Assembly: GCA_965243135.1 (NCBI GenBank)
Contig: OZ251539.1
Span: 1,792,001 to 1,856,000 of the forward strand
Direction of reading: 5' to 3'
DNA from: Alphaproteobacteria bacterium
Lineage (GTDB): Bacteria > Pseudomonadota > Alphaproteobacteria > MPNO01 > UBA830
Length of the DNA stretch: 64,000 nucleotides
The first letter of the stretch is position 1. The number at the start of each line of letters is the position of its first letter. Below are positions 1 through 64,000 of this stretch, piece by piece. The notes below the pieces were generated by a model. It was not told the origin of the DNA. It saw only the letters and a list, made by a program, of their open reading frames with translations, and ran no database searches. Position numbers and translations under genes: made by a program.

Positions 1-435
1 GCGTCTTCCGGCTACTGGGGAGACCCGGAAGCGACGAAAGCCGCGTGGTCCGACGGGTGGTACGCCACCGGCGACCTCGGAGTTCTCGACGGCGAAGGGC
101 GGCTCACTCTCCTGGGGCGCATCAAGGAAGTGATCAACCGCAGCGGACACAAGATCGTCCCCAACGAAATCGAGCGGGAAATTTCCAGGCATCCGGATGT
201 CTTCGAATGCGCGGTCATAAAGGCGCCTGACTCCGAATACGGAGAGGTCCCCTGGGCTTTCGTGCAAATGCATCCCGGCAAATCGCTCGATGCCGAGGCG
301 CTTGCCGCAACCCTGCAAGGGCTCGCAAGCTACAAGATGCCCGCTCGCTTCGTCGAATTGCCGGAGTTTCCGCGCGTAAGCGGCAACAAGATCGACAAGA
401 AAGCGCTTCTTGCGGCGCCTTCCGGGGAAGCCTGA
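1..435 (+). CDS. AMP-binding acyl-CoA synthetase, 5'-truncated by window edge
   Basis: Open frame from base 1: GYWGDPEAT..GWYATGDLG..GRIKEVINRSGHKI.P.EIE and C-terminal GNKIDK, which are ANL adenylating-enzyme C-terminal motifs. Confidence 0.9.
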   Translation, partial: ASSGYWGDPEATKAAWSDGWYATGDLGVLDGEGRLTLLGRIKEVINRSGHKIVPNEIEREISRHPDVFECAVIKAPDSEYGEVPWAFVQMHPGKSLDAEALAATLQGLASYKMPARFVELPEFPRVSGNKIDKKALLAAPSGEA

Positions 436-607
436 ATACCGGGTTTCCGGAAGAATCCCGGGGAAAGACATCCCGTACGGTCCGGGGAAGACGTTCGGCG
501 TCCCTGCCTGGAAATGGTTGTTCCTTCCGGCCCCCACCCTGCCCGTCCACTCGTTATTCGGCGTCTGTCCGCCGCAGAGTTCTCGGTTTTCCGGGATGCG
601 GGCAGCG

Positions 608-2056
608 TCAATCGAAGATCGCCGGGAACTTTCGCCGCACTTCCGCGGCGAGTTCGGGCGAGGTCATGGCGACGTCGGGAAAGTCGTCGATGCGTTCGTA
701 GGGTATGCAGGCGTCGATGACGACGCGGCTGTTGTAGAGCTTGTCGTCGAACACCATCGTATCGAGGCGCGACGACCAGTTGCGGTCGAGGATCGTGAAG
801 TCGCGCTTCGGATCGGAACGCGTCCCCATCGCCCAGATCACGTCGTTTATGTCGGTCGGGTCGATGTCGTCGTCCACCACCACGATGTAACGGCCGACAT
901 AGCCCGTGGGATTCACTTGCGAGGCTACGAGGCCAACCTGGTTGGCGTGCCCGAAATATCTCTGCTTGATCGATACTGCGACGAAGGTGCGGCCGGAACC
1001 CGCCTGATGGACCCAGACTCCCCTTACGTCGGGGATGCCGGCCCCTTCCAACGAGTCCAGCAGCCCGGCGGAGCGGATGAAGCAGCGTTCGAAGAGATGC
1101 GAATGGGGAGGCTTCTGGCTGGCGGCGCAGGTCAGGATCGGCTCGTCCCGGTGATAGACGCGCTCGATATGAATGACCGGCTCTTCCCTGGCGTCTCCCG
1201 CGTAGTATCCGGTCCATTCCCCGAACGGTCCCTCCAGCGCGGTCTCGTCCGGCGAAACCCAGCCTTCGAGGACGAGTTCGGAACGCGCGGGAAACGGCAG
1301 GCCGGTCGTCTCTCCTTCGACGCAATCGAGCGGCTCTCCGGTCAATCCGCCCGCCCAATCGAACTCCGGCACGTCGTCCGCCAAGGTGTAGCGCGCCGCG
1401 ATGTAGGTCGCCGGATCGATCCCCACCACGATGACCATGGGGCACTTCTTTCCCGCCTCGAGGTACTTGTCGCGCTGGATCCGTCCCTGCTTGCCGTTGG
1501 AAATATAGGAGGTCGCGACGTTCCTGCCGTTGATCATCACCCTGTACGTGCCGACGTTGATCCGTCCGGTGTCTGGATCCCTAGTGACGACGCCGCAGGC
1601 GGTGCCGATATAGCGCCCGCCGTCCTTCTCGTGGTGAATCGGAACCGGGAATTTCAACAGATTCACCTTGTCGTCCCGGTCGACGTTCTCGAACACCGGC
1701 CCTTCGGGCACGATGCGCGGCGGCACCGGTTCGTACCGCTTGATGCGCTTGCGGTACGCGTCGAGCATCGCGCGGCGGTCCCCGGAGGCCGCGGAATCCA
1801 GCCCCAGCCCCAAGGCCAGTCGAAGCGGCGAGCCGAGCATGCCGTAAAGGCAGCGAAAACCCTTGGGATAGCCGGGCACCTCGTCGAACAGCAGGAGCGG
1901 CGACCTGTCGACCTTTTCGCGATAGAGGACCTCGGTCACGGCGCCGATTTCCTTGTCCCAGTGAGCGCCGGAAACGGTCCTGAGCTCGCCGCCGTCTTCG
2001 ACCGCCGCAAGAAAATCGCGGAGGTCGGTCTGCACGCGCATATTGCTCCCGTTCAT
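608..2056 (-). CDS. UbiD family (prFMN-dependent) decarboxylase
   Basis: DLRDFL N-terminus, DGGRYIGT, NVGTYR, EGPFGEWTGYY, VVVDDDID; start at 2056 or 2041. Confidence 0.93.
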   Translation of the reverse strand: MNGSNMRVQTDLRDFLAAVEDGGELRTVSGAHWDKEIGAVTEVLYREKVDRSPLLLFDEVPGYPKGFRCLYGMLGSPLRLALGLGLDSAASGDRRAMLDAYRKRIKRYEPVPPRIVPEGPVFENVDRDDKVNLLKFPVPIHHEKDGGRYIGTACGVVTRDPDTGRINVGTYRVMINGRNVATSYISNGKQGRIQRDKYLEAGKKCPMVIVVGIDPATYIAARYTLADDVPEFDWAGGLTGEPLDCVEGETTGLPFPARSELVLEGWVSPDETALEGPFGEWTGYYAGDAREEPVIHIERVYHRDEPILTCAASQKPPHSHLFERCFIRSAGLLDSLEGAGIPDVRGVWVHQAGSGRTFVAVSIKQRYFGHANQVGLVASQVNPTGYVGRYIVVVDDDIDPTDINDVIWAMGTRSDPKRDFTILDRNWSSRLDTMVFDDKLYNSRVVIDACIPYERIDDFPDVAMTSPELAAEVRRKFPAIFD

Positions 2057-2148
2057 CGTCGCTCTCCGGGCGGCTGCGAAAAAGCCCGCCGCTTCTTCGC
2101 GAAGCGGCGGGCCCGGGTTCGGCGAAGAGCCCTTCGCCTCGTCCGAGT

Positions 2149-3657
2149 CTATTCGCAGAGATGGCCCCACTTTTCACGCGATTCCCGAGCCAATTCGGGC
2201 GATGGCGCGTTGACCGGCGGGAACTCGTCCTTCCAGTGGAACGGACGGCAGGCGTCGATGATCGCGCGGCTGTTGGTGAGATTGCCCTTCTCTTTTTCCC
2301 ACGGCGGGATGCGGGGGTCGAGGTGGGTCGACCAGGCGCCGTTGATGATGTCGATCGACGTGGCCGGATCGGAGCGCGTGAGCATCGCCCAGATCAACTC
2401 CTCGAGGTTGGACACGTCGACGTCCTCGTCGGTGACGATTACGTATTTGCCCGCGTAGGCGCCGACATGGCACTGGCAGGCGACATGGCCAGCCTGCTTG
2501 GAATGCCCCGGATAGCGCTGCTTGATCGAAACGCCGATCAACATGCGCGCCGTGCCGACTTCGTGCAGCCAGGCGGCGGTCACGTCCGGCACGCCGGCCT
2601 TCGCGATGTTTTCCTTGAGAAGGGCCGAACGCGTCACCGCGCGGTAACGGGCGAGTTCGTCCGGCGGGCGCTGGGGCGGGCAGCCGAGGATGATCGGGTT
2701 GTTCCGATGATAGATCGCCTTGATCTCCATCACCGGCTCCTCGCGCATCAGCGAACCGTAATACCCGGTCCACTCCCCGAAAGGACCCTCGGGTTTCTTG
2801 TTCGTCGGATGCACGAAACCCTCAAGCACGATCTCGGCGTCGGCGGGAAACGGCAGGCCGGTGTGCCTGCCTTCGATCATCTTCATCGGCTCGCCGCGGA
2901 AACCGCCGACCACGTCGAACTCGCACACGCCCGGCGGCACTTCCGAGCAACCCATCAGGAAGGTCATCGGATCTCCGCCGCACACGATGACCGCCGGCAT
3001 CGGTTCGTTGCGCTGCTGATACTTGTCGCGGTGGACCCGTCCGTGCTTGCCGGGCGAAATGTAGAAGCCGACCTCGTTCTTGCTCTGAACCATCACGCGA
3101 TAGGTGCCGATATTGATCCAGCCCGTGTCGGGGTCGCGAGTGACGTTGTAGGAACCGGTCCCGATGTAGCGTCCGCCATCCTGCTCGTGCCACATCGGCG
3201 TCGGAAAGGCTTCGACGTCGACCGCGTCGCCTTCGATCACGTTTTCCAGCACCGGGCCGCGCTCGACGATCCGATGCGGAATCTGGGCCAGCTCTTCCAT
3301 GTAGTTCTTCCGGAAAGCGTCGGTCAGCTCGATCTTGCTCAACTCCGAGGGAAAGCCGAGCGTCATGTTGGCGCGCTTGCCGGCGAAGAAGTTCACGAGG
3401 ACCCGCGATCCGTCGAGCGTTCCGGGCACGTTTTCGAAGACCACGCAGGGCGCCTTTTCGTCGTGAAGCACGACCTCGGCAGCCATGCCGATGTCGCGCT
3501 CCCAGCTGGCTCCCTCGACGTGCTTTACCTCGCCGAGCTTCTCCGCTTCCTCGAGCCATTCGCGCAGGTCTTCGTACGGAATCCGGAGTTCGTTCGGCGT
3601 CGCGGCTACGGGTCCGGCAGACACCTTGCCGATTGCGTTTCCCATATCGTCGGCCAT
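2149..3657 (-). CDS. UbiD family decarboxylase (paralogue of adjacent gene)
   Basis: DLREWL, DGGRYIGTG, NIGTYR, EGPFGEWTGYY, IIDACRP. Confidence 0.93.
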   Translation of the reverse strand: MADDMGNAIGKVSAGPVAATPNELRIPYEDLREWLEEAEKLGEVKHVEGASWERDIGMAAEVVLHDEKAPCVVFENVPGTLDGSRVLVNFFAGKRANMTLGFPSELSKIELTDAFRKNYMEELAQIPHRIVERGPVLENVIEGDAVDVEAFPTPMWHEQDGGRYIGTGSYNVTRDPDTGWINIGTYRVMVQSKNEVGFYISPGKHGRVHRDKYQQRNEPMPAVIVCGGDPMTFLMGCSEVPPGVCEFDVVGGFRGEPMKMIEGRHTGLPFPADAEIVLEGFVHPTNKKPEGPFGEWTGYYGSLMREEPVMEIKAIYHRNNPIILGCPPQRPPDELARYRAVTRSALLKENIAKAGVPDVTAAWLHEVGTARMLIGVSIKQRYPGHSKQAGHVACQCHVGAYAGKYVIVTDEDVDVSNLEELIWAMLTRSDPATSIDIINGAWSTHLDPRIPPWEKEKGNLTNSRAIIDACRPFHWKDEFPPVNAPSPELARESREKWGHLCE

Positions 3658-3795
3658 CGCCTGTTTCCTTTTCGGTGGGTGGGGAACACGGCGCGATCAT
3701 GCGCCGAAAGCACGAAGCCGAGCTTACCATCGCCCGGCGATTTGCCACAAATACCTTATCGCGATACATGCGATCTCGAATTGAGAACGCTTGAC

Positions 3796-4701
3796 ATGGA
3801 TCTTCGCCAACTCCGGTACTTCGTGCGCATCGCGGAGAGCGGCTCGTTCCGCGAGGCCGCCGGGCGCGCGAACGTCGCGCAATCCGCGCTCAGCCGCCAT
3901 GTGCGCGCCCTGGAGGAAGAGCTGGGAGTCGTTCTCCTCGAACGCCACGCCCGCGGCGTGCGCCTGACGGCGGCCGGCGGCCGCCTTTTCGAGCGCGCCT
4001 CCCAGATTCTCAAGGACGTCGAGGACGTTCGCGCCGAACTGACCGCCGAAAGCGCAAGCCCGGGCGGCACGGTCAGCGTCGGCGCGTCGGCGACGACCAG
4101 CCGGCTGCTCTACGGTCGCCTCGCGGAAGCGGCCGGGACGCGGTTTCCCCGCATCGCCATCAACATGCTGGAAGGCGCGCCGTACTTCCTTCTGGAGGGT
4201 CTCGACACCGGGCGCATCGACCTCGCGGTAATGGTCGATCCGGAGCCCCGCAGCCGCCTCGCGACCGAACCGCTGGTCAACGAGACGCTTTACCTTATCG
4301 GCGGCAACCGGAAGTCCGGAATGCCGGCCCCGCCCTGCGCGGTCCGCGATCTCGAGAACCTGCCTCTGGTGCTGTTTTCGCGGCCGTCGGGCAGCCGCAT
4401 GTCGGTGGAGGCGGCAGCGGCGGAACAGGGGGTCAGGCTGAACGTGCGTTTCGAAGCCGCGAGTCCGGACGTGGCCAAGGACTTCGTCCGGCGCGGCCTT
4501 GGATTCGGCCTGATGCCGCATTCCTCGATCTATCGAGACGTGCAGGCCGGCGAACTTTCCGCCGTCAGGTGCGACGGCCTCCGGCTGACGCGCGCCTTCG
4601 TTCGCCGCACCGACCGGCCCTCCTCCCCTGCCGTCGAGGCCGTCGCCGGCCTGATTCGCGACGAATTCCGGGCGTTGATCGCCGAACGCGCATTCGGATG
4701 A
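3796..4701 (+). CDS. LysR family transcriptional regulator
   Basis: MDLRQLRYFVRIAESGSFREAA..VAQSALSRHVRALEEELGV HTH; divergent from the ubiD pair. Confidence 0.95.
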   Translation: MDLRQLRYFVRIAESGSFREAAGRANVAQSALSRHVRALEEELGVVLLERHARGVRLTAAGGRLFERASQILKDVEDVRAELTAESASPGGTVSVGASATTSRLLYGRLAEAAGTRFPRIAINMLEGAPYFLLEGLDTGRIDLAVMVDPEPRSRLATEPLVNETLYLIGGNRKSGMPAPPCAVRDLENLPLVLFSRPSGSRMSVEAAAAEQGVRLNVRFEAASPDVAKDFVRRGLGFGLMPHSSIYRDVQAGELSAVRCDGLRLTRAFVRRTDRPSSPAVEAVAGLIRDEFRALIAERAFG

Positions 4702-4780
4702 ACCGCGGCGCGAACGGCGGACGGTTTGACCGGGCGGAGGCGTCGCCGCATAAACGATCCGTCGCCGAACGAGGAAGACG

Positions 4781-6592
4781 ATGATGGGACCGCCCGGTTA
4801 TCACGAAACGCCCGTCAATCTGCCGGCCAACCGGTCGGAACCGCAATACGTTTCGGATGCGATCGCGGATCTGCTCGCCGGCATGGAGTTCGGGCATGTC
4901 TTCCTGCTGCCCGGCGCGAGCTACCGCGGCCTTCACGATTCGCTCGTCAACCACAATCGCAACATCGATCCGCAGATCGTGCTTGCGACAAGCGAATTGT
5001 CGGCGGTCTCGATGGCGCATGGCTACGCCAAGGCGACCGGCAAGCCGTCCCTCTGCATTCTGCACGATCTGGTCGGCGTCATGAACGGCTCGATGGGCGT
5101 CTACAACGCCTGGTGCGACCGCGCCCCGGTCGTCTTTCTCGGCGGGTCGGGCCCTCTTGACCCGGACCGGCGGCGCTTCATCGACTGGAATCATTCGGCC
5201 AGCACGCAGTCGGATATCGTCAAGAAGTGGGTGAAGTGGACGGACGAGCCGCCCACCGCCGCCGCGATTCTTAAATCCATTCTGCAAGGCCGCGCCATCG
5301 CCGCGACGCCTCCGACGGGCCCGGTATATGTGTCCGTCGACAGCCACGTTCAGGAAGAGCCGCTCGACGAACCGCTCGAGACATTTGATCCGGCGCTGCC
5401 GCGCTATCGGCCGCCGCCTCCCGCGGCGCCCAATGAAGAGGCTCTGGCGCAGGCCGCCGCGTGGATCGTCGACGCCGAGTTTCCGGTCATCGTCGGCGGA
5501 CGGCTCGGAATCCGAGAACGAATGCGCGCCCCGCTGATCGATCTGCTTGAAGTTACAGGCGGGGGCGGCCTCAACGACCGCGCGGTATATTGCTGGCCGA
5601 GCGATCACCCGCAGAACCTGTCGGGCGACCGGGACGCGATCCGCGAGGCCGACGTCATCGTCTGTCTGGACGTAATCGACGTCAACAACGTCATGGGCGC
5701 CTACGCCGTCCGCCGCCGTTCGGACCGGCTCGACGCGCGCAAGAAACCGCCGCCCCGAATCATCGACCTGTCGCTCAATCCGTTGGACAACAATTCATGG
5801 ACGGGTTTCGGCGGACCGACGCCTCCCGTCGACCTGCAAATCGTTTGCGAACCGGAACACGGCGTCGAACGCCTGACCGCCGCGGTCCGGAAGGCGGCCG
5901 AGGGCGGCGCGAGAGCCCGCATCGAAGCCCGTCGAAAAATGCTCGCCGAGCGCCACGAAAAATTGCGGGTGGCCCAGACCGAAGAGGCACGCAAGGAATG
6001 GGACTCTTCGCCGATCAAAGTGGATCGCATGATCCACGAGGTGTACCAGGCCGTGAAGGACAGGCCGTGGGCGCTCACCGCCGCCAACCACAGGAGTTTC
6101 AACGAGGTTGTATGGAACTTCCCCGGCGCGGGCGCCTATCTCGGGGCCGATGGCGGCGGCGGCGTGGGATACAACGCGCCAGCGGCGGTCGGCGCCGCGC
6201 TGGCTCTGCACCGGCAAGGAAAGTTTTGCGTCTCGCTGGGCGGCGACGGCGATTACCTCATGGCTTCCGGGTGCATCTGGACAGCGGCGCATTACCGCGT
6301 CCCGATGCTGCATGTCATCAACAACAATTCGACCTGGGGAAACGACGAAGTTCATCAGATAGAGGTCGCCCATGCCCGCAACCGGCCGGAGGACAACGCG
6401 TGGATCGGCCAAGCGATGCGCGATCCCGTCATAAATTTTGCGCAGGTGGCCCGCGGCTTCGGCGCCTGGGCCGAGGGTCCGGTAAGCGATCCAAGGGACC
6501 TTGCCTATGTGCTGCGGCGGGCGGTGTCCGCGGTAGATAACGGGGGCGTCGCCCTCGTCGACGTTAGAACGCGGTTGGGGCGCGTTTCATAG
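4781..6592 (+). CDS. Thiamine-diphosphate-dependent enzyme (acetolactate synthase/benzoylformate decarboxylase-like)
   Basis: PGASYRGLHDS, E..AVSMAHGYA, ThDP motif GDGD..(N)NN. Confidence 0.92.
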   Translation: MMGPPGYHETPVNLPANRSEPQYVSDAIADLLAGMEFGHVFLLPGASYRGLHDSLVNHNRNIDPQIVLATSELSAVSMAHGYAKATGKPSLCILHDLVGVMNGSMGVYNAWCDRAPVVFLGGSGPLDPDRRRFIDWNHSASTQSDIVKKWVKWTDEPPTAAAILKSILQGRAIAATPPTGPVYVSVDSHVQEEPLDEPLETFDPALPRYRPPPPAAPNEEALAQAAAWIVDAEFPVIVGGRLGIRERMRAPLIDLLEVTGGGGLNDRAVYCWPSDHPQNLSGDRDAIREADVIVCLDVIDVNNVMGAYAVRRRSDRLDARKKPPPRIIDLSLNPLDNNSWTGFGGPTPPVDLQIVCEPEHGVERLTAAVRKAAEGGARARIEARRKMLAERHEKLRVAQTEEARKEWDSSPIKVDRMIHEVYQAVKDRPWALTAANHRSFNEVVWNFPGAGAYLGADGGGGVGYNAPAAVGAALALHRQGKFCVSLGGDGDYLMASGCIWTAAHYRVPMLHVINNNSTWGNDEVHQIEVAHARNRPEDNAWIGQAMRDPVINFAQVARGFGAWAEGPVSDPRDLAYVLRRAVSAVDNGGVALVDVRTRLGRVS

Positions 6593-7068
6593 GCACAGGT
6601 CTGGAATTGCAAAACCAGAAAATATGCAAGAAATTGATTTTCAATCATTATCCATGTGCAAGCTGAGATGCGTCAGGATTAAAATCGGCGATTTCGTGAT
6701 AAAATGCCGTTTCGGGCGCGGATTTTGGCACGATCAGGGATCTGACGGGCAAAAAAGAAGGCTTCAAGCGGCAAGGTGCAGCAGAATGTTGGCGGAAATG
6801 CGATTGCCCGATGCTTGCGTTGCCTCCGAAAGTTTTGCAAAATAGAATTACACCCCATGGACAAAGCTTTGCGGTTATCCTCCGCCAATGCACCTTTGGT
6901 GCGTATCACGAAAGGCTTGATTTACAATTCGTATTGACGAAGAGTCATGGCGGCAGCCAAAAGCCAAACAAGCCCTTGGGAAAGAAACCAACTCCGCAGT
7001 TCATTGGGATTATCTTCATTATCAATACGATTTGCAAATTGAGTCTCACGAAATGTTGGAGCGTTGAG

Positions 7069-8697
7069 CTATCCTTCATCGACCACATCCAACCAATCCG
7101 TGAAGATGTGGACCGGCTCGCATATCTCGTGCAGGCCCGTTCGTCCGCGGTTTCCTATTTGGATGCCGTGAAACCGAGTTCCCGCCTCGCGTATCCGCTG
7201 CACATCCGAGATCAAGCCGGGAGGCGCGGGCCATTCGCCATCGCTAACGAACAGCACATCGGCTTTCGACCATTCGCCCTCCCGTAGCCGTTTTAGAACC
7301 TCAGTTATCGCCTCCGTGGGGTCGCTACCGCCACCAAAGGAGAGCGCAAGAAATTTGAGAAATCGGGAGATGCCCTCCAGGGACAGTTCGAGCTCGTGCT
7401 CCTCAATCTGGCTAGGACCACTGAAAGAATAGAGGCGGCAGCTACGTTTCTCTGCGTGCGCCGTGCGGAGCGTTTCCAAAATCAGCGCCTTCGCTACCTG
7501 TTCCGGAAGGCCGTGCATCGAGCCGGACGTGTCGACAACTGCGAGAATGGGTCCCCTGTCCAACCTTGGCTTGCGATTTTCGGAGCGCTCCATTGTCTCG
7601 CACTCTATGGGCACCCGTACGATGTCGACGCCCTCGATCCGGTAGGTCAGCAGGGCCTGTTCCGCCCGGCGCGCGTGCCAGAGCATCTTAAGTTTGGGGT
7701 GGCCGAGCATCGCGGCTTCGACCGGCAACATTCTGGCGATAGACCCGGTCCGCTCGATGCCGCGCGTATCGGCGGGAACCAACGGCAGCGGCGCTTCCCG
7801 TCGCTCTTCCTCCAGCCGCCGCATGGGAATGAACACCCGTTCGGCAACGGATTCCTCCGTTTTGGAAACGTGAAGTCGCCCCAGCGATCTGATGACCTCG
7901 CGAAGGTCAGGCAGCCGCTGGACCAGTTCCCGCAATCTGAGGAGGTCGCGCCATCCGACGTGATGGAGTACGCCGAGCGTGAGATCCCAACCGCGTCCCA
8001 ATACTTGTCCCAAATCGCCGAAGACGTCCGCAATGTCGGCCCATAGGCGCGCTCGTTCCTCCCACTTCTGAAGCACGACCGTGTCAGCGTTCTGTGGACC
8101 GGCAAGAACATCGCGCATGGCTTGGTCGCGCAGGCGTCGGAGAACTTCCCTGTCCAATATGATCTGCTTTCGTCGCTCCCTCATACGATTGGAGCGTTTC
8201 CCCGTTTCCATCTTTTCCTTCAATAGCAAGAGTCGACGTTCCAAATCCTCCCGCTCGCGCAGTTTCTTGCGTTCGATTTCTTCCAACTCGCGTATCCGAT
8301 GAGCAACCTTCATGCGAATCGTTTCATTTTGACTGGAAAACGCTACGAGAATGTCCTTAAGTAGTTCGTCGACCAGCTCTGGGTGATCTTTGCAAAAGTG
8401 AGCTAATCCCATCTGACCCAAGGCCCGGTATACTGGTGCGGAGATCTCTTTCGGAGGCCATAGGTTAACGGGTGGAAGCCGTCCTTTCAGAAGCGCCTCC
8501 CGCCATGCGACTACGCCGCGGACTCGCTCGCGCAGGTCACCGATAGGCATAGTGATAACGTCGTCGAGCAAATGCTCCGGGCATTCATCTAGGACGGCGT
8601 AGCTCCGCTCCAATGCGGCCGCATCGAACCCGCGACTCGCCCGATCTTCAGTATCAGCCAAGCGAGGATCGCGAACTTTCTTCGTCATAATTTTCAT
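7069..8697 (-). CDS. viaA: VWA domain protein, ViaA-like
   Basis: MIDAS VDTSGSMHG.PE.VAKA, FGGGSD, ADVLFVSDGE; directly downstream of a RavA-type ATPase. Confidence 0.8.
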   Translation of the reverse strand: MKIMTKKVRDPRLADTEDRASRGFDAAALERSYAVLDECPEHLLDDVITMPIGDLRERVRGVVAWREALLKGRLPPVNLWPPKEISAPVYRALGQMGLAHFCKDHPELVDELLKDILVAFSSQNETIRMKVAHRIRELEEIERKKLREREDLERRLLLLKEKMETGKRSNRMRERRKQIILDREVLRRLRDQAMRDVLAGPQNADTVVLQKWEERARLWADIADVFGDLGQVLGRGWDLTLGVLHHVGWRDLLRLRELVQRLPDLREVIRSLGRLHVSKTEESVAERVFIPMRRLEEERREAPLPLVPADTRGIERTGSIARMLPVEAAMLGHPKLKMLWHARRAEQALLTYRIEGVDIVRVPIECETMERSENRKPRLDRGPILAVVDTSGSMHGLPEQVAKALILETLRTAHAEKRSCRLYSFSGPSQIEEHELELSLEGISRFLKFLALSFGGGSDPTEAITEVLKRLREGEWSKADVLFVSDGEWPAPPGLISDVQRIREAGTRFHGIQIGNRGRTGLHEICEPVHIFTDWLDVVDEG

Positions 8698-8773
8698 TTC
8701 TCATTATTGGCCCAAAACGCTATCTGGCTTCGGCTTTCGGAGCATCTTCGGTTTAGTTTGGGATTTCTCGGCG

Positions 8774-10288
<1,515 letters not shown>

Positions 10289-10366
10289 GCCCGTATAGCC
10301 CAAATATTCAGTGCGCCGTGGAAAGTGCTTATCTACTTACCTCGCCCGACAACTGTCGTTCCGGTT

Positions 10367-10396
10367 ATTATAGGACAAGCTGATTTCAGCTTGCAA
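10367..10396 (-). promoter_or_regulatory. Putative sigma70 promoter of ravA-viaA with a palindromic operator in the spacer
   Basis: Minus strand TTGCAA-N18-TATAAT; perfect inverted repeat CAAGCTGA-tt-TCAGCTTG at 10376-10393. Confidence 0.5.
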
Positions 10397-10720
10397 CAGG
10401 GACCGTCAACTTTCTCAGCATACGCCGCGCTGCTGCCGGGAGATCACCCGCGAAGCCTTATGCTGCCGGTTGTCAGCGCTGACGGTCCCAGCGCCGGTCC
10501 ACGAGCCACGAAGTTCATGGCGTCAAGCCGCCGTGTGGCGGCCGCCGCTTCGCGTCAACGTGTAGACCCGCAATGTACGGGTCAGGTGGCCTTCGGGACA
10601 GTCTCTGCTTTGCACATACCTTTCCGCATCGCTTGATCGCACTACAGCATGTATACGGTTACCCAAGCTGCGCATTCTGCGTGTTATGCTTCAAACGGGC
10701 CTGCTTGAAGAGGAGAAAAA

Positions 10721-11065
10721 TCATCCGCTCAGCGCTTGCCTCTGGGCATCGCCAAACCCAACCAGTACGAGTTCTTCGGCGTCAAAAACCGGGCGCTTTA
10801 TCAATGCGGGATTGGCCAGCATAAGCGCTTCCGCCTTGGCGGCATCCAATCCGGTCTTGTCGGCATCGTCGATGTTGCGCCATGTGGTGCTGCGGCGATT
10901 AAGCAGCGATTCCCAGCCGAGCGCCTCGATCCACTTCGCAAGATCCTCGTCGGCCAGGCCGTCGCTTCGCAGATCGTGAAATCGGCATTCGATCCCCTCG
11001 GCTTCCAGCCATCGCAGCGCCTTGCGGCAAGTATCGCAGTTCTTGAGGCCGTATACGGCGATCAT
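10721..11065 (-). CDS. ArsC/Spx family (YffB-like) protein
   Basis: YGLKNCDTCRKA, NRRSTTWR, P.LIKRPV. Confidence 0.92.
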   Translation of the reverse strand: MIAVYGLKNCDTCRKALRWLEAEGIECRFHDLRSDGLADEDLAKWIEALGWESLLNRRSTTWRNIDDADKTGLDAAKAEALMLANPALIKRPVFDAEELVLVGFGDAQRQALSG

Positions 11066-11550
11066 TTTCCGTGCTCCCTCACGGTATCGTGGAGAAGTTC
11101 CAGCGCAGAATCGGCGAATGCCCGCATGTTTTCTTTACGATCGTCATTGCCTGTGCGAAGAACGCGGGAAGACGAAGAGGGGCCTGCTACCGCAAGCGCC
11201 ACATGCCCCGCCGGGTCGCCGTAGCGATTGCCGGACGGGCCCGCGGCTCCCGACTCGCCGACCGCCCAGTCGGCTTCAAGCAAATCCCGAACCGTTTCCG
11301 CGCACAAAAGCGCATACCCCTCGGTCGCCCCGCGCATTTCCGCCTTGGCGTCGTCGAAACGCAACAGACCGCGCCGCGCGTTTCGCGTGTAGACGGTCGC
11401 GCCTCCCAGGAAAAATGCGGAGGCTCCCGGAACCGACAGAAGCGCAGCCGATATCAGTCCGCCGCAGGCGGACTCGGAAACCGCGACCGTCTGTCCGCGT
11501 TCCTTGAGAAGAAGACCCACTTTCTCCGCAATCGGCGCGAGAACGGTCAT
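11062..11550 (-). CDS. CinA/PncC family protein
   Basis: VAVSESACGG, PGASAFFLGG..VY, SGAAGP. Confidence 0.9.
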   Translation of the reverse strand: MTVLAPIAEKVGLLLKERGQTVAVSESACGGLISAALLSVPGASAFFLGGATVYTRNARRGLLRFDDAKAEMRGATEGYALLCAETVRDLLEADWAVGESGAAGPSGNRYGDPAGHVALAVAGPSSSSRVLRTGNDDRKENMRAFADSALELLHDTVREHGK

Positions 11551-11661
11551 GATTCGATCCTGCGAGGCCGTCGAAGGTGGATGTCCGTTCCCATGTTGTC
11601 TCTCCTCGCTGGTTTGCGGGGCGGCTCCGGCGTCCGCGGAGGCCCGTGCTGTCGCCGAAAA

Positions 11662-12645
11662 TCAATTCAGCTTGTCGCTCTCGCCGACAACGTGGAGCGG
11701 CGTTTCTCCATCCAGCAATCTGCGCGCGTTCTTTGCGCCGCGACGGACCGCCTCGAGCGTCGCGCCATGCGTCATGGCCGAGTTGTGCGGCGAGGCGATA
11801 ACGTTCGGCAATTCAAGAAACGGATAATCGATCTCGAAACGGCCGTGACGAATCGGTTCTATCCACCACGATTCAATACAGGCGGTAAATCCCGGATTGG
11901 ATGCGAGGTGCCGATAGAGCGCTTCCTGTTCGACAATCTCGCCGCGAGCGACGTTAACGAGAATTGCATCGGCTTTCATCAGGGCCAGCCTTTCCGCTCC
12001 GATCAGGGCATTCGTTTTTGGCGTCAGCGACAACGTGATCACGAGAATGTCGGAAACGGCCAGCACCCGTTCGAGGTCGTCGAGCGTTCCTATGAAATCC
12101 ACCGACTCGTCCGTTCGCCCCGAACGGTTCACGGCCTGTATGCGCACGCCGAGAGCCCGCATCAGCCGCGCCACTTCCCGACCGGTCGCGCCGTATCCGA
12201 GAATTCCGCAAGTCAGGCCTGCAAACCGCTTCGTGGACTTGAACTGGTTGAACTCGCCTTCCCGCATCAGCGCGTGCTCGCGCGCCAGGCGCTTCGCTGC
12301 GCCCAGCGCCATCGCCACCACGTGTTCGGCCATCGGTTCCGCATAGGCGCCTGCGTTGCAGGCGACCGGGATGCGTTCAGGCAGCGAACGCAGCGGCAGG
12401 TAATCCACTCCGGCCGTCAGGCATTGGATCAGTTCGCAGTTTTCGAGACGACGGATCGCGGCGATGCCAAGATCCTCGAACGGATCGTAGGTCAGCACGA
12501 CCCGGGTTCTGCCCAGGATGCCGTCCTTCGAACTCTCGTCATGGTCCGGCCAGAACCTTACCTCCGCTGCATCTCCGACAATGTCGGCGATCGCCCGGCG
12601 TTTTTCGCCGTCCGGCGCATAGGTTACGAGCACTACGGGTTTCAG
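11662..12645 (-). CDS. D-isomer-specific 2-hydroxyacid dehydrogenase
   Basis: GILGYGATG, NVARGEIV, SPHN; no nearby in-frame ATG, so start is uncertain (CTG 12645 after GGAG, or GTG 12633). Confidence 0.88.
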   Translation of the reverse strand: MKPVVLVTYAPDGEKRRAIADIVGDAAEVRFWPDHDESSKDGILGRTRVVLTYDPFEDLGIAAIRRLENCELIQCLTAGVDYLPLRSLPERIPVACNAGAYAEPMAEHVVAMALGAAKRLAREHALMREGEFNQFKSTKRFAGLTCGILGYGATGREVARLMRALGVRIQAVNRSGRTDESVDFIGTLDDLERVLAVSDILVITLSLTPKTNALIGAERLALMKADAILVNVARGEIVEQEALYRHLASNPGFTACIESWWIEPIRHGRFEIDYPFLELPNVIASPHNSAMTHGATLEAVRRGAKNARRLLDGETPLHVVGESDKLN

Positions 12646-12682
12646 CGTGCTTGCTCCGTCACTGCATCGCGCCCGCCGGCCG

Positions 12683-13301
12683 TCAGTCGCGGACGTCCTG
12701 CGAAAACCATTCGGTCTCGCGGCCTTTCCCCAAGGCGCGCGCCTTTCGGTAAACGAGTCCGCCTGCCGCAGCGAACTGCAGCCCTTGGAACCCGACATTC
12801 CGCTGGGTATCCGAGGTCCCGCCCGGCGTCTTGCCGGTTACGAGATCGCAGCAATTCGGGCAGCGTACCCGAAAGCTGCTGCGTCCGTAACTCCGGGACG
12901 GAAGGCGTGTCATTTCCTCTTCGATGCCCGCAATGAACGGCCCTACCCCGCTCGTCAGACGCGAACCTTCGTCCATCTCCGCGCCCGGCGTCCCCTGCCG
13001 AACCTTGACGTCGCTTCTGTCCAGCGCTTCTAGGCTCGTCTCGTCGGGCCCGAGATTCGTCACATGCATGTTGGCTTCGAGCCAATCCGCCCCGAAGGTC
13101 GATTCCATGGAGTCCGTCGCCGTCGACAGGATATCCGCGCCCTCCATCGTTCCCCAACGGCCGCCTTCGCAGGGCGCGTACATGTCGAGCCGCGGGCGCG
13201 GCTTCGCCCGACGGAATCTTCCCGAAAGCGCGCTCCTGAACTTCAATGCGCTCGTCTATCGACAGCGGTTCGGACGCGAGAGCGTTGTCGATTATCGGCA
13301 T
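12683..13301 (-). pseudogene. Ornithine cyclodeaminase/mu-crystallin family pseudogene (frameshift plus large internal deletion)
   Basis: N-terminus MPIIDN..IEVQERAF, frameshift ~13200 into RPRLDMYAPC..WGTMEGA, joined directly to C-terminal ADILSTATDSM..WLE..MHVTNLG..QGLQFAA.GGLVY.KAR..TEWF.QDVRD*. Confidence 0.7.
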
Positions 13302-13305
13302 GGCG

Positions 13306-14295
13306 TCAGACCCGGAATTCGCTCAATACTTCGTCGGGAAACAACTCCTCGATGGAGACCTTTCGACTGCAGACCCCCTGCTCCGCGCTGTATTGCAGGA
13401 ATGCCTCGAGGGTGGTTCGGTTCTTTTCTACGCCATAAGGAAAGAAGTCGTCCCCGAACAAACGCCTCGCCCGGCGAGCGGCTTCATAGCACCAGGCGAA
13501 CGGCACGCGGGTCGCCGTGATTTCCTGAACCCGCTCGAGCGCCCGGTTCTTGGCGTTTTCGAACGCCTTGAACAGATTCATCGCGATCCACCGGTTTTGC
13601 CGAAAGACATCCCCGCGGATCGCGATTACGTGCATGATGGGAAAGATGCCGGTTTCCCGATAGTATTGCTCTTCCACCTCCCGGTAGTCGGGATATAGAT
13701 GGACGATGGTTTCGTGTCCCTCCTCCACCGGGGCGGGAGGGTGCGCCGCCATGATGCAGTCGATCTCGCCGGCCAGCAACAGTTCGGTCAGCGACGCGTC
13801 GGGTCGCGGCGTGCAGGTTACGCCGTCGGGAAGGTTCAGCTTTACCTTTTCCTGACGACCGGGCTGATTGACGCCCGCCTGCACCCAATCGATTTCCTTC
13901 AACGGAATGCCGATGTCGTGAACCAGCCATCCCCGCGTGTAGATCGAAGCGGTCTGCGCCCATTCCGGAACGCCGATCCTCTTGTTCCGCAGATCGGACG
14001 CATTTTTGACCGGACCGTCCGGCAGCACGAAAAGCGACGACTGCCGAAACACGCGTGACGGAAAGACGGGGATCGCGGTAACGCTGTCGTCGTCCTGCGA
14101 TTTGAGCGCGACGTACTTGCCGAACGACATTTCCGAAACGTCCCACTCGCGGAACTTGATGAAGCGGTAGAACGTTTCCTCGATTTGCAGGTTGAGGTAA
14201 CGGAGATCGATTCCGCTGGCCTTGATGTCGCCGCGAGTCAGATCCCTCGTGTGTTCGTAGTCGCTGGCCGCGAAGGTCAATGTCAGGTCGGTCAT
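13306..14295 (-). CDS. 4,5-dihydroxyphthalate decarboxylase-like protein (PBP2 fold)
   Basis: DYEHTRDL..G, WDVSEMSFGKY, PVFPSRVFRQS, YYRETGIFPIMH, PYGVEKNR.TL. Confidence 0.85.
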   Translation of the reverse strand: MTDLTLTFAASDYEHTRDLTRGDIKASGIDLRYLNLQIEETFYRFIKFREWDVSEMSFGKYVALKSQDDDSVTAIPVFPSRVFRQSSLFVLPDGPVKNASDLRNKRIGVPEWAQTASIYTRGWLVHDIGIPLKEIDWVQAGVNQPGRQEKVKLNLPDGVTCTPRPDASLTELLLAGEIDCIMAAHPPAPVEEGHETIVHLYPDYREVEEQYYRETGIFPIMHVIAIRGDVFRQNRWIAMNLFKAFENAKNRALERVQEITATRVPFAWCYEAARRARRLFGDDFFPYGVEKNRTTLEAFLQYSAEQGVCSRKVSIEELFPDEVLSEFRV

Positions 14296-14362
14296 GCGCT
14301 TTCCCGGTCGTTGCAAGTATTCCGGCGTCCGAGTCGACGGGTGCCTTGCCGGCGATCTTCCC

Positions 14363-15109
14363 TCAGGCGACCTTTTCGTGCCAACCCATTTCCTTGTCCT
14401 TGGCGTCGCCGGCATCGGCAACGCCGTTGAGATAGTGGTCCCAGACGATCAGATTTTCCTCGCAAGCGTCCACCACCTCGTCTTCCATACGCAGGTCCGC
14501 GGCGTATTTGGCGACCGTCTGCCAGCCGAGGTTGGAATGCTTGATGTCCGCTTCGGAATGCATGCCGAAGAACAGCCGCTGCTCCTCCGTCAGATCGAAG
14601 AGCTGTCCCCAGCGGCGGTTTTCGTTGCCGAACCACCCTTTCTGGCGCACTTCCCCGTCGCCGTAGCCCGGGATGTTCGAGCGTTCCGCGCAGGTATTCG
14701 CCATGAGGCCGAGTAGCCAGTGCCTGTTGCTCATCAGCCCGTCCCAAGCCCGCCATGCCAGCCGCGTGGAGGGCAGAAGGTCGGCGTTCGTGATCTGCGA
14801 GCGTTCCATCCCGCAATCGACGCCGAGATCTTCGAGCACCTTCCAGTGCGGCCGTCCGTCTCCGTGTTCGGTGTCGGAAACGATCTCTTCGACGCAGGCT
14901 TCCAGAATCCCGAGCTTTACGTCCCACTCCGGGCAGTTGGTCGCGACCCGAAGCTTGAGGACGGAATTCCGCTGCCTCGTGTTTTGCCGGTGTTGCATCA
15001 CGAACGTATGCGCCCGGCCCCGCGTCATCGGCTCGTTGATCAGGCGCGAGCGCCTCGAATAATCGTCGACGACCTTGTCGAGGCGGGCAATCACGGTCTC
15101 CGTGGACAT
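14363..15109 (-). CDS. Heme-oxygenase-like diiron oxidase (CADD/PqqC/TenA-like)
   Basis: CVEE..(x10)..PHW, CAE and FFGMHSEADIKHS (HxxxDxxH) metal ligand pattern. Confidence 0.8.
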   Translation of the reverse strand: MSTETVIARLDKVVDDYSRRSRLINEPMTRGRAHTFVMQHRQNTRQRNSVLKLRVATNCPEWDVKLGILEACVEEIVSDTEHGDGRPHWKVLEDLGVDCGMERSQITNADLLPSTRLAWRAWDGLMSNRHWLLGLMANTCAERSNIPGYGDGEVRQKGWFGNENRRWGQLFDLTEEQRLFFGMHSEADIKHSNLGWQTVAKYAADLRMEDEVVDACEENLIVWDHYLNGVADAGDAKDKEMGWHEKVA

Positions 15110-15211
15110 TGTCTCTCCCCTGTTTCCGGTTTCAGCGGCGCAACCTATTCCTGTCGGGCGCCCCGGACAAAGACCGTTGATCGATACCTCGTATGCCGAA
15201 AATCAATATCG

Positions 15212-16132
15212 CTACGGCCTTCTCCAACGGCTGCCGTCCGCGGCGGCGATCTCGCCGATCACGCGGTCGACGATCTGTCGCACGGCGCGCGAAACGTTCG
15301 TTTCCACGTGTCCGGAAGCGTAAGCGAGGCTGAGCGTACGGGATATCCGCGGTCGGGTGATTCTGGCGGCGGCGAGGCGTCCGGAGGCGACCGCCCTGGC
15401 CACGGCGGCGTAAGGCAGGATCGTCGACCCGATTCCGCTTTCGACCAGTTCCCTGATCGTGGAGACGGAATTGATCTCGAACGCCACGTCGACGGGCAAC
15501 TCTCGTTTTCCGGCTGCGGCCTCTATCCTCTCGCGCAACCCGAAGCCCCGGCCCGGCAGTATGAGGGACGCGCCGCATGCTTCCCGGAACGGAATGGCGT
15601 CGCGCTCGCCGCCGATGGCGGCGGCGGATACGTAGTAAAGATCTTCGATCAGCAAAGGCTCTGCGGAGATGCCGTGGACGGCGGTGGGATTGTAGGTGAA
15701 ACCGATGTCGATGGCGTTCTCGCCAAGCTGGCGCATCACTTCTTCGCTCAGTCCCTCCACGATATTGAGGGAAATGGACGGGTAGACTTCACGGCACGCG
15801 CTGATCAGCGGCGTTGCGAGCAATGCGCTTGCCGTCGGCGTGATGCCGAGCGCGATGCTCCCGCGCGGCGGCCCCGAGAGATCGATTATCTCCTGCCGCG
15901 CCAACTCGATCCGGCGAAGGATCGCATTTGCGTGATCGAGCAGCAGTCTGCCGGCTTCGGTCGGCTCGACGCCGCGAGAGTGCCGGACGAGCAGGGAAAC
16001 GCCGAGCTCCTCTTCGAGTTTTCTGATCTGAATGCCGAGAGCCGGCTGCGAAACGCGCACGCGATCCACTGCCTTCGTAAAACTCCCGGCGTGGACGACC
16101 TCCGAAAAATACCGGAGTTGGCGGATATCCAC
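15212..16132 (-). CDS. LysR family transcriptional regulator
   Basis: VDIRQLRYF..GSFTKA..VSQPALGIQIRKLEEELGV; GTG start. Confidence 0.93.
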   Translation of the reverse strand: MDIRQLRYFSEVVHAGSFTKAVDRVRVSQPALGIQIRKLEEELGVSLLVRHSRGVEPTEAGRLLLDHANAILRRIELARQEIIDLSGPPRGSIALGITPTASALLATPLISACREVYPSISLNIVEGLSEEVMRQLGENAIDIGFTYNPTAVHGISAEPLLIEDLYYVSAAAIGGERDAIPFREACGASLILPGRGFGLRERIEAAAGKRELPVDVAFEINSVSTIRELVESGIGSTILPYAAVARAVASGRLAAARITRPRISRTLSLAYASGHVETNVSRAVRQIVDRVIGEIAAADGSRWRRP

Positions 16133-16348
16133 AGGCTTCGCTCCTCGTAAAGCGACTGCGAAGCGCAGCCCACGGCAGCGTTTCCCGAGAATAGCATGTT
16201 CGCGCGCACCGCCGCGGCCGGCTACGGCGGCGACCCTCGCTGCGCGCAGTTGCGAACAGGTCTGCTTGCTCCATCCCGGAACGCGCCGCCGCATGTCTCC
16301 GCACGACGCCTTGGCATCGGACCCTCTCCAGCCCCGAGCGTCGAGCGA

Positions 16349-17461
16349 TTACTCTCGCGCCACGGCGCTTGCGACTTCACGAATCCAGGCCGCGAATTCA
16401 GGATCGGCGAGCGCCCATTCGCCGGTATGGGTATCCGCAAGCCCAAGTCGTTCCAGCCGCCGCAAAGCAGCCTGAACCCGTCCCGCCGACGGCGGGGATT
16501 CGTCGAGAACGGCGCCCAGAGATTCGCGAAAGGTTCGGCCGAACGGCCGGCAGGATCCGTTCGCCAGGACCTGCGCTACGGCGCGCTGGATAGGGGCGAG
16601 CCGCAACCAGATTCCCGGATAGTCGAGATCGGCGGCGATTCGGGCGCGAAGCCGACTCAAGCTGGTTGTAACCCCGATCGACGGATCGTGAAGCAGGATT
16701 TCGACCAATAAGCGGAAGAAGTATGGATTGGCATGCAACCGGTCGAAGGCGGAAAGCATCTCGCCGCGTCCGAGCGTTCGCCGCGACGCTCTTTCGAAAG
16801 CGCCAAGGATATGATCCACGAACGCCTCGCCGAGCACGGGCAGCTCGATCGGAGTCGCGAAATGAAAGAACGGCGCTGCGCGGGAGGAAAACATGGCCAT
16901 GAGCCCTTCGCGGCTCGACCCGGTAAACACTCCTTTCAGCCGATCCGTCCGTTTGTCGAGACTCGTTCTCAGCGCCGCCGCAAGGGGCGCGTTGCCCCGC
17001 GCGAGTTCCTGAACTTCGTCCAGCAGCAGGATCGCAGGCTTTCCGCGCCCCGGAACGCGCTCGAGAAGGTCGTCGAGGTGGAGAAGCAGCTCGTTCGGCG
17101 GTTTTCCTGCAAGGGTCGTGAGATCGACCTCCGCTCCCAGCCCGGTCCCGGGTATCGACAGCTTCAGTTTTGGCGCAAACGCGGCGGTCCGCAACCGGTC
17201 GCGGAAACGCCCCTTGCCGAGAGAAGTCTCCAGCGCATGTAGAAGCACCGCCAGAGGAGAAAGCGGCGCCTGCCAGAAGGACGCGTAGATCACGCGATGG
17301 CCCGCCTTTTCGGCGAGCGGCGCGAGATCCTTGATCAGGAATTCCGTCTTGTCCGTTCGGCGGGGAGCGAACAGGGTGAGGATTTGCGCCGGGCCGTCAT
17401 TGAGGAGGGCAAGGACGCTCCTGCTGAAATCGCGGCGTTCGAAGTGCCATGGATCTTTCAT
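16349..17461 (-). CDS. Stand-alone P-loop ATPase (archaeal-ATPase-like) with probable C-terminal wHTH; Walker A degenerate
   Basis: FAPRRTDKT (G replaced by D), LLLDEVQ Walker B, VFTGSS, C-terminal VQAALRRLERLGL..DPEF. Confidence 0.75.
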   Translation of the reverse strand: MKDPWHFERRDFSRSVLALLNDGPAQILTLFAPRRTDKTEFLIKDLAPLAEKAGHRVIYASFWQAPLSPLAVLLHALETSLGKGRFRDRLRTAAFAPKLKLSIPGTGLGAEVDLTTLAGKPPNELLLHLDDLLERVPGRGKPAILLLDEVQELARGNAPLAAALRTSLDKRTDRLKGVFTGSSREGLMAMFSSRAAPFFHFATPIELPVLGEAFVDHILGAFERASRRTLGRGEMLSAFDRLHANPYFFRLLVEILLHDPSIGVTTSLSRLRARIAADLDYPGIWLRLAPIQRAVAQVLANGSCRPFGRTFRESLGAVLDESPPSAGRVQAALRRLERLGLADTHTGEWALADPEFAAWIREVASAVARE

Positions 17462-17474
17462 TTTCAGCCATCTT

Positions 17475-17508
17475 TAGCCGTAAACGAATAATTATACGCA
17501 AACGGCTA
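17475..17508. promoter_or_regulatory. Imperfect 34-bp palindrome immediately upstream of the ATPase start
   Basis: TAGCCGT-aaa-CG-a-ATAATTAT-a-CG-caa-ACGGCTA, an AT-rich island in GC-rich DNA. Confidence 0.5.
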
Positions 17509-17545
17509 TAAATTGCCGCCGCGGCAGCCCGGTTGCCGCGCGAGG

Positions 17546-18376
17546 CTACGCCACCGCCTCTCCCTTGATCGTAATCCGCCGCAGCATGCGCCTTTCCTCC
17601 GGGTCGAAATCCGTGCGCGCATGCATCGAGCACCGATTGTCCCACATCAGCAGGTCGCCCGGACGCCATTCATGCTCGTAAACGAATTCCCGGCGCTCCC
17701 CGTGAGCGAACAACGTCTCCAGCAGGTCGCCGCACTCCTCCTGCGTCAGCCCTTCGATGCGATCGGTCATCAGGCGATTCACGTACAGCGCCTTCCGCCC
17801 GGTGCCCGGGTGCGTCCGGGCGACCGGATGCCAGTGCTGCGGCGCATTCGGATCGACGCTCTCGCTTCGCTTCAGGGGATTGCCGGAATAGTCGTATATG
17901 TGATGGGCCTTGCGCCCTTCCAGTCTGTCGCGGACCTCGCCCGGCAGCGTCTCCCAGGCTTTGTAGCAATTGGCGAAGAGCGTATTTCCGCCCGTCCGGG
18001 GAATCTCCATCGCGTACAGCGTGGACGCCCGCGCCGGCACCTCGTAATAGCACTGGTCCGAATGAAACCACATCTCGCCGTTTTCGAGGGCCGTGGCGAA
18101 ACCGCTGTCCGTCACGTTCGTGATCATCATCGTGTAGGGCTGAGCCTCGTTCGCATGCTTGCCGGTGCGAACGGATTCCAGCTCCCCGAAATAACGGCAG
18201 AACCGTATCTGATCGTCGTTGGAGATGTCCTGATCGCGGAACGCCAGCACGAGGTGCTCGTACCATGCCTTTTCCACCGCCTTGACGGTCGCGTCGTCGA
18301 GCGGTTGCGAAAGGTCGATGCCGGACACCTCCGCGCCCAACGCGTCGGAAAGCGGCGCAACCCGGATCTCGGACAT
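17546..18376 (-). CDS. TauD/TfdA family Fe(II)/2-oxoglutarate dioxygenase
   Basis: LGAEVSGIDL, WFHSD, GGNTLFAN, HP.ARTHP.TGRKALY, WDNRCSMHAR. Confidence 0.95.
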   Translation of the reverse strand: MSEIRVAPLSDALGAEVSGIDLSQPLDDATVKAVEKAWYEHLVLAFRDQDISNDDQIRFCRYFGELESVRTGKHANEAQPYTMMITNVTDSGFATALENGEMWFHSDQCYYEVPARASTLYAMEIPRTGGNTLFANCYKAWETLPGEVRDRLEGRKAHHIYDYSGNPLKRSESVDPNAPQHWHPVARTHPGTGRKALYVNRLMTDRIEGLTQEECGDLLETLFAHGERREFVYEHEWRPGDLLMWDNRCSMHARTDFDPEERRMLRRITIKGEAVA

Positions 18377-18752
18377 GTCTTCCTCCCTGGCGCATTCTGC
18401 AGAATCAAGCCGCAGTATATTCCCGCTCCCCGGTCTCGCAAGGCGGCGGCGCGCGCCGGCGGAGAGAATCGCGACCGGGCCGGCCTCGCCAGGCGGGGGA
18501 ACGGACCTTCGCGCTGCCGCGGGCTGCCCGCCGTCACGAACGACGCGGCGCGAACGCCTCGACCCGAACGGGGATTCGCCTTTTCGGCGCTTCCGTCGAT
18601 ACTTGCCGGAAGGGTCGGCCGGAAAAAGCTGGGCCCCGGACCGCGACGGTCCGGACGGCGCCGCGCTCGCGAAGGCCGTCGTTTCGGCCGCCGGGACGGC
18701 GGCGGGCTTCCCGGCCGCAGGCCCCGACGCGAAACCTTGGGGACAGGACGCT

Positions 18753-19541
18753 ATGCATGAAGATCTGACCGTGGAGAAGCTGTTCCGGATGGACGGCGAC
18801 GCCGTTTTCGTCACCGGCGCGGGCAACGGCTTCGGCCGAATAGCCGCCCTGGCGCTCGCCAACGCCGGAGCTTCGGTCGTCGTCACCGACATCGACAAGG
18901 CGGCGGCCGACAACGTAGCGCGCGAGATCGCCGAAAGCGGCGGCCGCGCCGTCGCGCTGGAACTCGACGTGTCGGAGCGGCAGGCCATCCGCGAGGCGGT
19001 CGACGCCGCGGCCAAGACGCTGGGCGGGTTGCACGTGCTGATCAACAATGCGGGAATCGCCCGGCGCGGCCCCACCGAAGAACTGGCGGACGAAGCCTGG
19101 GACGAGATCGTCGAGGTCAATCTCAGCGCGGCGATGGCGGGCTGCCGGGCCGCTGCGCCTCACATGTTCCGGCACGGCGACGGCCGGATCGTAAGCATTT
19201 CCTCGATCATGGGGTTGGTCGGAAACGCCATCTTCCCGCACGCCGGCTACCAGGCCACCAAAGGCGCGCTGGTCAACCTGACGCGTTCGCTCGCCGTCGA
19301 ATGGGCCGGACGGGGCGTCAGGGTCAACGCCATCGCGCCGTCTTTCTTCCGCACCAACTTCGGCGCGGCGTTCATGCAGTCCAACCCGGACGTCGTCGCG
19401 CGAATCGAGGCCTCCACCCCGATGGGACGCTTCGGCGAGCCGTGGGAATTGGCCGGTGCGCTGCTGTTTCTCGCGAGCCGGGCGTCGACGATGGTGACCG
19501 GCGTCACCCTGCCCGTTGACGGCGGCTGGACCTCGGCCTGA
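18753..19541 (+). CDS. Short-chain dehydrogenase/reductase
   Basis: TGAGNGFG, NNAG, YQATKG, VDGGW. Confidence 0.95.
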   Translation: MHEDLTVEKLFRMDGDAVFVTGAGNGFGRIAALALANAGASVVVTDIDKAAADNVAREIAESGGRAVALELDVSERQAIREAVDAAAKTLGGLHVLINNAGIARRGPTEELADEAWDEIVEVNLSAAMAGCRAAAPHMFRHGDGRIVSISSIMGLVGNAIFPHAGYQATKGALVNLTRSLAVEWAGRGVRVNAIAPSFFRTNFGAAFMQSNPDVVARIEASTPMGRFGEPWELAGALLFLASRASTMVTGVTLPVDGGWTSA

Positions 19542-20238
19542 ACGGCTGCCGCGCGGACGCCTGCCGGGATCGGACGACCTGATAGCCCGGCCGCCAGATG
19601 TAGCGGACCGGCGCGCTGAGCATGTGGACGAGCCGCGTGAACGGAAACGCGAGGAAGAGCGTGAGCCCCAGGAACAAATGCAACTTGAATATGGGATGCG
19701 CGTCCTCGATGTAGGACGCGGCCGCCGGGTCGAACGCGAAGATGCCTTGGGCCCAGGCCATGAACGTCAGCATTTCTCCTCCGTCGAGATGCCCCAGCGA
19801 CAACGGAATCGTCGCCAGCCCGAGGACAAGCTGGATCCACAGCAAGACGATGACCGCGTTGTCTCCGAAGCTCGACGTCGCGCGGATGCGGGCGTCGAAC
19901 AGCCGGCGATGAGCCAGCATGGTGGCGCCGGCGAGCGCGAACAGCCCTGCGATTCCGCCCACGACGATCGCCATGACTTGCTTGGCTCCATGGCCGATGC
20001 CCAACGCCTCGAACGCGGCGATCGGCGTCAGCAATCCGACGAGGTGCCCCGCGAAGACGACCAGAACGCCGGCATGGAAGAGAACGGATCCCCACATCAG
20101 CTGCCGCCGCCGCAAGAGTTGGCTAGAGCCCGAGCGCCACGTGTACGGTTCGCGGTCGTAGCGAACGATCGACCCCACGACGAGGACGGTCAGCGCCACG
20201 TAGGGATATATTCCGAAGACGAGGGTATGCGCGCTCAC
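19504..20238 (-). CDS. narI: Respiratory nitrate reductase gamma subunit (cytochrome b)
   Basis: FGIYPY, RYDREPYTWRSGSSQ, LFHAG..GH, KLH, FPFTRLVH. Confidence 0.96.
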   Translation of the reverse strand: MSAHTLVFGIYPYVALTVLVVGSIVRYDREPYTWRSGSSQLLRRRQLMWGSVLFHAGVLVVFAGHLVGLLTPIAAFEALGIGHGAKQVMAIVVGGIAGLFALAGATMLAHRRLFDARIRATSSFGDNAVIVLLWIQLVLGLATIPLSLGHLDGGEMLTFMAWAQGIFAFDPAAASYIEDAHPIFKLHLFLGLTLFLAFPFTRLVHMLSAPVRYIWRPGYQVVRSRQASARQPFRPRSSRRQRAG

Positions 20239-20873
20239 GGCATTGGGTCTCCCGGCGCGGCGGCGGGCCCGAACGTTACCGCCGTTTCCTCCCAGACGCG
20301 GTCGATCGCGGCGAGGTCGCCCGGATCGTCGTCGGGTTCCTGAAGCAAGGCCCTCACTTCGCCGGCGTCGGCCGGCACGTTCGCGAACTCCTCCAACGCC
20401 TCGAACGCGGCGGCGTAAAGACTGTCCCGCCGCCTGAGACGCTCCGCTAGCGCGCCGAGTATGTCGAGCGGCTGGGCGACGAGGTCGCGCGCCTCGGACG
20501 GCGGACGCGTCGCGGCGAATTCGAGGAACAGCGGCAGGTAGTCCGGAAGTTCCCGCGCAGCGACCCGGAAGCCGTTGCGTTCGTACAGCTCCGACAGGTC
20601 GACCATCGCCTGCCCCCGGTCGCGGCTTTCCCCGTGCACGTGCTCGAAGAGATGCAAGGACAAGGATCGCGTTCGGTCGAACAGGTAGACGTAGCGCTCG
20701 CGCGAGTCGTAGAGGTCGCGCGCCGCGATATCGTCGATAAGCGCCGTCACTTTCGCGCGGCATGCCGGCGACAGCAGGGCCTCGCCGTCAAGCGCTTCCG
20801 ACAGGTCGCGAGCGGGAAGCTCCCCGTCCGGATAGGAAAGGAGAATCGAAAGAATCTTGAGGGTTCGAATCAC
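20235..20873 (-). CDS. narJ: Nitrate reductase molybdenum-cofactor assembly chaperone
   Basis: LLSYP, FDRTRSLSLHLFEHVHGESRDRGQAM, ELPDYLPLFLEF. Confidence 0.96.
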   Translation of the reverse strand: MIRTLKILSILLSYPDGELPARDLSEALDGEALLSPACRAKVTALIDDIAARDLYDSRERYVYLFDRTRSLSLHLFEHVHGESRDRGQAMVDLSELYERNGFRVAARELPDYLPLFLEFAATRPPSEARDLVAQPLDILGALAERLRRRDSLYAAAFEALEEFANVPADAGEVRALLQEPDDDPGDLAAIDRVWEETAVTFGPAAAPGDPMP

Positions 20874-22384
20874 CGCTCCGCAGCCTTCTTGCGTCCCGCG
20901 CCGCCGAAAAGATTGCCTCCTCCGGAGCCGCCGGAACAGCCGTTGCCGAACGAGAAGCCGCAGGATCCGCGCAGATCGTAAGCGTCCTCGACCTCTTCCC
21001 TGTGCGACGTAGGAATGACGAAGCGATCCTCGTAGTTGGCGATCGCCATCAGCTTGTACATTTCCTCGATCTGGCCGGAAGAGAGGCCTACGCGCTCCAG
21101 GACCCTTTCGTTCGGCGACCCTTCGACGGTGACGCTTCTCATGTAGATGCGCATCGCGAACAGGCGCTCGAGCGCGCCCGCGATCGGCTCTTCCTTGCCG
21201 GCGGCGAGCAGATTGGCGAGGTAACGGACGGGTATCCGGAGCGAGCGCACGTCCGGGATGTCGTCGTCGAAGCCGATCATCCCGTTCTCGGCCGCGGACT
21301 GGATCGGCGACAGCGGCGGCACGTACCAGACCATGGGAAGGGTCCGGTATTCCGGATGGAGCGGAAACGCGACCTTCCAGTCGACGGCCATCTTGTAGAC
21401 GGGCGAATTCCGCGCCGCCTCCAGCCATCCGTCCGGAATTCCGTCCCGGCGGGCCTGCCGGATCACCCCGTCGTCGTTGGGGTCGAGAAAGATCCCGAGC
21501 TGCTCCTCGTAAAGATCCTGTTCGTTTTCCGTCGCGGCCGCGGCCTCGATCCGGTCCGCGTCGTAGAGCATCACGCCGAGATAGCGGATCCTTCCGACGC
21601 AGGTCTCCGAGCAGACCGTCGGCTGCCCGGCCTCGATGCGCGGGTAGCAAAGCGTGCATTTTTCCGACTTTCCGGACGACCAGTTGAAGTAGATCTTCTT
21701 GTACGGGCAACCGGACACGCACATCCGCCAGCCGCGGCATTTCTCCTGATCGATCAGGACGATCCCGTCCTCCTCGCGCTTGTAGATCGCCCCCGACGGA
21801 CAGACGGCCGCGCAGCTCGGGTTGAGGCAGTGTTCGCACAGGCGCGGGAGATACATCATGAACGTGTTCTCGAACTGCCCGTAGATTTCCTTCTCGATTC
21901 CCTCGAAATTCTCGTCCTTCGAGCGCTTCTCGAATTCTCCTCCGAGAATCTCCTCCCAGTTGGGCCCGGCCTCGATCTTCTCCATGCGCTCGCCGGTGAT
22001 CCGGGAGCGCGGCCGCGCGGTCGGCGTCGCCTTCATCTCCGGCGCCGACTGCAAATGGTCGTAATCGAAATCGAACGGCTCGTAGTAGTCGTCGATTTCC
22101 GGCAGGTCGGGATTGGCGAAGATCTTCGCCAGAATTTTCCATTTGGCGCCCATGGTGGGCTGAAGCTTGCCGTTCTTCTTGCGCACCCATCCGCCGTTCC
22201 ACCGATCCTGGTTCTCCCACTCGTTCGGATAGCCGGTTCCGGGCTTGCTCTCGACGTTGTTGAACCACGCGTATTCCATGCCGTCGCGATTCGTCCACAC
22301 GTTCTTGCAGGTGACGGAGCACGTATGGCAGCCGATGCACTTGTCGAGATTGAGGACCTTGCCGATCTGGGCGCGAATCTTCAT
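20870..22384 (-). CDS. narH: Respiratory nitrate reductase beta subunit
   Basis: MKIRAQIGKVLNLDKCIGCHTCSVTCK, PRLCEHCLNP.C, CRGWRMCVSGCP. Confidence 0.98.
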   Translation of the reverse strand: MKIRAQIGKVLNLDKCIGCHTCSVTCKNVWTNRDGMEYAWFNNVESKPGTGYPNEWENQDRWNGGWVRKKNGKLQPTMGAKWKILAKIFANPDLPEIDDYYEPFDFDYDHLQSAPEMKATPTARPRSRITGERMEKIEAGPNWEEILGGEFEKRSKDENFEGIEKEIYGQFENTFMMYLPRLCEHCLNPSCAAVCPSGAIYKREEDGIVLIDQEKCRGWRMCVSGCPYKKIYFNWSSGKSEKCTLCYPRIEAGQPTVCSETCVGRIRYLGVMLYDADRIEAAAATENEQDLYEEQLGIFLDPNDDGVIRQARRDGIPDGWLEAARNSPVYKMAVDWKVAFPLHPEYRTLPMVWYVPPLSPIQSAAENGMIGFDDDIPDVRSLRIPVRYLANLLAAGKEEPIAGALERLFAMRIYMRSVTVEGSPNERVLERVGLSSGQIEEMYKLMAIANYEDRFVIPTSHREEVEDAYDLRGSCGFSFGNGCSGGSGGGNLFGGAGRKKAAER

Positions 22385-25300
22385 GGCGTTTTCTCCCCTG
22401 CCGCCGTTTCTCCGGCGGGTTCGTCGAGCCAGTCTATCCGGCCCATCTTGCGAACGACGACGAATTCGTCCCGGTTCGAGCCGACCGTTCCGTAATAGTT
22501 GAAGCCGTACGATTGCTGCGCGTAACCGCCGATCATGTGCGTCGGCTTGACCACGGCGCGCGTCACCGAGTTGTGTATTCCGCCGCGACGGCCCGTCGTT
22601 TCCGAACCGGGCGTGTTCACCACTTTCTCCTGGGCATGGTACATGAAGAGCGTGCCTTCCCTGATCCGCTGCGAGACGACGGCGCGCGCGGTCAGGGCGC
22701 CGTTGCGGTTGTACGCCTCGACCCAGTCGTTGTCCCGGATGCCCGCCTTCGCGGCGTCGATCTCGGAGATCCACACGACCGGGCCGCCCCGGTTGAGCGT
22801 CAGCATCAGGAGGTTGTCGGTATAGGTGGAATGGATCCCCCATTTTTGGTGGGGAGTGATGAAGTTGAGGACGATCTGCGGGTTGCCGTCCGCTTTCTCG
22901 TCGATCAGGGATCCGATGCTCTTCGTTTCGATCGGCGGCCGGTACACGCAAAAACCCTCGCCGAAGGCGCGCATCCACAGGTGATCCTGATAGAGCTGCT
23001 GGCGCCCGGTAAGCGTGCGCCACGGAATCAGTTCGTGGACGTTCGTATAGCCCGCGTTGTAGCAGACGGCCTCCGATTCGAGGCCGGACCACGTCGGCGA
23101 GGAAATGATCTTGCGGGGCTGGGCGACGATGTCGGCGAAACGAATCTTTTCGTCCTCCTTCGATTCCGCCAGATGGGCGTGCCGCCTTCCCGTCGCCTTC
23201 GACAGCGCATCCCAGGCGCGAACCGCGACTTCGCCGTTGGTCTCCGGCGCCAGCATCAGAATCGTTTCGGCCGCGTCGACGTCGCTTTCGATGCGCGGCA
23301 ATCCGGCGGTCGGCCCGTCCCCGCTCGCAACGCCGTTCAGCGCCCTCAAACGCTCGATCTCGGGATCGGTATTCCAGGCGATCCCCTTGCCTCCGTTGCC
23401 CAGCCGGGACATCAGCGGCCCCAGCGCCGTGAAGCGGGCGTAAACGTTCGGGTAGTCCCGTTCGACCACGGCGACCGCGGGCATGGTCTTTCCGGGCGCC
23501 GGATCGACCTCGCCCTTCTTCCACTCCCGCACCTCGAACGCCTGGGCGAGCTCGAGCGGCGTGTCGTGAAGGATCGGCGCAAGGACGACGTCCTTCTCCA
23601 CGCCGAGGACTTCGGGCGCCACTTCGGAAAACGTTCGCGCCAGCCCCTTGAAGATCTCCCAGTCGCTACGGCATTCCCAGACGGGATCGACCGCCGCGGT
23701 CAGCGGATGGATGAACGGATGCATGTCCGAAGTGTTGAGGTCGTTCTTCTCGTACCAGGTCGCCGTGGGCAGCACGATGTCCGAATAGACGCAGGTCGTG
23801 GACATGCGGAAGTCGATCGTCACGAGCAGGTCGAGCTTGCCCTGCGGCGCCTCCTCGCGCCAGACGACCTCCCGCGGCTTGCGGTCCCCGGTCTCTCCGA
23901 GATCCCGGTTCATGACGCCGTGGTCGGCGCCGAGCAGGTGCTTGAGGAAGTATTCGTGGCCCTTGCCGGACGAGCCCAGGAGGTTGGAGCGCCACACGAA
24001 GAGGTTGCGCGGCCAATTGGCGGGATTGTCGGGATCTTCGCACGACATCCTTAGTTCGCCGGCCTTCAGCGCCGCCGCGACGTGCTCGGAGGGATCGGCC
24101 CCGGCTTCTTCCGCCCGCCTGGCGACGTCCAGCGGGTTGGTTTCGAGCTGCGGCGCCGAAGGCAGCCATCCCATGCGCTCCGAACGGACATTGTAGTCGA
24201 CGAGCGCGCCGTCCCACGACCCGTCCGGCGCAGTCGGGGACAGCAGTTCGTCGACGCCGAGCGTTTCGTAGCGCCACTGGTCGGTGTGAGCGTAGAAGAA
24301 CGAGGTGGAGTTCATGTGCCGGGGGGGTCTGCTCCAGTCGAGCGCGAAGGCGAGAGGCAGCCAGCCGGTCTGCGGCCGGAGCTTCTCCTGACCGACGTAG
24401 TGGCACCAGCCGCCGCCCGACTGACCCACGCAGCCGCACATCACCAGGAGATTGATGATCCCCCGGTAGTTCATGTCCATGTGGTACCAATGGTTGAGTC
24501 CGGCGCCGAGGATGACCATCGAGCGCCCGCCCGTCTTTTCGGCGTTGGCCGCGAACTCGCGCGCCACGGCCGCGATGCGTCCGGCGGGAACGCCCGTGAT
24601 CCTCTCCGCCCAGGCCGGCGTGTAGGGCGCGTCGTCGTCGTAGGAAACGCCGACGCCGTAATTCGCGACGAGGAGATCGAACACCGTCGCCGCGAGCGCC
24701 TCGCCGTTCCCGAGCGCCACCCGCTTCGCGGGCACGCGCCTTTCGAGGACGTCCGGATGATCGGTGCCTTCGAAGTGATCGTGGGACCGGTTGCCGAAAT
24801 AAGGGAAGCCTACCGCGACGTCCGGCTCCCCGGCCAGCGACAGGGCGAGATCGACCGTTCGCCCTTCGGCGTCGCGGGTTTCGAGATTCCAGCCGCCCTG
24901 CCCTTCCCATCGGAACCCCGCCGCCCCGGCGGGCGCGACGAAGCCGCCCGACGCGCGATCGAACGCCACGGTCTTCCACTCGGCGTTGCCTTGCCGGCCC
25001 AGTTCTCCGTCGAAGTCCGACGCGCGGAGGAAACGATCCGGAACGTAACGGCCGTCCCGCTCCGTCAGCAGGACCAGCATCGGCATGTCGGTGAAGCGCC
25101 GGGCGTAATCGGCGAAGTACTCGACCTGCCGGTCGATATGGAACTCGCGCAGGACAACGTGCCCCATGGCGAGGGCGAGGGCCGCGTCGGTGCCCTGCTT
25201 CGGATGGAGCCACAGGTCGGCGAATTTGGCCGCCTCGGAGTAATCGGGGCAGATCACCACGGACTTGGCGCCCCGATAGCGCGCTTCGGTATAGAAGTGC

Positions 25301-26088
25301 GCGTCGGGCGTCCGCGTCTGCGGCACGTTGGAACCCCAGAGAATCAGGAAGCCCGAATTGTACCAGTCGGCCGATTCGGGCACGTCGGTCTGCTCGCCCC
25401 ACGTCATGGGCGACGCCGGGGGCAGGTCGCAATACCAGTCGTAGAACGACATGCACACGCCGCCGAGAAGCGAAAGGTACCGGGAACCGGCGGCGTAAGA
25501 CACCATCGACATGGCGGGGATGGGAGAGAAACCGACGATCCGGTCGGGACCATGCGTCCGGATCGTATAGGCGTTGGCGGCCGCGACGATTTCGTTCGCC
25601 TCGTCCCATTCCGCGCGGACGAAGCCGCCGAGCCCGCGTTTCCGCGTATAGGACGCGCGCCGGTCCGGATCCTCGACGATGGAGGCCCAGGCGGCGACCG
25701 GCGGAAGATTTTCGCGCGCCGCGCGCCACAACCTGAGCAGCGGCGTGCGGATCAGCGGATGCTTCACCCGGTTGGCGGAGTACATGTACCAGCTGTAGCT
25801 CGCGCCGCGGCTGCAGCCGCGGGGCTCGTGATTCGGCAGTTCGGGACGGGTCCGGGGATAATCCGTCTGCTGGGTTTCCCAGGTGACGATCCCGCCCTTG
25901 ACGTAGATCTTCCACGAGCAAGCGCCCGTGCAGTTCGCTCCGTGGGTCGAACGCACGACCTTGTCGTGTTGCCAGCGTTTGCGATAGCCGTCTTCCCAGC
26001 GCCGGTCCTCTTCGGTGACGACGCCATGCCCGTCCGAGAACGAATCGCGCGGCGACAGGAAATTCAAGCGGTCAAGCAGATGGCTCAC
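22381..26088 (-). CDS. narG: Respiratory nitrate reductase alpha subunit
   Basis: STHGANCTGACSW, EPRGC.RG, SFYDWYCDLP, HYVGQEK, TPHQKWGIH, YGTVGSNRD. Confidence 0.98.
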   Translation of the reverse strand: MSHLLDRLNFLSPRDSFSDGHGVVTEEDRRWEDGYRKRWQHDKVVRSTHGANCTGACSWKIYVKGGIVTWETQQTDYPRTRPELPNHEPRGCSRGASYSWYMYSANRVKHPLIRTPLLRLWRAARENLPPVAAWASIVEDPDRRASYTRKRGLGGFVRAEWDEANEIVAAANAYTIRTHGPDRIVGFSPIPAMSMVSYAAGSRYLSLLGGVCMSFYDWYCDLPPASPMTWGEQTDVPESADWYNSGFLILWGSNVPQTRTPDAHFYTEARYRGAKSVVICPDYSEAAKFADLWLHPKQGTDAALALAMGHVVLREFHIDRQVEYFADYARRFTDMPMLVLLTERDGRYVPDRFLRASDFDGELGRQGNAEWKTVAFDRASGGFVAPAGAAGFRWEGQGGWNLETRDAEGRTVDLALSLAGEPDVAVGFPYFGNRSHDHFEGTDHPDVLERRVPAKRVALGNGEALAATVFDLLVANYGVGVSYDDDAPYTPAWAERITGVPAGRIAAVAREFAANAEKTGGRSMVILGAGLNHWYHMDMNYRGIINLLVMCGCVGQSGGGWCHYVGQEKLRPQTGWLPLAFALDWSRPPRHMNSTSFFYAHTDQWRYETLGVDELLSPTAPDGSWDGALVDYNVRSERMGWLPSAPQLETNPLDVARRAEEAGADPSEHVAAALKAGELRMSCEDPDNPANWPRNLFVWRSNLLGSSGKGHEYFLKHLLGADHGVMNRDLGETGDRKPREVVWREEAPQGKLDLLVTIDFRMSTTCVYSDIVLPTATWYEKNDLNTSDMHPFIHPLTAAVDPVWECRSDWEIFKGLARTFSEVAPEVLGVEKDVVLAPILHDTPLELAQAFEVREWKKGEVDPAPGKTMPAVAVVERDYPNVYARFTALGPLMSRLGNGGKGIAWNTDPEIERLRALNGVASGDGPTAGLPRIESDVDAAETILMLAPETNGEVAVRAWDALSKATGRRHAHLAESKEDEKIRFADIVAQPRKIISSPTWSGLESEAVCYNAGYTNVHELIPWRTLTGRQQLYQDHLWMRAFGEGFCVYRPPIETKSIGSLIDEKADGNPQIVLNFITPHQKWGIHSTYTDNLLMLTLNRGGPVVWISEIDAAKAGIRDNDWVEAYNRNGALTARAVVSQRIREGTLFMYHAQEKVVNTPGSETTGRRGGIHNSVTRAVVKPTHMIGGYAQQSYGFNYYGTVGSNRDEFVVVRKMGRIDWLDEPAGETAAGEKTP

Positions 26089-26097
26089 GGCGTCCTC

Positions 26098-27462
26098 TCA
26101 ACAGGGAACCGGCGCGTTGCGCCGCGTGTAGCAGGTCCACGTGATGCACAGGCAGAGGGCGTAGAACCCCATGAAAACCGCCAGCGCGGCTTCCGGTCCG
26201 CCGGTGATCGCGATCGAGCTTCCGTAGGCTTTCGGAATGAAGAAGGCTCCGTAGGCCGCGACCGCGGAGGTGAACGCGATGATCGCCGCCGACTCGCGCC
26301 CCGATTGCAAGCGGCGGCCCTCCTCGTCGAGATCCGGCATCAAGCGCGCGACTTCCTTGCCCATGATGCTCGGGATCATCTGGAAGGTGGACGCGTTTCC
26401 GACTCCGGTCGCGAGGAACAGCGCCATGAACATCGCGAAAAAGCCCCAAAACGCGCCGGGCGCGTCCTTGATTCCGAGAAAGAAGAGCACCCCCGCCACG
26501 GCGAGCAGCATCGCGAGGAAGGTCCAGAACGTGACGCGACCGCCGCCGTACCTGTCCGATACCCAGCCCGTCGCCGCGCGGCTGAGAGCGCCCACGAGCG
26601 GTCCGAGGAAGACGTACTGGAGGGAGTCGATCTCGGGAAACTGGGTCTTGGCGAGAAGCGGAAATCCGGCCGAGTACCCGATGAACGAACCGAACGTTCC
26701 CGTGTAGAGAACGCACATGATCCAGTTGTGCTTGCGCCGAAAGATTATCGCCTGCTCCCTGAAGGAGGCCCTCGCGGAAGAGATGTCGTTCATGCCGAAC
26801 CAGGCGGCGGCGGCGCAGATCGCGAGGAACGGCACCCAGACGAAGCCGGCGTTCTGCAACCAGAGCTTTCCGCCTTCCGTGGTGGTCTGGGGCGCGCCGC
26901 CGAGGGCGCCGAACACGCCTGCCGCCACCGCCAGCGGCACCGCGAATTGCATGACCGAAACGCCGGCGTTGCCGAGTCCGGCGTTGAGCGCGAGCGCGTT
27001 GCCTTTTTCCGACTGGGGAAAGAAGAAACTGATGTTCGCCATCGAAGACGCGAAGTTGCCGCCGCCGAGTCCGCAGAGAAGCGCGAGTCCGAGAAACAGG
27101 ACGTAGGGCGTTTCGGGATCCTGCACCGCGAAGCCGATTCCGGCGGCGGGCACGAGCAGGGAAGCGGTGGACAACGTCGTCCAGAGGCGGCCTCCGAAAA
27201 TCGGGACCATGAACGAATAGAATATGCGGAGAGTGGCCCCCGACAGGCCGGGAAGGGCCGCCAGCCAGAAAAGCTCGTCCGTCGTATACGTAAACCCGAC
27301 GGCGGGCAGCTTGGCGACGACGACGCTCCACACCAGCCAGACCGAAAAGGCCAGCAGCAGGCAGGGTATCGAGATCCAGAGATTGCGCGCCGCGATCCGC
27401 TTGCCGCGGTCCCGCCAGAACGCGGGGTCGTCGGGCCGCCAGTCGATCAGCGCGCGGGCCAT
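26098..27462 (-). CDS. narK: NarK2-type nitrate/nitrite transporter
   Basis: ARNLWISIPCLLLAF, GGGNFASSM.NISFFFP, GNASTFQMI. Confidence 0.93.
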   Translation of the reverse strand: MARALIDWRPDDPAFWRDRGKRIAARNLWISIPCLLLAFSVWLVWSVVVAKLPAVGFTYTTDELFWLAALPGLSGATLRIFYSFMVPIFGGRLWTTLSTASLLVPAAGIGFAVQDPETPYVLFLGLALLCGLGGGNFASSMANISFFFPQSEKGNALALNAGLGNAGVSVMQFAVPLAVAAGVFGALGGAPQTTTEGGKLWLQNAGFVWVPFLAICAAAAWFGMNDISSARASFREQAIIFRRKHNWIMCVLYTGTFGSFIGYSAGFPLLAKTQFPEIDSLQYVFLGPLVGALSRAATGWVSDRYGGGRVTFWTFLAMLLAVAGVLFFLGIKDAPGAFWGFFAMFMALFLATGVGNASTFQMIPSIMGKEVARLMPDLDEEGRRLQSGRESAAIIAFTSAVAAYGAFFIPKAYGSSIAITGGPEAALAVFMGFYALCLCITWTCYTRRNAPVPC

Positions 27463-27469
27463 GCGTCCG

Positions 27470-28807
27470 TCAACCCCGCTTGGGATGCGACGGCGGCGGA
27501 CCGACGGAGACGTCGGGCACGTCGCTCAGATAGATCTCTTCCGCGAGGGCCGGATGGCGGCGGCGCTCCATGAGACGGATGGCCGCGTGCATCCAGACCA
27601 GGCTCACGAGGACGATCGCGAACATCAGCATGAAGCAGCTCGTCCACACCCCGGTCAGATCGTTCATGATCCCGAACGCGATGGGCAGGGCGAATCCGCC
27701 GAGGCCGCCGATCATGCCGACAAGGCCTCCGACCGCGCCGACGTGATACGGGTAGTAGACGGGGATGTGCTTGTAGACCGCCGCCTTGCCGAGCGACATC
27801 ACGAAACCCAGCGCGATGGTGAGAAAGGCGAAAAGCGGCACGCCCACGCCGAAGGAGAACGTCAGCGGACCCTCGATGCCTTTCACGGTGTAGCGCGTCT
27901 CGGGATAGCTGAGAACGAACAGGCAGATCAGGGAGACGACGAAGGTGACGTACATCACCGCCCGCGCGCCCCATCGGTCCGACATCCAGCCGCCGAGCGC
28001 GCGGAATACCGACGCGGGAAGAGAATACGCCGCGGCCAGCATGCCCGCGGCCTCGAGGCTGAGGCCGTAAGCGCCAACGTAGTAGCGCGGCAACCACGAG
28101 GCGAGCGCGACGAAGGCGCCGAAAACGAAGAAGTAGTAGGTGGCGAACCGCCATACCTGCCAGTTCTTCAACGGCGCCAGCTGTTCGGCGGCCGAGACGG
28201 ACTTGCGCTTCTCGCGCCGGCGCGCCTGCAACGCCGGATCCTCTTTGGCGAACGCGTAGAACGCGACCGCCACCGCCGCCAGGCAGACGGCGTAGGTCTG
28301 CGCCGCCGCCTGCCAGCCGAAGGCGACGACGAGAAAGGGCGCGCCGAAATTGGTGACCGCGGCGCCGACGTTCCCCGCCCCGAATATGCCGAGAGCCGTG
28401 CCTTGCCTCTCTTTCGGAAACCAGTGCGACACGTATGTGACGCCGACGATGAAGGATCCTCCGGCCAGCCCGACGCCGAGGGCGGCGACGAGGAACATCG
28501 CGTAGCTGTCGACGCTCGACAGCAGCCAGGTGGCGACGGCGGTGGCGATCATCTGAAGCGCATAGACGAGACGCCCGCCGTATTGCTCCGTCCAGACGCC
28601 GAGAAAGATCCGGCTTACCGAACCCGTCAGAACCGGCGTGGCGACCAGAATGCCGAATTCGGTCTCCGAAAGGTCGAGGTCGTCCTTGATCTTCACGCCG
28701 ACGATCGAAAAGATCGTCCAGACCGCGAAGCACACAGTGAACGCGAAAGTGCTCCAGCCAATGGCGCGGTATTGTTCGCCGCGCGTAACGTCGTCCACAA
28801 AATGCAT
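27470..28807 (-). CDS. narK: NarK1-type nitrate/nitrite transporter
   Basis: AFTVCFAVW, GVTYVSHWFP..RQG.ALGIFGAGN.G, GKAAVYKHIP.YYP. Confidence 0.92.
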   Translation of the reverse strand: MHFVDDVTRGEQYRAIGWSTFAFTVCFAVWTIFSIVGVKIKDDLDLSETEFGILVATPVLTGSVSRIFLGVWTEQYGGRLVYALQMIATAVATWLLSSVDSYAMFLVAALGVGLAGGSFIVGVTYVSHWFPKERQGTALGIFGAGNVGAAVTNFGAPFLVVAFGWQAAAQTYAVCLAAVAVAFYAFAKEDPALQARRREKRKSVSAAEQLAPLKNWQVWRFATYYFFVFGAFVALASWLPRYYVGAYGLSLEAAGMLAAAYSLPASVFRALGGWMSDRWGARAVMYVTFVVSLICLFVLSYPETRYTVKGIEGPLTFSFGVGVPLFAFLTIALGFVMSLGKAAVYKHIPVYYPYHVGAVGGLVGMIGGLGGFALPIAFGIMNDLTGVWTSCFMLMFAIVLVSLVWMHAAIRLMERRRHPALAEEIYLSDVPDVSVGPPPSHPKRG

Positions 28808-28875
28808 GCGGCAGCCTCCGACACGGCCTCGCCGTCCGTCTCGGCGCCATTGTGGGCATTTTCCCGTCCGGCGAA

Positions 28876-28889
28876 TTGATCCGAATTAA
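28876..28889. promoter_or_regulatory. FNR/Dnr-type binding site upstream of the nar operon
   Basis: TTGAT-ccga-ATTAA, one mismatch to TTGAT-N4-ATCAA, ~70 bp upstream of the narK ATG. Confidence 0.8.
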
Positions 28890-29009
28890 ACGACCGGGCC
28901 AATTGCGAAAAAAAAGCGCCGACGCTTCGCTTTGCGGTACACGCGACGCTTTCCGTGGTAAAACTCGGACGCCGCAAGAAACCGGGCGCAGCATTCAGGG
29001 AAGCGTGCG

Positions 29010-29336
29010 ATGATCGACACCGAGAGCGTCAGAAAACAGCTTGAGGAGCGTCTGGCGACACTGACGTCGAAACTGACGGAAATCGACGAAGACCTCAAGG
29101 AACACGGCACCGAGGCCGACTTCGAGGAACGCGCAACGGAAATTGCCGGCGACGAGGTTCTCGAGGGCCTGGGGCTTCAGGGCCAGAAGGAAGCGCTGCA
29201 GATCAGGGCGGCGTTGAAGCGAATCGGGGACGGAACCTACGGCATCTGCGTCCAGTGCGGCGAAGACATTCCCGAAAAGCGCCTCGAGCTGTTGCCGCAC
29301 ACGCCGCTTTGCACGGCCTGCATGTCGGCGAGCTGA
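29010..29336 (+). CDS. TraR/DksA C4 zinc-finger protein
   Basis: Coiled coil with DFEERA tip, GTYGICVQCGEDI..RL..P..LCTAC. Confidence 0.9.
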   Translation: MIDTESVRKQLEERLATLTSKLTEIDEDLKEHGTEADFEERATEIAGDEVLEGLGLQGQKEALQIRAALKRIGDGTYGICVQCGEDIPEKRLELLPHTPLCTACMSAS

Positions 29337-29340
29337 CCGT

Positions 29341-30072
29341 TCATTTCGACGACATCACCAGCGCCAGCAGGTTGGCGGCGTAGTCGGCCGCCTTGCCGGT
29401 ATCCATCAGCCGCGCATTGGCGAGATAGGTCTTGCAGGTGACCAGCGCGGTCCGGTCGCGGCCGCAGAGGACCTCCAGATGCGCCTCGCAGGCGGACGCG
29501 AGTTCGCCGGCCGGAACGACGCTGCTCACGAAACCGGCGGCGCAAGCGGCGGCCGCGTCGATCTCTCCGGTCGAGTAGACCATCCAGCCGACGGATTTCG
29601 GCATCGACCGGTCGATATGGGCCGACATCGCCGCCGTCGGCGGCAGGTCGTGCTTCATTTCCGGGAGCGAGAACCGCGCGTCGTCCGCCGCGATCGCGAT
29701 ATCGCTCACCGCGGCCGCGGCGCAGCCGAAGCCCGCGGCGCGACCCTGCACCGCGGCGACCACCGGAACCTCGGCGCCGCGCACCGCCTCGTAGAAACCG
29801 AGGATCGGCGCGGCGAGCGCCGCGCGCATCTCGACGGCCGTTCTCGGCGTATGTTCCGGCGCGCTCTCGGGATCGCGGCCGAGGCAGAAGTCCGGACCGG
29901 CCGTGGCGATCGAGACCGCCTTGACCGCAGGGTCGCGGCCCGCCTCCCGAATCCATCCCGACAACCGATCCAGCATGCCGAGCGTCAGCATGTTGCCGCG
30001 CTCCGCGCGATCGACGAAGACGCGCGCGACGGCGCCGTCCGTTTCGAATTTGAGAGCTTCGTCCATTTCCAT
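29341..30072 (-). CDS. Enoyl-CoA hydratase/isomerase family protein
   Basis: DFCLGRD, PVVAAVQGRAAGFG, ARFSLPE. Confidence 0.88.
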   Translation of the reverse strand: MEMDEALKFETDGAVARVFVDRAERGNMLTLGMLDRLSGWIREAGRDPAVKAVSIATAGPDFCLGRDPESAPEHTPRTAVEMRAALAAPILGFYEAVRGAEVPVVAAVQGRAAGFGCAAAAVSDIAIAADDARFSLPEMKHDLPPTAAMSAHIDRSMPKSVGWMVYSTGEIDAAAACAAGFVSSVVPAGELASACEAHLEVLCGRDRTALVTCKTYLANARLMDTGKAADYAANLLALVMSSK

Positions 30073-30078
30073 CTCCTT

Positions 30079-30387
30079 CTACTCGCGCGCCCGGACTGCG
30101 CCGCACTCCGGAAGCCGCGAGACTTCGCCCGCGTCCGCATCTTCGCGCAGAACCGCTGCGCCGTCCGCGCCGAGACGTGGAGCGGCGCCCGTCGGAGCGC
30201 GACGTCTTCGCCGGATTGCCCGCTACGCCGGTCGCGTTCCCCTCCCCGTCGTTCAGCGGCAGCATGCCGACGCTTCGACCTTGATCGCCTCCGCCCAGAG
30301 ATCCGCGAGAATCACGGTCGCGTACGGACCGGCGAGAAACCGGGTTAGGTCCGACATCCGCGGTCCAGCCGGCGGTCCCGGTTTCAT
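30079..30387 (-). pseudogene. Family III CoA-transferase (CaiB/BaiF) remnant with N- and C-termini only
   Basis: MKPGPPAGPRMSDLTRFLAGPYATVILADLWAEAIKVE (CaiB N-terminal signature), then within ~200 bp and in shifted frames GVAGNPAK and APRLGADGAAVLRE..* (CaiB C-terminus). Confidence 0.75.
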
Positions 30388-30395
30388 GCCGCCGC

Positions 30396-30878
30396 CTACA
30401 GGATGAAGCTGACCGAGCCCAGCGCGCCGAGCTCCTCGGAGTCCAGGATCGCCCGGCGTTCGGCTATTTTCAGGCCTTCGCCATCCATCGCCAGCCGATG
30501 CACGTAGCGGCCGACATACTCGCCGCCCCTGCCCCCGCGGCGGAACCTGTGGACGGAGAAATTGGCGGTCACAACGGCGGTCACGCCGTTATCTTCGAGA
30601 ATCCGGACGTTGGCGAGCAGACGGCGGGTGCGCGACGGCGGAAATTCGGCATGGGCGTCCGGGCTCTTGAGGCGTTTCACCCGTGCCCGTATGCGCTTGA
30701 TGTCGTCGGCAATGATAAACAACGTCGTGTCGGGGTCGGCGTCCGGCGCCTCGTTGGGCGGCACCAGATAGCGCGCATCCTCGGCGAGAAGTCCCAGCCA
30801 TGCGTCGAGGTCCCAAGCGTCCAGAAGCGCCGCCTCGTGAAACAGAAACTCTTCGGCCTGCTGCCGCGCAAGTCCCAT
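30396..30878 (-). CDS. Aromatic ring-hydroxylating dioxygenase beta subunit
   Basis: EEFLFHEAALLD.W..W, E.PPSRTRR..NV, KIAERR. Confidence 0.92.
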   Translation of the reverse strand: MGLARQQAEEFLFHEAALLDAWDLDAWLGLLAEDARYLVPPNEAPDADPDTTLFIIADDIKRIRARVKRLKSPDAHAEFPPSRTRRLLANVRILEDNGVTAVVTANFSVHRFRRGGRGGEYVGRYVHRLAMDGEGLKIAERRAILDSEELGALGSVSFIL

Positions 30879-30881
30879 GAC

Positions 30882-32201
30882 CTATACCGCCGCGGGGGCT
30901 GGCGCCGTCATCAGCGCATTCCAGCGCCGCCAGAACGTGCGCAGATGCAGTTCGTCGGAGTTGAGCTGTTCGCCCTCCTTCGCGATCCCGCGAGTCATCA
31001 CCGACCACCGCACTTCTCCGACGGTCTCCGCGATCCCTTCCTGAACCTGTTCGAGCGCTTCCACGTCGTCCGGGGTGGCGAGGCCCCCCGGACCGTAAAA
31101 GGTGAGGAAGGAATCCAGCCTTACCTTCCGCATGACCGGGCTTTCGCCGACCGGCCCGACGGCCCAGGCGGTTACCCTCATGCGATCGGCCGCAGCGGGC
31201 CAAAACGTGCGAACCGTGACGGAAGACCCGTCGTTGATCATGAGGTTCGGAAAGACGAGCAAGTTGCGGTTGGTGTTCGCCACCCGCTCCGCCCGGTCGG
31301 TTCCCAGACGCGCCACGAGCTCGGCCTTCGCCGCCTCGACGGCCGGTTTCGCGGAATCCCCGTATAGCGGGATCCAGGCCGCCACCGGACGCCCCCGGAA
31401 ATTGACGTTGTCGATTACCGCGTGTCCGTTGCCGAGATCCTTTCCCACGCCCCGGCGGGGCAGCAACAGGCCCTTCGGCACGGTTACGTCGACGCCGGAA
31501 TCCTTCATGTACTCAAGCCATGTCGAATGGGTCGAACGCAGGTGATAGTCGTCGAAGGAATTCTCGACGAGCAGCTTCCAGTTGGCGCGAACGTCGTATT
31601 CCTGCACGCCGCCGATCACTTCAAGCCGTCCGTCCGGGGATTGTTCCGCCACAAGGTCGATATATTCCCTCGCCCCAGCGAGATAGTCCGCGAGCGCGGG
31701 CGCATGGCGCGAGAAGGCGGCGAACCAGAAGCCGCGGTATTCTTCGAAGCGGGGCGCCGAGGCCAGTCCGAGCGCCTCGCGGTCGAAAGTGTCGGGATAG
31801 GCGTCGTCCCCCGGGACCGCCGCGAGGCGTCCGTCGTTGTCGTAGGTCCAGCCGTGATAGAAGCAATAGAAACGCCGGGCGTTGCCCCGGCGTTCGCGAC
31901 AGACCTGCGCGCCGCGATGTCGGCACGTGTTCAGGAACAACCTGATCCTGCCTGCGGCGTCGCGGCAGAAAATCACGGGACGTCCGGCGACGCCGCGCGT
32001 CACGAAGTCGCCGGGGCTTCCGATCTCGGATTCGTGCCCGACGTAGATCCAGCTGCGATCGAACACCCGGGAACGCTCCATCGCGAGAATTTCCGGTTCC
32101 ACGAGAGTTCGGCGGTCGAGCTTGAAATCGTGTCCTTCGTCAACGATGTAGGAACCGTTTTTCATCCCGGAATGATGAACCAGCGCTTCTTCCTTGTCCA
32201 T
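30882..32201 (-). CDS. Rieske ring-hydroxylating dioxygenase alpha subunit (p-cumate/benzoate-like)
   Basis: NTCRHRG..CFYHGW Rieske motif; NWKLLVENSFDDYHL.STH; GLATPDD. Confidence 0.92.
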   Translation of the reverse strand: MDKEEALVHHSGMKNGSYIVDEGHDFKLDRRTLVEPEILAMERSRVFDRSWIYVGHESEIGSPGDFVTRGVAGRPVIFCRDAAGRIRLFLNTCRHRGAQVCRERRGNARRFYCFYHGWTYDNDGRLAAVPGDDAYPDTFDREALGLASAPRFEEYRGFWFAAFSRHAPALADYLAGAREYIDLVAEQSPDGRLEVIGGVQEYDVRANWKLLVENSFDDYHLRSTHSTWLEYMKDSGVDVTVPKGLLLPRRGVGKDLGNGHAVIDNVNFRGRPVAAWIPLYGDSAKPAVEAAKAELVARLGTDRAERVANTNRNLLVFPNLMINDGSSVTVRTFWPAAADRMRVTAWAVGPVGESPVMRKVRLDSFLTFYGPGGLATPDDVEALEQVQEGIAETVGEVRWSVMTRGIAKEGEQLNSDELHLRTFWRRWNALMTAPAPAAV

Positions 32202-32479
32202 CTATCGTTTCCGGCGCCGGCGGGCCGCGGCTTCGACGTGGCCCGCCCGTTCGCGACGGAGGCCTTTTCGATCCAGATGCATGGAGCCATAGCACGGAAA
32301 TTCGGAGCGCGGGACGTGCCGCGGCGCGGCGACCCGAGAGCTGCGATGCAAAGCGCCGTTTCCATCCATCGGCTCCCCGATGCTTTTATCTGCGGACATG
32401 GCGAATATTGCCCGGAACGTAGCCGTTCCGGTAAGCTGTTCCAGCATGTAGGATCGGCATGCCGCACGGAGGCGCGACG

Positions 32480-33214
32480 ATGAGCGAAGCAGGAAAAGAA
32501 TACCGGTTCGTAATCGAAGCATATAGTCCCGAAACCATGCCAATGTTGCGGCTAGCCGAATACATGACCGATCTGGCGCGAATATTCGGCGAGAACGAAT
32601 ATGTGCATTTCGTGCGTCTGGAGCGCGGCAGCACCGTTCTGGTACAGGCCGTCGATCCCGATGTCGAGCCCAAAATGCGAGGCAGGCTCCGCGCCATTGC
32701 GAGCGGGGAGCCTCCCGAAGACGCGGCCAGGGCGTTCGGATCGCTGAACGGACGTCTGGCTGCAGACGGTGCGACCGGCAGCCTGCAGGACGGCGACGGC
32801 GCGGAGGTCATCCGGTTTCCCGGTCGCGAACGATCACGGAACGTGAACTATGGGCCGCACAATCAATCGGACACGCTCGATGGCACTCTGATCCGCATAG
32901 GCAGTCGAGACGACACCGTGCCTGTACACCTGAAGGATGACGACACAATCCACATGTGCAATGCGACCCGTTCCATGGCTAAAGATCTGGCACCTTATCT
33001 TTACGGTCCGGTTTTACGAGTACACGGAGATGCACGCTGGGAAAGAAATAGCGATGGCCAATGGTTATTGGAGCGTTTCAATATCAAAAAATTCGAAGAA
33101 CTGGAAGATGTACCGGTTAGCGAAGTCGTAGATCGATTGCGCCGTATCGAAGGAAGCAATTGGAAAAACATTGAAGATCCTGCAGGCGAGATCCAGAGAT
33201 TGCGTAGCTCTTAA
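32480..33214 (+). CDS. Hypothetical protein, accessory type
   Basis: GGAGG RBS, 244-aa ORF (YRFVIEAYSPETMPMLRLAEYMTDLA..VHF..LERGST), lower GC than flanks. Confidence 0.75.
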   Translation: MSEAGKEYRFVIEAYSPETMPMLRLAEYMTDLARIFGENEYVHFVRLERGSTVLVQAVDPDVEPKMRGRLRAIASGEPPEDAARAFGSLNGRLAADGATGSLQDGDGAEVIRFPGRERSRNVNYGPHNQSDTLDGTLIRIGSRDDTVPVHLKDDDTIHMCNATRSMAKDLAPYLYGPVLRVHGDARWERNSDGQWLLERFNIKKFEELEDVPVSEVVDRLRRIEGSNWKNIEDPAGEIQRLRSS

Positions 33215-33851
33215 TGCCAGTTATTGGTAGTGCAGTACCATAACTCTTACTTATTGTTACAGATTTTCAAAATAAAAACTCGAATTTGTTCGAACTGCCG
33301 CATTTTTCATAATCTTCAGTCATTTCTTCAAGAAATTTTTTACGCTCAACGCAAAATTTTCTCCTTGATGGCAGCATCATGGGACATGTGCGGCGACAAT
33401 TCCGTCAAGACTTCGACAAGGCACGCTTGCCGGGAAACAGCACAGCTCTGTCGTAGACACCGGCTGGCGGCCTCGTTATTGGCGAGCGGATTTTTTGATG
33501 GTATAAACCGTTCGCTTCATGTGCGAATGACTGGTCGCTGGGGAGTGACCGCGTGAGGTATCAGCTGGGGTCGTTGCGGTTCTGCGCGATGACCGTCCTG
33601 CTTTCCGCAGATTAGAGGTTTGGAAAGTGCCGCCGCCGCCAGAATCAGAACCTATTCCCGAGTCGGGGCATACGGTCAAAACGGCAGCATGTCCCCCGCG
33701 CCCTAGCCGGTTGCCGTCCGATTACTCGTGCCGTATCGCCCGCCTGGAGTCGCTCCCCGGTAACGCGTCCGGTTCGGACAAGACCTGGGTTCACCGGGCC
33801 CATGCCGAGGCTGTCCGGCATCTGAAATCGGCAATACGGCGTTGACCCGTT

Positions 33852-34367
33852 GTGGATCCGTTCGTCTCGCTCGTCCACGCCCTTTCGGCCGACAAGGTTC
33901 GTTTTCTAATCATCGGCGTGTGGGGAGCTAACTACTACGCGCCGACAGGCAGCGCGATGTTCACCACCCTCGATCGCGACCTCTTCATGCCGGCGGAGCC
34001 CGAAAGTTTGCTTGCCGCGTGGCGCGCATGCGAAGCGAACGGATTTGCGCTGTTCGCCGGCTCGGAGCCGCTCGACCTTCCACGCGATGACGCTCTCGCC
34101 AGCGCCGTGGTGGCGCGGCGCGCGCTCACTCGGGCATCCGATAACGCCGGCACCGATGTGGACCTTTCCTTGGTTATGGGCGATTTTGAATTCGAAACGG
34201 TCTGGAAAGAGCGCAGAATTTTCAAGGTCGACGGAGTTTCCATGCCGGTCGCCAGACTCGCTCACATCGTCCGATCAAAGGCGACGGCTAACCGCGAAAA
34301 GGATCGTCTCTTCCTCGCGACGCACCGGGAGGCGCTTCGACATCTTTTATCAGAAGATGCAATGTAG
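33852..34367 (+). CDS. Minimal nucleotidyltransferase-like protein
   Basis: FLIIGVWGA..TLDRDL, VDL, L..IVRSK...NREKD pattern typical of MNT/DUF6036-like proteins. Confidence 0.7.
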   Translation: MDPFVSLVHALSADKVRFLIIGVWGANYYAPTGSAMFTTLDRDLFMPAEPESLLAAWRACEANGFALFAGSEPLDLPRDDALASAVVARRALTRASDNAGTDVDLSLVMGDFEFETVWKERRIFKVDGVSMPVARLAHIVRSKATANREKDRLFLATHREALRHLLSEDAM

Positions 34368-34518
34368 GCCGAAGCGGCAATAAGGTCGGCGTTCGCTAAG
34401 ACCCAAGAAAGCGCCGAGCGATGAAAGAAAACGGCTGGCCGATCACGAAACCGCCGGATGTCCGGAAGACGGCTCCATGCCGCCGCGACGTCGCGGCGTT
34501 TCCCGGCGGGACCGGGCG

Positions 34519-36087
34519 ATGACCGATCAGCGTTGCCAGGTTGCGATCGTCGGCGGCGGCCCGGTCGGGCTGGCTCTCGCAGTCGATCTTGGGCTGCGAG
34601 GCATCTCGTGCATTCTCGTCGAACGGCGGCGCGGCCTCCACAATATCCCGAAGGGACAGAATCTTACCCAGCGGACGCTTGAACATTTCCATTTTTGGGG
34701 GATCGCCGACGAACTGCGAGCCTCAAGGGTGATTCCCGCCGATTTTCCCGGAAATTTCATCGTCGCTTACGGCAGCCTCGCCAGCGAGCACTGGTACGTG
34801 CCAGCGGCCCGGGAAGACGTCGACCGTTATTTCTACCAACGCGGCGACCGCCTGCCCCAGTACCTCGCCGAGAGAGTGCTTCGGAGGAGGCTGGCGGATT
34901 GCGCCGGCGTCGAAACGATGTATGGATGGGAAGCGAAAGCCGTCAACGACGCGGACGAGGGCGTTCGGGTCGAAATCTCCGACGGAACCCGGCGCCGGAC
35001 GCTGATGGCGGATTACGCCGTCGGATGCGACGGCAACCGCTCCCTGGTCCGAACCCAGCTCGGCCTTTCCCGGAGCGGGACCGACTACGACCGGCCGATG
35101 GTGCTTGCGGTGTTCCGCTCGCGCGAACTGCACGAGCGACTAAAGCGCTTTCCCCCCGCATACATTTACCGAGTCGTTCACAAGGATTTGCGCGGCTACT
35201 GGCGATTCTTCGGCCGCGTCGACGACCGCAGCCGCTGGTTCTTTCACGCGCCTGCCCCCGCGGACCCGAAGGAACGCGCTGTGCGCCGGTTGCTCCACGA
35301 CGCGGCCGGGTTCGGTTTTTCCTGCAGTTTCGACCACATCGGATCTTGGAACCTGCATGTCTCGATTGCGGACGACTACCGCCGCCGAAGGATATTCATC
35401 GCCGGCGATGCCGCCCACAGCCATCCGCCTTACGGCGGATTTGGGTTGAACAGCGGTTTGGAGGACGCCGTCAATTTGGGATGGAAGCTTGCCGCCGTTC
35501 TCGAGGGTTGGGGCGGCGAAACGTTGTTGCAGTCCTATGCGGACGAGCGGCGACCCGTAATCCGGGAAACGACGAAACATTTTATCGAAGGCCGGATAAC
35601 CGAGGATCGCGTTTTCCTCGATCGCTTCGATCCCGAGAGGAATCCCGACGAGTTCGCCCGAGCCTGGCAGGAGCACCGAGCGGCGGGCGCGAGGCGCACG
35701 ATGGCCTACGTGCCCCATTACGAAGGTTCGCCCGTAATCGCCGGGCCGTCCGCCGGCGTCTGCGGAGCGATCGGCGAACATCGCCTGACCGCCCGCGCCG
35801 GCCATCATCTTGCGCCCTTGCGGCTTGCGTCCGGCATCAACGCGTTCGAGGTCCTGGGACGTCGCTTCACGCTGTTCGCCTTCGATGCCGAAGCCTCCGC
35901 GGTCGGGGAATTCGAACATGCGGCCCGGCGACTCGCCATACCGCTTCAGGTCGTTCGTGACAGGCTGGAGGGCGGCACCTACGGCGCCCGCATCGTTCTC
36001 GTGCGTCCCGATCAACACGTCGTCTGGACAGGAGATACGGCTCCGGCGGATGCGGCCGCCTTGATGTCGCAGGTCACGGGACGATAG
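34519..36087 (+). CDS. FAD-dependent monooxygenase (PheA/TfdB-like)
   Basis: IVGGGPVG, GCDG.RS.VR, AGDAAH.HPP.GGFGLNSG.EDA.NLGWKL, LVRPDQHV. Confidence 0.93.
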   Translation: MTDQRCQVAIVGGGPVGLALAVDLGLRGISCILVERRRGLHNIPKGQNLTQRTLEHFHFWGIADELRASRVIPADFPGNFIVAYGSLASEHWYVPAAREDVDRYFYQRGDRLPQYLAERVLRRRLADCAGVETMYGWEAKAVNDADEGVRVEISDGTRRRTLMADYAVGCDGNRSLVRTQLGLSRSGTDYDRPMVLAVFRSRELHERLKRFPPAYIYRVVHKDLRGYWRFFGRVDDRSRWFFHAPAPADPKERAVRRLLHDAAGFGFSCSFDHIGSWNLHVSIADDYRRRRIFIAGDAAHSHPPYGGFGLNSGLEDAVNLGWKLAAVLEGWGGETLLQSYADERRPVIRETTKHFIEGRITEDRVFLDRFDPERNPDEFARAWQEHRAAGARRTMAYVPHYEGSPVIAGPSAGVCGAIGEHRLTARAGHHLAPLRLASGINAFEVLGRRFTLFAFDAEASAVGEFEHAARRLAIPLQVVRDRLEGGTYGARIVLVRPDQHVVWTGDTAPADAAALMSQVTGR

Positions 36088-36263
36088 TCCTCGACGGTGC
36101 GGGCGCGCAAAGCGGAGAACCATTCGCACGCCTGTGCCTGGAGGCGGGGGAGACAAGCGCTCGGCCGGCGACCGGGATTCAGAGCCTTCAGAACCGGGGG
36201 CATCGGTAGCGGCAGCGCCCTTCGGCGCAGGTCGCTTGCGCCGCGCGACGGCGGAAGCGTCAA

Positions 36264-37505
36264 TTATCGATCCCACAACTCGCTCAGCGGCACGGCCAGC
36301 AGGCGCTCGTCGCGCATCGGCAGAACATCCCTTCCGTCGTAGAGCAGAATGCCTTGCTCGAAATCCGCGCCACACCGCTCCGCAAGTCGGGCGAGGCCCT
36401 GCCCGTCCTTCGAAGTCAGAGTGGCGCTGGCCTTGACTTCGATACCCCAAGTCCGCTCGCCCCGGGTCAAGACCACATCGACCTCTACCTGATCCTTGTC
36501 ACGATAATGCCACAACCGTACGTCGGGGTCGGTCCATGCGGCTTGGGCGGCGAGTTGCTGAACCACCCAAGCTTCCAACAGATGCCCCATGCGGTTCCGA
36601 TTATGAAGCCAGTCCTCGGCTTTCAAATCGGCAAGGACTGCCGCAACGCCGCTATCGATCAGGTACGCTTTCGGCGAACTGACGAGACGTTTGGCCGGAT
36701 TACGACGCCAAGCGGGCAGACGCCGCACCAGATACAGCCGTTCGAGCACGCCCAGATAGCGCTCCACCGTTTCCCTGCGCAACCCGAGGTCGCCGGCGGC
36801 ACGGCTTGCGTTAAAGATTTCACCATTCCGCAGAGCGAGGAGTTCCAACAGGCGAAGCAGTTCACGAGCATCTCTCACGCGGGCCACATCGCGCACGTCT
36901 CTTTCAATTATGCTTTGCAGATATTGCCGATGCCATTGCCTTGCACGGACGGGGCTTCGGGTGAGCGCCACGGGATAGCCGCCAGCCACCATGCGTTGCG
37001 CCAGCGTCGACCCGGCAGGCGAATCGCGGTTTCCGATACCCGGCTGGAAATCGCCTTTCAACAAGGCGCTTACGAACCCGCCGGCCCGCCCCTCTTTTTC
37101 GGCTTCCGTCAGAGGATGCAATTGCGTGATTTCCATGCGGCCCGCGAGAGATTCAGTCACACTGGGCAGAAGCAGCAAATTAGCCGAACCGGTGAGCAGG
37201 AAACGACCGGACTTGCGGTTCTGGTCGACCGCGAGCTTGATGGCTGGAAACAGGGTCGGAACCCGTTGTATCTCATCGAGAATCACGGCACCCGGCAGGT
37301 TGGCGACGAACCCGTTGGGATCCGACGAAGCGGTCCGGTAGTAGTTGTCCTCGTCCAGGCTGATGAAGGCGTGATCTGGCGCAATCTGCCGAACGAGCGT
37401 AGTTTTCCCGCATTGCCGCGGACCGAGAACGCAGACTACAGGCGTATCCGCCAGTGCTTCATGAATTACGGGCGTCAACAAACGGGGAAAAAAATTCGAA
37501 ATCAT
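36264..37505 (-). CDS. AAA+ ATPase with wHTH and C-terminal DUF4143 PD-(D/E)XK nuclease-fold domain
   Basis: GPRQCGKT, ILDEIQ, LTGS, ESLAGR, GGYP, HTH-like FNASRAAGDLGLRRETVERYL, EVDVV..GIEVK. Confidence 0.9.
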   Translation of the reverse strand: MISNFFPRLLTPVIHEALADTPVVCVLGPRQCGKTTLVRQIAPDHAFISLDEDNYYRTASSDPNGFVANLPGAVILDEIQRVPTLFPAIKLAVDQNRKSGRFLLTGSANLLLLPSVTESLAGRMEITQLHPLTEAEKEGRAGGFVSALLKGDFQPGIGNRDSPAGSTLAQRMVAGGYPVALTRSPVRARQWHRQYLQSIIERDVRDVARVRDARELLRLLELLALRNGEIFNASRAAGDLGLRRETVERYLGVLERLYLVRRLPAWRRNPAKRLVSSPKAYLIDSGVAAVLADLKAEDWLHNRNRMGHLLEAWVVQQLAAQAAWTDPDVRLWHYRDKDQVEVDVVLTRGERTWGIEVKASATLTSKDGQGLARLAERCGADFEQGILLYDGRDVLPMRDERLLAVPLSELWDR

Positions 37506-38490
37506 TTGCCTATTGCCCTAGCGTCCGTCTGCTTTCTTAGTCAGCGTTCATTTGCGGTTTACTATATCGTCCAATTGCCGCTTGACGTGGCGTCAAGTTG
37601 CCTATTGCCCTAGCGTTCGCCTGCTTTCTGCTCCAGCGTCTGTCTGCCGTTTATCATACCGTCTGATCATTGTCTGGTATCTCGTCCATTTGCCTACCGT
37701 CCCAGCGTCCATCCGCTTTCCTGATCAGTGTCCGTTTGCAGTTTACTATATTGTCCACTTGCTGTCTGATATGGCGTCAAGTTGCCTATTGCCATAGCGT
37801 CGACCTGCTTTCTTCTCCAGCGTCTATCTGCCGTTTATCATACCGTCTGATCATTGTCTGGTATAGCGTCCATTTGCCTATCGTTTCAGCGTCCATCCGC
37901 TTTCCTGATCAGCGTCTAATTGCGGGTTATTATACCGTCTAACTGCTGTCTGATATGGCGTCAAGTTGCCTATTGCCATAGCGTCGACCTGCTTTCTTCT
38001 TCAGCGTCTATCTGCCGTTTATCATACCGTCTGATCATTGTCTGGTATAGCGTCCATTTGCCTATCGTTTCAGCGTCCATCCGCTTTCCTGATCAGCGTC
38101 TAATTGCGGTTTGTTATAATGTCTAATTGCTGTCTGATATAGCGTCTATTTGCCTATTGCCATAGCGTTCTCCTGCTTTTTGCTCCAGCGTCTGTCTGGC
38201 GTTTATCATACCGTCTGATCATTGTCTGGTATCGCGTCCATTTGCCTACCGTCCCAGCGTCCATCCGCTTTCCCGATCAGTGTCCGTTTGCGGTTTTCTA
38301 TATTGTCCAGTTGCCGCTTGATATCGCGTCCATTTGCCTATCGTCTTAGCGTCCATCCGCTTTCCTGACCAGCATCTAATTGCTGTCTGATATGGCGTCT
38401 ATTTGCCTATTGCCATAGCGTTCGCCTGCTTTTTGCTCCAGCGTCTGCTTGCCGTTTATTGTAGATTGCTGGCTGGCATAGCGTCTGTTC
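37498..38490. repeat. Tandem array of 23-bp monomers with 4-mer (92 bp) and 8-mer (184 bp) higher-order repeats
   Basis: 41 contiguous 23-bp monomers from 37521 to 38463 with no indels, consensus approximately GCGTC-n4-TGC-n10-A, e.g. GCGTCAAGTTGCCTATTGCCATA at 37774 and 37958; partial monomers at both ends. Confidence 0.95.
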
Positions 38491-38653
38491 AGCAAAAAAC
38501 TGGCATTGGTGCTGATTTCCTGTACAGAAACGATACGTTACCTATTGTTTTGAAAACCGACCTGCCTATCGCAGGTTCAAGACTTTCCTGCGGCAATCGC
38601 GGGCAGCAAGGCACTCGTTCACGGCATTCCCGGAAAAGCTGACGCGCGCCGCG

Positions 38654-39052
38654 CTACTCGGTGTCCGGGACCATCGCTGTCGTCTCGATCTCCACTCTGG
38701 CGCGATCCTCCATCAGCGCGACGACCTGGACCGCCGCCATTGCCGGGAAAACGAGGCCCATCACCTCGCGATAAGCTGTTCCGACTTCCCGCAGATTCGC
38801 CAGATATTCACGCTTGTCGACGAAATACATCGTCATGCGGCAAACGTGCTCCGGCGCCGCGCCGCCTTCGCGCAACACCGCCACCGTGTTGATCATCGCT
38901 TGACGGAACTGCGGAACGAATTCGTCGCTCTCGAACTTCTCCTCGGCGTTCCAACCGACCATTCCGGCGACGAACACCATTCGACCCTCGGCCGCGATCC
39001 CGTTCGAATACCCTTTCGGCCTGGACCAGCCAGGGGGATTGAGAACCCGCAT
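38654..39052 (-). CDS. RidA family protein (type found in abm clusters)
   Basis: PPGW.RPKGYSNG, FVAGMVG, FPAM..V.V.AL, VEIETTA. Confidence 0.9.
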   Translation of the reverse strand: MRVLNPPGWSRPKGYSNGIAAEGRMVFVAGMVGWNAEEKFESDEFVPQFRQAMINTVAVLREGGAAPEHVCRMTMYFVDKREYLANLREVGTAYREVMGLVFPAMAAVQVVALMEDRARVEIETTAMVPDTE

Positions 39053-39212
39053 GGCAGCGTCTCCTTTCGACGGCGCCGACCCTCCTTGCAGGGGCGCAGC
39101 ATTTGTTTAGGCTTATCGCCATGCCGAAGCAAACTGGCGGGATCGATGCCGTGAACGGACGACAGCAGACGACGTGCGCGCCGTTCGGCGAGAGGCCCCT
39201 TTTTCCTGCGTT

Positions 39213-40022
39213 ATGACTGACCGCAATGCCGACAGAATGCAGGGTTCGCCGCTGAAGGATCGCCATGCGCTCGTCACCGGCGCGAGTCGCGGTATTGGAG
39301 CTGCGGTCGCCGAAGCGTTGGCGCGGCTGGGAGCGAACGTTACGCTTCTCGGACGCGACCGCGTCGCCCTGGAAGAACGCGCGGACGCCGTCGCCGCGGC
39401 ATATGAAATCAACGCCCGGCCGGAGGCGGCGGATGTCGGCGAAGCGGACCAGGTGGCCGCCGCCTTCAGGAACGCCGTTGCCGCCAATGGTCCGGTTTCG
39501 ATACTGGTCAACAACGCCGGAGCCGCGGAAAGCGCTCCCTTCCATCGAACGGAACCCGCTTTGTGGGAAACCATGCTCAGGGTCAATCTCACCGGAACGT
39601 TCGTCTGCACGCGAGCGGCACTGCCGGACATGCTCAAGGCCGGTTACGGCCGCATCGTGAACGTTGCGTCGACCGCCGGACTTCGAGGATATGCCTACGT
39701 TTCCGCCTACTGCGCCGCAAAGCACGGGGTTATCGGGCTGACGCGGGCGCTGGCCTTGGAAACGGCGATGAAGGGAATTACCGTCAACGCCGTCTGCCCG
39801 GGATATACGGACACGGACATGACCCGCGAGACGATCGACAATATCGTGGCGAAAACCGGACGCACGCCCGAAGAATCGACCGGCGAACTCGTAGCCTCCA
39901 ATCCGCAGCGACGCCTGATCCAGCCGTGGGAAGTGGCTGAAACCGTCGCATGGCTCGCCCTGCCCGCCTCGTCCTCCATTACCGGCCAAGCGGTTCCCGT
40001 GGCTGGCGGCGAAGTGATGTGA
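39213..40022 (+). CDS. SDR (3-hydroxyacyl-CoA dehydrogenase-like, abm cluster)
   Basis: [42 protein letters not shown]. Confidence 0.92.
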
Positions 40023-40243
40023 CGACAGGGTTGACGGGCGTTCGGCTCGCGTTCCGCTTGCGGCGCGCGTCCGTCTCGTCGGCGAACGGGGTCGCGAGTC
40101 CGCGACCCGGCGCTCCCGAACCCTCGGGGCTCGATCTCTGCCGCGCCGGACCGTATTCCAAAACTGCGCCGCAGGGCGTCGGAACGTCGCGGCAAGCGCG
40201 GCTCGCCCGACGCCGCTCCGGCTCGCACCATGGAGGGTACTGA

Positions 40244-41062
40244 ATGAAATCGGCAAACGGCGCGGCGCTCTCGCCGGAGCATTTCGACTGGGTCGTAGAC
40301 GGCAAGGTCGCGACGATCACTATCAACCGGCCCGAGCGGAAGAATCCGCTCACCTTCGAATCGTACGCGGAACTCAGGGATACCTTCGCCGCGCTGCGTC
40401 ACGCCGACGACGTCAAGGCGGTCGTGATCACCGGCGCCGGAGGCAACTTCTGCTCCGGCGGCGATGTCCACGAGATCATCCGCCCGCTGGTCGACATGGA
40501 CATGAAGGACCTTCTGCGGTTCACGGAAATGACAGGCGACGTCGTCAAGGCGATGCGCGCGTGTCCGCAGCCGGTCATAGCGGCGATCGAGGGCGTGTGC
40601 GCGGGCGCCGGCGCCATCCTCGCGATGGCGTCCGACATGCGTTACGGCACCGCGGACTCGAAAACGGCCTTTCTTTTCACCCGCGTCGGCCTTGCGGGCT
40701 GCGACATGGGCGCCTGCGCCATCCTGCCGCGCATCGTCGGCCAGGGCCGCGCCTCCGAACTGCTCTACACCGGCCGCTCGATGTCCGGGGAGGAAGCCTA
40801 TCGCTGGGGTTTCCTGAACGGCCTCTGCGCTCCGGGCGAGACCTTGACCCACGCCCGGGACCAGGCCCGCCGCCTTGCCGAAGGTCCCACTTTCGCGCAC
40901 GCTATCACGAAACGGCAACTCCATATGGAGTGGGACATGAGCGTCGAGGACGCGATCACGGCCGAAGCGGAAGCGCAAGCGATTTGCATGCAAACAGGAG
41001 ATTTCAAGAGAGCCTACGAAGCGTTCCGAGACAAGCGAAAGCCGGTTTTCGAAGGCGATTGA
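40244..41062 (+). CDS. Enoyl-CoA hydratase family (abm cluster type)
   Basis: [35 protein letters not shown]. Confidence 0.93.
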
Positions 41063-41065
41063 GCG

Positions 41066-42253
41066 ATGTCTGACCGGAGCTACCTGGACTGGCCGTTCCT
41101 CGAGGAGGCGCACCGCGAACTGGCGGACGCCATCCGCGACTGGGCGGATCGGGAAATCGTTCCGATCTCCGACGGCGAGCCCGGGGATCGCGCCGAACTC
41201 GATTCGCTGGCGCGGGAACTCGTGCAGAGGCTCGCCGCGGGCGGCTGGCTGCGATACGCCGTTCCCGCGCCTTGGGGCGGCTTGCGCGAAACCCTCGACG
41301 TCCGGTCCCTTTGTCTGATCCGGGAGACTCTCGCGCAATATTCGGGCATGGCGGATTTTTCGTTCGTCATGCAAGGGCTCGGCTCGGGGCCCATCTCGTT
41401 GTTCGGTTCGGAGGAACAGCGGCAGGCGTATCTGCCCGGCGTGGCGTCCGGCGACCGGATCGCGGCCTTCGCCCTTTCCGAACCGGATTCCGGATCGGAC
41501 GTCGCCGCGATGTCGACCTCGGCCAGACGCGACGGCGACTTCTACGTGATCGACGGCGAAAAGACGCTCATCTCCAACGGCGGCATCGCCGATCAATACG
41601 TCGTCTTCGCCCGGACGGAGGAAGCGACCGGCGCGAAAGGACTTTCCGCGTTCGTGGTCGAGGACGGCGCCCCCGGCTTCTCGATCGCCGAGCGCTTCGA
41701 CGTCATTGCGCCGCACCCGCTCGGCCGTCTCCGTTTCGACGGTTGCCGCGTGCCGGCAACGCAGATGTTGGGCAACCCGGGGGAAGGTTTCCGGATCGCC
41801 ATGTCCTCGCTGGACGTGTTTCGTTCGACGGTCGGGGCCGCCGCCCTCGGCTTCGCCCGGCGCGCTTACGACGAAGCAATCGGGCAGGCGCGGACGCGGA
41901 AAGCTTTTGGCAAGGCGATCGCGGAGCACCAGATGGTGCAAGCCAAGATCGCGGACATGGCCCTGAAGATCGACGCCGCGGCGCTGCTGGTCTACCGTTC
42001 CGCCTGGACGCGAGACGCCGCGGGCGGGCGCGTCACCAGGGAAGCCGCCATGGCGAAGCTGTACGCAACCGAAAGCGCGCAGGAAATCGTCGACGAGGCG
42101 GTGCAGATTTTCGGCGGCATGGGCGTCGTGACGGGTTCGACGGTGGAACGCCTGTACCGCGAGGTTCGGGCCTTGCGAATCTACGAGGGAACCAGCGAAA
42201 TCCAGAGACTGATCATCGCCGGCCAGGCTCTGGCAGAAAGCGCGACGAAGTGA
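41066..42253 (+). CDS. Acyl-CoA dehydrogenase
   Basis: [43 protein letters not shown]. Confidence 0.95.
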
Positions 42254-43920
42254 ACGTGACCGAAAGAGCGCCCTCCGGGCCGACGGCGCATATCGACACC
42301 TTCGCGGCCGACAACCTTCCGCCGAGGGAACGATGGCCCGCGTTCGAGTTCGATTCGCTGCCGACGCTCCGCGCTTATCCCGATCGGATCAACGCCGCCG
42401 TCGAGTTGTTGGACCGCATGTGCGACGCCGGATACGGCCACAGGCCCGTGCTGCACTACGAAGACGTCTCGTGGACCTATCGCGCGCTCCGGGATATTTC
42501 CGACCGCATAGCGCGAGCGCTCGTAGAGGATCAGGGCCTGGTCCCGGGAAACCGCGTCCTGCTGCGTTCCGCGAACAACCCGATGCTGGTCGCCTGCTGG
42601 TGCGCCGTCCTCAAGGCGGGCGGCATTTGCGTGACCACCATGCAGCTTCTGCGGGCGCGAGAGCTCGAATACATCGTGGAAAAGGCGGAAATCAGCCACG
42701 CGTTGTGCGATCTTTCCCTCGCCGAAGCGCTCGAGGAAACCCGCGTCCGCAAGCCGGAGCTTCGGCATGCGCTTTATTTTTCGGCGACGGGCAGCGAGCG
42801 CGCGGCCAGGGACGATTTCACCCTTGACTGCGCCCTTGACGACAAGCCGGCGGGCTTCTCGCCCTGCGACACCGCCGCCGACGATACCGCGCTGATCGCC
42901 TTTACGTCCGGCACCACGGGTCAGCCGAAGGCCACGATGCATTTCCACCGGGACGTTCTCGCCATGTGCGATTGCTTCCCCAGATCGTTCGCCATGTCGG
43001 AGCCGCGCGACGTTTTCATCGGCACGCCGCCGCTGGCGTTCACGTTCGGACTGGGCGGGCTGACGTGCTTTCCGATGCGCTTCGGCGCATCGACCCGTTT
43101 CTTTCCCGAACCGCTCGGCCCCGAAGAAATTCTGCAGGCCGTCGAGCGGCATCGCGTCACCGGCATTTACACGGCGCCGACGATGTACCGCCAACTCGCC
43201 GCGCTGGCCGGGAAGTACGACGTGTCGAGTCTCGAAAAGTGCGTCTCGGCGGGAGAGACGCTCCCGCGAGCGACATGGGAAGCCTTTCACGAAGCGACAG
43301 GCCTGAGGATCGTCGACGGATTGGGCTCGACCGAAATGATTCACATCTTCGTTTCCGCGAGCCGCGAAGACATGCGGCCGGGCTTCACCGGCAAGGCGAT
43401 CCCCGGCTACCGGGCGAAAATCGTCGACGAAGACGGAAGCGAACTCGGCCCCGGCCGGCCCGGGCTGCTCGCGGTGCGGGGGCCGACGGGATGCCGCTAT
43501 CTGTCGGATGACAGGCAATCCGCCTACGTGCGCGAAGGGTGGAACTATCCGGGCGACATCTACGAGGCCGACGAGGAAGGATACTTCCGGTACGTCTCGC
43601 GGGCGGACGACATGATCGTGTCGGCAGGCTACAACATCTCCGGCCCCGAGGTCGAAAACGCTCTGCTCGACCATGGCGCAGTCGCGGAATGCGCGGTCGT
43701 CGCCAAGCCCGATCCGGATCGGACCAATATCGTCAAGGCGTTCGTCGTATTGCGCGAAGGATTTGACGGCGACGAGGCGATGCGAACGAACCTCCAGGAG
43801 TTCGTGAAGGGAGAGATCGCGCCTTACAAGTATCCGCGGGAACTCGAGTTCGTCCGAGAACTGCCGAAAACGGAAACGGGCAAGCTGCAGCGCTTTCGCC
43901 TGCGCGAGGGAGGGAGCTGA
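42250..43920 (+). CDS. 2-aminobenzoate/benzoate-CoA ligase family AMP-binding protein
   Basis: [57 protein letters not shown]; GTG overlaps the upstream stop. Confidence 0.9.
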
Positions 43921-43952
43921 CGCTACTCCGCAGGCGGGTTTCGCCGCCCGAA

Positions 43953-44654
43953 TCACTCAGCGACGTCGTAGGCGACCGTATCTCGAGCGTAACCGTCGAA
44001 AAGATCGAGCATGCGCTCGCGCCATCCGAACACCGGATCGTCGGCGCCGAGCAATTTGAACGGGCTGACGATTCGCGCCCATTGAAACTGGGAAAACACC
44101 GCGTAGTCGGCATATCCGGGAGCGTCGCCGCAAACGAAGTTCTGCCCTTTCCGAAACGACGTCCGTATCGGATCGAGCGTCCGGTAAAGCGCCTTGAGAC
44201 GATTTTCGCGCCCCTCCTGAACTTCTTCCAGGGTCCGCTTGTACATCTTTTCCATGGACTCGCGGAAATACGTCCTGTCGTCGGGGTGCGCGGCGTCGAG
44301 AACGTCGCGCGCGATCAGCGGGCCGAGCGCCGCGTTCACCGCCCTGTCGCACCAACTGTTGATCACCCGCGTCAACCCGAGGCCGATGCCGCCTCCGAAA
44401 AGCGACGAAGCACCGGGGTACTTCTCTTCAAGATACAGGGCGATGTCCCAGGAGTCGGCCAGCGCCGCATCGCCGTCGACCATGACCGGCACGCTGGTGG
44501 AATTGGCGAAGGCGATGGATTCCTTGTCCGTCAGCAAAATCGGCCTGGACTCGAAATCCAACCCCTTATGCTTCAGCGCCATTTTCGCGCGCCATGAAAA
44601 CTGGCTGTAGCGGCGTCCGTCCGCGCCGAGCAGTTCGTATAACGTGATGCTCAT
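43953..44654 (-). CDS. Glutathione S-transferase (beta-etherase LigE-like subgroup)
   Basis: LYEL.G..GRRYS.FSWR.KMAL.HKGL, VPV.VDG, DSWDIA.YLE, PGYADY. Confidence 0.85.
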   Translation of the reverse strand: MSITLYELLGADGRRYSQFSWRAKMALKHKGLDFESRPILLTDKESIAFANSTSVPVMVDGDAALADSWDIALYLEEKYPGASSLFGGGIGLGLTRVINSWCDRAVNAALGPLIARDVLDAAHPDDRTYFRESMEKMYKRTLEEVQEGRENRLKALYRTLDPIRTSFRKGQNFVCGDAPGYADYAVFSQFQWARIVSPFKLLGADDPVFGWRERMLDLFDGYARDTVAYDVAE

Positions 44655-44740
44655 GCTGAAACCTCGTTGCGACGGCGGGAACGGTTAAATCCGCTGTCCC
44701 GCCCGGTCAAGGCCTGCCGCTGTTTCCCGAACGGAGCGCC

Positions 44741-47173
44741 TTACTCCGTCGGCTCGTCGCGCTGGCCGGCCGCCGCGCCGATGGCGGCGGTTTTCATCTC
44801 CCAGTCCGTGCCCCGCGTCTGGAGCATGGCCGGAATCGCCTCCACGGAATGCGGACGCGTCTGCTTTCGCAACTCTTCGACCTGTTGCCTTTCGCGTTCG
44901 AATTCGCGAAACGCCGCGAACTTCCCGGCCTGGTACTGATCCGGCCAGAGAAATTTCTCGACGCCGTAGTGCGCCGCGGCCTGTCTGGTGAAATACGGGT
45001 TGTATAAATGGGTGCGCGCCAACGCCACCAGGTCGGATCGTCCGGCGGCCACGATCGTGTTGACCTGATCCCAGGTGAATATGTTGCCGGCGACGATCGT
45101 AGGTATCTCCGCCTCGATCCGGATCTGCTCGGAGAAAGGCGCCTGAAACATGCGCCCGTAAACCGGCTTCTCGCTCGCGTCCGTCTGCCCGGTCGACACG
45201 TTGATCAGATCGCAACCTCGCTCCCTGAACGCTCGGGCGATGACCACCGCATCCCGGGCCGTGGTGCCCCCTTCGATCCAGTCGGTGGCCGAGATGCGCA
45301 CGGACATGGGCCGATCCTCGGGCCAGACCGCGCGGCACGCTTCGAAGACCTCGAGCGGATAGCGCAAGCGATTCGCCGGAGAGCCGCCGTATTCGTCGAC
45401 CCGCCGATTCGTCCAGGGCGACAGAAAGGAAGCCAGAAGATAGCCGTGCGCGCAGTGCAGTTCGAGATGATCGAAATCCGCGTCGCGCGCCCTTTCCGCC
45501 GCGGCGGAAAACTCGGCCGTGACCCTGTCCATGTCCTCGCGAGTCATTTCGCGGGGAACCTGGGACGTCTCGAAATAGGGAAGCGGCGACGCGGAGATCA
45601 GCTCCCAGTTTCCGCCGTCGAGCGGCTGGTCGATTCCCTCCCAGGCCAGCTTCGTCGACCCCTTGCGGCCCGCATGCCCGATCTGCATCGCCGCCTTCGC
45701 GTCGGTATGCGCATGGATGAAGTCGACGATCCGCCTCCACTCCGCCTCCTGCGCCTCGTTCCAGATGCCGGCGCATCCGGGAGTGATTCGCGCGTCGGGA
45801 CCGGTGCACGCCATCTCGGTAAAGACCAGCCCGGCGCCGCCCATCGCCCGGCTCGTCAGGTGAACGTAGTGCCATTCGTCCGGCATGCCGCCGATCGAGC
45901 TGTACTGGCACATGGGCGAAACCGCCACCCGGTTGGCAAGCCGCATTCCGCGCAGTTCCATGGGCGCGAACATCGGCGGCAGAGGCGTTTCCGCAAGCGC
46001 GGGCGCGTCGTAGCGGTCCGCGGCATCGGCGGAGAACCAGGCGTCGACCTCCTCGACGAAGGCGGGATCCCGCAAGCGCAAATTGTCGTAGGTGATGGCT
46101 TTCGAGCGCGACAGCAGGCTGAACGAGAACTGCACGGGATCCATCTTCCAGTAGCGCTCGACGTGCTCGAACCATGACAGCGACACGTCTGCGGCATGTT
46201 GAAGCCGTTCGACCTCGTCGCGGCGCGTTTCGTCGTAGGCCTCCAGGACTTTCGCGACCGGGTCCGGCGAACGGAAGCATTCGAACAGCGAAATCGCGTC
46301 CTCCATCGCAAGCTTCGTGCCGGAGCCGATGGAGAAATGCGCCGTATGGGCGCAGTCGCCCAGCAGAACGAGGTTGCCCATGGTCCACGTCGCGCAGCGA
46401 ATCATCGGAAAATTGCGCCAGATCGAACGGTTGCCGACGATCGGGTGGCCTTCGAGCAGATCTTCGTAGAGCGCGGAGACGTAGGCGACCGTGTCGGCTT
46501 CCGAGGCGTTCTCCAGACCGGCCTTCTTCAAAGCGTCTTCCGTCGTCTCCACGATCCACGTGCTCATTTCGGCGTCGTACTGGTAGGCGTGCAGGTTCCA
46601 GATCCCGGCGTCGTTCTCGCGGAAATCGAAGGTGAAGGCGTCGAGCGGCCTCGTCGCCCCGAGCCATACGAATTTGTTCGGCCGCCAGTCGAATTGCGGA
46701 CGGAAGTGATCGGCATGCCGGTCTCGAATCCACGAGTTGATGCCGTTGGCGGCGACCACCAGGTCGGCGTCGGGCGCGATCTGGTCGAGGGACGCGATTT
46801 CGCGCTGGAATTCGAGCTCCACCCCGAGCTCGCGGCAGCGCTCCTGAAGGAGGAGAAGCATGCTCTTGCGCGACATGCCGCAGAATCCGTGCCCGCCCGA
46901 CACGATCTTGCGGCCCTTGCAATAGGTGTGAATGTCGTCCCAATACGCGAAGCCTTCGCGGATGCGGTCGTAGGAGATCTGGTCGTAGTCCCGGAAATGC
47001 CCGAGGGTCTCCGCCGAGAACACGACCCCGAACCCGAAGGTGTCGTCCGGACGGTTCTGCTCGTAGATCCGGATTTCATGGTTCGGATCGGCCTTCTTCA
47101 TCAACAGGGCGAAGTAGAGGCCGGCCGGTCCGCCCCCGACAATCTCGATTTTCATCCGCTCTCGCCTTTCCAT
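44741..47173 (-). CDS. Bifunctional 2-aminobenzoyl-CoA/salicylyl-CoA monooxygenase-reductase
   Basis: N-terminal [34 protein letters not shown]; C-terminal OYE domain [29 protein letters not shown]. Confidence 0.93.
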
Positions 47174-47305
47174 GATAGGTCGTCGAACCGTACATAGACC
47201 ATTCTGGGTTCCCGAACGCCTGGTTCAAGCGAAACGCCCGCGTCCGCCTTCCGCAGCCCGGTCCCCGGTGTCGCAAACAGAATACGGATTTCATAAACTG
47301 CCGCC

Positions 47306-48397
47306 ATGACCCAACCGGACGCCGATGTCGCGGGGATTTTTCCGTCGCAGACGCTCAGATCGCTGATCGCCCGAGGCGTCATCGTCGGCAATCCCCCCGA
47401 GGAACTCATCCAGCCGGCGAGCCTCGACCTGAGGCTCGGCCCATTCGCCTGGCGCGTCAACGCCAGTTTCCTTCCCGGCCCCGACGTCGCCGTCGACGTC
47501 AAGGTTCGGAATTTCGAGATGCACCGGATCGACCTGACCGGCGGCGCGGTGCTCGAAAAGGGCTGCGTCTACGTCGCGCCTCTGCTTGAAAGCCTTCGGC
47601 TGCCGAACGGCATATCCGCGTTCGCGAACCCGAAGAGCTCCACCGGCCGCCTCGACGTGCTGACGCGGGTGATCTCCGATCGCGGTGCGCATTTCGATTT
47701 GATTCCCGCCGGCTACGAGGGGCCGCTCTATGCGGAAATCTCCCCGAGGACCTTTTCGGTGCTGGCGCGCACCGGCTCCCGCCTGACGCAGCTGCGGCTG
47801 CGCCGCGAAGGCGAAAGCGGCGGCCCGGCGAGGGAGTCTCGCCCTACCCTGCCCGATCTGCCGGGAATGCCGCAGGACGGAAATCTCGGCCTGCGGGTCG
47901 ACCTCGCCGGAGCGGGCAACGTGGTCGGCTGGCGCGCCCGCCGGCACGCCGGCGTCGTCGATATCGATCGGCGGGGCGCTTACGATCCCGCGGATTTCTG
48001 GGAACCCGTGACGGTCCGCAGAGGCGGGCTGGTCCTGAATCCCGACGATTTCCACATCCTGGCGACGCGCGAGGCCGTGGTCGTGCCGCCGGAATTCGCG
48101 GCGGAAATGGTCGCCTACGATACGTTGCTCGGCGAATTCCGGGTGCACTACGCCGGCTTCTTCGATCCCGGTTTCGGATGGAACCGCGACGGAAGCGGCG
48201 ACGGCTCCCGCGGCGTGCTGGAGGTGCGCTCGCACGACGTCCCGTTCCTGCTGGAACACGGCCAGTTGATCGGCCGGTTGAGGTACGAACGGATGGCGGC
48301 GCGGCCGGACAGCGTATACGGGCGCGGTATCGGCTCGCATTACCAGGGACAGGCGCTGAAGCTCGCCAAACAGTTCGCCGAACCCGAGGCCGGGTGA
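47306..48397 (+). CDS. dcd: dCTP deaminase, long alphaproteobacterial form
   Basis: IQPASLDLRLG, ANPKSSTGRLD, GEFRVHYAGFFDPGFG, YQGQALKL. Confidence 0.9.
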   Translation: MTQPDADVAGIFPSQTLRSLIARGVIVGNPPEELIQPASLDLRLGPFAWRVNASFLPGPDVAVDVKVRNFEMHRIDLTGGAVLEKGCVYVAPLLESLRLPNGISAFANPKSSTGRLDVLTRVISDRGAHFDLIPAGYEGPLYAEISPRTFSVLARTGSRLTQLRLRREGESGGPARESRPTLPDLPGMPQDGNLGLRVDLAGAGNVVGWRARRHAGVVDIDRRGAYDPADFWEPVTVRRGGLVLNPDDFHILATREAVVVPPEFAAEMVAYDTLLGEFRVHYAGFFDPGFGWNRDGSGDGSRGVLEVRSHDVPFLLEHGQLIGRLRYERMAARPDSVYGRGIGSHYQGQALKLAKQFAEPEAG

Positions 48398-48412
48398 CGG
48401 CCGGGCACGCCC

Positions 48413-49333
48413 TTAGCGAGCGTCCGCTACGTGCAAGATCGTCCGAATCAGCGTCTCGGGATTCGCGGAGCCCTTCCCGGCAATGTCGAGCGCGCTTCCG
48501 TGGGCGACGGACGAAAACAGAATCGGCGCGCCGATAGCGAAGGCGGCGGCGCCTCCGGCCAGTTTCGCCGGTATATGGCCCTGATCGTGAAGCATCACGA
48601 GATAGGCGTCGTAACTGTCGTCGAGGTACATCGTGTCGGCGCCGAACGGTCCGCGGGCATCGATTCCGCCGCGCCGGGCTTCCTCGACCGCCGGCGACAC
48701 GATTTCGATTTCCTCTCTCCCGAACAGGCCGCCCTCTCCCGCATGAGGATTGACTCCCGAGACCGCGATGCGCGGCGACGTCGCTCCGATCCGCCCGAGC
48801 GCGAACGCCGTCGCCCGAAGGGCGCGGAGGATGCGCGGCCCGTCGATCATCTCCAGCGCGGCGCGTACGCCCACATGCAGCGTGACGTGAGCGATTCGCA
48901 GCCGGTCGAAGACCAGCATCAGGAAAACGTCGTCGGGATCGGTGCCTGTTTCTCGCGCAAGGAAGGACGGGTAGCCGTCGAACGCGATCCCGGCCGCGGC
49001 GATCGAGGACTGGGTATGCGGACAGGCGACGACCGCAGCGGCCTCTCCCGCTTCCGCCATCCCGATCGCCCGCGCGGCATACGCCAGAGCGGCGCGGCCG
49101 CACGCGGGGGCGCTCGCGCCCGGCTCCGCCGCGTCCAGGAAACCGACGTCGACCGGATTTCCGGGAAGGGGCAATCCGAGTCGCGACGCGTACACGGACA
49201 GGATTGCGGCGTCTCCGACCAGCACCGGATCGCATGCTCGCCGCACGCGGTCGTCGGCCGCGGCCTTCAGAGCGATTTCCGGACCGATTCCGGCCGGGTC
49301 CCCGACAGGCACGGCGATTCGCGGCTTCGTCAC
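48413..49333 (-). CDS. PdxA-family dehydrogenase, possibly a TphB-like cis-dihydrodiol decarboxylating dehydrogenase
   Basis: GDPAGIGPE, HVTLH, NPHAGEGG.FG.EE, MLHDQGHIP.K, SVAHGSA.DIAG; follows the dioxygenase beta subunit. Confidence 0.85.
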   Translation of the reverse strand: MTKPRIAVPVGDPAGIGPEIALKAAADDRVRRACDPVLVGDAAILSVYASRLGLPLPGNPVDVGFLDAAEPGASAPACGRAALAYAARAIGMAEAGEAAAVVACPHTQSSIAAAGIAFDGYPSFLARETGTDPDDVFLMLVFDRLRIAHVTLHVGVRAALEMIDGPRILRALRATAFALGRIGATSPRIAVSGVNPHAGEGGLFGREEIEIVSPAVEEARRGGIDARGPFGADTMYLDDSYDAYLVMLHDQGHIPAKLAGGAAAFAIGAPILFSSVAHGSALDIAGKGSANPETLIRTILHVADAR

Positions 49334-49379
49334 GCCGCGCGAATCCCGACGAACGCGACTCGCGCGCGGGCGACGGCCA

Positions 49380-49865
49380 TCAGATCGGGATGACGACGAG
49401 CGTATCTATCCGAGTGGAATCGGTGACCACGACGCGGGAACGGAATCGCGGCCGGCCGTCCTCGAAAACGATCTCGTCGACGTACTTGCCGGAACTGAAC
49501 ACGGAAACGTCCCCCTCCTGCATGGTGCGGATCACCGCATAGGATGTCTCGACGCGCCAGGCGCCGCCGCTGCGGTCCCGGACGCGCGGCGCCGACAGCA
49601 GATGGCGATAGAAGTGAGGTTCGTAGACGTTCGCTTCCCGAAGCGCCTTGACGCGATCCTGCAGCATGCCCCGGCTGCGGCATTCGATCACGCCGACGGG
49701 GCGTCCCAGCGCGTAGTTTTCGCGATTGACGATCCGGTAGACGCAGGGATCGGTGAAGCGCTCCGGCCATTCCTCAAGGCGGTCGTCGTCGATCGCGTGG
49801 GCGCAGTCCGCGATGAAGTCCTCGATCTCGCGCCGGACGCCGGCCTCGGGGACCTCCGCCGTCAT
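49380..49865 (-). CDS. Ring-hydroxylating dioxygenase beta subunit (TphA3/NagH/AndAd type)
   Basis: IDDDRLEEWP..F, RENY, GMLQDRV.ALREANVYEPH.YRH, IDTLVVIP. Confidence 0.92.
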   Translation of the reverse strand: MTAEVPEAGVRREIEDFIADCAHAIDDDRLEEWPERFTDPCVYRIVNRENYALGRPVGVIECRSRGMLQDRVKALREANVYEPHFYRHLLSAPRVRDRSGGAWRVETSYAVIRTMQEGDVSVFSSGKYVDEIVFEDGRPRFRSRVVVTDSTRIDTLVVIPI

Positions 49866-51103
49866 ACGCCCATCACGTCGCGGTATCCCTGCCAGAAGCC
49901 TCGAATCGACACCTCGGTGGCGCGCCCCTCCTCGCTCGGCGCGACGTCGCGGCCGCCCATTTCCAGAATCGTCGTCATGTCGGGATCGCGCTTCGATCCG
50001 CGCTGCACCCATCCGCCGACCACGCCGTCCTCCATGGAAATCAGCCCCCCGGGGCCGACGAGATTGGACTGCCGCACGCGGGCGTCGCGCTGCGCGTCCG
50101 AATCGTCGGCGCAACCAAGCACCCACCACAGAAGTTCGCATTCCTCGGGGCCTCGGGGCAGGCACAGCCGCAGCGCTATCGAATTGTATATCTGCTGCAG
50201 AACGAAGTTCGGATAGACGGACTGGATCGCCAGCGTCGTTCCGCAGTCGAACTCGCGCCAGCCCTCGACCAGTCCCGGATCCGCGAGAAGGTATCCGTCC
50301 TTGACGGACAGCAGTCGCTTCGAGTCGTACTGCCGCTCTTCCCGGTCGGTTTCCGCCACGGAATAGCTGATGTGATGCCAGCCGCGCTCGGAAAGCTTGA
50401 TGCCGCCCTTCATCGAAAGGCGGTTCATCCGAAACGTCGCCTGGAACATGTGCAGGATGCTGGCGTGATAGGAGTCGCGCACGTTCTCCATATACAGTTT
50501 CCAGTTGTTGGGCATGTACTGGCTGTAGGTGCCGAGCGGAACCATGTCCCGGCCGAGAAGCCGCTCCATGTTCTCCAGCATTTCCGGGCCGAGATAGTCG
50601 GCGAGGGACGGCGCGTCCTCCGCGAAGGTCGCGAAAACCAGGCCAAGAACGCATTCCGCGCGCAAGCGCTGCAGACCGTGTTCGGCGACGTCGAAATCGT
50701 CCGGCATGCCGCCCTTGTTGCCGATGCCGCGGCCGAAAGCGACGCTCTCGAGATTGCCGTCGAGATCGTAGCGCCAGTTGTGATAGACGCAGGTCAAATG
50801 CTTCGCGCTGCCGGACTTCGCGATGCAGACGAGATTCCCTCGATGCGAGCAACGGTTGACGAGAACCCGGATGTCGCCGTCCGGGTTGCGCAGGACGATG
50901 ACCGGCGTGTCGCCGACATAGGCGGTGCGATAATCGCCGGGAGCGGGGATCTCCCGGGCCATGCCGACGAAGTTCCAGACAGGTCCGCGAAAGAGGCGCC
51001 GCTGTTCCTCCTCGTAGACGTCCGGGTCGGTGTAGATGCCGTAGGGAACGCGGCTGACGCCGTCGCCGGGCCACCGCAACGCCCCTGTATCGCCTGCCTT
51101 CAT
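49862..51103 (-). CDS. Rieske dioxygenase alpha subunit, terephthalate/salicylate/anthranilate subfamily
   Basis: RVPYGIYTD, NRCSHRG..CVYHNW, NWKLYMENVRDSYHASILH, GP.GLISMEDG, RATEVSIRGFW. Confidence 0.92.
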   Translation of the reverse strand: MKAGDTGALRWPGDGVSRVPYGIYTDPDVYEEEQRRLFRGPVWNFVGMAREIPAPGDYRTAYVGDTPVIVLRNPDGDIRVLVNRCSHRGNLVCIAKSGSAKHLTCVYHNWRYDLDGNLESVAFGRGIGNKGGMPDDFDVAEHGLQRLRAECVLGLVFATFAEDAPSLADYLGPEMLENMERLLGRDMVPLGTYSQYMPNNWKLYMENVRDSYHASILHMFQATFRMNRLSMKGGIKLSERGWHHISYSVAETDREERQYDSKRLLSVKDGYLLADPGLVEGWREFDCGTTLAIQSVYPNFVLQQIYNSIALRLCLPRGPEECELLWWVLGCADDSDAQRDARVRQSNLVGPGGLISMEDGVVGGWVQRGSKRDPDMTTILEMGGRDVAPSEEGRATEVSIRGFWQGYRDVMGV

Positions 51104-51153
51104 GCGCGTAATATACCCTCCCGAGGATACGACGTCAGCCGCGGAGACGGACC

Positions 51154-51537
51154 ATGACACGCCGCAAGAGCATAGATATCGAAGGTTTCCGGCACGCCAA
51201 TCCGATCCCGAACGCTTCGCGGGTCGGCAACCTGTTGATGACCGGCCTCATTGTCGGCCGGGACTCGGCGGCGGACGCCATGCCGGATACGCTGGAAGAT
51301 CAATGCGCGCTGATGTTCCGGCACGTTCGGAGCATCGTCGAGACCGCCGGCGGCACCACCGACGACATCGTCAAAATGAACGTCTGGCTCCGGGATCCCG
51401 GAAACCGCGAAGCGCTGAACGCGGAATGGACGCGCATGTTTCCCGACCCTGAATCCCGGCCCGCGCGCCATACCAATCCGGAAGTCCATGAGCGCCCCTG
51501 GCTCGTCAGCTGCGATTTCGTCGCCGTCCTGCCCTGA
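51154..51537 (+). CDS. RidA family protein
   Basis: HANPIP.ASRVG, AGGT.DDIVK, LN.EW..MFPDP.SRPARH. Confidence 0.88.
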   Translation: MTRRKSIDIEGFRHANPIPNASRVGNLLMTGLIVGRDSAADAMPDTLEDQCALMFRHVRSIVETAGGTTDDIVKMNVWLRDPGNREALNAEWTRMFPDPESRPARHTNPEVHERPWLVSCDFVAVLP

Positions 51538-51545
51538 CGGGCGCC

Positions 51546-52718
51546 TCAGAACAGCTCGACCGTCGCGCCGGAAGCGTCCCTGCCCTGCGCACGGTAGTGG
51601 CCAAGCTTCTCGACGACCGGAGCGTCGGTGTAACTGTAGAGAATGGCGTCGCCGCCGCCCGTGTTGACCAGGCGCCGCCAACGGTGGCTCGGCACGACGA
51701 AGAAATCGTTCCGGTTCCACTCGTAGCGTTCGCCGTCGATCTCCGCGTATCCCGAACCTTCTAGCGCGAAGTACACGGTCGATGCCGTATGGCGCTTTTC
51801 CAGAGTCTTCTCGCCCGGCCTCAGCATCTGCGCCCGATAGCTCAGCGTCGAAAAGACGGGTTCGCCGTCCATCGGGTTGACGCATTCGACGATGATGCCC
51901 TCGTGCGCGTCGCCGTCGTGGTGCCGCAGGTCGCGGAGCGCATCCCGGATATCGGCGTTCCTGTAAAGGAACATGGGCGTCACCTTCCGTCCCTCGCCCC
52001 GGCGGTGGGCTTCGAACATCGGCCGGATGCCGCCGCGACCGTAGAACTTGGCCGAAAAGTCGGCCTCCGGCCTGCGGTTGCCGCCGACCGCATCGTCGTC
52101 GTTGCGCGCCCAGGCGAGTCCGAGGAAGTCCGCGAGCGGCCAGTCCAGCGTGTCCGCCCAGATCACGGGAGATTCGTCGTCGTTCCCGTGGCCGTGCCAC
52201 GTGCCGTTCGGCGTGAAGACGAGATCGCCGCGTCTGGGAAAAATCTTCTCGCCTTCGACCATCGTATAGCCGCCCGAATCGGAGATGATCGTGCGGCTCG
52301 CGTTGGGCGTGTGCATGTGCGATTCCGCCACGTCGCCTTTCTTGTAGATCGAGATCGCGATGCGCATGGTGTTCGTGACCTTGACGCCCTTGGTTCCGAA
52401 CGCGGGGTTGGTCAACAGCACCGACTGGCGTTCCGTCAGTTCCAAGGGGCATAATTCGACGAGCTGAAACAGATATTTCTCGATGTCCGGCCATTTCCAC
52501 ACATGGGGCTCGGCTGCCGGGTATTCCACCCCCAGCGTATAGGGTCCCGGAGCGGGGCGCCGGGACGCGCCGAGATGCCAGGGGGTCTGGTTGGGCAAGT
52601 TCCAGCGCGTCCGGATCCAGAGGCCGCGCTCCGCAGCCTCCGCGTTGAGCTCTTCGAGCTCGTTGATGATCAGCTCGAGCTCCGTTTCGCGCTCGGATCG
52701 AATCGCCGTCGTGGCCAT
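51546..52718 (-). CDS. Gentisate 1,2-dioxygenase-like bicupin
   Basis: P..WKW, ER..VLL.NP, HMHTPNASR, GDLV.TP..TWHGHGN, RHTASTVY..LEG.G, DAPV.EKLG. Confidence 0.85.
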   Translation of the reverse strand: MATTAIRSERETELELIINELEELNAEAAERGLWIRTRWNLPNQTPWHLGASRRPAPGPYTLGVEYPAAEPHVWKWPDIEKYLFQLVELCPLELTERQSVLLTNPAFGTKGVKVTNTMRIAISIYKKGDVAESHMHTPNASRTIISDSGGYTMVEGEKIFPRRGDLVFTPNGTWHGHGNDDESPVIWADTLDWPLADFLGLAWARNDDDAVGGNRRPEADFSAKFYGRGGIRPMFEAHRRGEGRKVTPMFLYRNADIRDALRDLRHHDGDAHEGIIVECVNPMDGEPVFSTLSYRAQMLRPGEKTLEKRHTASTVYFALEGSGYAEIDGERYEWNRNDFFVVPSHRWRRLVNTGGGDAILYSYTDAPVVEKLGHYRAQGRDASGATVELF

Positions 52719-52868
52719 GATTTCACCCTCCGGATCCTGTGCGGGAATTCTACCACACGGCGCCGGATTCCCAACGCGCCGCAACGCCGCTTGAGGATTC
52801 ATGGATCTCCGGGGTAGACTCCGCCGCCCGTTGCGGCCAAATCCCTTCACGAAACAGCGGAATCGATC

Positions 52869-53192
52869 ATGAGCGAAGTCACCTTTCACAAAGTCGCCAC
52901 CACCTCGGACCTCGACGAAGACGAGGCGATGCAGGTTGTCGTCGAGGGCAAGGAGCTCGCTCTCATCAATCTCGGCGGCGAATTGTTCGCTCTGGACGAC
53001 ATCTGTACCCATGCCTACGCGTCCATGTCGGACGGATACATCGAGGGCAACTGCATCGAATGCCCGCTCCACGGAGCGCAATTCGACGTCAGGACCGGCA
53101 AGGCGGAAACTCCGCCCGCCACGGAGGACCTCGTCAGCTACCAGGTAAAGGTTGAAGACGGGGACGTTTTCATCGGACTGCCGGACGCCTGA
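52869..53192 (+). CDS. Rieske ferredoxin (dioxygenase electron carrier)
   Basis: CTH..S.SDG..IECPLHG..FD..TG. Confidence 0.95.
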   Translation: MSEVTFHKVATTSDLDEDEAMQVVVEGKELALINLGGELFALDDICTHAYASMSDGYIEGNCIECPLHGAQFDVRTGKAETPPATEDLVSYQVKVEDGDVFIGLPDA

Positions 53193-53208
53193 GCGGCCGG
53201 ACCGCCGC

Positions 53209-54429
53209 GTGGACCCGACCTTCGTCATCGTCGGCGCCGGACAGGCCGGCGGCTGGACCGCAAGAACCCTGCGCGACGAGGGTTTCGCGGGACGGGTCGC
53301 GGTAGTGGGGGACGAGAGTTTTCCGCCCTATGAACGGCCGCCCCTGTCGAAGGAAGTTCTGCTCGGCGAGGCCGAAAAGGAATCCTGCTTTTTGTGGTCC
53401 GAGGAGGCCCTGTCGGAATCGGGAATCGAACTGATTCCGGGTCGCCGGGTCGAAGCGATCCATCCGGACGCTCACAGGCTGACGCTCGACAGCGGCGAAT
53501 CCTTCGACTGGACAAAGCTCGTGCTCGCCACCGGCGGACGCGCCCGGACTCTCGACGTTCCCGGCGCGAACCTGGATGGCGTCTTCACCCTGCGAACGAT
53601 CAACGATACGGAAGCGATTCGGCCGCGCCTCGCCGAAGGCGCTTCGGTCGTCGTCGTCGGCGCGGGCTGGATCGGCCTCGAGGTGGCGGCGGCGGCCCGC
53701 AAGCGGGGAGCGAACGTCACGGTTCTGGAGGCCGAAGACCGGGTGTGCGCCCGCGCGTTGACGCCGGGCATGTCCGAATGGGTTCTCGGACTCCATCGGC
53801 GGCATGGCGTCGAAATTCTCCTGAACGCCCGGTTCCGGGAGTTCGGCGGCGAGGACAGGCTCGAGCGCGCGGTGCTGCAGGACGGGAGCGAGATCGCATG
53901 CGACCTCGCCGTCGTCGGCATCGGCATCGTCCCGAACGTGGAACTCGCCGAAGCGGCCGGTCTCGACGTCGACAACGGCATCGTCGTCGACGAGACCGGC
54001 AGAACCTCCCATCCGGACATCTACGCGGCCGGCGACGCGGCCAACCACCCCAATCCGCTGCTCGGACGACGGGTCCGCCTGGAATCTTGGGAAAACGCCC
54101 AGAACCAGGCGATCGCCGTGGCGAAGGCCATGCTCGGCGGCGGGGCGCCCTATGCCGAGATCCCATGGTTCTGGTCGGATCAGTACGACGCGAACATCCA
54201 GCTGATGGGCATGCCGGAGACATGGGACCGGACCGTGGTTCGGGGCGACCGCTCGTCCGGCGAGTTCATCGAATTCCACCTCAAGGAGGGGCGCCTCCAG
54301 GGAGCCGCCGCCGTCAACAATCCGCGCGACCTGCGCCTTACCCGGCGCATGATGACGGCCGGCAGAACCTGGGATCCGGAGGCGCTCGCGGATCCGGCGG
54401 TCAAGCTGCAGAGACTTCTGAAAGCCTGA
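53209..54429 (+). CDS. Glutathione-reductase-type ferredoxin reductase
   Basis: IVGAGQAG, PYERPPLSK, GAGWIGLE, IYAAGD, RLESWENA, PWFWSDQYD. Confidence 0.95.
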   Translation: MDPTFVIVGAGQAGGWTARTLRDEGFAGRVAVVGDESFPPYERPPLSKEVLLGEAEKESCFLWSEEALSESGIELIPGRRVEAIHPDAHRLTLDSGESFDWTKLVLATGGRARTLDVPGANLDGVFTLRTINDTEAIRPRLAEGASVVVVGAGWIGLEVAAAARKRGANVTVLEAEDRVCARALTPGMSEWVLGLHRRHGVEILLNARFREFGGEDRLERAVLQDGSEIACDLAVVGIGIVPNVELAEAAGLDVDNGIVVDETGRTSHPDIYAAGDAANHPNPLLGRRVRLESWENAQNQAIAVAKAMLGGGAPYAEIPWFWSDQYDANIQLMGMPETWDRTVVRGDRSSGEFIEFHLKEGRLQGAAAVNNPRDLRLTRRMMTAGRTWDPEALADPAVKLQRLLKA

Positions 54430-54487
54430 CCCGTCAACGGCGGGACGGCGCGAGGACGACCGGTCCCGGTCCGAAAGCGCCGGCCGG

Positions 54488-55066
54488 CTACGTCCCGGAA
54501 ACGCCGGCCGTGAAGGTCAGGCCCGTCTTCTCGAATTCTTCGACCAGTCCCGGTCCCAAGGCTTCGATCCGCGCCGCGGCCTTCGGCGAGAAATCGATAT
54601 CGTTCAAATCGTGGATCCCTCCCGAAATGATCACCTGCAGAATCCCTTCCTCGCCGGAAACGTTGGTGAAGCCGCGACATACCCCCGGAGGGACCGAGAT
54701 GGTATCGAAGCGGCTCAATTCGACTCGTTCGCCGCCGTCGTCGTTCCAGTAGACCTCGAACCGCCCCTGGAGCACGGTGAAGGTTTCATAGGTCGCCTGA
54801 TGAGCGTGCAGCGACGGTCCCGTTCCCGGAGGGCAGACTGCGAGGGTCACCGTAATTCCGCCCGCGCCCCGGATGGGGGCGGCGGAGTTGATGGGCGTAT
54901 CGAGGCCTTCTTCCAAACCGATGACCGACAGCAGCTTCCGCGACCATACGATATCCGCAGCCTCGACCGGAATGCCGGAGTTTTTCTGGGCCTCCAGAGC
55001 TTGCAACCGCTCGAATCTCGCAACTCGCCCCTGCATCTCCGCATCCGAAATTCGAATGGTCCTCAT
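54488..55066 (-). CDS. Cupin domain protein
   Basis: PPGTGPSLHAH..TYETF.VL.G, DTISVPPGV.RGF.N; GGAGG RBS. Confidence 0.85.
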   Translation of the reverse strand: MRTIRISDAEMQGRVARFERLQALEAQKNSGIPVEAADIVWSRKLLSVIGLEEGLDTPINSAAPIRGAGGITVTLAVCPPGTGPSLHAHQATYETFTVLQGRFEVYWNDDGGERVELSRFDTISVPPGVCRGFTNVSGEEGILQVIISGGIHDLNDIDFSPKAAARIEALGPGLVEEFEKTGLTFTAGVSGT

Positions 55067-55960
55067 GGCTCGCCTCCCTTCGGTTGCGTAACGCGCCATC
55101 GTGATGGACGCGGACGGAACCTGCAAGCCGCTCGTCAGGGCGCCGCCTTCGCCGAATTCTTGAGAATCTCGGCATTGCGTTGCGGTTCCGCAGGTAGCAG
55201 CCGGCAAGGGCGCGCGGCGAGGGAGGCGGCGGAAGCTGCGGCAAGCCGGTTCCCGCTGCGATGCACGAGCTTCGTCGTCGGGAAAACGAAAGCGCTGATT
55301 GTATTCTCGGACGAGCGCCGGTTCGGACATGGGCGGCTACGCTTGGGGACCAACCGTTGAACAAGTTCCCCAATGGCGCCCGCAGTTCCGCCGGGTCGTC
55401 GGTTCGAACTGCGGGCAAGCGCCGCGAGCGCGCGAACCGGGCAGTAGCCGCGCGCCCGGCATTCACAGTCCCGAACGTGGCGCCGCTTCCTGGCGCGCGC
55501 GCAAATCGGAATTCCGCACCGCGGCAACGCGGGCGCCGCGACGAGAAATGATCCGGGACCTCGGGCGGCGCGTCCCGCCTCGAAGGAGCGAAGGGGGGCG
55601 CAAGCAGCGGCAGCGTCAAGCGAAGGAAACGAAGCGGTGCATGAAGGGAGGCGGGAAGTCCGAGGCGGGGCGATGCCGGGGACCCGCCCGTAAGCGCTGA
55701 GTTGTTTGGCGAATTGGAGTCGGGCGGCGCCGAATTACCCGTTCGTTGGCCACGCGCTTGATGGAAAGGCGGGAGATGCCGTTGGTCCAACCGTCTCGCC
55801 CGTTTCCGTTGCGGAAGAGCCTTGGAATGCGGAGAACCAGTTAGCGGAGGAGTCGCGCCCACCGGAAGAAAGCGCCTTTCCACGGCAACATGCGGGCCGG
55901 CGGACCGAGAAGGCCTGTCGCGCAGGCAGCAGCGTCGGAGAACGGTGCTATATTGAAACC

Positions 55961-57367
55961 ATGACTGGAAAATCGATCGTCGCCGCATTGATCGCGCTCG
56001 TCGCGTTCGCGGGCGCGCCCTGCGCGCAGCAGGCGCGCGTGCCGTCCGACGCGGCGGAACTGAAGCTTTCCTTCGCGCCGCTGGTGAAATCCGTCGCGCC
56101 TTCGGTCGTCAACATCTACACGAAGCGCATGGTGCGCGCGCGCCGCATCTCGCCGCTGTTCGACGATCCGTTCTTCCGGCGGTTCTTCGGCGGACGCTTT
56201 CCCTTCGACGAGCGGCCGCCCGAGAAAGTGCAGAATTCTCTGGGATCGGGCGTGATCGTAAGGCCGGAAGGCCTGATCGTCACCAATCATCACGTCATCG
56301 AGAACGCCGACGAGATCACCGTCGTGCTCGCGGACCGCCGGGAGTTCGAGGCGGAAGTCGTCACTCGGGACGAAAGGACGGACCTCGCCGTTCTGCGCGT
56401 GGACGCCGGATCCCTCCCCTACCTCCCCTTGCGCGATTCCGACACTCTCGAGGTGGGCGACCTCGTGCTCGCCATCGGCAACCCCTTCGGAGTCGGCCAG
56501 ACGGTGACCAGCGGCATCGTCTCCGCGCTCGCGAGAACCGCTGAAGGCGTGGCGGATTTCGGCTTCTTCATTCAGACGGACGCCGCGATCAATCCCGGCA
56601 ATTCCGGCGGCGCGCTCGTCGGCGTCGACGGCAAGCTCGCGGGCATCAACACCGCCATCTATTCGAGGAGCGGCGGGTCGAACGGCATCGGATTCGCGAT
56701 TCCTTCCAACATGGTGGCGACGGTGATCGGGGGCGCCGTCGCAGGCGGAGAAATCGTCCGTCCGTGGCTCGGCGCCCGCGGACAGCGCGTCGACCACGAG
56801 CTGGCGCGCAGCCTGGGCCTGCCGCGGCCTACCGGCGTCCTCGTCAACTCCATCCATCCCGAAAGTCCCGCCCGCCGCGCAGGGTTGCGCGTCGGCGACG
56901 TGATCGTGTCGGTGGAAGGCAAGGAGATCGCGGACGAGCACGCGCTCGGCTTTCGCGTCGCGACGCTCGAAATCGACGGCACGGCCGTTCTCGATATCGT
57001 CCGCGACGGCGCGAGGCTGACGCTGGAGATCTCGTTGCGGCAGGCGCCGGAAGTCCCGCCCAGGGACGTCACGAAGATCACCGGCGAAAATCCTTATTCC
57101 GGCGCCGAAATCGCCAATCTCTCTCCGGCTCTCGCGGAAGAGCTCTCGATGGACACGCATGCGACCGGCGTGATCGTACTGCGGATCCTGCGCGGTTCTC
57201 CGGCGGACCGAATCGGGCTGGAGCCGGGAGATATCCTGCTTCGCTTGAACGGAAGGCGAATCGAAAGGGTCGCGGATCTCCGCGAACGCCTGGAGCGCCG
57301 CGGGCGCGGCTGGCGAATCGCGGTCGGACGCGACGGACGGGTCCTGCAGCTCGTCATCCCGGGTTAG
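55961..57367 (+). CDS. DegQ/HtrA serine endoprotease with two PDZ domains
   Basis: Signal peptide, SLGSGVI..TNHHV, TDLAVL, QTDAAINPGNSGG. Confidence 0.95.
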   Translation: MTGKSIVAALIALVAFAGAPCAQQARVPSDAAELKLSFAPLVKSVAPSVVNIYTKRMVRARRISPLFDDPFFRRFFGGRFPFDERPPEKVQNSLGSGVIVRPEGLIVTNHHVIENADEITVVLADRREFEAEVVTRDERTDLAVLRVDAGSLPYLPLRDSDTLEVGDLVLAIGNPFGVGQTVTSGIVSALARTAEGVADFGFFIQTDAAINPGNSGGALVGVDGKLAGINTAIYSRSGGSNGIGFAIPSNMVATVIGGAVAGGEIVRPWLGARGQRVDHELARSLGLPRPTGVLVNSIHPESPARRAGLRVGDVIVSVEGKEIADEHALGFRVATLEIDGTAVLDIVRDGARLTLEISLRQAPEVPPRDVTKITGENPYSGAEIANLSPALAEELSMDTHATGVIVLRILRGSPADRIGLEPGDILLRLNGRRIERVADLRERLERRGRGWRIAVGRDGRVLQLVIPG

Positions 57368-57371
57368 ATCG

Positions 57372-58661
57372 TTGGCGACGGCGGGCTTGTTCGAAAGCGA
57401 GGCGCCGAGGCCTCTGGCGGATCGGCTGCGCCCCGAATCGCTGGAGGAGGTGCTGGGACAGGATCACCTTCTCGCTTCCGATGCGCCGATCGGTCGCATG
57501 GCGTCTTCGGGCCTGCTCGGTTCGATGATCCTGTGGGGACCGCCCGGCTCGGGGAAAACCACGATCGCCCGGCTGCTCGCCCGGTCGACCGACATGCATT
57601 TCGCGCTTCTTTCCGCGGTTTTCTCCGGCGTCGCGGACCTTCGCAAGGTCTTCGCGAACGCGCGCGATCACCGCGCGGCGGGCCGCGGCACGTTGCTGTT
57701 CGTCGACGAGATTCACCGCTTCAACCGGGCGCAGCAGGACGGCTTCCTGCCTTACGTGGAGGACGGCACGGTCATTCTCGTCGGCGCAACCACGGAGAAC
57801 CCTTCCTTCGAGTTGAACGGCGCCCTCCTGTCCCGCTGCCAGGTCTTCGTGCTCCATCGGCTCGACGACGCGACGCTGGAAGCGTTGCTGACGCGCGCCG
57901 AAACGAAACTCGGAAAGCCCCTGCCCCTTTCTCCCGGCGCGCGAGAAGCGCTCCGTTCAATGGCGGACGGCGACGGGCGCTACCTGCTCAATCTGGCCGA
58001 AGAGCTTTCGCGAATCGAGGTTCCCCTCGATACGGAGGACCTCGCCCGCACGGTTCAGAAACGCGTGCCCCTCTACGACAAGGCGCAGGACGCCCACTAC
58101 AACCTGATCAGCGCCCTGCACAAATCTCTGCGCGGCTCCGATCCCGACGCGGCGCTATACTGGCTCGCGCGCATGCTGACGGCGGGCGAGGACCCCCGCT
58201 ACATCGCGAGAAGACTCGTGCGTTTCGCCGTCGAAGACGTGGGACTGGCCGACCCCGCGGCGTTGCCTCAGGCCATAGCGGCGTGGCAGGCGTTCGAACG
58301 CATCGGCTCCCCCGAAGGCGAACTGGCGCTTGCCCAATGCGTCGTCTATCTCGGCGCCGCGCCGAAATCGAACGCGGTGCACAAGGCGTTCGGCGCCGCC
58401 GCGCGCGCCGCGAACGAAACCGGATCCCTGGCGCCGCCGCCGCACATTCTCAACGCGCCCACTACGCTCATGAAGGATCTGGGCTACGGAAAGGACTACG
58501 TCTACGATCACGATGCCGAAGGGGGTTTTTCGGGGCAGAACTACTTTCCGGACGGCATGGAGCGGCGCACTTTCTACCGCGCGGGCGACAGCGGTTTCGA
58601 GCGCGAGCTTCGCGAGCGCCTCGAAGACTGGAACCGGCGCCGCGCGCGGGGAACCAGGTGA
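57372..58661 (+). CDS. rarA: Replication-associated recombination protein A
   Basis: PLADRLRP, WGPPGSGKTT, VDEIHRFN.AQQD, ATTENPSF, ISALHKS.RGSD. Confidence 0.95.
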   Translation: MATAGLFESEAPRPLADRLRPESLEEVLGQDHLLASDAPIGRMASSGLLGSMILWGPPGSGKTTIARLLARSTDMHFALLSAVFSGVADLRKVFANARDHRAAGRGTLLFVDEIHRFNRAQQDGFLPYVEDGTVILVGATTENPSFELNGALLSRCQVFVLHRLDDATLEALLTRAETKLGKPLPLSPGAREALRSMADGDGRYLLNLAEELSRIEVPLDTEDLARTVQKRVPLYDKAQDAHYNLISALHKSLRGSDPDAALYWLARMLTAGEDPRYIARRLVRFAVEDVGLADPAALPQAIAAWQAFERIGSPEGELALAQCVVYLGAAPKSNAVHKAFGAAARAANETGSLAPPPHILNAPTTLMKDLGYGKDYVYDHDAEGGFSGQNYFPDGMERRTFYRAGDSGFERELRERLEDWNRRRARGTR

Positions 58662-59032
58662 GCACGCTGTTCGCAGTGGCGGCCGGAGGCGCGGTGGGCG
58701 CGACCGCCCGGTTTCTCGTGGGAACCGTGGCGGAGCCGCTCGGCCCCTATCCGTGGGGCACTTTCGCCGTCAACGTGGTCGGCTCGTTTATCCTCGGCCT
58801 GTTCGCGGGGCTGATGGCCCTCTCCTGGAACCCGGCCCCCGAGCTCCGCGCGTTTCTCACCGTGGGGCTGCTCGGAGGGTTCACCACGTTTTCGGCGTTT
58901 TCGCTGGATATCGTTCTTCTTGCCGAACGCGGACGCCTCGAACTCGCGGCCGCGTATTTGGCTTCGACGGTAATTTGCTCGGTCGGCGGTCTGATCGGGG
59001 GCCTCCGCCTGGCCCGCGCGCTCCTCGCATGA
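58658..59032 (+). CDS. crcB: Fluoride efflux channel
   Basis: GGAVGA.AR, PWGT.AVNV.GSF, GGFTTFSAF. Confidence 0.93.
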   Translation: MSTLFAVAAGGAVGATARFLVGTVAEPLGPYPWGTFAVNVVGSFILGLFAGLMALSWNPAPELRAFLTVGLLGGFTTFSAFSLDIVLLAERGRLELAAAYLASTVICSVGGLIGGLRLARALLA

Positions 59033-59973
59033 GCCGGACCCGCCATGTCCGCGTCGCGGAGGACGACTCCGGGATTCGTCTGGATCGCTGGTTTCGACGG
59101 CATTTTCCCGGCTTGGGACATGCGCGCCTCGAAAAACTGCTTCGCACCGGTCAGGTGCGCGTGAACGGCGGCCGGGTCCGCGCCTCCGTCCGCATCGAGG
59201 CCGGACAGACGATTCGGGTGCCCCCTTCGGCTGACGGCGAGGGGCGGAAGTTGGAGCGCGCCTCGCGGGAAGACGCCGTCTGGATGCGGTCGCTCGTCAT
59301 TCACAGCGACCGCCATTTGATCGTGCTCAACAAGCCGCAGGGAGTCGCCGTGCAAGGCGGCAGGAAGGTGGCGCGGCATCTCGACGGCTTGCTCGGCGCG
59401 CTCGCCGAGCCCGGAGACGGCCCCCCCCCCCGGCTCGTTCATCGCCTCGACCGCGACACGAGCGGCGTCCTCGTGGTCGCGCGGCGCGCTTCCGCCGCCT
59501 CCGCTTTGGCCGAAGCGTTCCGCGGCCGGCACGCGGAAAAAGTCTATTGGGCGCTGGCGGCGGGCGTCCCCGAACCCCGCACGGGCGTCGTCGATTCGCC
59601 GCTTCTCAAGAAGGCCGGCCAGGACGGCAACGAGAGGGTCGTCGTCGACCGCGAAGCCGGCAGGCAGGCCGTCACCGAATACGAAGTCGCCGACGCGGCG
59701 GACCGAAGGGTTTCATGGCTGGTTCTGAAGCCGCGCACGGGCCGAACGCACCAGCTGCGCGTCCATTGCGCGGCGCTCGGCGCGCCGGTCGTGGGCGACC
59801 GCAAGTACGGCGTCGAACCTCCGTCGGCGGAGGTTCCCGGCCTCCTGCATCTTCATGCCCGTTCGATCGCGCTTCCGCATCCGGGCGGCGGAGTTCTGCG
59901 GGTGGCGGCCCCGTTGCCCGATGCGCTCGCCGAAACGTGGCGGCGCTTCGGCTTCGATACGGAAACGCGATGA
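59029..59973 (+). CDS. RluA/RluC family pseudouridine synthase
   Basis: S4-like RLDRWF..RTGQVRV, NKPQG.AVQGG, LVHRLDRDTSG, TGRTHQLRVH. Confidence 0.93.
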   Translation: MSRTRHVRVAEDDSGIRLDRWFRRHFPGLGHARLEKLLRTGQVRVNGGRVRASVRIEAGQTIRVPPSADGEGRKLERASREDAVWMRSLVIHSDRHLIVLNKPQGVAVQGGRKVARHLDGLLGALAEPGDGPPPRLVHRLDRDTSGVLVVARRASAASALAEAFRGRHAEKVYWALAAGVPEPRTGVVDSPLLKKAGQDGNERVVVDREAGRQAVTEYEVADAADRRVSWLVLKPRTGRTHQLRVHCAALGAPVVGDRKYGVEPPSAEVPGLLHLHARSIALPHPGGGVLRVAAPLPDALAETWRRFGFDTETR

Positions 59974-60647
59974 CCGACCGGCTGAAACTCGTCGCGTTCG
60001 ATCTCGACGGAACGCTTCTCGACAGCGTTTCTTCGATCGTCGAGGGCGTGCGCGCCTGTTGGGACGCGCTGGGATTTCCGGAAGCCGAGCCGGAGCGGAT
60101 CAGGCGAATCATCGGACTGCCGTGGGAACGCGGCGTAGAGATTCTCCTGCCCGGCGCCGGCGAACGCGAAGTCGCCATGGTGAAGGAATATCACGCCGAA
60201 ATCGCCCGCGGCGAACGCGCGCCGCCCGAACGCCCTCCCGAGAAGACGTTTCCCGGAACCAGCGCCCTCCTCGATTCCCTGGAAGCCGGAGGTTACCTCC
60301 TGGCGCTCGTGACAAGCCGCTCCAACAGGCGAATCCACCAACTGGTCGAGGGCCTGGACGGCCGGTTCGTTTCGGTTCAGACCGCCGACCGCGGTCCGGG
60401 CAAGCCGAATCCCTTCCTCCTGAACAGCGCGATGAAGGAAGCCGGCGTCGATGCGGGAGACACGGTCATGGTCGGCGACACGATTTACGACGTGCAGACC
60501 GCAACGAATGCGGGGACGGGAGCGATCGGCGTGACTTGGGGCGCGCATCCCGCCGAAGACCTGCGCTCGGCCGGAGCGCATCGCGTCGCGGACAGTTTCG
60601 AGCAGTTGCGGGGCGACGTCGACCATCTCCTTCGAGGCGGCGAATGA
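59970..60647 (+). CDS. HAD-IA family hydrolase
   Basis: FDLDGTLLDS, KPNP, MVGDT.YD. Confidence 0.92.
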   Translation: MTDRLKLVAFDLDGTLLDSVSSIVEGVRACWDALGFPEAEPERIRRIIGLPWERGVEILLPGAGEREVAMVKEYHAEIARGERAPPERPPEKTFPGTSALLDSLEAGGYLLALVTSRSNRRIHQLVEGLDGRFVSVQTADRGPGKPNPFLLNSAMKEAGVDAGDTVMVGDTIYDVQTATNAGTGAIGVTWGAHPAEDLRSAGAHRVADSFEQLRGDVDHLLRGGE

Positions 60648-61345
60648 AGCGGTTTTACGAGAGCGCAACCAGCGTCGCCGCGAAGGAAGGCTTCGAGATC
60701 CACCTCGACGGGCGTCCCGTCAAAACGCCGGCCAAGCGCAAGCTTGCATTGCCAAGCGAACGGCTGGCGCAAGCGATATCCCGCGAATGGTCGGATCAGG
60801 GCGAGAAGATCGACACGCACCGCATGCGGCTGACCCGGCTCGCGAACAGCGCGGTCGACCGGGTCGCCGGTCGCCGCGACGCGGTCGTCTCCGAGATCGC
60901 CGGCTACGCGGAAACCGACCTCGTTTGTTACCGCGCCGCGGAGCCGGAAGCCCTCCGCCGGCGGCAGGAAGCGGGCTGGACGCCGCTCGTCGACTGGATC
61001 GCGAAGCGTCACGAAATCGTTCTGACCGTTACGGCCGGGCTTCTGCCCTGCCCTCAACCGCCGGCTTCGCTGTCGAACGTTCGGAAAATCGTCGAGGGCC
61101 GGAACGATTTTTCCCTGACCGGCCTGCAACTCGCGGCTGCGGCCAGCGGATCGGTCGTGATCGCGCTGGCGCTGGCGGACGGCGAAATCGACGCTGGCGA
61201 GGCATGGAAACGGTCGCTCGTCGACGAGACGTGGCAGATCGAGAACTGGGGCGATGACCCGGAGGCGGCGAAGCGCCGCGCCGGCCTGCTCGCGGATATC
61301 GGCGCGGCGGAGACGTTCATAAAGCTGAGCGGGGAAACGGCGTGA
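60644..61345 (+). CDS. ATP12 family chaperone
   Basis: MKRFY, LDGRPVKTP, EW..Q, YAETDL.CYRA, DE.WQ...WG.D. Confidence 0.93.
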   Translation: MKRFYESATSVAAKEGFEIHLDGRPVKTPAKRKLALPSERLAQAISREWSDQGEKIDTHRMRLTRLANSAVDRVAGRRDAVVSEIAGYAETDLVCYRAAEPEALRRRQEAGWTPLVDWIAKRHEIVLTVTAGLLPCPQPPASLSNVRKIVEGRNDFSLTGLQLAAAASGSVVIALALADGEIDAGEAWKRSLVDETWQIENWGDDPEAAKRRAGLLADIGAAETFIKLSGETA

Positions 61346-61611
61346 AATCCGCGAGACTCGTCGTCACGGGCCGCGTGCAGGGCGTCGGATTCCGGGCGTG
61401 GGCGGCCGGCGAGGCCGCGCGGCTTCGCGTTTCAGGTTGGGTGCGGAACCGGATCGACGGAAGCGTGGAGGCCGCGATTTCCGGTTCGCCGGAAGCGGTC
61501 GAGGAGATGACGCGCGCCTGCCGGAAAGGACCGCGGTTCGCGCGGGTCGACGACGTCGCGGTTTTCGAATGCCCGCCGCCGGACGGCGAAGGTTTCGTCA
61601 TACTGGCGTGA
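61342..61611 (+). CDS. acyP: Acylphosphatase
   Basis: [19 protein letters not shown]. Confidence 0.93.
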
Positions 61612-62260
61612 GAATTTCGACGGCGAAGATCCTGCGGAAAGTCTCTTTCAGCACGGCGTCGACCTCCTGCATGGTGGCCGCCACCCCCAGTTTCGCGAGC
61701 GACGTGACCCCATGCTCGGCAATGCCGCAGGGCACGATGCCGTCATAGTGACGGAGATCGGGATCGACGTTCAACGACACGCCGTGAAACGTGATCCATC
61801 GCCGTACGCGCACGCCGACGGCCCCGATCTTGTCTTCCCGCCCTTTCCTGCCGCCGCGCGGCGCCACCCAGATGCCGACCCGGCCCGGACGGCGTTCTCC
61901 GGCCACGCCGAACTCGGCGAGGGCGGCGATGATCCACTCTTCCAGGTCGCGCACGAAGCGGCGCACGTCCCGCCCTCTGCCGGCCAGGTCGAGCATCACG
62001 TATCCGACGCGCTGCCCCGGCCCGTGGTAGGTGTACTGGCCCCCGCGTCCCGTCCTGAACACGGGAAACCGTCCGGCGTCGAGCAAATCTTCCGAACGCG
62101 CGCTGGTGCCGGCGGTGTATATCGGCGGATGCTCCACCAGCCAGACCCTTTCGGGCGCCGCCCCGTCCGCGATCGCGGCGACCGCGCGCTCCATCGCGGC
62201 CACTGCGCCGGGGTAGTCGACAAGACCGGCATCCGCGCGCCAATCGACGGCCTGATTCAT
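61598..62260 (-). CDS. lipB: Lipoyl(octanoyl) transferase
   Basis: [37 protein letters not shown]. Confidence 0.96.
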
Positions 62261-62342
62261 GGAAAAGCAGCCCTTGCGGTCGGCATTGCGATCTGGTATG
62301 TCACGCTCCGCCCTGAAAAATCAAGGAATCAGGAGTCTCCGA

Positions 62343-62429
62343 GCGGTCGTGGCGGAATTGGTAGACGCGCAGCGTTGAGGTCGCTGTGGGAGAAATCCCG
62401 TGGAAGTTCGAGTCTTCTCGACCGCACCA
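62343..62429 (+). tRNA. tRNA-Leu (anticodon GAG)
   Basis: Acceptor stem GCGGTCG/CGACCGC-A-CCA, D-arm GGCGGAATTGGTAGACGC, anticodon arm CAGCG-TTGAGGT-CGCTG, long variable arm, GTTCGAG T-loop. Confidence 0.97.
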
Positions 62430-62502
62430 TTCATGCTCCAGGCCCGCAGACGCGGGCCTGGTTTCGTATGCGACGAACGTCCGAGTACGGAGAGACGGCT
62501 TC

Positions 62503-63894
62503 ATGGCGAACGCCGCGGCGAACCCCGACCGGGACGTGCAGGCCGTGCAGGCGGAGGACCTGCTTGACCTCGACCCCGACGTCATCCGCGACGTCATCGT
62601 AAGGCTGGACGACGGCCAGGCGATCGAAAGAATTATCGCCCCTCTGCATCCCGCTCAGACCGCCGATCTCATCGAAGTCCTGCGCGGACATCTGCGCACG
62701 CAACTGATCGATCGACTGCGGGATGGTTTCGATCCTCTCGTCCTTGCCGAACTCGACGAAACCGTGCGCGACGAAGTCGCGGAACGGCTCGGCATCGAAG
62801 CGATCGCGAAAGCGATCGCCGCCCTCGATTCCGACGACGCCCTGAACCTCATCGTCACTCTTGAAGAGACCAAGCAGAGACGCGTTCTGCACGCGATTCC
62901 GTCGGCCTTGCGGGCCATGCTGGAACAAGGCATCGCCTTCCCGGAGGACAGCGCCGGGCGCCTGATGCAGCGGGAACTCGTCGCCGCGCCCGCATTCTGG
63001 ACGGTCGGCGAAGTGATCGACTTTCTCCGCGAAAGCGACGGCCTGCCCGACGACTTCTACGATATTTTCGTCGTCGATCCCCGGCATCGCCTGATCGGAG
63101 CGATCCCCCTGAACAGGGTCCTGCGCGCCAAGCGCCCCGTTCCGGTTCGGGACATCATGATTCCGGATCTCGTGACCATTCCCCTCGGCATGGACCAGGA
63201 AGAGGTCGCGTACGTTTTCGCGCAGCAGGATCTGGTTTCCGCGCCGGTCATCGACGACACGGGTCGCCTGATAGGCGTGATCACGGTCGACGATATCGTC
63301 GACGTCATTCACGAGGAGGCCGAAGAGGACCTCATGCGGCTCGGCGGCGTCCAGGAGGACGATCTCTACCACGCGGTCATCGATACCGGCAAGTCGCGAT
63401 TCGCCTGGCTGTTCGTGAATCTCGCAACGGCCATCGTCGCTTCGATCGTGATCGGCCTGTTCCAGGGCACGATCGAACAGATCGTGATGCTCGCGGTGCT
63501 GATGCCCATAGCGGCCTCGATGGGAGGCAATGCGGGAACCCAGACCCTGACCGTCGCGGTGCGCGCGCTCGCCATGCGCGAGCTCTCCCCGGCCAATGCG
63601 CTTCGGGTGCTGTCGAAGGAGGTTCTGGTCGGAGTTTTCAACGGGCTTCTTTTCGCCGCGATCGTCGGGACGATCGCGTGGGTATGGTCAGGCAGCGTCG
63701 GAATCGGGATCGTCATGGCCGTGGCGATGGCGATCACCATGGTCATCGCAGGTCTAGCCGGCGCGGCGATTCCGCTCGGATTGTCCCGGACCCGTTTCGA
63801 TCCGGCGATCGCGTCCGGGGTGTTTCTTACGACCGTAACCGACGTCGTGGCGTTTTTGGCGTTTCTCGGCTTGGGCGCATGGCTCCTGCTGTAG
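62503..63894 (+). CDS. mgtE: Magnesium transporter
   Basis: LHPA..AD, FPEDSAG.LM, CBS pair, MPI.ASMGGNAGTQ, DPAIASG.FLTT.TD. Confidence 0.96.
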   Translation: MANAAANPDRDVQAVQAEDLLDLDPDVIRDVIVRLDDGQAIERIIAPLHPAQTADLIEVLRGHLRTQLIDRLRDGFDPLVLAELDETVRDEVAERLGIEAIAKAIAALDSDDALNLIVTLEETKQRRVLHAIPSALRAMLEQGIAFPEDSAGRLMQRELVAAPAFWTVGEVIDFLRESDGLPDDFYDIFVVDPRHRLIGAIPLNRVLRAKRPVPVRDIMIPDLVTIPLGMDQEEVAYVFAQQDLVSAPVIDDTGRLIGVITVDDIVDVIHEEAEEDLMRLGGVQEDDLYHAVIDTGKSRFAWLFVNLATAIVASIVIGLFQGTIEQIVMLAVLMPIAASMGGNAGTQTLTVAVRALAMRELSPANALRVLSKEVLVGVFNGLLFAAIVGTIAWVWSGSVGIGIVMAVAMAITMVIAGLAGAAIPLGLSRTRFDPAIASGVFLTTVTDVVAFLAFLGLGAWLLL

Positions 63895-64000
63895 CGTCTC
63901 GACGCGATTCTCCGACGCATCCTTTGGCTCGTTACTCGTCGATTCCTGCGCAGACCATTGCGATCAAGATTCGCCGCGCCTGCTTCACCGACGGAACGCT

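Follow-up and report, generated by a model that had tools for sequence, protein, structure and literature searches.

Introduction

PDC-S01 (AAA_14 plus DUF4143; COG1373) has been described as having an ATPase-plus-PD-(D/E)XK architecture, and it was reported to rank fourth in frequency among the defence candidates of prokaryotes (PMC12988326). The accessible part of that report gives no mechanism for the family (PMC12988326). In the accessible part of the literature on DUF4143, PDC-S01, COG1373, PF13635 and PF13173/AAA_14, nothing was found on upstream repeats or a cis element.

Several other described systems have repeated sites close to the gene of a binding protein. In iteron-Rep plasmid control, extra iteron clusters titrate the initiator. 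Archaeal Orc1/Cdc6 proteins have ORB repeats, the bacterial dnaA gene carries DnaA boxes in its own promoter, and datA is a sink. The C protein of restriction-modification systems is a separate small HTH regulator with inverted sites.

We analysed a stretch of 64,000 nucleotides (the window; all positions below are counted from its first letter), in which a gene for a 413-aa protein is preceded by an array of 23-bp direct repeats. The protein shares with PDC-S01 a whole-length profile match and the ATPase/PD-(D/E)XK architecture; PDC-S01 is, however, a candidate family defined by protein models only, and the locus here has catabolic neighbours. The likeness to iteron-Rep control lies in the direct repeats of ~19-23 bp beside the gene of the presumed binder, which overlap its promoter, and in a large extra cluster that could serve as a sink; phased direct repeats in the iteron/Rep range of 17-23 bp were indeed found beside the gene. 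In contrast to that system, the protein is an AAA+/nuclease and not a member of a Rep family, the locus is chromosomal and there are many more sites. Orc1/Cdc6 and DnaA likewise combine an AAA+ ATPase with a DNA-binding (winged-)helix domain behind it and have repeated sites by their own gene, whereas the 413-aa protein carries a C-terminal nuclease. The Foldseek list included the Orc1-DNA complexes 2v1u and 2qby, and the TM-scores to Orc1 were low (0.26), so this likeness is at the domain level only. By analogy with C proteins, a nuclease gene would be held in check via repeated operators overlapping a leaderless or near-leaderless promoter, but here one of the enzyme's own domains is the presumed regulator, and the sites run head-to-tail.

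The gene and its protein

The ORF at 36264-37505 of the reverse strand starts with ATG and encodes 413 aa. The features of the gene are the following:
36264-37505, reverse strand: AAA_14 / winged-helix / DUF4143 (PD-(D/E)XK) gene, PDC-S01 member (ORF, Pfam, PADLOC and AF2 model)
37398-37424, reverse strand: Walker A, residues 28-36, GPRQCGKTT (G28, G33, K34 and T36 invariant in 31 sequences)
37272-37277, reverse strand: Walker B, D77-E78 (invariant columns in the 31-sequence alignment)
36621-36830, reverse strand: winged helix-turn-helix, residues about 226-295, with a basic wing (weak sequence match, model and structural matches)
36432-36518, reverse strand: PD-(D/E)XK core, residues 330-358, with D343, E356 and K358 (conserved columns and model strands)

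Pfam revealed AAA_14 (PF13173; E 5.6e-26, residues 22-136) and DUF4143 (PF13635; E 1.6e-46, residues 201-360) in the protein, with ATPase_2 as a weak further match, and the NCBIfam search of the protein returned nothing relevant. The PADLOC profile PDLC04790 (PDC-S01) matched residues 1-412 of 413 with an E-value of 5e-154, and six more PADLOC PDC-S01 models also matched. The gene itself is therefore not undescribed, and the earlier note, made from the DNA letters, was mistaken on this point in proposing an undescribed system. The same note had called the nuclease motif EVD..IEVK intact, which agrees with our alignment: D343, E356 and K358, like the Walker A and B residues, lie in columns that are invariant or at least 90% conserved among the 31 sequences. 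The PADLOC model CARF_PDDEXK gave weak matches at residues 294-368.

The AF2 model of the protein had a pLDDT of 90.5. Its C-terminal end is a 110-residue PD-(D/E)XK domain, in which strands 330-357 cover the nuclease core. Residues 226-295 showed a weak sequence match to a MarR regulator; in the model this region contains helices 233-240 and 244-256, followed by strands, and its wing is basic and conserved, with W266, R273 and K279 invariant. The best structural matches were the archaeal AAA+ ATPases PAB2304 (2qen, Z 15.8) and SSO1545 (2fna, Z 14.9), AAA+/winged-helix proteins that resemble residues 1 to ~293. The structural matches extending through about residue 293 included STAND NTPases (CED-4, Apaf-1, plant NLRs and Avs; Z 13-14), which have the same order of NTPase, helical domain and winged helix, and VIA Z-scores of 13-14.4 to RPP1, CED-4 and WRR4A were found over model residues 1 to ~300, in the STAND domain order. 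Sequence identity to the archaeal ATPases and STAND NTPases was 10-21%. Unlike STAND NTPases, the 413-aa protein is without C-terminal sensor repeats (TPR, LRR, WD40), and its effector nuclease is C-terminal.

The 42-monomer array

The array and its edges comprise the following features:
37497-38462, reverse strand: array of 42 phased monomers of 23 bp, grouped into higher-order units of 4 and 8 (Tandem Repeats Finder, 23-column print and weight matrix)
37497-37519, reverse strand: monomer 0, which holds the start codon (weight-matrix score 0.5 bits)
38463-38653, no strand assigned: degenerate 43rd monomer, then a unique stretch to the stop of a RidA-like gene (matrix scores and homology resumption)

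Tandem Repeats Finder reported a single array at 37503-38383 with periods of 23, 46, 92 and 184. When the sequence was printed in rows of 23, CGTC....TGC held its columns throughout, which shows that the array is without indels; the gene-strand consensus is ata.cAaaa.GCAa.t.GACGCT. A weight matrix trained only on orthologues from other genomes gave 42 phased monomers scores well clear of background, the first at 37497-37519 and the last at 38440-38462. The 99.9th percentile of the genome background was exceeded by 32 of the 42, and the weakest monomer scored -1.0 bits, whereas the background averaged -25.6 (sd 9.5). Past 38462 the scores dropped to about -29 bits, and the half core AGCGTC alone was left at 38480-38485. 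Genome-wide, 111 hits reached at least 14 bits, 20 of them inside the array and the other 91 isolated; the array is the sole copy in the 6.1-Mb genome. Monomers shared a mean identity of 0.52-0.53 with those one to three places away, 0.67 with those four places away and 0.82 with those eight places away, and most classes were merged upon single-linkage clustering. Logan short-read contigs, from runs of three studies, cover both array edges, and the array pieces in the contigs of run X1 showed 0 differences; as no short-read contig reaches across the whole array, the figure of exactly 42 comes from the assembly.

As the earlier note had described, the array occupies the promoter/leader position and the predicted ATG (CAT at 37503-37505) is part of a monomer. 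The core of this monomer 0 is degenerate in the present genome (ATGATTTCG) compared with its relatives (ATGGACGC), and the closest relatives, P0002 and P0003, begin with MDANFF, the canonical form. The gene strand of the array contains 25 ATG triplets. A protein-coding array was rejected, since a 23-bp period is not divisible by 3 and the array ORFs are all 90 aa or shorter.

Phased repeats upstream of orthologues

What is new here is the comparative result that phased 23-bp monomers lie upstream of PDC-S01 orthologues. We compared 80 orthologue loci, which include related genomes and so are not independent; the orthologues showed 57-72% identity, and their record titles name at least six phyla. 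The family core of the monomer was CAAnTGGACGC. A phased chain of at least three sites was present within -450..+30 in 77 of the 80 loci, which bears out the expectation of the earlier note that homologues would show a 23-bp upstream periodicity and makes it likely that the monomers are phased binding sites tied to the gene, as it had suggested. The ~40 sites of which it spoke are not the rule in the family: the usual copy number among orthologues was 3-5 monomers and the array is an extreme outlier.

The geometry of these chains was highly regular. Chains of two or more were present in 79 loci, and 70 of these chains ended at +8, with the last monomer holding the start codon. The summed information of start-codon-anchored 23-mers over the 80 loci was 23.0, 20.8, 16.0, 7.6 and 3.0 bits for monomers 0-4 and 1.0-1.3 bits for monomers 5-8. 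The core-to-core spacing was exactly 23 bp 177 times and 46 bp 16 times, and every other spacing up to 60 bp was seen at most twice. The rest of the same loci (~1.3 Mb, both strands) served as a control; here a chain of at least three occurred in 4 of the 80, three of which precede 5' remnants of the same gene, the motif being rare away from such genes. A motif pair was also found before a sulfatase-like ORF.

Linkage to the gene was also found from the DNA side. We took 80 metagenome loci chosen solely by two cores 23 bp apart; a gene homologue started -6..+170 nt downstream in 48 of them, degraded gene copies were present in at least 6 more, and 25 had motif pairs without a recognisable gene. 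A few motif pairs lay before other genes, among them an ECF sigma factor (L159) and another AAA ATPase (L218). Two cultured carriers were identified: Spartinivicinus ruber plasmid pB has four sites of 21-27 bits, and an Azotobacter salinestris plasmid has four weaker ones.

Promoter geometry and a putative operator

TAnnnT was found at -15..-10, in the spacer before the last monomer, in 57 of the 80 orthologue loci, and 39 loci had a TTGACA-N16-18-TATAAT match of at least 8/12 at this position. A hexamer and a 17-bp spacer together make up the 23-bp period. Not all loci share this arrangement: a group of orthologues (e.g. L022, L024 and L028) had no TAnnnT in the last spacer and, by eye, had a promoter-like TTGATC-N17-TAGATT upstream of the sites. 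In the present genome the hexamer at -15..-10 is TAGGGC instead of TAnnnT, and a scan of the array and its flanks revealed no sigma-70-like promoter; together with the degenerate site 0, this indicates that autoregulation may no longer work in this genome.

From these comparisons, we consider it probable that the monomers are the protein's own operator, giving autorepression, and that this operator was amplified about ten-fold here by unequal recombination. In the normal state of the orthologue group, three to five head-to-tail sites would cover the gene's own promoter, with one core between the -35 and -10 elements, another over the putative transcription start and the start codon, and one to three further sites upstream. 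As the core lies over the start codon, ATGGACGC encodes Met-Asp-Ala. The gene product is the presumed binder of the monomers; its winged helix would bind the sites, this predicted binding would shut off its own transcription, and autorepression would thereby keep a potentially harmful nuclease low. In this genome, unequal recombination between monomers would have expanded the operator to 42 sites, organised by fours and eights, the start-codon site and the -10 element would have decayed, and the extra sites, the only such cluster in the chromosome, would soak up the protein. Such an operator would be a first lead on the regulation of a candidate defence gene, and a conserved phased operator predicts a defined DNA target for the protein, an autoregulatory circuit and a near-leaderless promoter.

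The inserted segment

The gene and the array lie in a segment that is absent from related genomes:
32200-38640, no strand assigned: 6.4-kb segment absent from three same-genus genomes, with the gene and array at its right edge (genome comparison)

In those genomes (G002, G003 and G004), the Rieske dioxygenase genes (window 30396-32201) lie directly next to the RidA-like gene (window 38654-39052), and homology to the same-genus genomes resumes at ~38642. The neighbours of the locus are catabolic (FAD monooxygenase, RidA-like gene, SDR, enoyl-CoA hydratase and Rieske dioxygenase), and adjacency to other defence genes was not found. PADLOC gave no match for the ORFs at 32386-34692, nor did PADLOC and NCBIfam for the six ORFs of the inserted segment. 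A BLAST search of the array against 60 relatives gave no match, and the best protein identity in the same 60 was 44-46%, with no close orthologue; the history of the array is therefore not readable from them.

Probable amplification of the array

One strain variant of the array was found:
37506-37597, no strand assigned: stretch of 92 bp, or 4 monomers, that a related strain lacks (run X8 contig)

In run X8, a contig of 10.4 kb passes directly from 37505 to 37598, and 19 letters fit either side of the joint. The 92/184-bp pattern and this 92-bp variant fit unequal recombination; another suggestion of the earlier note, that the array is a product of the enzyme's activity, gained no support. Smaller expansions were present in other lineages (15 copies in L036 and 10 in L066). 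Relatives carry 3-5 motif copies over the promoter and start codon, so that the array has the look of a control site grown out of proportion. Changes that followed the amplification avoid the core columns to a modest degree: between higher-order copies, mismatches in the 9 core columns were 17 of 64 versus 25.0 expected, and a second count gave extra states in core columns in 13 of 56 versus 21.9 expected (p 0.025 and 0.009, modest values from compared pairs that are related). The 42-copy array would be a rare bacterial higher-order-repeat 'satellite' grown from a regulatory site, and it would be a natural titration experiment.

It is possible, if doubtful, that the short operator works in relatives and that the 42-copy array has no role of its own, being a neutral result of slippage or unequal recombination at a locus in decay, with a gene that is perhaps poorly or not expressed. 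The degenerate site 0 and -10 hexamer without a detected promoter, the copy-number difference between strains, the recurrence of expansions in other lineages and the location within a strain-specific insertion are all consistent with such decay, and one paralogue in this genome is already without a start codon. Against it, the reading frame is unbroken and retains every catalytic residue, and the related-strain SNPs in the gene are mostly synonymous (15 versus 7 non-synonymous among the 22 listed). Moreover, where higher-order copies differ, the substitutions tend to spare the core columns, and the monomer types are ~52% identical, yet GCA....GACGCT is kept.

In a further reading, which we regard as unlikely, PDC-S01 proteins would be sequence-specific and line up head-to-tail on phased 23-bp sites, the chromosome would employ such sites as a DNA 'antidote', and the 42-site array would store the inactive ATPase-nuclease and set a threshold for its release or activation, e.g. 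by competing foreign DNA or a phage factor. If this were true, a defence/toxin module would be regulated by a stretch of DNA and not by a second protein, and one of the commonest candidate defence families would gain a mechanism.

Paralogues and other readings of the repeats

The genome is one contig, and this one chromosome holds about 20 paralogues of the gene. In related paralogues the equivalent place is taken by 22-bp direct repeats of their own, and in others inverted repeats abut the ATG. A crude repeat statistic flagged 5 of 16 other paralogues here versus 13 of 400 controls; as it flagged only these 5, operator-like repeats are not shown for the whole family.

These data bear on whether the repeats could be iterons or end sites of a small mobile or replicating module, with the protein serving it as initiator or recombinase, much as in Orc1-ORB or Rep-iteron systems. 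An AAA+/WH gene of Orc1-like or STAND-like fold has direct repeats of 22-23 bp beside it, the orthologues are spread across phyla, homologues occur on 226 plasmid records (phage records held 5 homologues only, all distant), the locus sits at the edge of the 6.4-kb insertion, and arrays are found beside truncated gene copies. However, the sites are one-sided and overlap the promoter and start codon, about 20 paralogues share one chromosome, there are no conserved partner genes, the protein had no match to a Rep or integrase family in NCBIfam or Pfam, and the cumulative GC skew shows no turn at the array. We therefore regard such a module as improbable.

It appears quite improbable that the repeats are bound not by the gene product but by another factor of the host, e.g. 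a global regulator or a nucleoid protein. The few motif pairs that precede other genes or the sulfatase-like ORF would fit it, but the core is kept beside orthologues in records naming at least six phyla, and the most widespread neighbouring ORF family within 2 kb is common to no more than 9 of the 80 loci. In addition, genome-wide clustering of sites is confined to this array, and the paralogues carry different repeats.

An action of the repeats in RNA, either as a repetitive 5' leader controlling translation or as the RNA partner of the protein that the earlier note had suggested, is most improbable: one orthologue group has its promoter-like site upstream, so that its sites would be transcribed, and many loci are without an obvious Shine-Dalgarno at the start codon, but the -10 element in the last spacer of most orthologues leaves a leader of a few nucleotides at most, so that most of the array would stay untranscribed, and folding of the array RNA does not stand out from that of shuffled sequences (z -1.58). 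An RNA gene in the array was likewise rejected on this z-score and on Rfam, which at gathering thresholds matched one tRNA only in the whole window and no family in the array. A CRISPR array was also considered and rejected, as the monomers are contiguous 23-mers without spacers; true CRISPR-like arrays are present elsewhere in the genome.

Structure of the array and its junction with the gene

The gene and the array overlap at the start codon and occupy the following positions:

36264-37505, minus strand: ORF of 413 aa with an ATG start
37497-38462: tandem array of 42 monomers of 23 bp, delimited by rows of 23 and by a weight matrix from the monomers of other genomes

Over 37503-38383, Tandem Repeats Finder (TRF) resolved a nested series of periods (23, 46, 92 and 184 bp). 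With the array written in rows of 23, CGTC....TGC remained in register throughout, indicating that no base had been gained or lost. The first monomer (monomer 0, with higher numbers upstream) contained the start of the ORF, and the proposal of the earlier note that the ATG belongs to a monomer was thus confirmed. The G+C content of the array was 47-50%, compared with 65% for the genome, and its plus strand was strongly T-rich. This was the sole copy of the array in the 6.1-Mb one-contig genome, and BLAST found the array in none of 60 relatives.

Family and predicted structure of the protein

Pfam domains AAA_14 and DUF4143 were assigned to residues 22-136 and 201-360, respectively, and PADLOC matched residues 1-412 to the candidate family PDC-S01 with an E-value of 5e-154. 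As a new member of this known candidate family, the gene is not covered by the term "undescribed system" used previously. In the accessible text of PMC12988326, PDC-S01 is presented as an untested candidate and ranked fourth among the most common defences across prokaryotes; the PDC list originates, as far as the accessible text goes, in bioRxiv 10.1101/2024.01.29.577857. An alignment of 31 sequences revealed that the residues of Walker A (G28, K34 and T36), Walker B (D77 and E78), the basic wing (W266, R273 and K279) and the nuclease (D343, E356 and K358) were all kept. The AlphaFold model was confident (pLDDT 90.5), and residues 1 to approximately 293 matched the archaeal AAA+/winged-helix ATPases 2qen (Z-score of 15.8, 253 residues aligned) and 2fna (14.9) as well as STAND NTPases (13-14.4); the Foldseek list also included Orc1/Cdc6-DNA complexes and Can2/Cdn1 nucleases. 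By sequence, no solved relative was found except for a weak MarR match at residues 226-295.

Phased sites upstream of orthologues

Many proteins showed approximately 70% identity to this protein, and a few showed 89-93%. We compared 80 orthologue loci (57-72% identity). Six or more phyla are named in the titles of their records; the names comprise Latescibacterota, Acidobacteriota, Gemmatimonadota, Binatia, Spirochaetia, Verrucomicrobiota and several proteobacterial classes, and this spread points to frequent horizontal transfer. TRF detected a 23-bp repeat terminating at the gene start in most loci. The loci were anchored on the start codon and consecutive 23-mers were cut upstream; the summed information of monomers 0-4 was 23.0, 20.8, 16.0, 7.6 and 3.0 bits, falling to approximately 1 bit farther upstream. 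The gene-strand consensus was TAACCGnCAATTGGACGCT. The core of monomer 0 was CAAATGGACGC, the ATG of which is the start codon, and in several ATG-less loci the TTG inside CAATTGG was found at the start-codon position.

Using a weight matrix trained on monomers 1 and 2, we found a phased chain of at least three sites within -450 to +30 in 77 of the 80 loci, so that the check for 23-bp periodicity upstream of homologues proposed in the earlier note gave a positive result. Chains of at least two sites were present in 79 loci, and in 70 of these the chain terminated at +8. Core matches were spaced by exactly 23 bp 177 times and by 46 bp 16 times, while any other spacing up to 60 bp occurred at most twice. 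Outside the zone from -450 to +30, chains of at least three sites were present in four of the 80 loci:

L038:5250-5318: extra array of putative operator sites, then a truncated 5' end of the same gene
L041:5248-5316: extra array of putative operator sites, then a truncated 5' end of the same gene
L062:3170-3284: extra array of putative operator sites, then a truncated 5' end of the same gene
L025:8957-9025: promoter-like site and short site chain (three by matrix), approximately 60 nt before a sulfatase-like ORF and 5 kb from the orthologue

The extra arrays with truncated gene ends suggest turnover or recombination at arrays, and the second chain in L025 could be a remnant or could place another gene under the same control.

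A predicted promoter within the repeat

TAnnnT was found at -15 to -10 from the ATG in 57 of the 80 loci, and TTGACA-N16-18-TATAAT was matched at 8 or more of 12 positions in this placement in 39; examples are L033, with TTTACA-N17-TATAAT, and many Verrucomicrobia records, with TTTACA-N16-TATGCT. This placement indicates that the variable spacers just upstream of the monomer 1 and monomer 0 cores would be the -35 and -10 elements, which would account for a period of 6 + 17 = 23. One core would lie in the promoter spacer, one would cover both the start codon and the transcription start, and the others would lie upstream of the -35 element, and the transcript leader would be at most a few nt long. 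In a subgroup (L022, L024, L028 and others), TTGATC-N17-TAGATT was seen by eye upstream of three sites instead.

The reading that we consider most likely, and fairly probable, takes the monomers to be an operator of the protein itself, serving negative autoregulation of the nuclease gene and amplified approximately ten-fold here. That a gene can be autoregulated through operators is an established principle. In the accessible listings and passages of the literature on DUF4143, PDC-S01, COG1373, PF13635 and PF13173/AAA_14, no description was found of a conserved phased 23-bp operator containing the start codon or of its growth into a 42-unit higher-order array.

Probable amplification and apparent decay at the window locus

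The site copy number was 3-5 in 70 of the 80 genome loci, with maxima of 15 (L036) and 10 (L066), and reached 8 among the listed metagenome loci; the window contained 42. Mean monomer identity rose from 0.52-0.53 at lags 1-3 to 0.67 at lag 4 and 0.82 at lag 8, and was 0.78 at lag 16; this pattern points to a four-site operator that was duplicated first into units of 92 bp and later into units of 184 bp. A contig of a related strain (short-read run X8) joined 37505 to 37598, with exactly four monomers missing, and the listed differences of this strain within the gene were 15 synonymous and 7 non-synonymous.

The array might instead be neutral and decaying, a reading that is compatible with an operator origin and that we regard as possible but somewhat doubtful. 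The proximal control region in the window looks decayed: monomer 0 was ATGATTTCG, not ATGGACGC, with a matrix score of 0.5 bits, the -10 position was TAGGGC, and no promoter was found at the window locus. The protein start in the closest relatives (92-93% identity) was still MDANFF, and L036 carried amplified copies upstream of intact proximal sites with TATAAT kept. On the other side, the nine core columns of well-registered higher-order copies held 17 of 64 mismatches against 25.0 expected, or 13 of 56 extra states against 21.9 in an alternative count, a modest sign that the cores stayed under constraint after amplification. Among the 111 strongest genome-wide matrix matches, 20 were within the array and 91 were isolated.

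Genomic context and linkage

Rieske dioxygenase genes (30396-32201 in the window) abut the RidA-like gene (38654-39052) in all three same-genus genomes compared, which identifies approximately 32200-38640 as an insertion of 6.4 kb; the gene and array occupy its right edge. The left part of the insertion (32386-34692) was low in G+C (0.41-0.47 around 33000-33600), and its ORFs of 251, 110 and 171 aa had no Pfam, PADLOC or NCBIfam match. The window neighbours of the gene were catabolic, not defence genes. Homologues with up to 53% identity were present in 226 plasmid records; on Spartinivicinus ruber plasmid pB, the orthologue was preceded by four phased sites at -110, -87, -64 and -41 (21-27 bits), and an Azotobacter salinestris plasmid had four weaker ones. 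A mobile or replicative iteron module appears improbable. Several runs containing the stretch were labelled sponge metagenome, and a tRNA-Leu (GAG) at 62343-62429 was the sole RNA gene found in the window.

Metagenome contigs were scanned for two cores (CAAnTGGACGC on the gene strand) 23 bp apart, which yielded at least 120 stretches, of which 80 were analysed. A gene homologue began -6 to +170 nt downstream on the same strand in 48, the downstream sequence was too short to judge in one, and tblastn detected no downstream homologue in 31. Six of these 31 contained broken or internally deleted gene copies (L163, L169, L170, L184, L180 and L204), and several, being short exact duplications, may be unrelated. 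In others of the 31, the motif pair preceded an ECF sigma factor (L159), another AAA ATPase (L218) or an AbiEi-like ORF (L200), all three read by eye from the translations, or a tRNA region (L216). No ORF family within 2 kb was common to more than 9 of the 80 orthologue loci, and those at 9 or fewer reflect lineage synteny. That the gene alone travels with the sites makes its product the likely binder, and binding by another host factor seems quite improbable. An RNA-level element, including the array transcript as an RNA partner as once proposed, is highly improbable given a folding z of -1.58.

Repeats upstream of paralogues

Approximately 20 paralogues were found in the own genome. The paralogue at genome position 3828223 had TTTCAATTGGTCG with a 22-bp period at the same upstream place, where the paralogue at 1119982 had approximately nine copies of a different 22-bp unit; homologues in relatives also had their own repeats there. 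Distant family members often had inverted repeats abutting the ATG with TTGCAA/TTGAAA and a -10-like element. In the distant DUF4143 genes L113, L118, L120, L121, L131, L135 and others, inverted repeats of CCTTGCAA...TTGCAAGG type ended at the ATG, and their layout resembles a -35 element, a -10 element and a leaderless start. A crude repeat statistic flagged 5 of 16 other own-genome paralogues versus 13 of 400 control genes; upstream repeats as a family-wide rule are suggested, not established. The closest paralogue (L003, C1:802856-804079; 46% identity) lacked both upstream repeats and an in-frame start codon ahead of the match, and is probably a 5'-truncated pseudogene.

Elsewhere in the own genome, we observed an apparently non-coding tandem array at C1:5019800-5021605 (period 242/485 bp, 7.5/3.7 copies) and CRISPR-like arrays at C1:5265568-5272848 (period 66, approximately 110 units) and C1:5304512-5306492 (period 61, approximately 32 units).

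Follow-up and report, generated by a model that had tools for sequence, protein, structure and literature searches.

The repeat array and the adjacent ATPase gene

The window, a stretch of 64,000 nucleotides of an alphaproteobacterial chromosome, contains an array of 23-bp direct repeats which adjoins an ATPase gene on the minus strand (Table 1), and the ATG of this gene sits in the first monomer. This monomer is the last repeat in the direction of the gene, and it carries the start codon in the register of the repeat core (GGCAAATG at 37512-37503, minus strand). The link to this gene was overlooked in the original prediction, and the array is to be read on the minus strand.

Table 1 Coordinates of the array, its units and the adjacent gene within the window.
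Feature	Position	Strand	Description
ATPase gene	36264-37505	-	AAA_14 + DUF4143, 413 aa, PADLOC PDC-S01
23-bp direct-repeat array	37498-38463	-	42 monomers; on the gene strand a variable hexamer, then the core pattern nnnnnGCAnnnnGACGC
Gene-proximal monomer	37498-37520	-	Holds the start codon of the ATPase gene (ATG, 37505-37503)
Four full 184-bp higher-order units	37590-38325	-	Two 92-bp variants per unit, with four monomers each
Distal shortened units	38326-38463	-	Monomer 38372-38394 is a C/D fusion removing exactly 23 bp
92-bp unit missing from a diverged strain of another study	37506-37597	-	Copy-number polymorphism

Reading the sequence in a 23-nt register gave 41 contiguous in-phase monomers from 37521 to 38463, as had been predicted, to which we added the gene-proximal monomer as the 42nd and a degenerate one at 38464; the 23-bp phase was not disturbed by any indel over the 966 bp of the array. 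Across the 41 monomers the most conserved columns were T4 (41/41), G3 (40/41), C5 and G11 (37/41 each), C2 and C12 (36/41 each) and A23 (34/41). The motif GACGC (minus strand; GCGTC on the plus strand) was retained, with its positions conserved in 31-41 of the 41 monomers, as was GC (36-37/41). Monomers of the A and C classes fit the full family core described below, and those of the B and D classes only GCA/GACG. A young age of the array could explain both the intact phase and the retained core.

The predicted 23/92/184-bp order was recovered by two methods. Self-identity of the array was 0.52 at a lag of 23 (z = 17.8), 0.655 at a lag of 92 (z = 30.2) and 0.797 at a lag of 184 (z = 31.0), against a baseline of 0.28 in 100 shuffles, so monomers were more alike at the unit periods than with their neighbours. 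TRF reported periods of 23, 46, 92 and 184, the last with 4.7 copies, 87% matches and 0% indels. The unit identity matrix likewise bore out the claim that two 4-monomer variants alternate to give a 184-bp unit: the 92-bp units fell into two alternating types with identities of 83-99% within and 60-78% between types, and the central 184-bp pair (37774 vs 37958) was 99% identical. The fused monomer near 38372 has a C-type head and a D-type tail, with exactly one monomer lost, as first described.

The region 37498-38490 (A143 C279 G204 T367) has a GC content of 48.6% and a pyrimidine content of 65% on the plus strand, compared to a GC content of 0.62-0.69 in its flanks, in line with the skew and AT-richness noted before. 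Inside the array, the gene strand has no ORF of at least 40 aa and the plus strand only short ones, which agrees with its description as non-coding. Unique spacers between the repeats are absent and the monomers are contiguous, so the array is not a CRISPR. Phased matches to the position weight matrix (PWM) of the repeat were found in the whole 6.1-Mb genome at the array only, and a 368-bp array unit matched only itself in the genome and had no match in the 40 relatives searched.

Contigs assembled from the read runs of four studies ran into the array from both flanks, which means that the array is not specific to one assembly, and internal array unitigs were present, with strain-specific substitutions in two of the runs (X4 and X8). 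None of the contigs in runs X1, X4, X6 or X8 spanned the array, which is the one point in favour of an artefact, and the figure of 42 copies is the count in the assembly. Given the flanking contigs and the strain-specific unitigs, we regard an artefact as extremely improbable. In a diverged strain (X8), a contig of 10,407 nt joined 37505 to 37598, with exactly one 92-bp unit of four monomers missing (80 letters lie on the shorter side of the junction and 19 letters fit both sides). The array is still changing in length by whole units between strains.

The ATPase contains AAA_14 (Pfam, E = 5.6e-26, residues 22-136) and DUF4143 (E = 1.6e-46, residues 201-360) domains and matches PADLOC PDC-S01 over its full length (residues 1-412, E = 5e-154). 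The Walker A/B positions and the C-terminal D...E-x-K positions were conserved in the alignment. A single-sequence fold reached a pLDDT of only 35.8, and the alignment-based fold (pLDDT 86.4) was used in its place. This fold consists of an AAA+ domain, three helices and a beta hairpin (helices 213-225, 233-240 and 244-256; strands 260-263 and 279-282), then an alpha/beta domain. It matched archaeal AAA+ ATPases, Orc1/Cdc6 (including DNA complexes) and STAND NTPases, with low TM values (0.26-0.29) for DNA-bound Orc1/Cdc6. A sequence search of the PDB with the ATPase returned nothing at E ≤ 0.01, and an NCBIfam search gave noise-level matches only. PDC-S01 (AAA_14-DUF4143) has been described as an ATPase fused to a PD-(D/E)XK domain and is reported to be the fourth commonest defence candidate across prokaryotes, with function unknown (PMC12988326). 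In another study, one tested representative gave no protection of E. coli B against T4, T5 and T7 (bioRxiv 10.1101/2024.09.26.614923). The gene is, from its sequence, a candidate for anti-phage defence.

Repeats and register of promoter-like hexamers at homologous loci

Phased 23-bp repeats ending at the start of the gene were found at 68 of 80 homologous loci, which belong to many phyla and encode proteins with 57-72% amino acid identity, and it is from these 80 loci that the repeat block of the subfamily was defined here. The core common to the homologues and the window is GCAAnnnGACGC (gene strand). Copy number ranged from 2 to 14, including 2 copies at 7 loci, 3 at 19, 4 at 24, 5 at 12, 6 at 3 and one locus each with 7, 8 and 14; the mode of 4 corresponds to 92 bp. 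Just 4 other phased arrays were present in 676 kb. Agreement of variable core positions within a locus exceeded that of shuffles (0.83 vs 0.44 for column 7 and 0.85 vs 0.74 for column 15). Gene conversion alone could yield the same agreement.

The phased array was absent at 12 of the 80 loci, and under the criteria used 19 of the 80 lacked an in-frame start in a repeat. Some loci (L017, L024, L026 and L029 among them) kept just the ATG-bearing repeat together with good -35 and -10 boxes, which indicates that the upstream copies are dispensable there.

The variable hexamers of successive repeats differ according to their place before the gene. A -10-like TAnnnT preceded the last repeat at 48 of 61 loci, compared to 3/56, 3/51 and 0/36 for the repeats further upstream (background 0.0037), and a -35-like TTGnnn or (C)TTTAC preceded the penultimate repeat at 32 of 56 loci, compared to 1/61, 3/51 and 3/36 at the other repeats (background 0.013). 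The 61 loci are those where a repeat holds an in-frame start, and in 58 of them this start is an ATG in one common register. As the -35 and -10 hexamers share the register of successive repeats, promoter geometry (6 + 17 = 23) explains the 23-bp period, and does so better than the two helical turns to which the length had been attributed.

The family module comprises 2-8 phased 23-bp direct repeats and the gene, and each repeat is built of a variable hexamer and a conserved core (..CCGGCAAtyrGACGC.. on the gene strand). In the last repeat the hexamer would be the -10 box, and in the penultimate one the -35 box. The start codon lies in the last core, 9 nt past the -10-like box. As a Shine-Dalgarno tract is lacking there, the mRNA would be leaderless or nearly so. 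Conserved cores would then lie upstream of the -35 box, in the spacer and over the starts of transcription and translation, and this placement suggests the layout of a repressor and its operator. We consider it likely that the upstream repeat block acts as a promoter/operator.

The boxes of the window itself are poor. TGACTA occupies the -35 position and TAGGGC the -10 position, at the site of the TAnnnT of the homologues, and neither fits the family pattern. A strict sigma-70 consensus scan of 37300-38700 found 0 sites on either strand (shuffles 1.5 ± 1.3). The gene copy in the window may therefore be weakly expressed or use another start. Several monomers of the window carry -10-like hexamers facing the gene (TATGAT, TATAAT, TATAGT and TACAAT).

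DNA homology extended upstream past -150 in only 187 of 6392 ordered locus pairs and more than 20 bp beyond the stop codon in only 228 of 6392. Homology thus stops at the edges of the module, indicating that the repeats and the gene form a conserved unit. These edges, together with the patchy spread over many phyla at 57-72% identity, would also be expected if the ATPase-nuclease moved the gene as a mobile cassette and the repeats marked its ends or served for recombination. Repeats lie on both sides of the gene at two loci (L022 and L025) and flank synteny is missing within the genus, where the genes flanking the window array were not neighbours in any of 4 genomes, so that no empty site could be defined. 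However, transposase or integrase families were not found beside the window array and the repeats are usually one-sided. At L046 an extra array precedes a truncated copy of the gene, which suggests decay of tandem duplicates instead. A mobile cassette seems very improbable to us.

As the binder of the repeats, the gene's own protein is the leading candidate, to which we give about even odds. Binding would take place through the winged-helix-like region behind the AAA+ domain, with head-to-tail assembly on the direct repeats. In the genome of the window and in relatives, more distant DUF4143 paralogs have large palindromes or 22-23-bp direct repeats of a different kind right beside the ATG, which argues for a paralog-specific binder. 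One of these paralogs, at genome position 1120585, has a 22-bp unit. It is also the case that the module occurs in many phyla among different neighbours with homology stopping at its edges, so the ATPase is the only factor which travels with the repeats. Both observations count against binding by something else than this ATPase, such as a host regulator, RNA polymerase or sigma, or against repeats which are promoter architecture only. We judge this alternative unlikely. It draws on core pairs with no ATPase gene downstream, found after the gene in L022 and L025 and before another gene in L009, and on viral contigs, which hold core pairs beside promoter-like sequence. Of the 10 exact matches to two phased cores in viral contigs, one (L107) looks like chance in coding sequence and another (L108) is of low complexity; the remainder adjoin unrelated genes (a glutaredoxin and ORFs without a family), and DUF4143 was found in 0 of the 5 viral records with core pairs.

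Probable expansion of the array in the window

With 42 copies, the window array lies far outside the usual 2-8; among the 80 loci, 4 copies are commonest and 14 the most. Only 3 of 81 members exceeded about 8 copies by TRF or PWM counts: the window and two independent expansions, L020 (13.5 copies) and L050 (7.9 copies). Since the homologues carry a short version of the same core at the start of the gene, the array can be understood as an amplified promoter/operator block; that it is an expansion of the family's upstream repeat block is very probable. The statement as a whole, in which the promoter/operator block of the neighbouring PDC-S01-type ATPase-nuclease gene has been hyper-expanded into the array, is the reading which we favour with moderate confidence. 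Most simply, the four monomer classes would go back to four repeats which had diverged within an ancestral 92-bp block before this block was amplified as a whole. Unequal exchange would have multiplied it first in 92-bp and then in 184-bp units, up to 42 monomers. The extra copies would supply approximately 38 more binding sites beside the gene, for titration or as a scaffold, or they may be selectively neutral.

It is possible, if rather less than probable, that the canonical 2-5 repeats are functional and that their expansion to 42 copies adds no function, having arisen neutrally by slippage or unequal crossing-over. The whole-unit size polymorphism between strains, the rarity of members above about 8 copies (just 3/81), the weak promoter boxes of the window and the youth of the units (83-99% identity within type) are consistent with this. 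However, the 23-bp phase has been kept with no indel in 966 bp, the sole deletion (at 38372) removed exactly one monomer, and the family-critical core positions (GACGC and GC) are retained in all monomer classes.

The original prediction offered a protein-binding scaffold or a transcribed repetitive RNA, and of these a phased protein-binding array is the better reading. The -10-like hexamers which face the gene could allow read-through transcripts of downstream repeats, as expected of a repetitive regulatory RNA or long leader acting as a sponge or scaffold. However, one 184-nt unit folded no better than shuffles on either strand (z = +0.64 and +1.53), Rfam 15 gave 0 matches both at the gathering score and at E ≤ 1, minus-strand GGA motifs were not enriched (33 vs 28.5 ± 4.4) and in canonical members the upstream repeats precede the predicted transcription start, making an RNA role quite improbable. 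A CsrA/RsmA sponge was considered separately and rejected, as GGA, AGGA and ANGGA on the minus strand were not above composition-matched shuffles.

Phased direct repeats inside an AT-richer gap, next to a protein whose AAA+ plus winged-helix-like build recalls Orc1/Cdc6, might also point to replication-origin iterons or a sopC/parC-like partition centromere. However, the array is a single chromosomal locus (1.83 Mb of the 6.1-Mb contig), Rep, Par and DnaA families were absent from the 20 neighbouring ORFs (Pfam), cumulative GC skew did not turn at the array, falling on through 36-40 kb, and the short array of the homologues lies over the putative promoter and the ATG, ending at the gene start at 68 of 80 loci. 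Such a role is highly improbable.

A further and more speculative idea, which we think is improbable, is that PDC-S01-type AAA+/winged-helix/nuclease proteins polymerise head-to-tail on their own phased 22-23-bp direct repeats. The promoter block would in that case double as an autoregulatory operator and as a platform of self-DNA on which the nuclease is 'parked', inactive until triggered. If this were true, the 42 sites of the window would be such a platform amplified in nature. It would evolve by unequal exchange like a small satellite, and the amount of free protein would be tuned through the length of the array.

The conserved cis-element provides a handle on the control of PDC-S01 genes and on the DNA which the protein possibly recognises. 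It builds a -35 box, a -10 box and a start codon into a single 23-bp unit, and distant paralogs have their own versions. The window array is also an unusually clean bacterial case of higher-order-repeat evolution, for which a 4-repeat promoter block is the probable origin and in which ongoing unit-wise polymorphism between strains is visible. In the literature accessible to our search, which left out most subscription journals, we found no description of an upstream repeat element of DUF4143/PDC-S01/COG1373/AAA_14 genes, and the papers listed for bacterial higher-order repeats were eukaryotic or methods papers only.

Comparison with known systems

The protein in the window belongs with the PDC-S01 family, which it matches over its full length (E = 5e-154). 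Archaeal Orc1/Cdc6 (PDB 2qby and 2v1u) likewise has a winged-helix-like region behind its AAA+ domain, and its gene likewise adjoins repeated boxes, the origin recognition boxes. However, the TM values are low (0.26-0.29), the protein here has an additional nuclease domain, its direct repeats are in strict phase and lie on a putative promoter, and origin features were not seen.

Plasmid Rep-iteron systems such as P1 RepA have iteron/operator arrays of autoregulated initiators. As here, phased direct repeats of approximately 20 bp lie beside the gene of the presumed binding protein and overlap its promoter, and extra arrays can titrate the protein. The array in the window differs in giving no indication of a replication function, in that its protein is an AAA+/winged-helix-like/PD-(D/E)XK nuclease and no Rep, and in having the positions of the -35 and -10 boxes in the variable part of the repeat and the start codon in the core.

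Among partition sites, sopC of the F plasmid consists of 12 copies of 43 bp and parC of R1 is a centromere array. Like these, the window array is a long bacterial tandem array free of indels and made of units that bind protein, here putatively. It differs in being chromosomal, in having no partition genes nearby and in the divergence of its monomers into a higher-order pattern.

The alpha-satellite likeness proposed in the original prediction holds for the mode of evolution, by unequal exchange, and for nothing beyond it. Alpha-satellite is centromeric with a monomer of roughly 171 bp, whereas the array in the window has a 23-bp monomer, is approximately 1 kb long, bacterial and non-centromeric, and its classes appear to derive from promoter repeats. 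In both, amplification copies several diverged monomers at a time, homogenisation is greatest in the central units and length changes by whole units.

The 23-bp array and its surroundings

The array occupies the gap between a RidA-like gene and the gene for an ATPase whose product matches, over its full length, the PADLOC candidate single-gene defence family PDC-S01 (E 5e-154). The other neighbours are catabolic genes (FAD monooxygenase, short-chain dehydrogenase, enoyl-CoA hydratase and acyl-CoA ligase). The first monomer contains the ATG of the ATPase gene (37505), and the appropriate reading direction is therefore that of the minus strand; on this strand a monomer is made up of a variable hexamer and, after it, a core with the form nnnnnGCAnnnnGACGC.

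The original prediction had described consecutive 23-bp monomers in four classes, a 92/184-bp higher-order arrangement, near identity of the units at 37774 and 37958, an in-register fusion of monomer classes C and D, and a pyrimidine-skewed, AT-rich composition, and all of these are present in the array. We counted 41 head-to-tail monomers in a 23-nt register starting at 37521, with zero indels, as well as a partly diverged 42nd monomer next to the gene and a degenerate monomer after the array at 38464. Self-identity was 0.52 at all multiples of 23, 0.655 at 92 and 0.797 at 184 (shuffles 0.28, n = 100; z-scores 12 to 31), and TRF independently reported periods of 23, 46, 92 and 184, the last with 0% indels. 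The 92-bp units are of two alternating types (83–99% identity within type, 60–78% between types), with the central pair at 37774 and 37958 sharing 99% identity, and the C-type head of the monomer at 38372 runs into a D-type tail, a fusion by which exactly 23 bp are lost. The stretch is 65% pyrimidine on the plus strand and 48.6% GC, compared to 62–69% GC in the flanks. It is single-copy in its own 6.1-Mb one-contig genome, and a search of 40 relatives gave no match. A role as a replication origin or centromere is unlikely, with no rep or par gene among the 20 neighbouring ORFs scanned and no skew switch at the array. Its reading as a structured RNA was not supported, nor was that as a CsrA-type sponge.

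Positions of features in the window, at homologous loci and among DUF4143 paralogs (L-numbers are loci examined; G000 is the window's own genome)
Feature	Position	Strand	Details
VWA/CoxE-like gene	7069-8697	minus	adjoined by the next patch
Low-GC patch	8001-10000		GC 0.47-0.52, vs about 0.65; several ORFs there without Pfam match
Low-GC patch	33001-34000		GC 0.53, vs about 0.65
Respiratory nitrate reductase genes	19504-26088	minus	alpha subunit 1235 aa; gamma-subunit domain fused into 419-aa ORF
ATPase gene	36264-37505	minus	413 aa; AAA_14 E 5.6e-26, DUF4143 E 1.6e-46
Array	37498-38463
42nd monomer	37498-37520
RidA-like gene	38654-39052	minus
tRNA-Leu (GAG)	62343-62429	plus	sole RNA gene found in window; overlapped by mechanically listed ORF 62386-63894
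Repeats immediately after ATPase stop	L022:5254-5322; L025:5252-5320		three copies each
Repeats before unrelated gene	L009:8984-9029		two copies
Repeats before truncated ATPase copy	L046:3174-3288		five copies
Tandem repeats in homolog flank	L063:6746-7476		periods 87, 180, 267
Tandem repeat in homolog flank	L067:8582-8943		87 bp x 4.2
18-bp GC-rich repeats at contig ends	L081:2-315; L085:2-354
Viral contigs with phased cores	L106/L109, L112/L113, L111, L110/L114/L115
PF13635 matches in G000 (examples)	C1:3903401, 803012, 1120585, 3827156, 4540160, 5389344
Paralogs with repeats or palindromes	L096 (G000:C1:1120585)	plus
	L094 (3827156)	minus
	L118, L120, L125, L127, L134; L086, L090, L092, L116, L123, L126, L129, L130, L133

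Repeat blocks and predicted promoter geometry at homologous loci

Scanning one genome per species yielded 304 relatives of the ATPase, and we examined the best 80 of these (57–72% identity), which came from MAGs labelled Latescibacterota, Vicinamibacterales, Gemmatimonadota, Binatia, Gammaproteobacteria, Spirochaetia, Verrucomicrobiota and others. Requiring exact 23-bp spacing, and scoring with a weight matrix derived from 225 repeat units, we called phased blocks that run up to the gene start at 68 of the 80 loci and none at the remaining 12. These blocks held 2 (7 loci), 3 (19), 4 (24), 5 (12), 6 (3), 7 (1), 8 (1) or 14 (1) copies, and only four other phased arrays were found in the 676 kb examined. 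Two independent homogeneous expansions were identified by TRF (13.5 copies at L020, 7.9 copies at L050). The homolog core, ..CCGGCAAtyrGACGC.., is the core of the window monomers. Of 6392 ordered pairs of loci, only 187 share DNA homology extending upstream of -150 and only 228 share it for >20 bp beyond the stop; what is conserved is therefore the repeats together with the gene. The repeats could also be thought of as part of a mobile cassette, but neither a recombinase nor an empty site was found.

Blocks of four repeats (92 bp) are the most common in the family. In the simplest reading, the four monomer classes of the window would be four diverged repeats of such a block, probably amplified as a 92-bp block first and as a 184-bp block later; it is quite possible that the additional copies are neutral. 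A strain from another study, diverged by roughly 2%, lacks exactly one gene-adjacent 92-bp unit: one of its contigs joins 37505 to 37598. Contigs from four studies reach into the array from either side, and there are internal unitigs with strain-specific substitutions; no contig in these data spans the array, and the copy number of 42 rests on the assembly.

The core of the last repeat holds an in-frame start codon at 61 of the 80 loci (ATG at 58, TTG at 3). A TAnnnT hexamer directly precedes this repeat at 48 of the 61 loci, compared to 3/56, 3/51 and 0/36 at earlier repeats and a background of 0.37%, and the equivalent hexamer 23 bp further upstream is TTGnnn or (C)TTTAC at 32 of 56 loci (other repeats: 1/61, 3/51 and 3/36; background 1.3%). 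Because the -35 and -10 boxes share a position in successive repeats, the period must be 6 + 17 = 23; in paralogs whose repeats are 22 bp long, the boxes would be 16 bp apart. The -10 box ends 9 nt upstream of the ATG and the intervening aaccggcaa contains no Shine-Dalgarno tract; from the sequence we infer a leaderless or near-leaderless mRNA. Conserved cores are positioned upstream of the -35 box, within the spacer and over the start, a placement which suggests a repressor-operator layout.

Several observations count against the array being a promoter/operator block of the ATPase gene. The window's own boxes are poor (TGACTA and TAGGGC) and a strict sigma-70 scan of 37300-38700 found 0 sites (shuffles 1.5 ± 1.3), and some homologs retain just the ATG-bearing repeat. 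The orphan arrays at L009, L022 and L025 also weigh against it, as do IMG/VR viral contigs in which pairs or triplets of the same core at 23-bp spacing lie beside promoter-like sequence and unrelated genes, one of them a glutaredoxin, with a DUF4143 match in 0 of 5 viral records. These viral cores may be unrelated operators.

The ATPase, its paralogs and known repeat systems

In an alignment-based model of the ATPase (43 sequences; pLDDT 86.4, pTM 0.86), an AAA+ domain is followed by a segment of three helices plus a beta hairpin (residues about 213–282) and, after that, by an alpha/beta domain. In the alignment the Walker A and B residues are invariant or nearly so, as is the C-terminal D343...E356-x-K358, which we take to be a PD-(D/E)XK motif, partly on the basis of PMC3424549. 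Foldseek ranked the archaeal AAA+ ATPases SSO1545 and PAB2304 highest, with RuvB, Orc1/Cdc6 in complex with origin DNA and STAND NTPases next. Because the module travels alone between phyla, the DUF4143 paralogs of this one genome carry different elements at the same place, and the within-locus agreement of variable core positions exceeds the shuffling expectation, the gene's own product is the most economical candidate binder of the repeats, although gene conversion could explain this agreement. The only PDC-S01 representative tested gave E. coli B no protection from T4, T5 or T7 (bioRxiv 10.1101/2024.09.26.614923).

The DUF4143 family is strongly expanded in G000, with 22 PF13635 matches (21 above the curated cut-off; about 20 paralogs), compared to 3–9 in same-genus genomes and none in most other relatives searched. 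Some of the more distant paralogs have their own 22–23-bp direct repeats reaching the ATG, several with a CAAT[TC][AG]G.CG-like core, and others have large palindromes of 30–50 bp just upstream of the ATG; there seem to be two operator styles within the family.

Direct-repeat operators are familiar, as are iterons. A 23-bp unit combining a -35 box, a -10 box and a start codon, its conservation across phyla for a candidate defence family that ranks among the most abundant, and its higher-order-repeat expansion in a bacterium each appear to be without a description in the literature searched.
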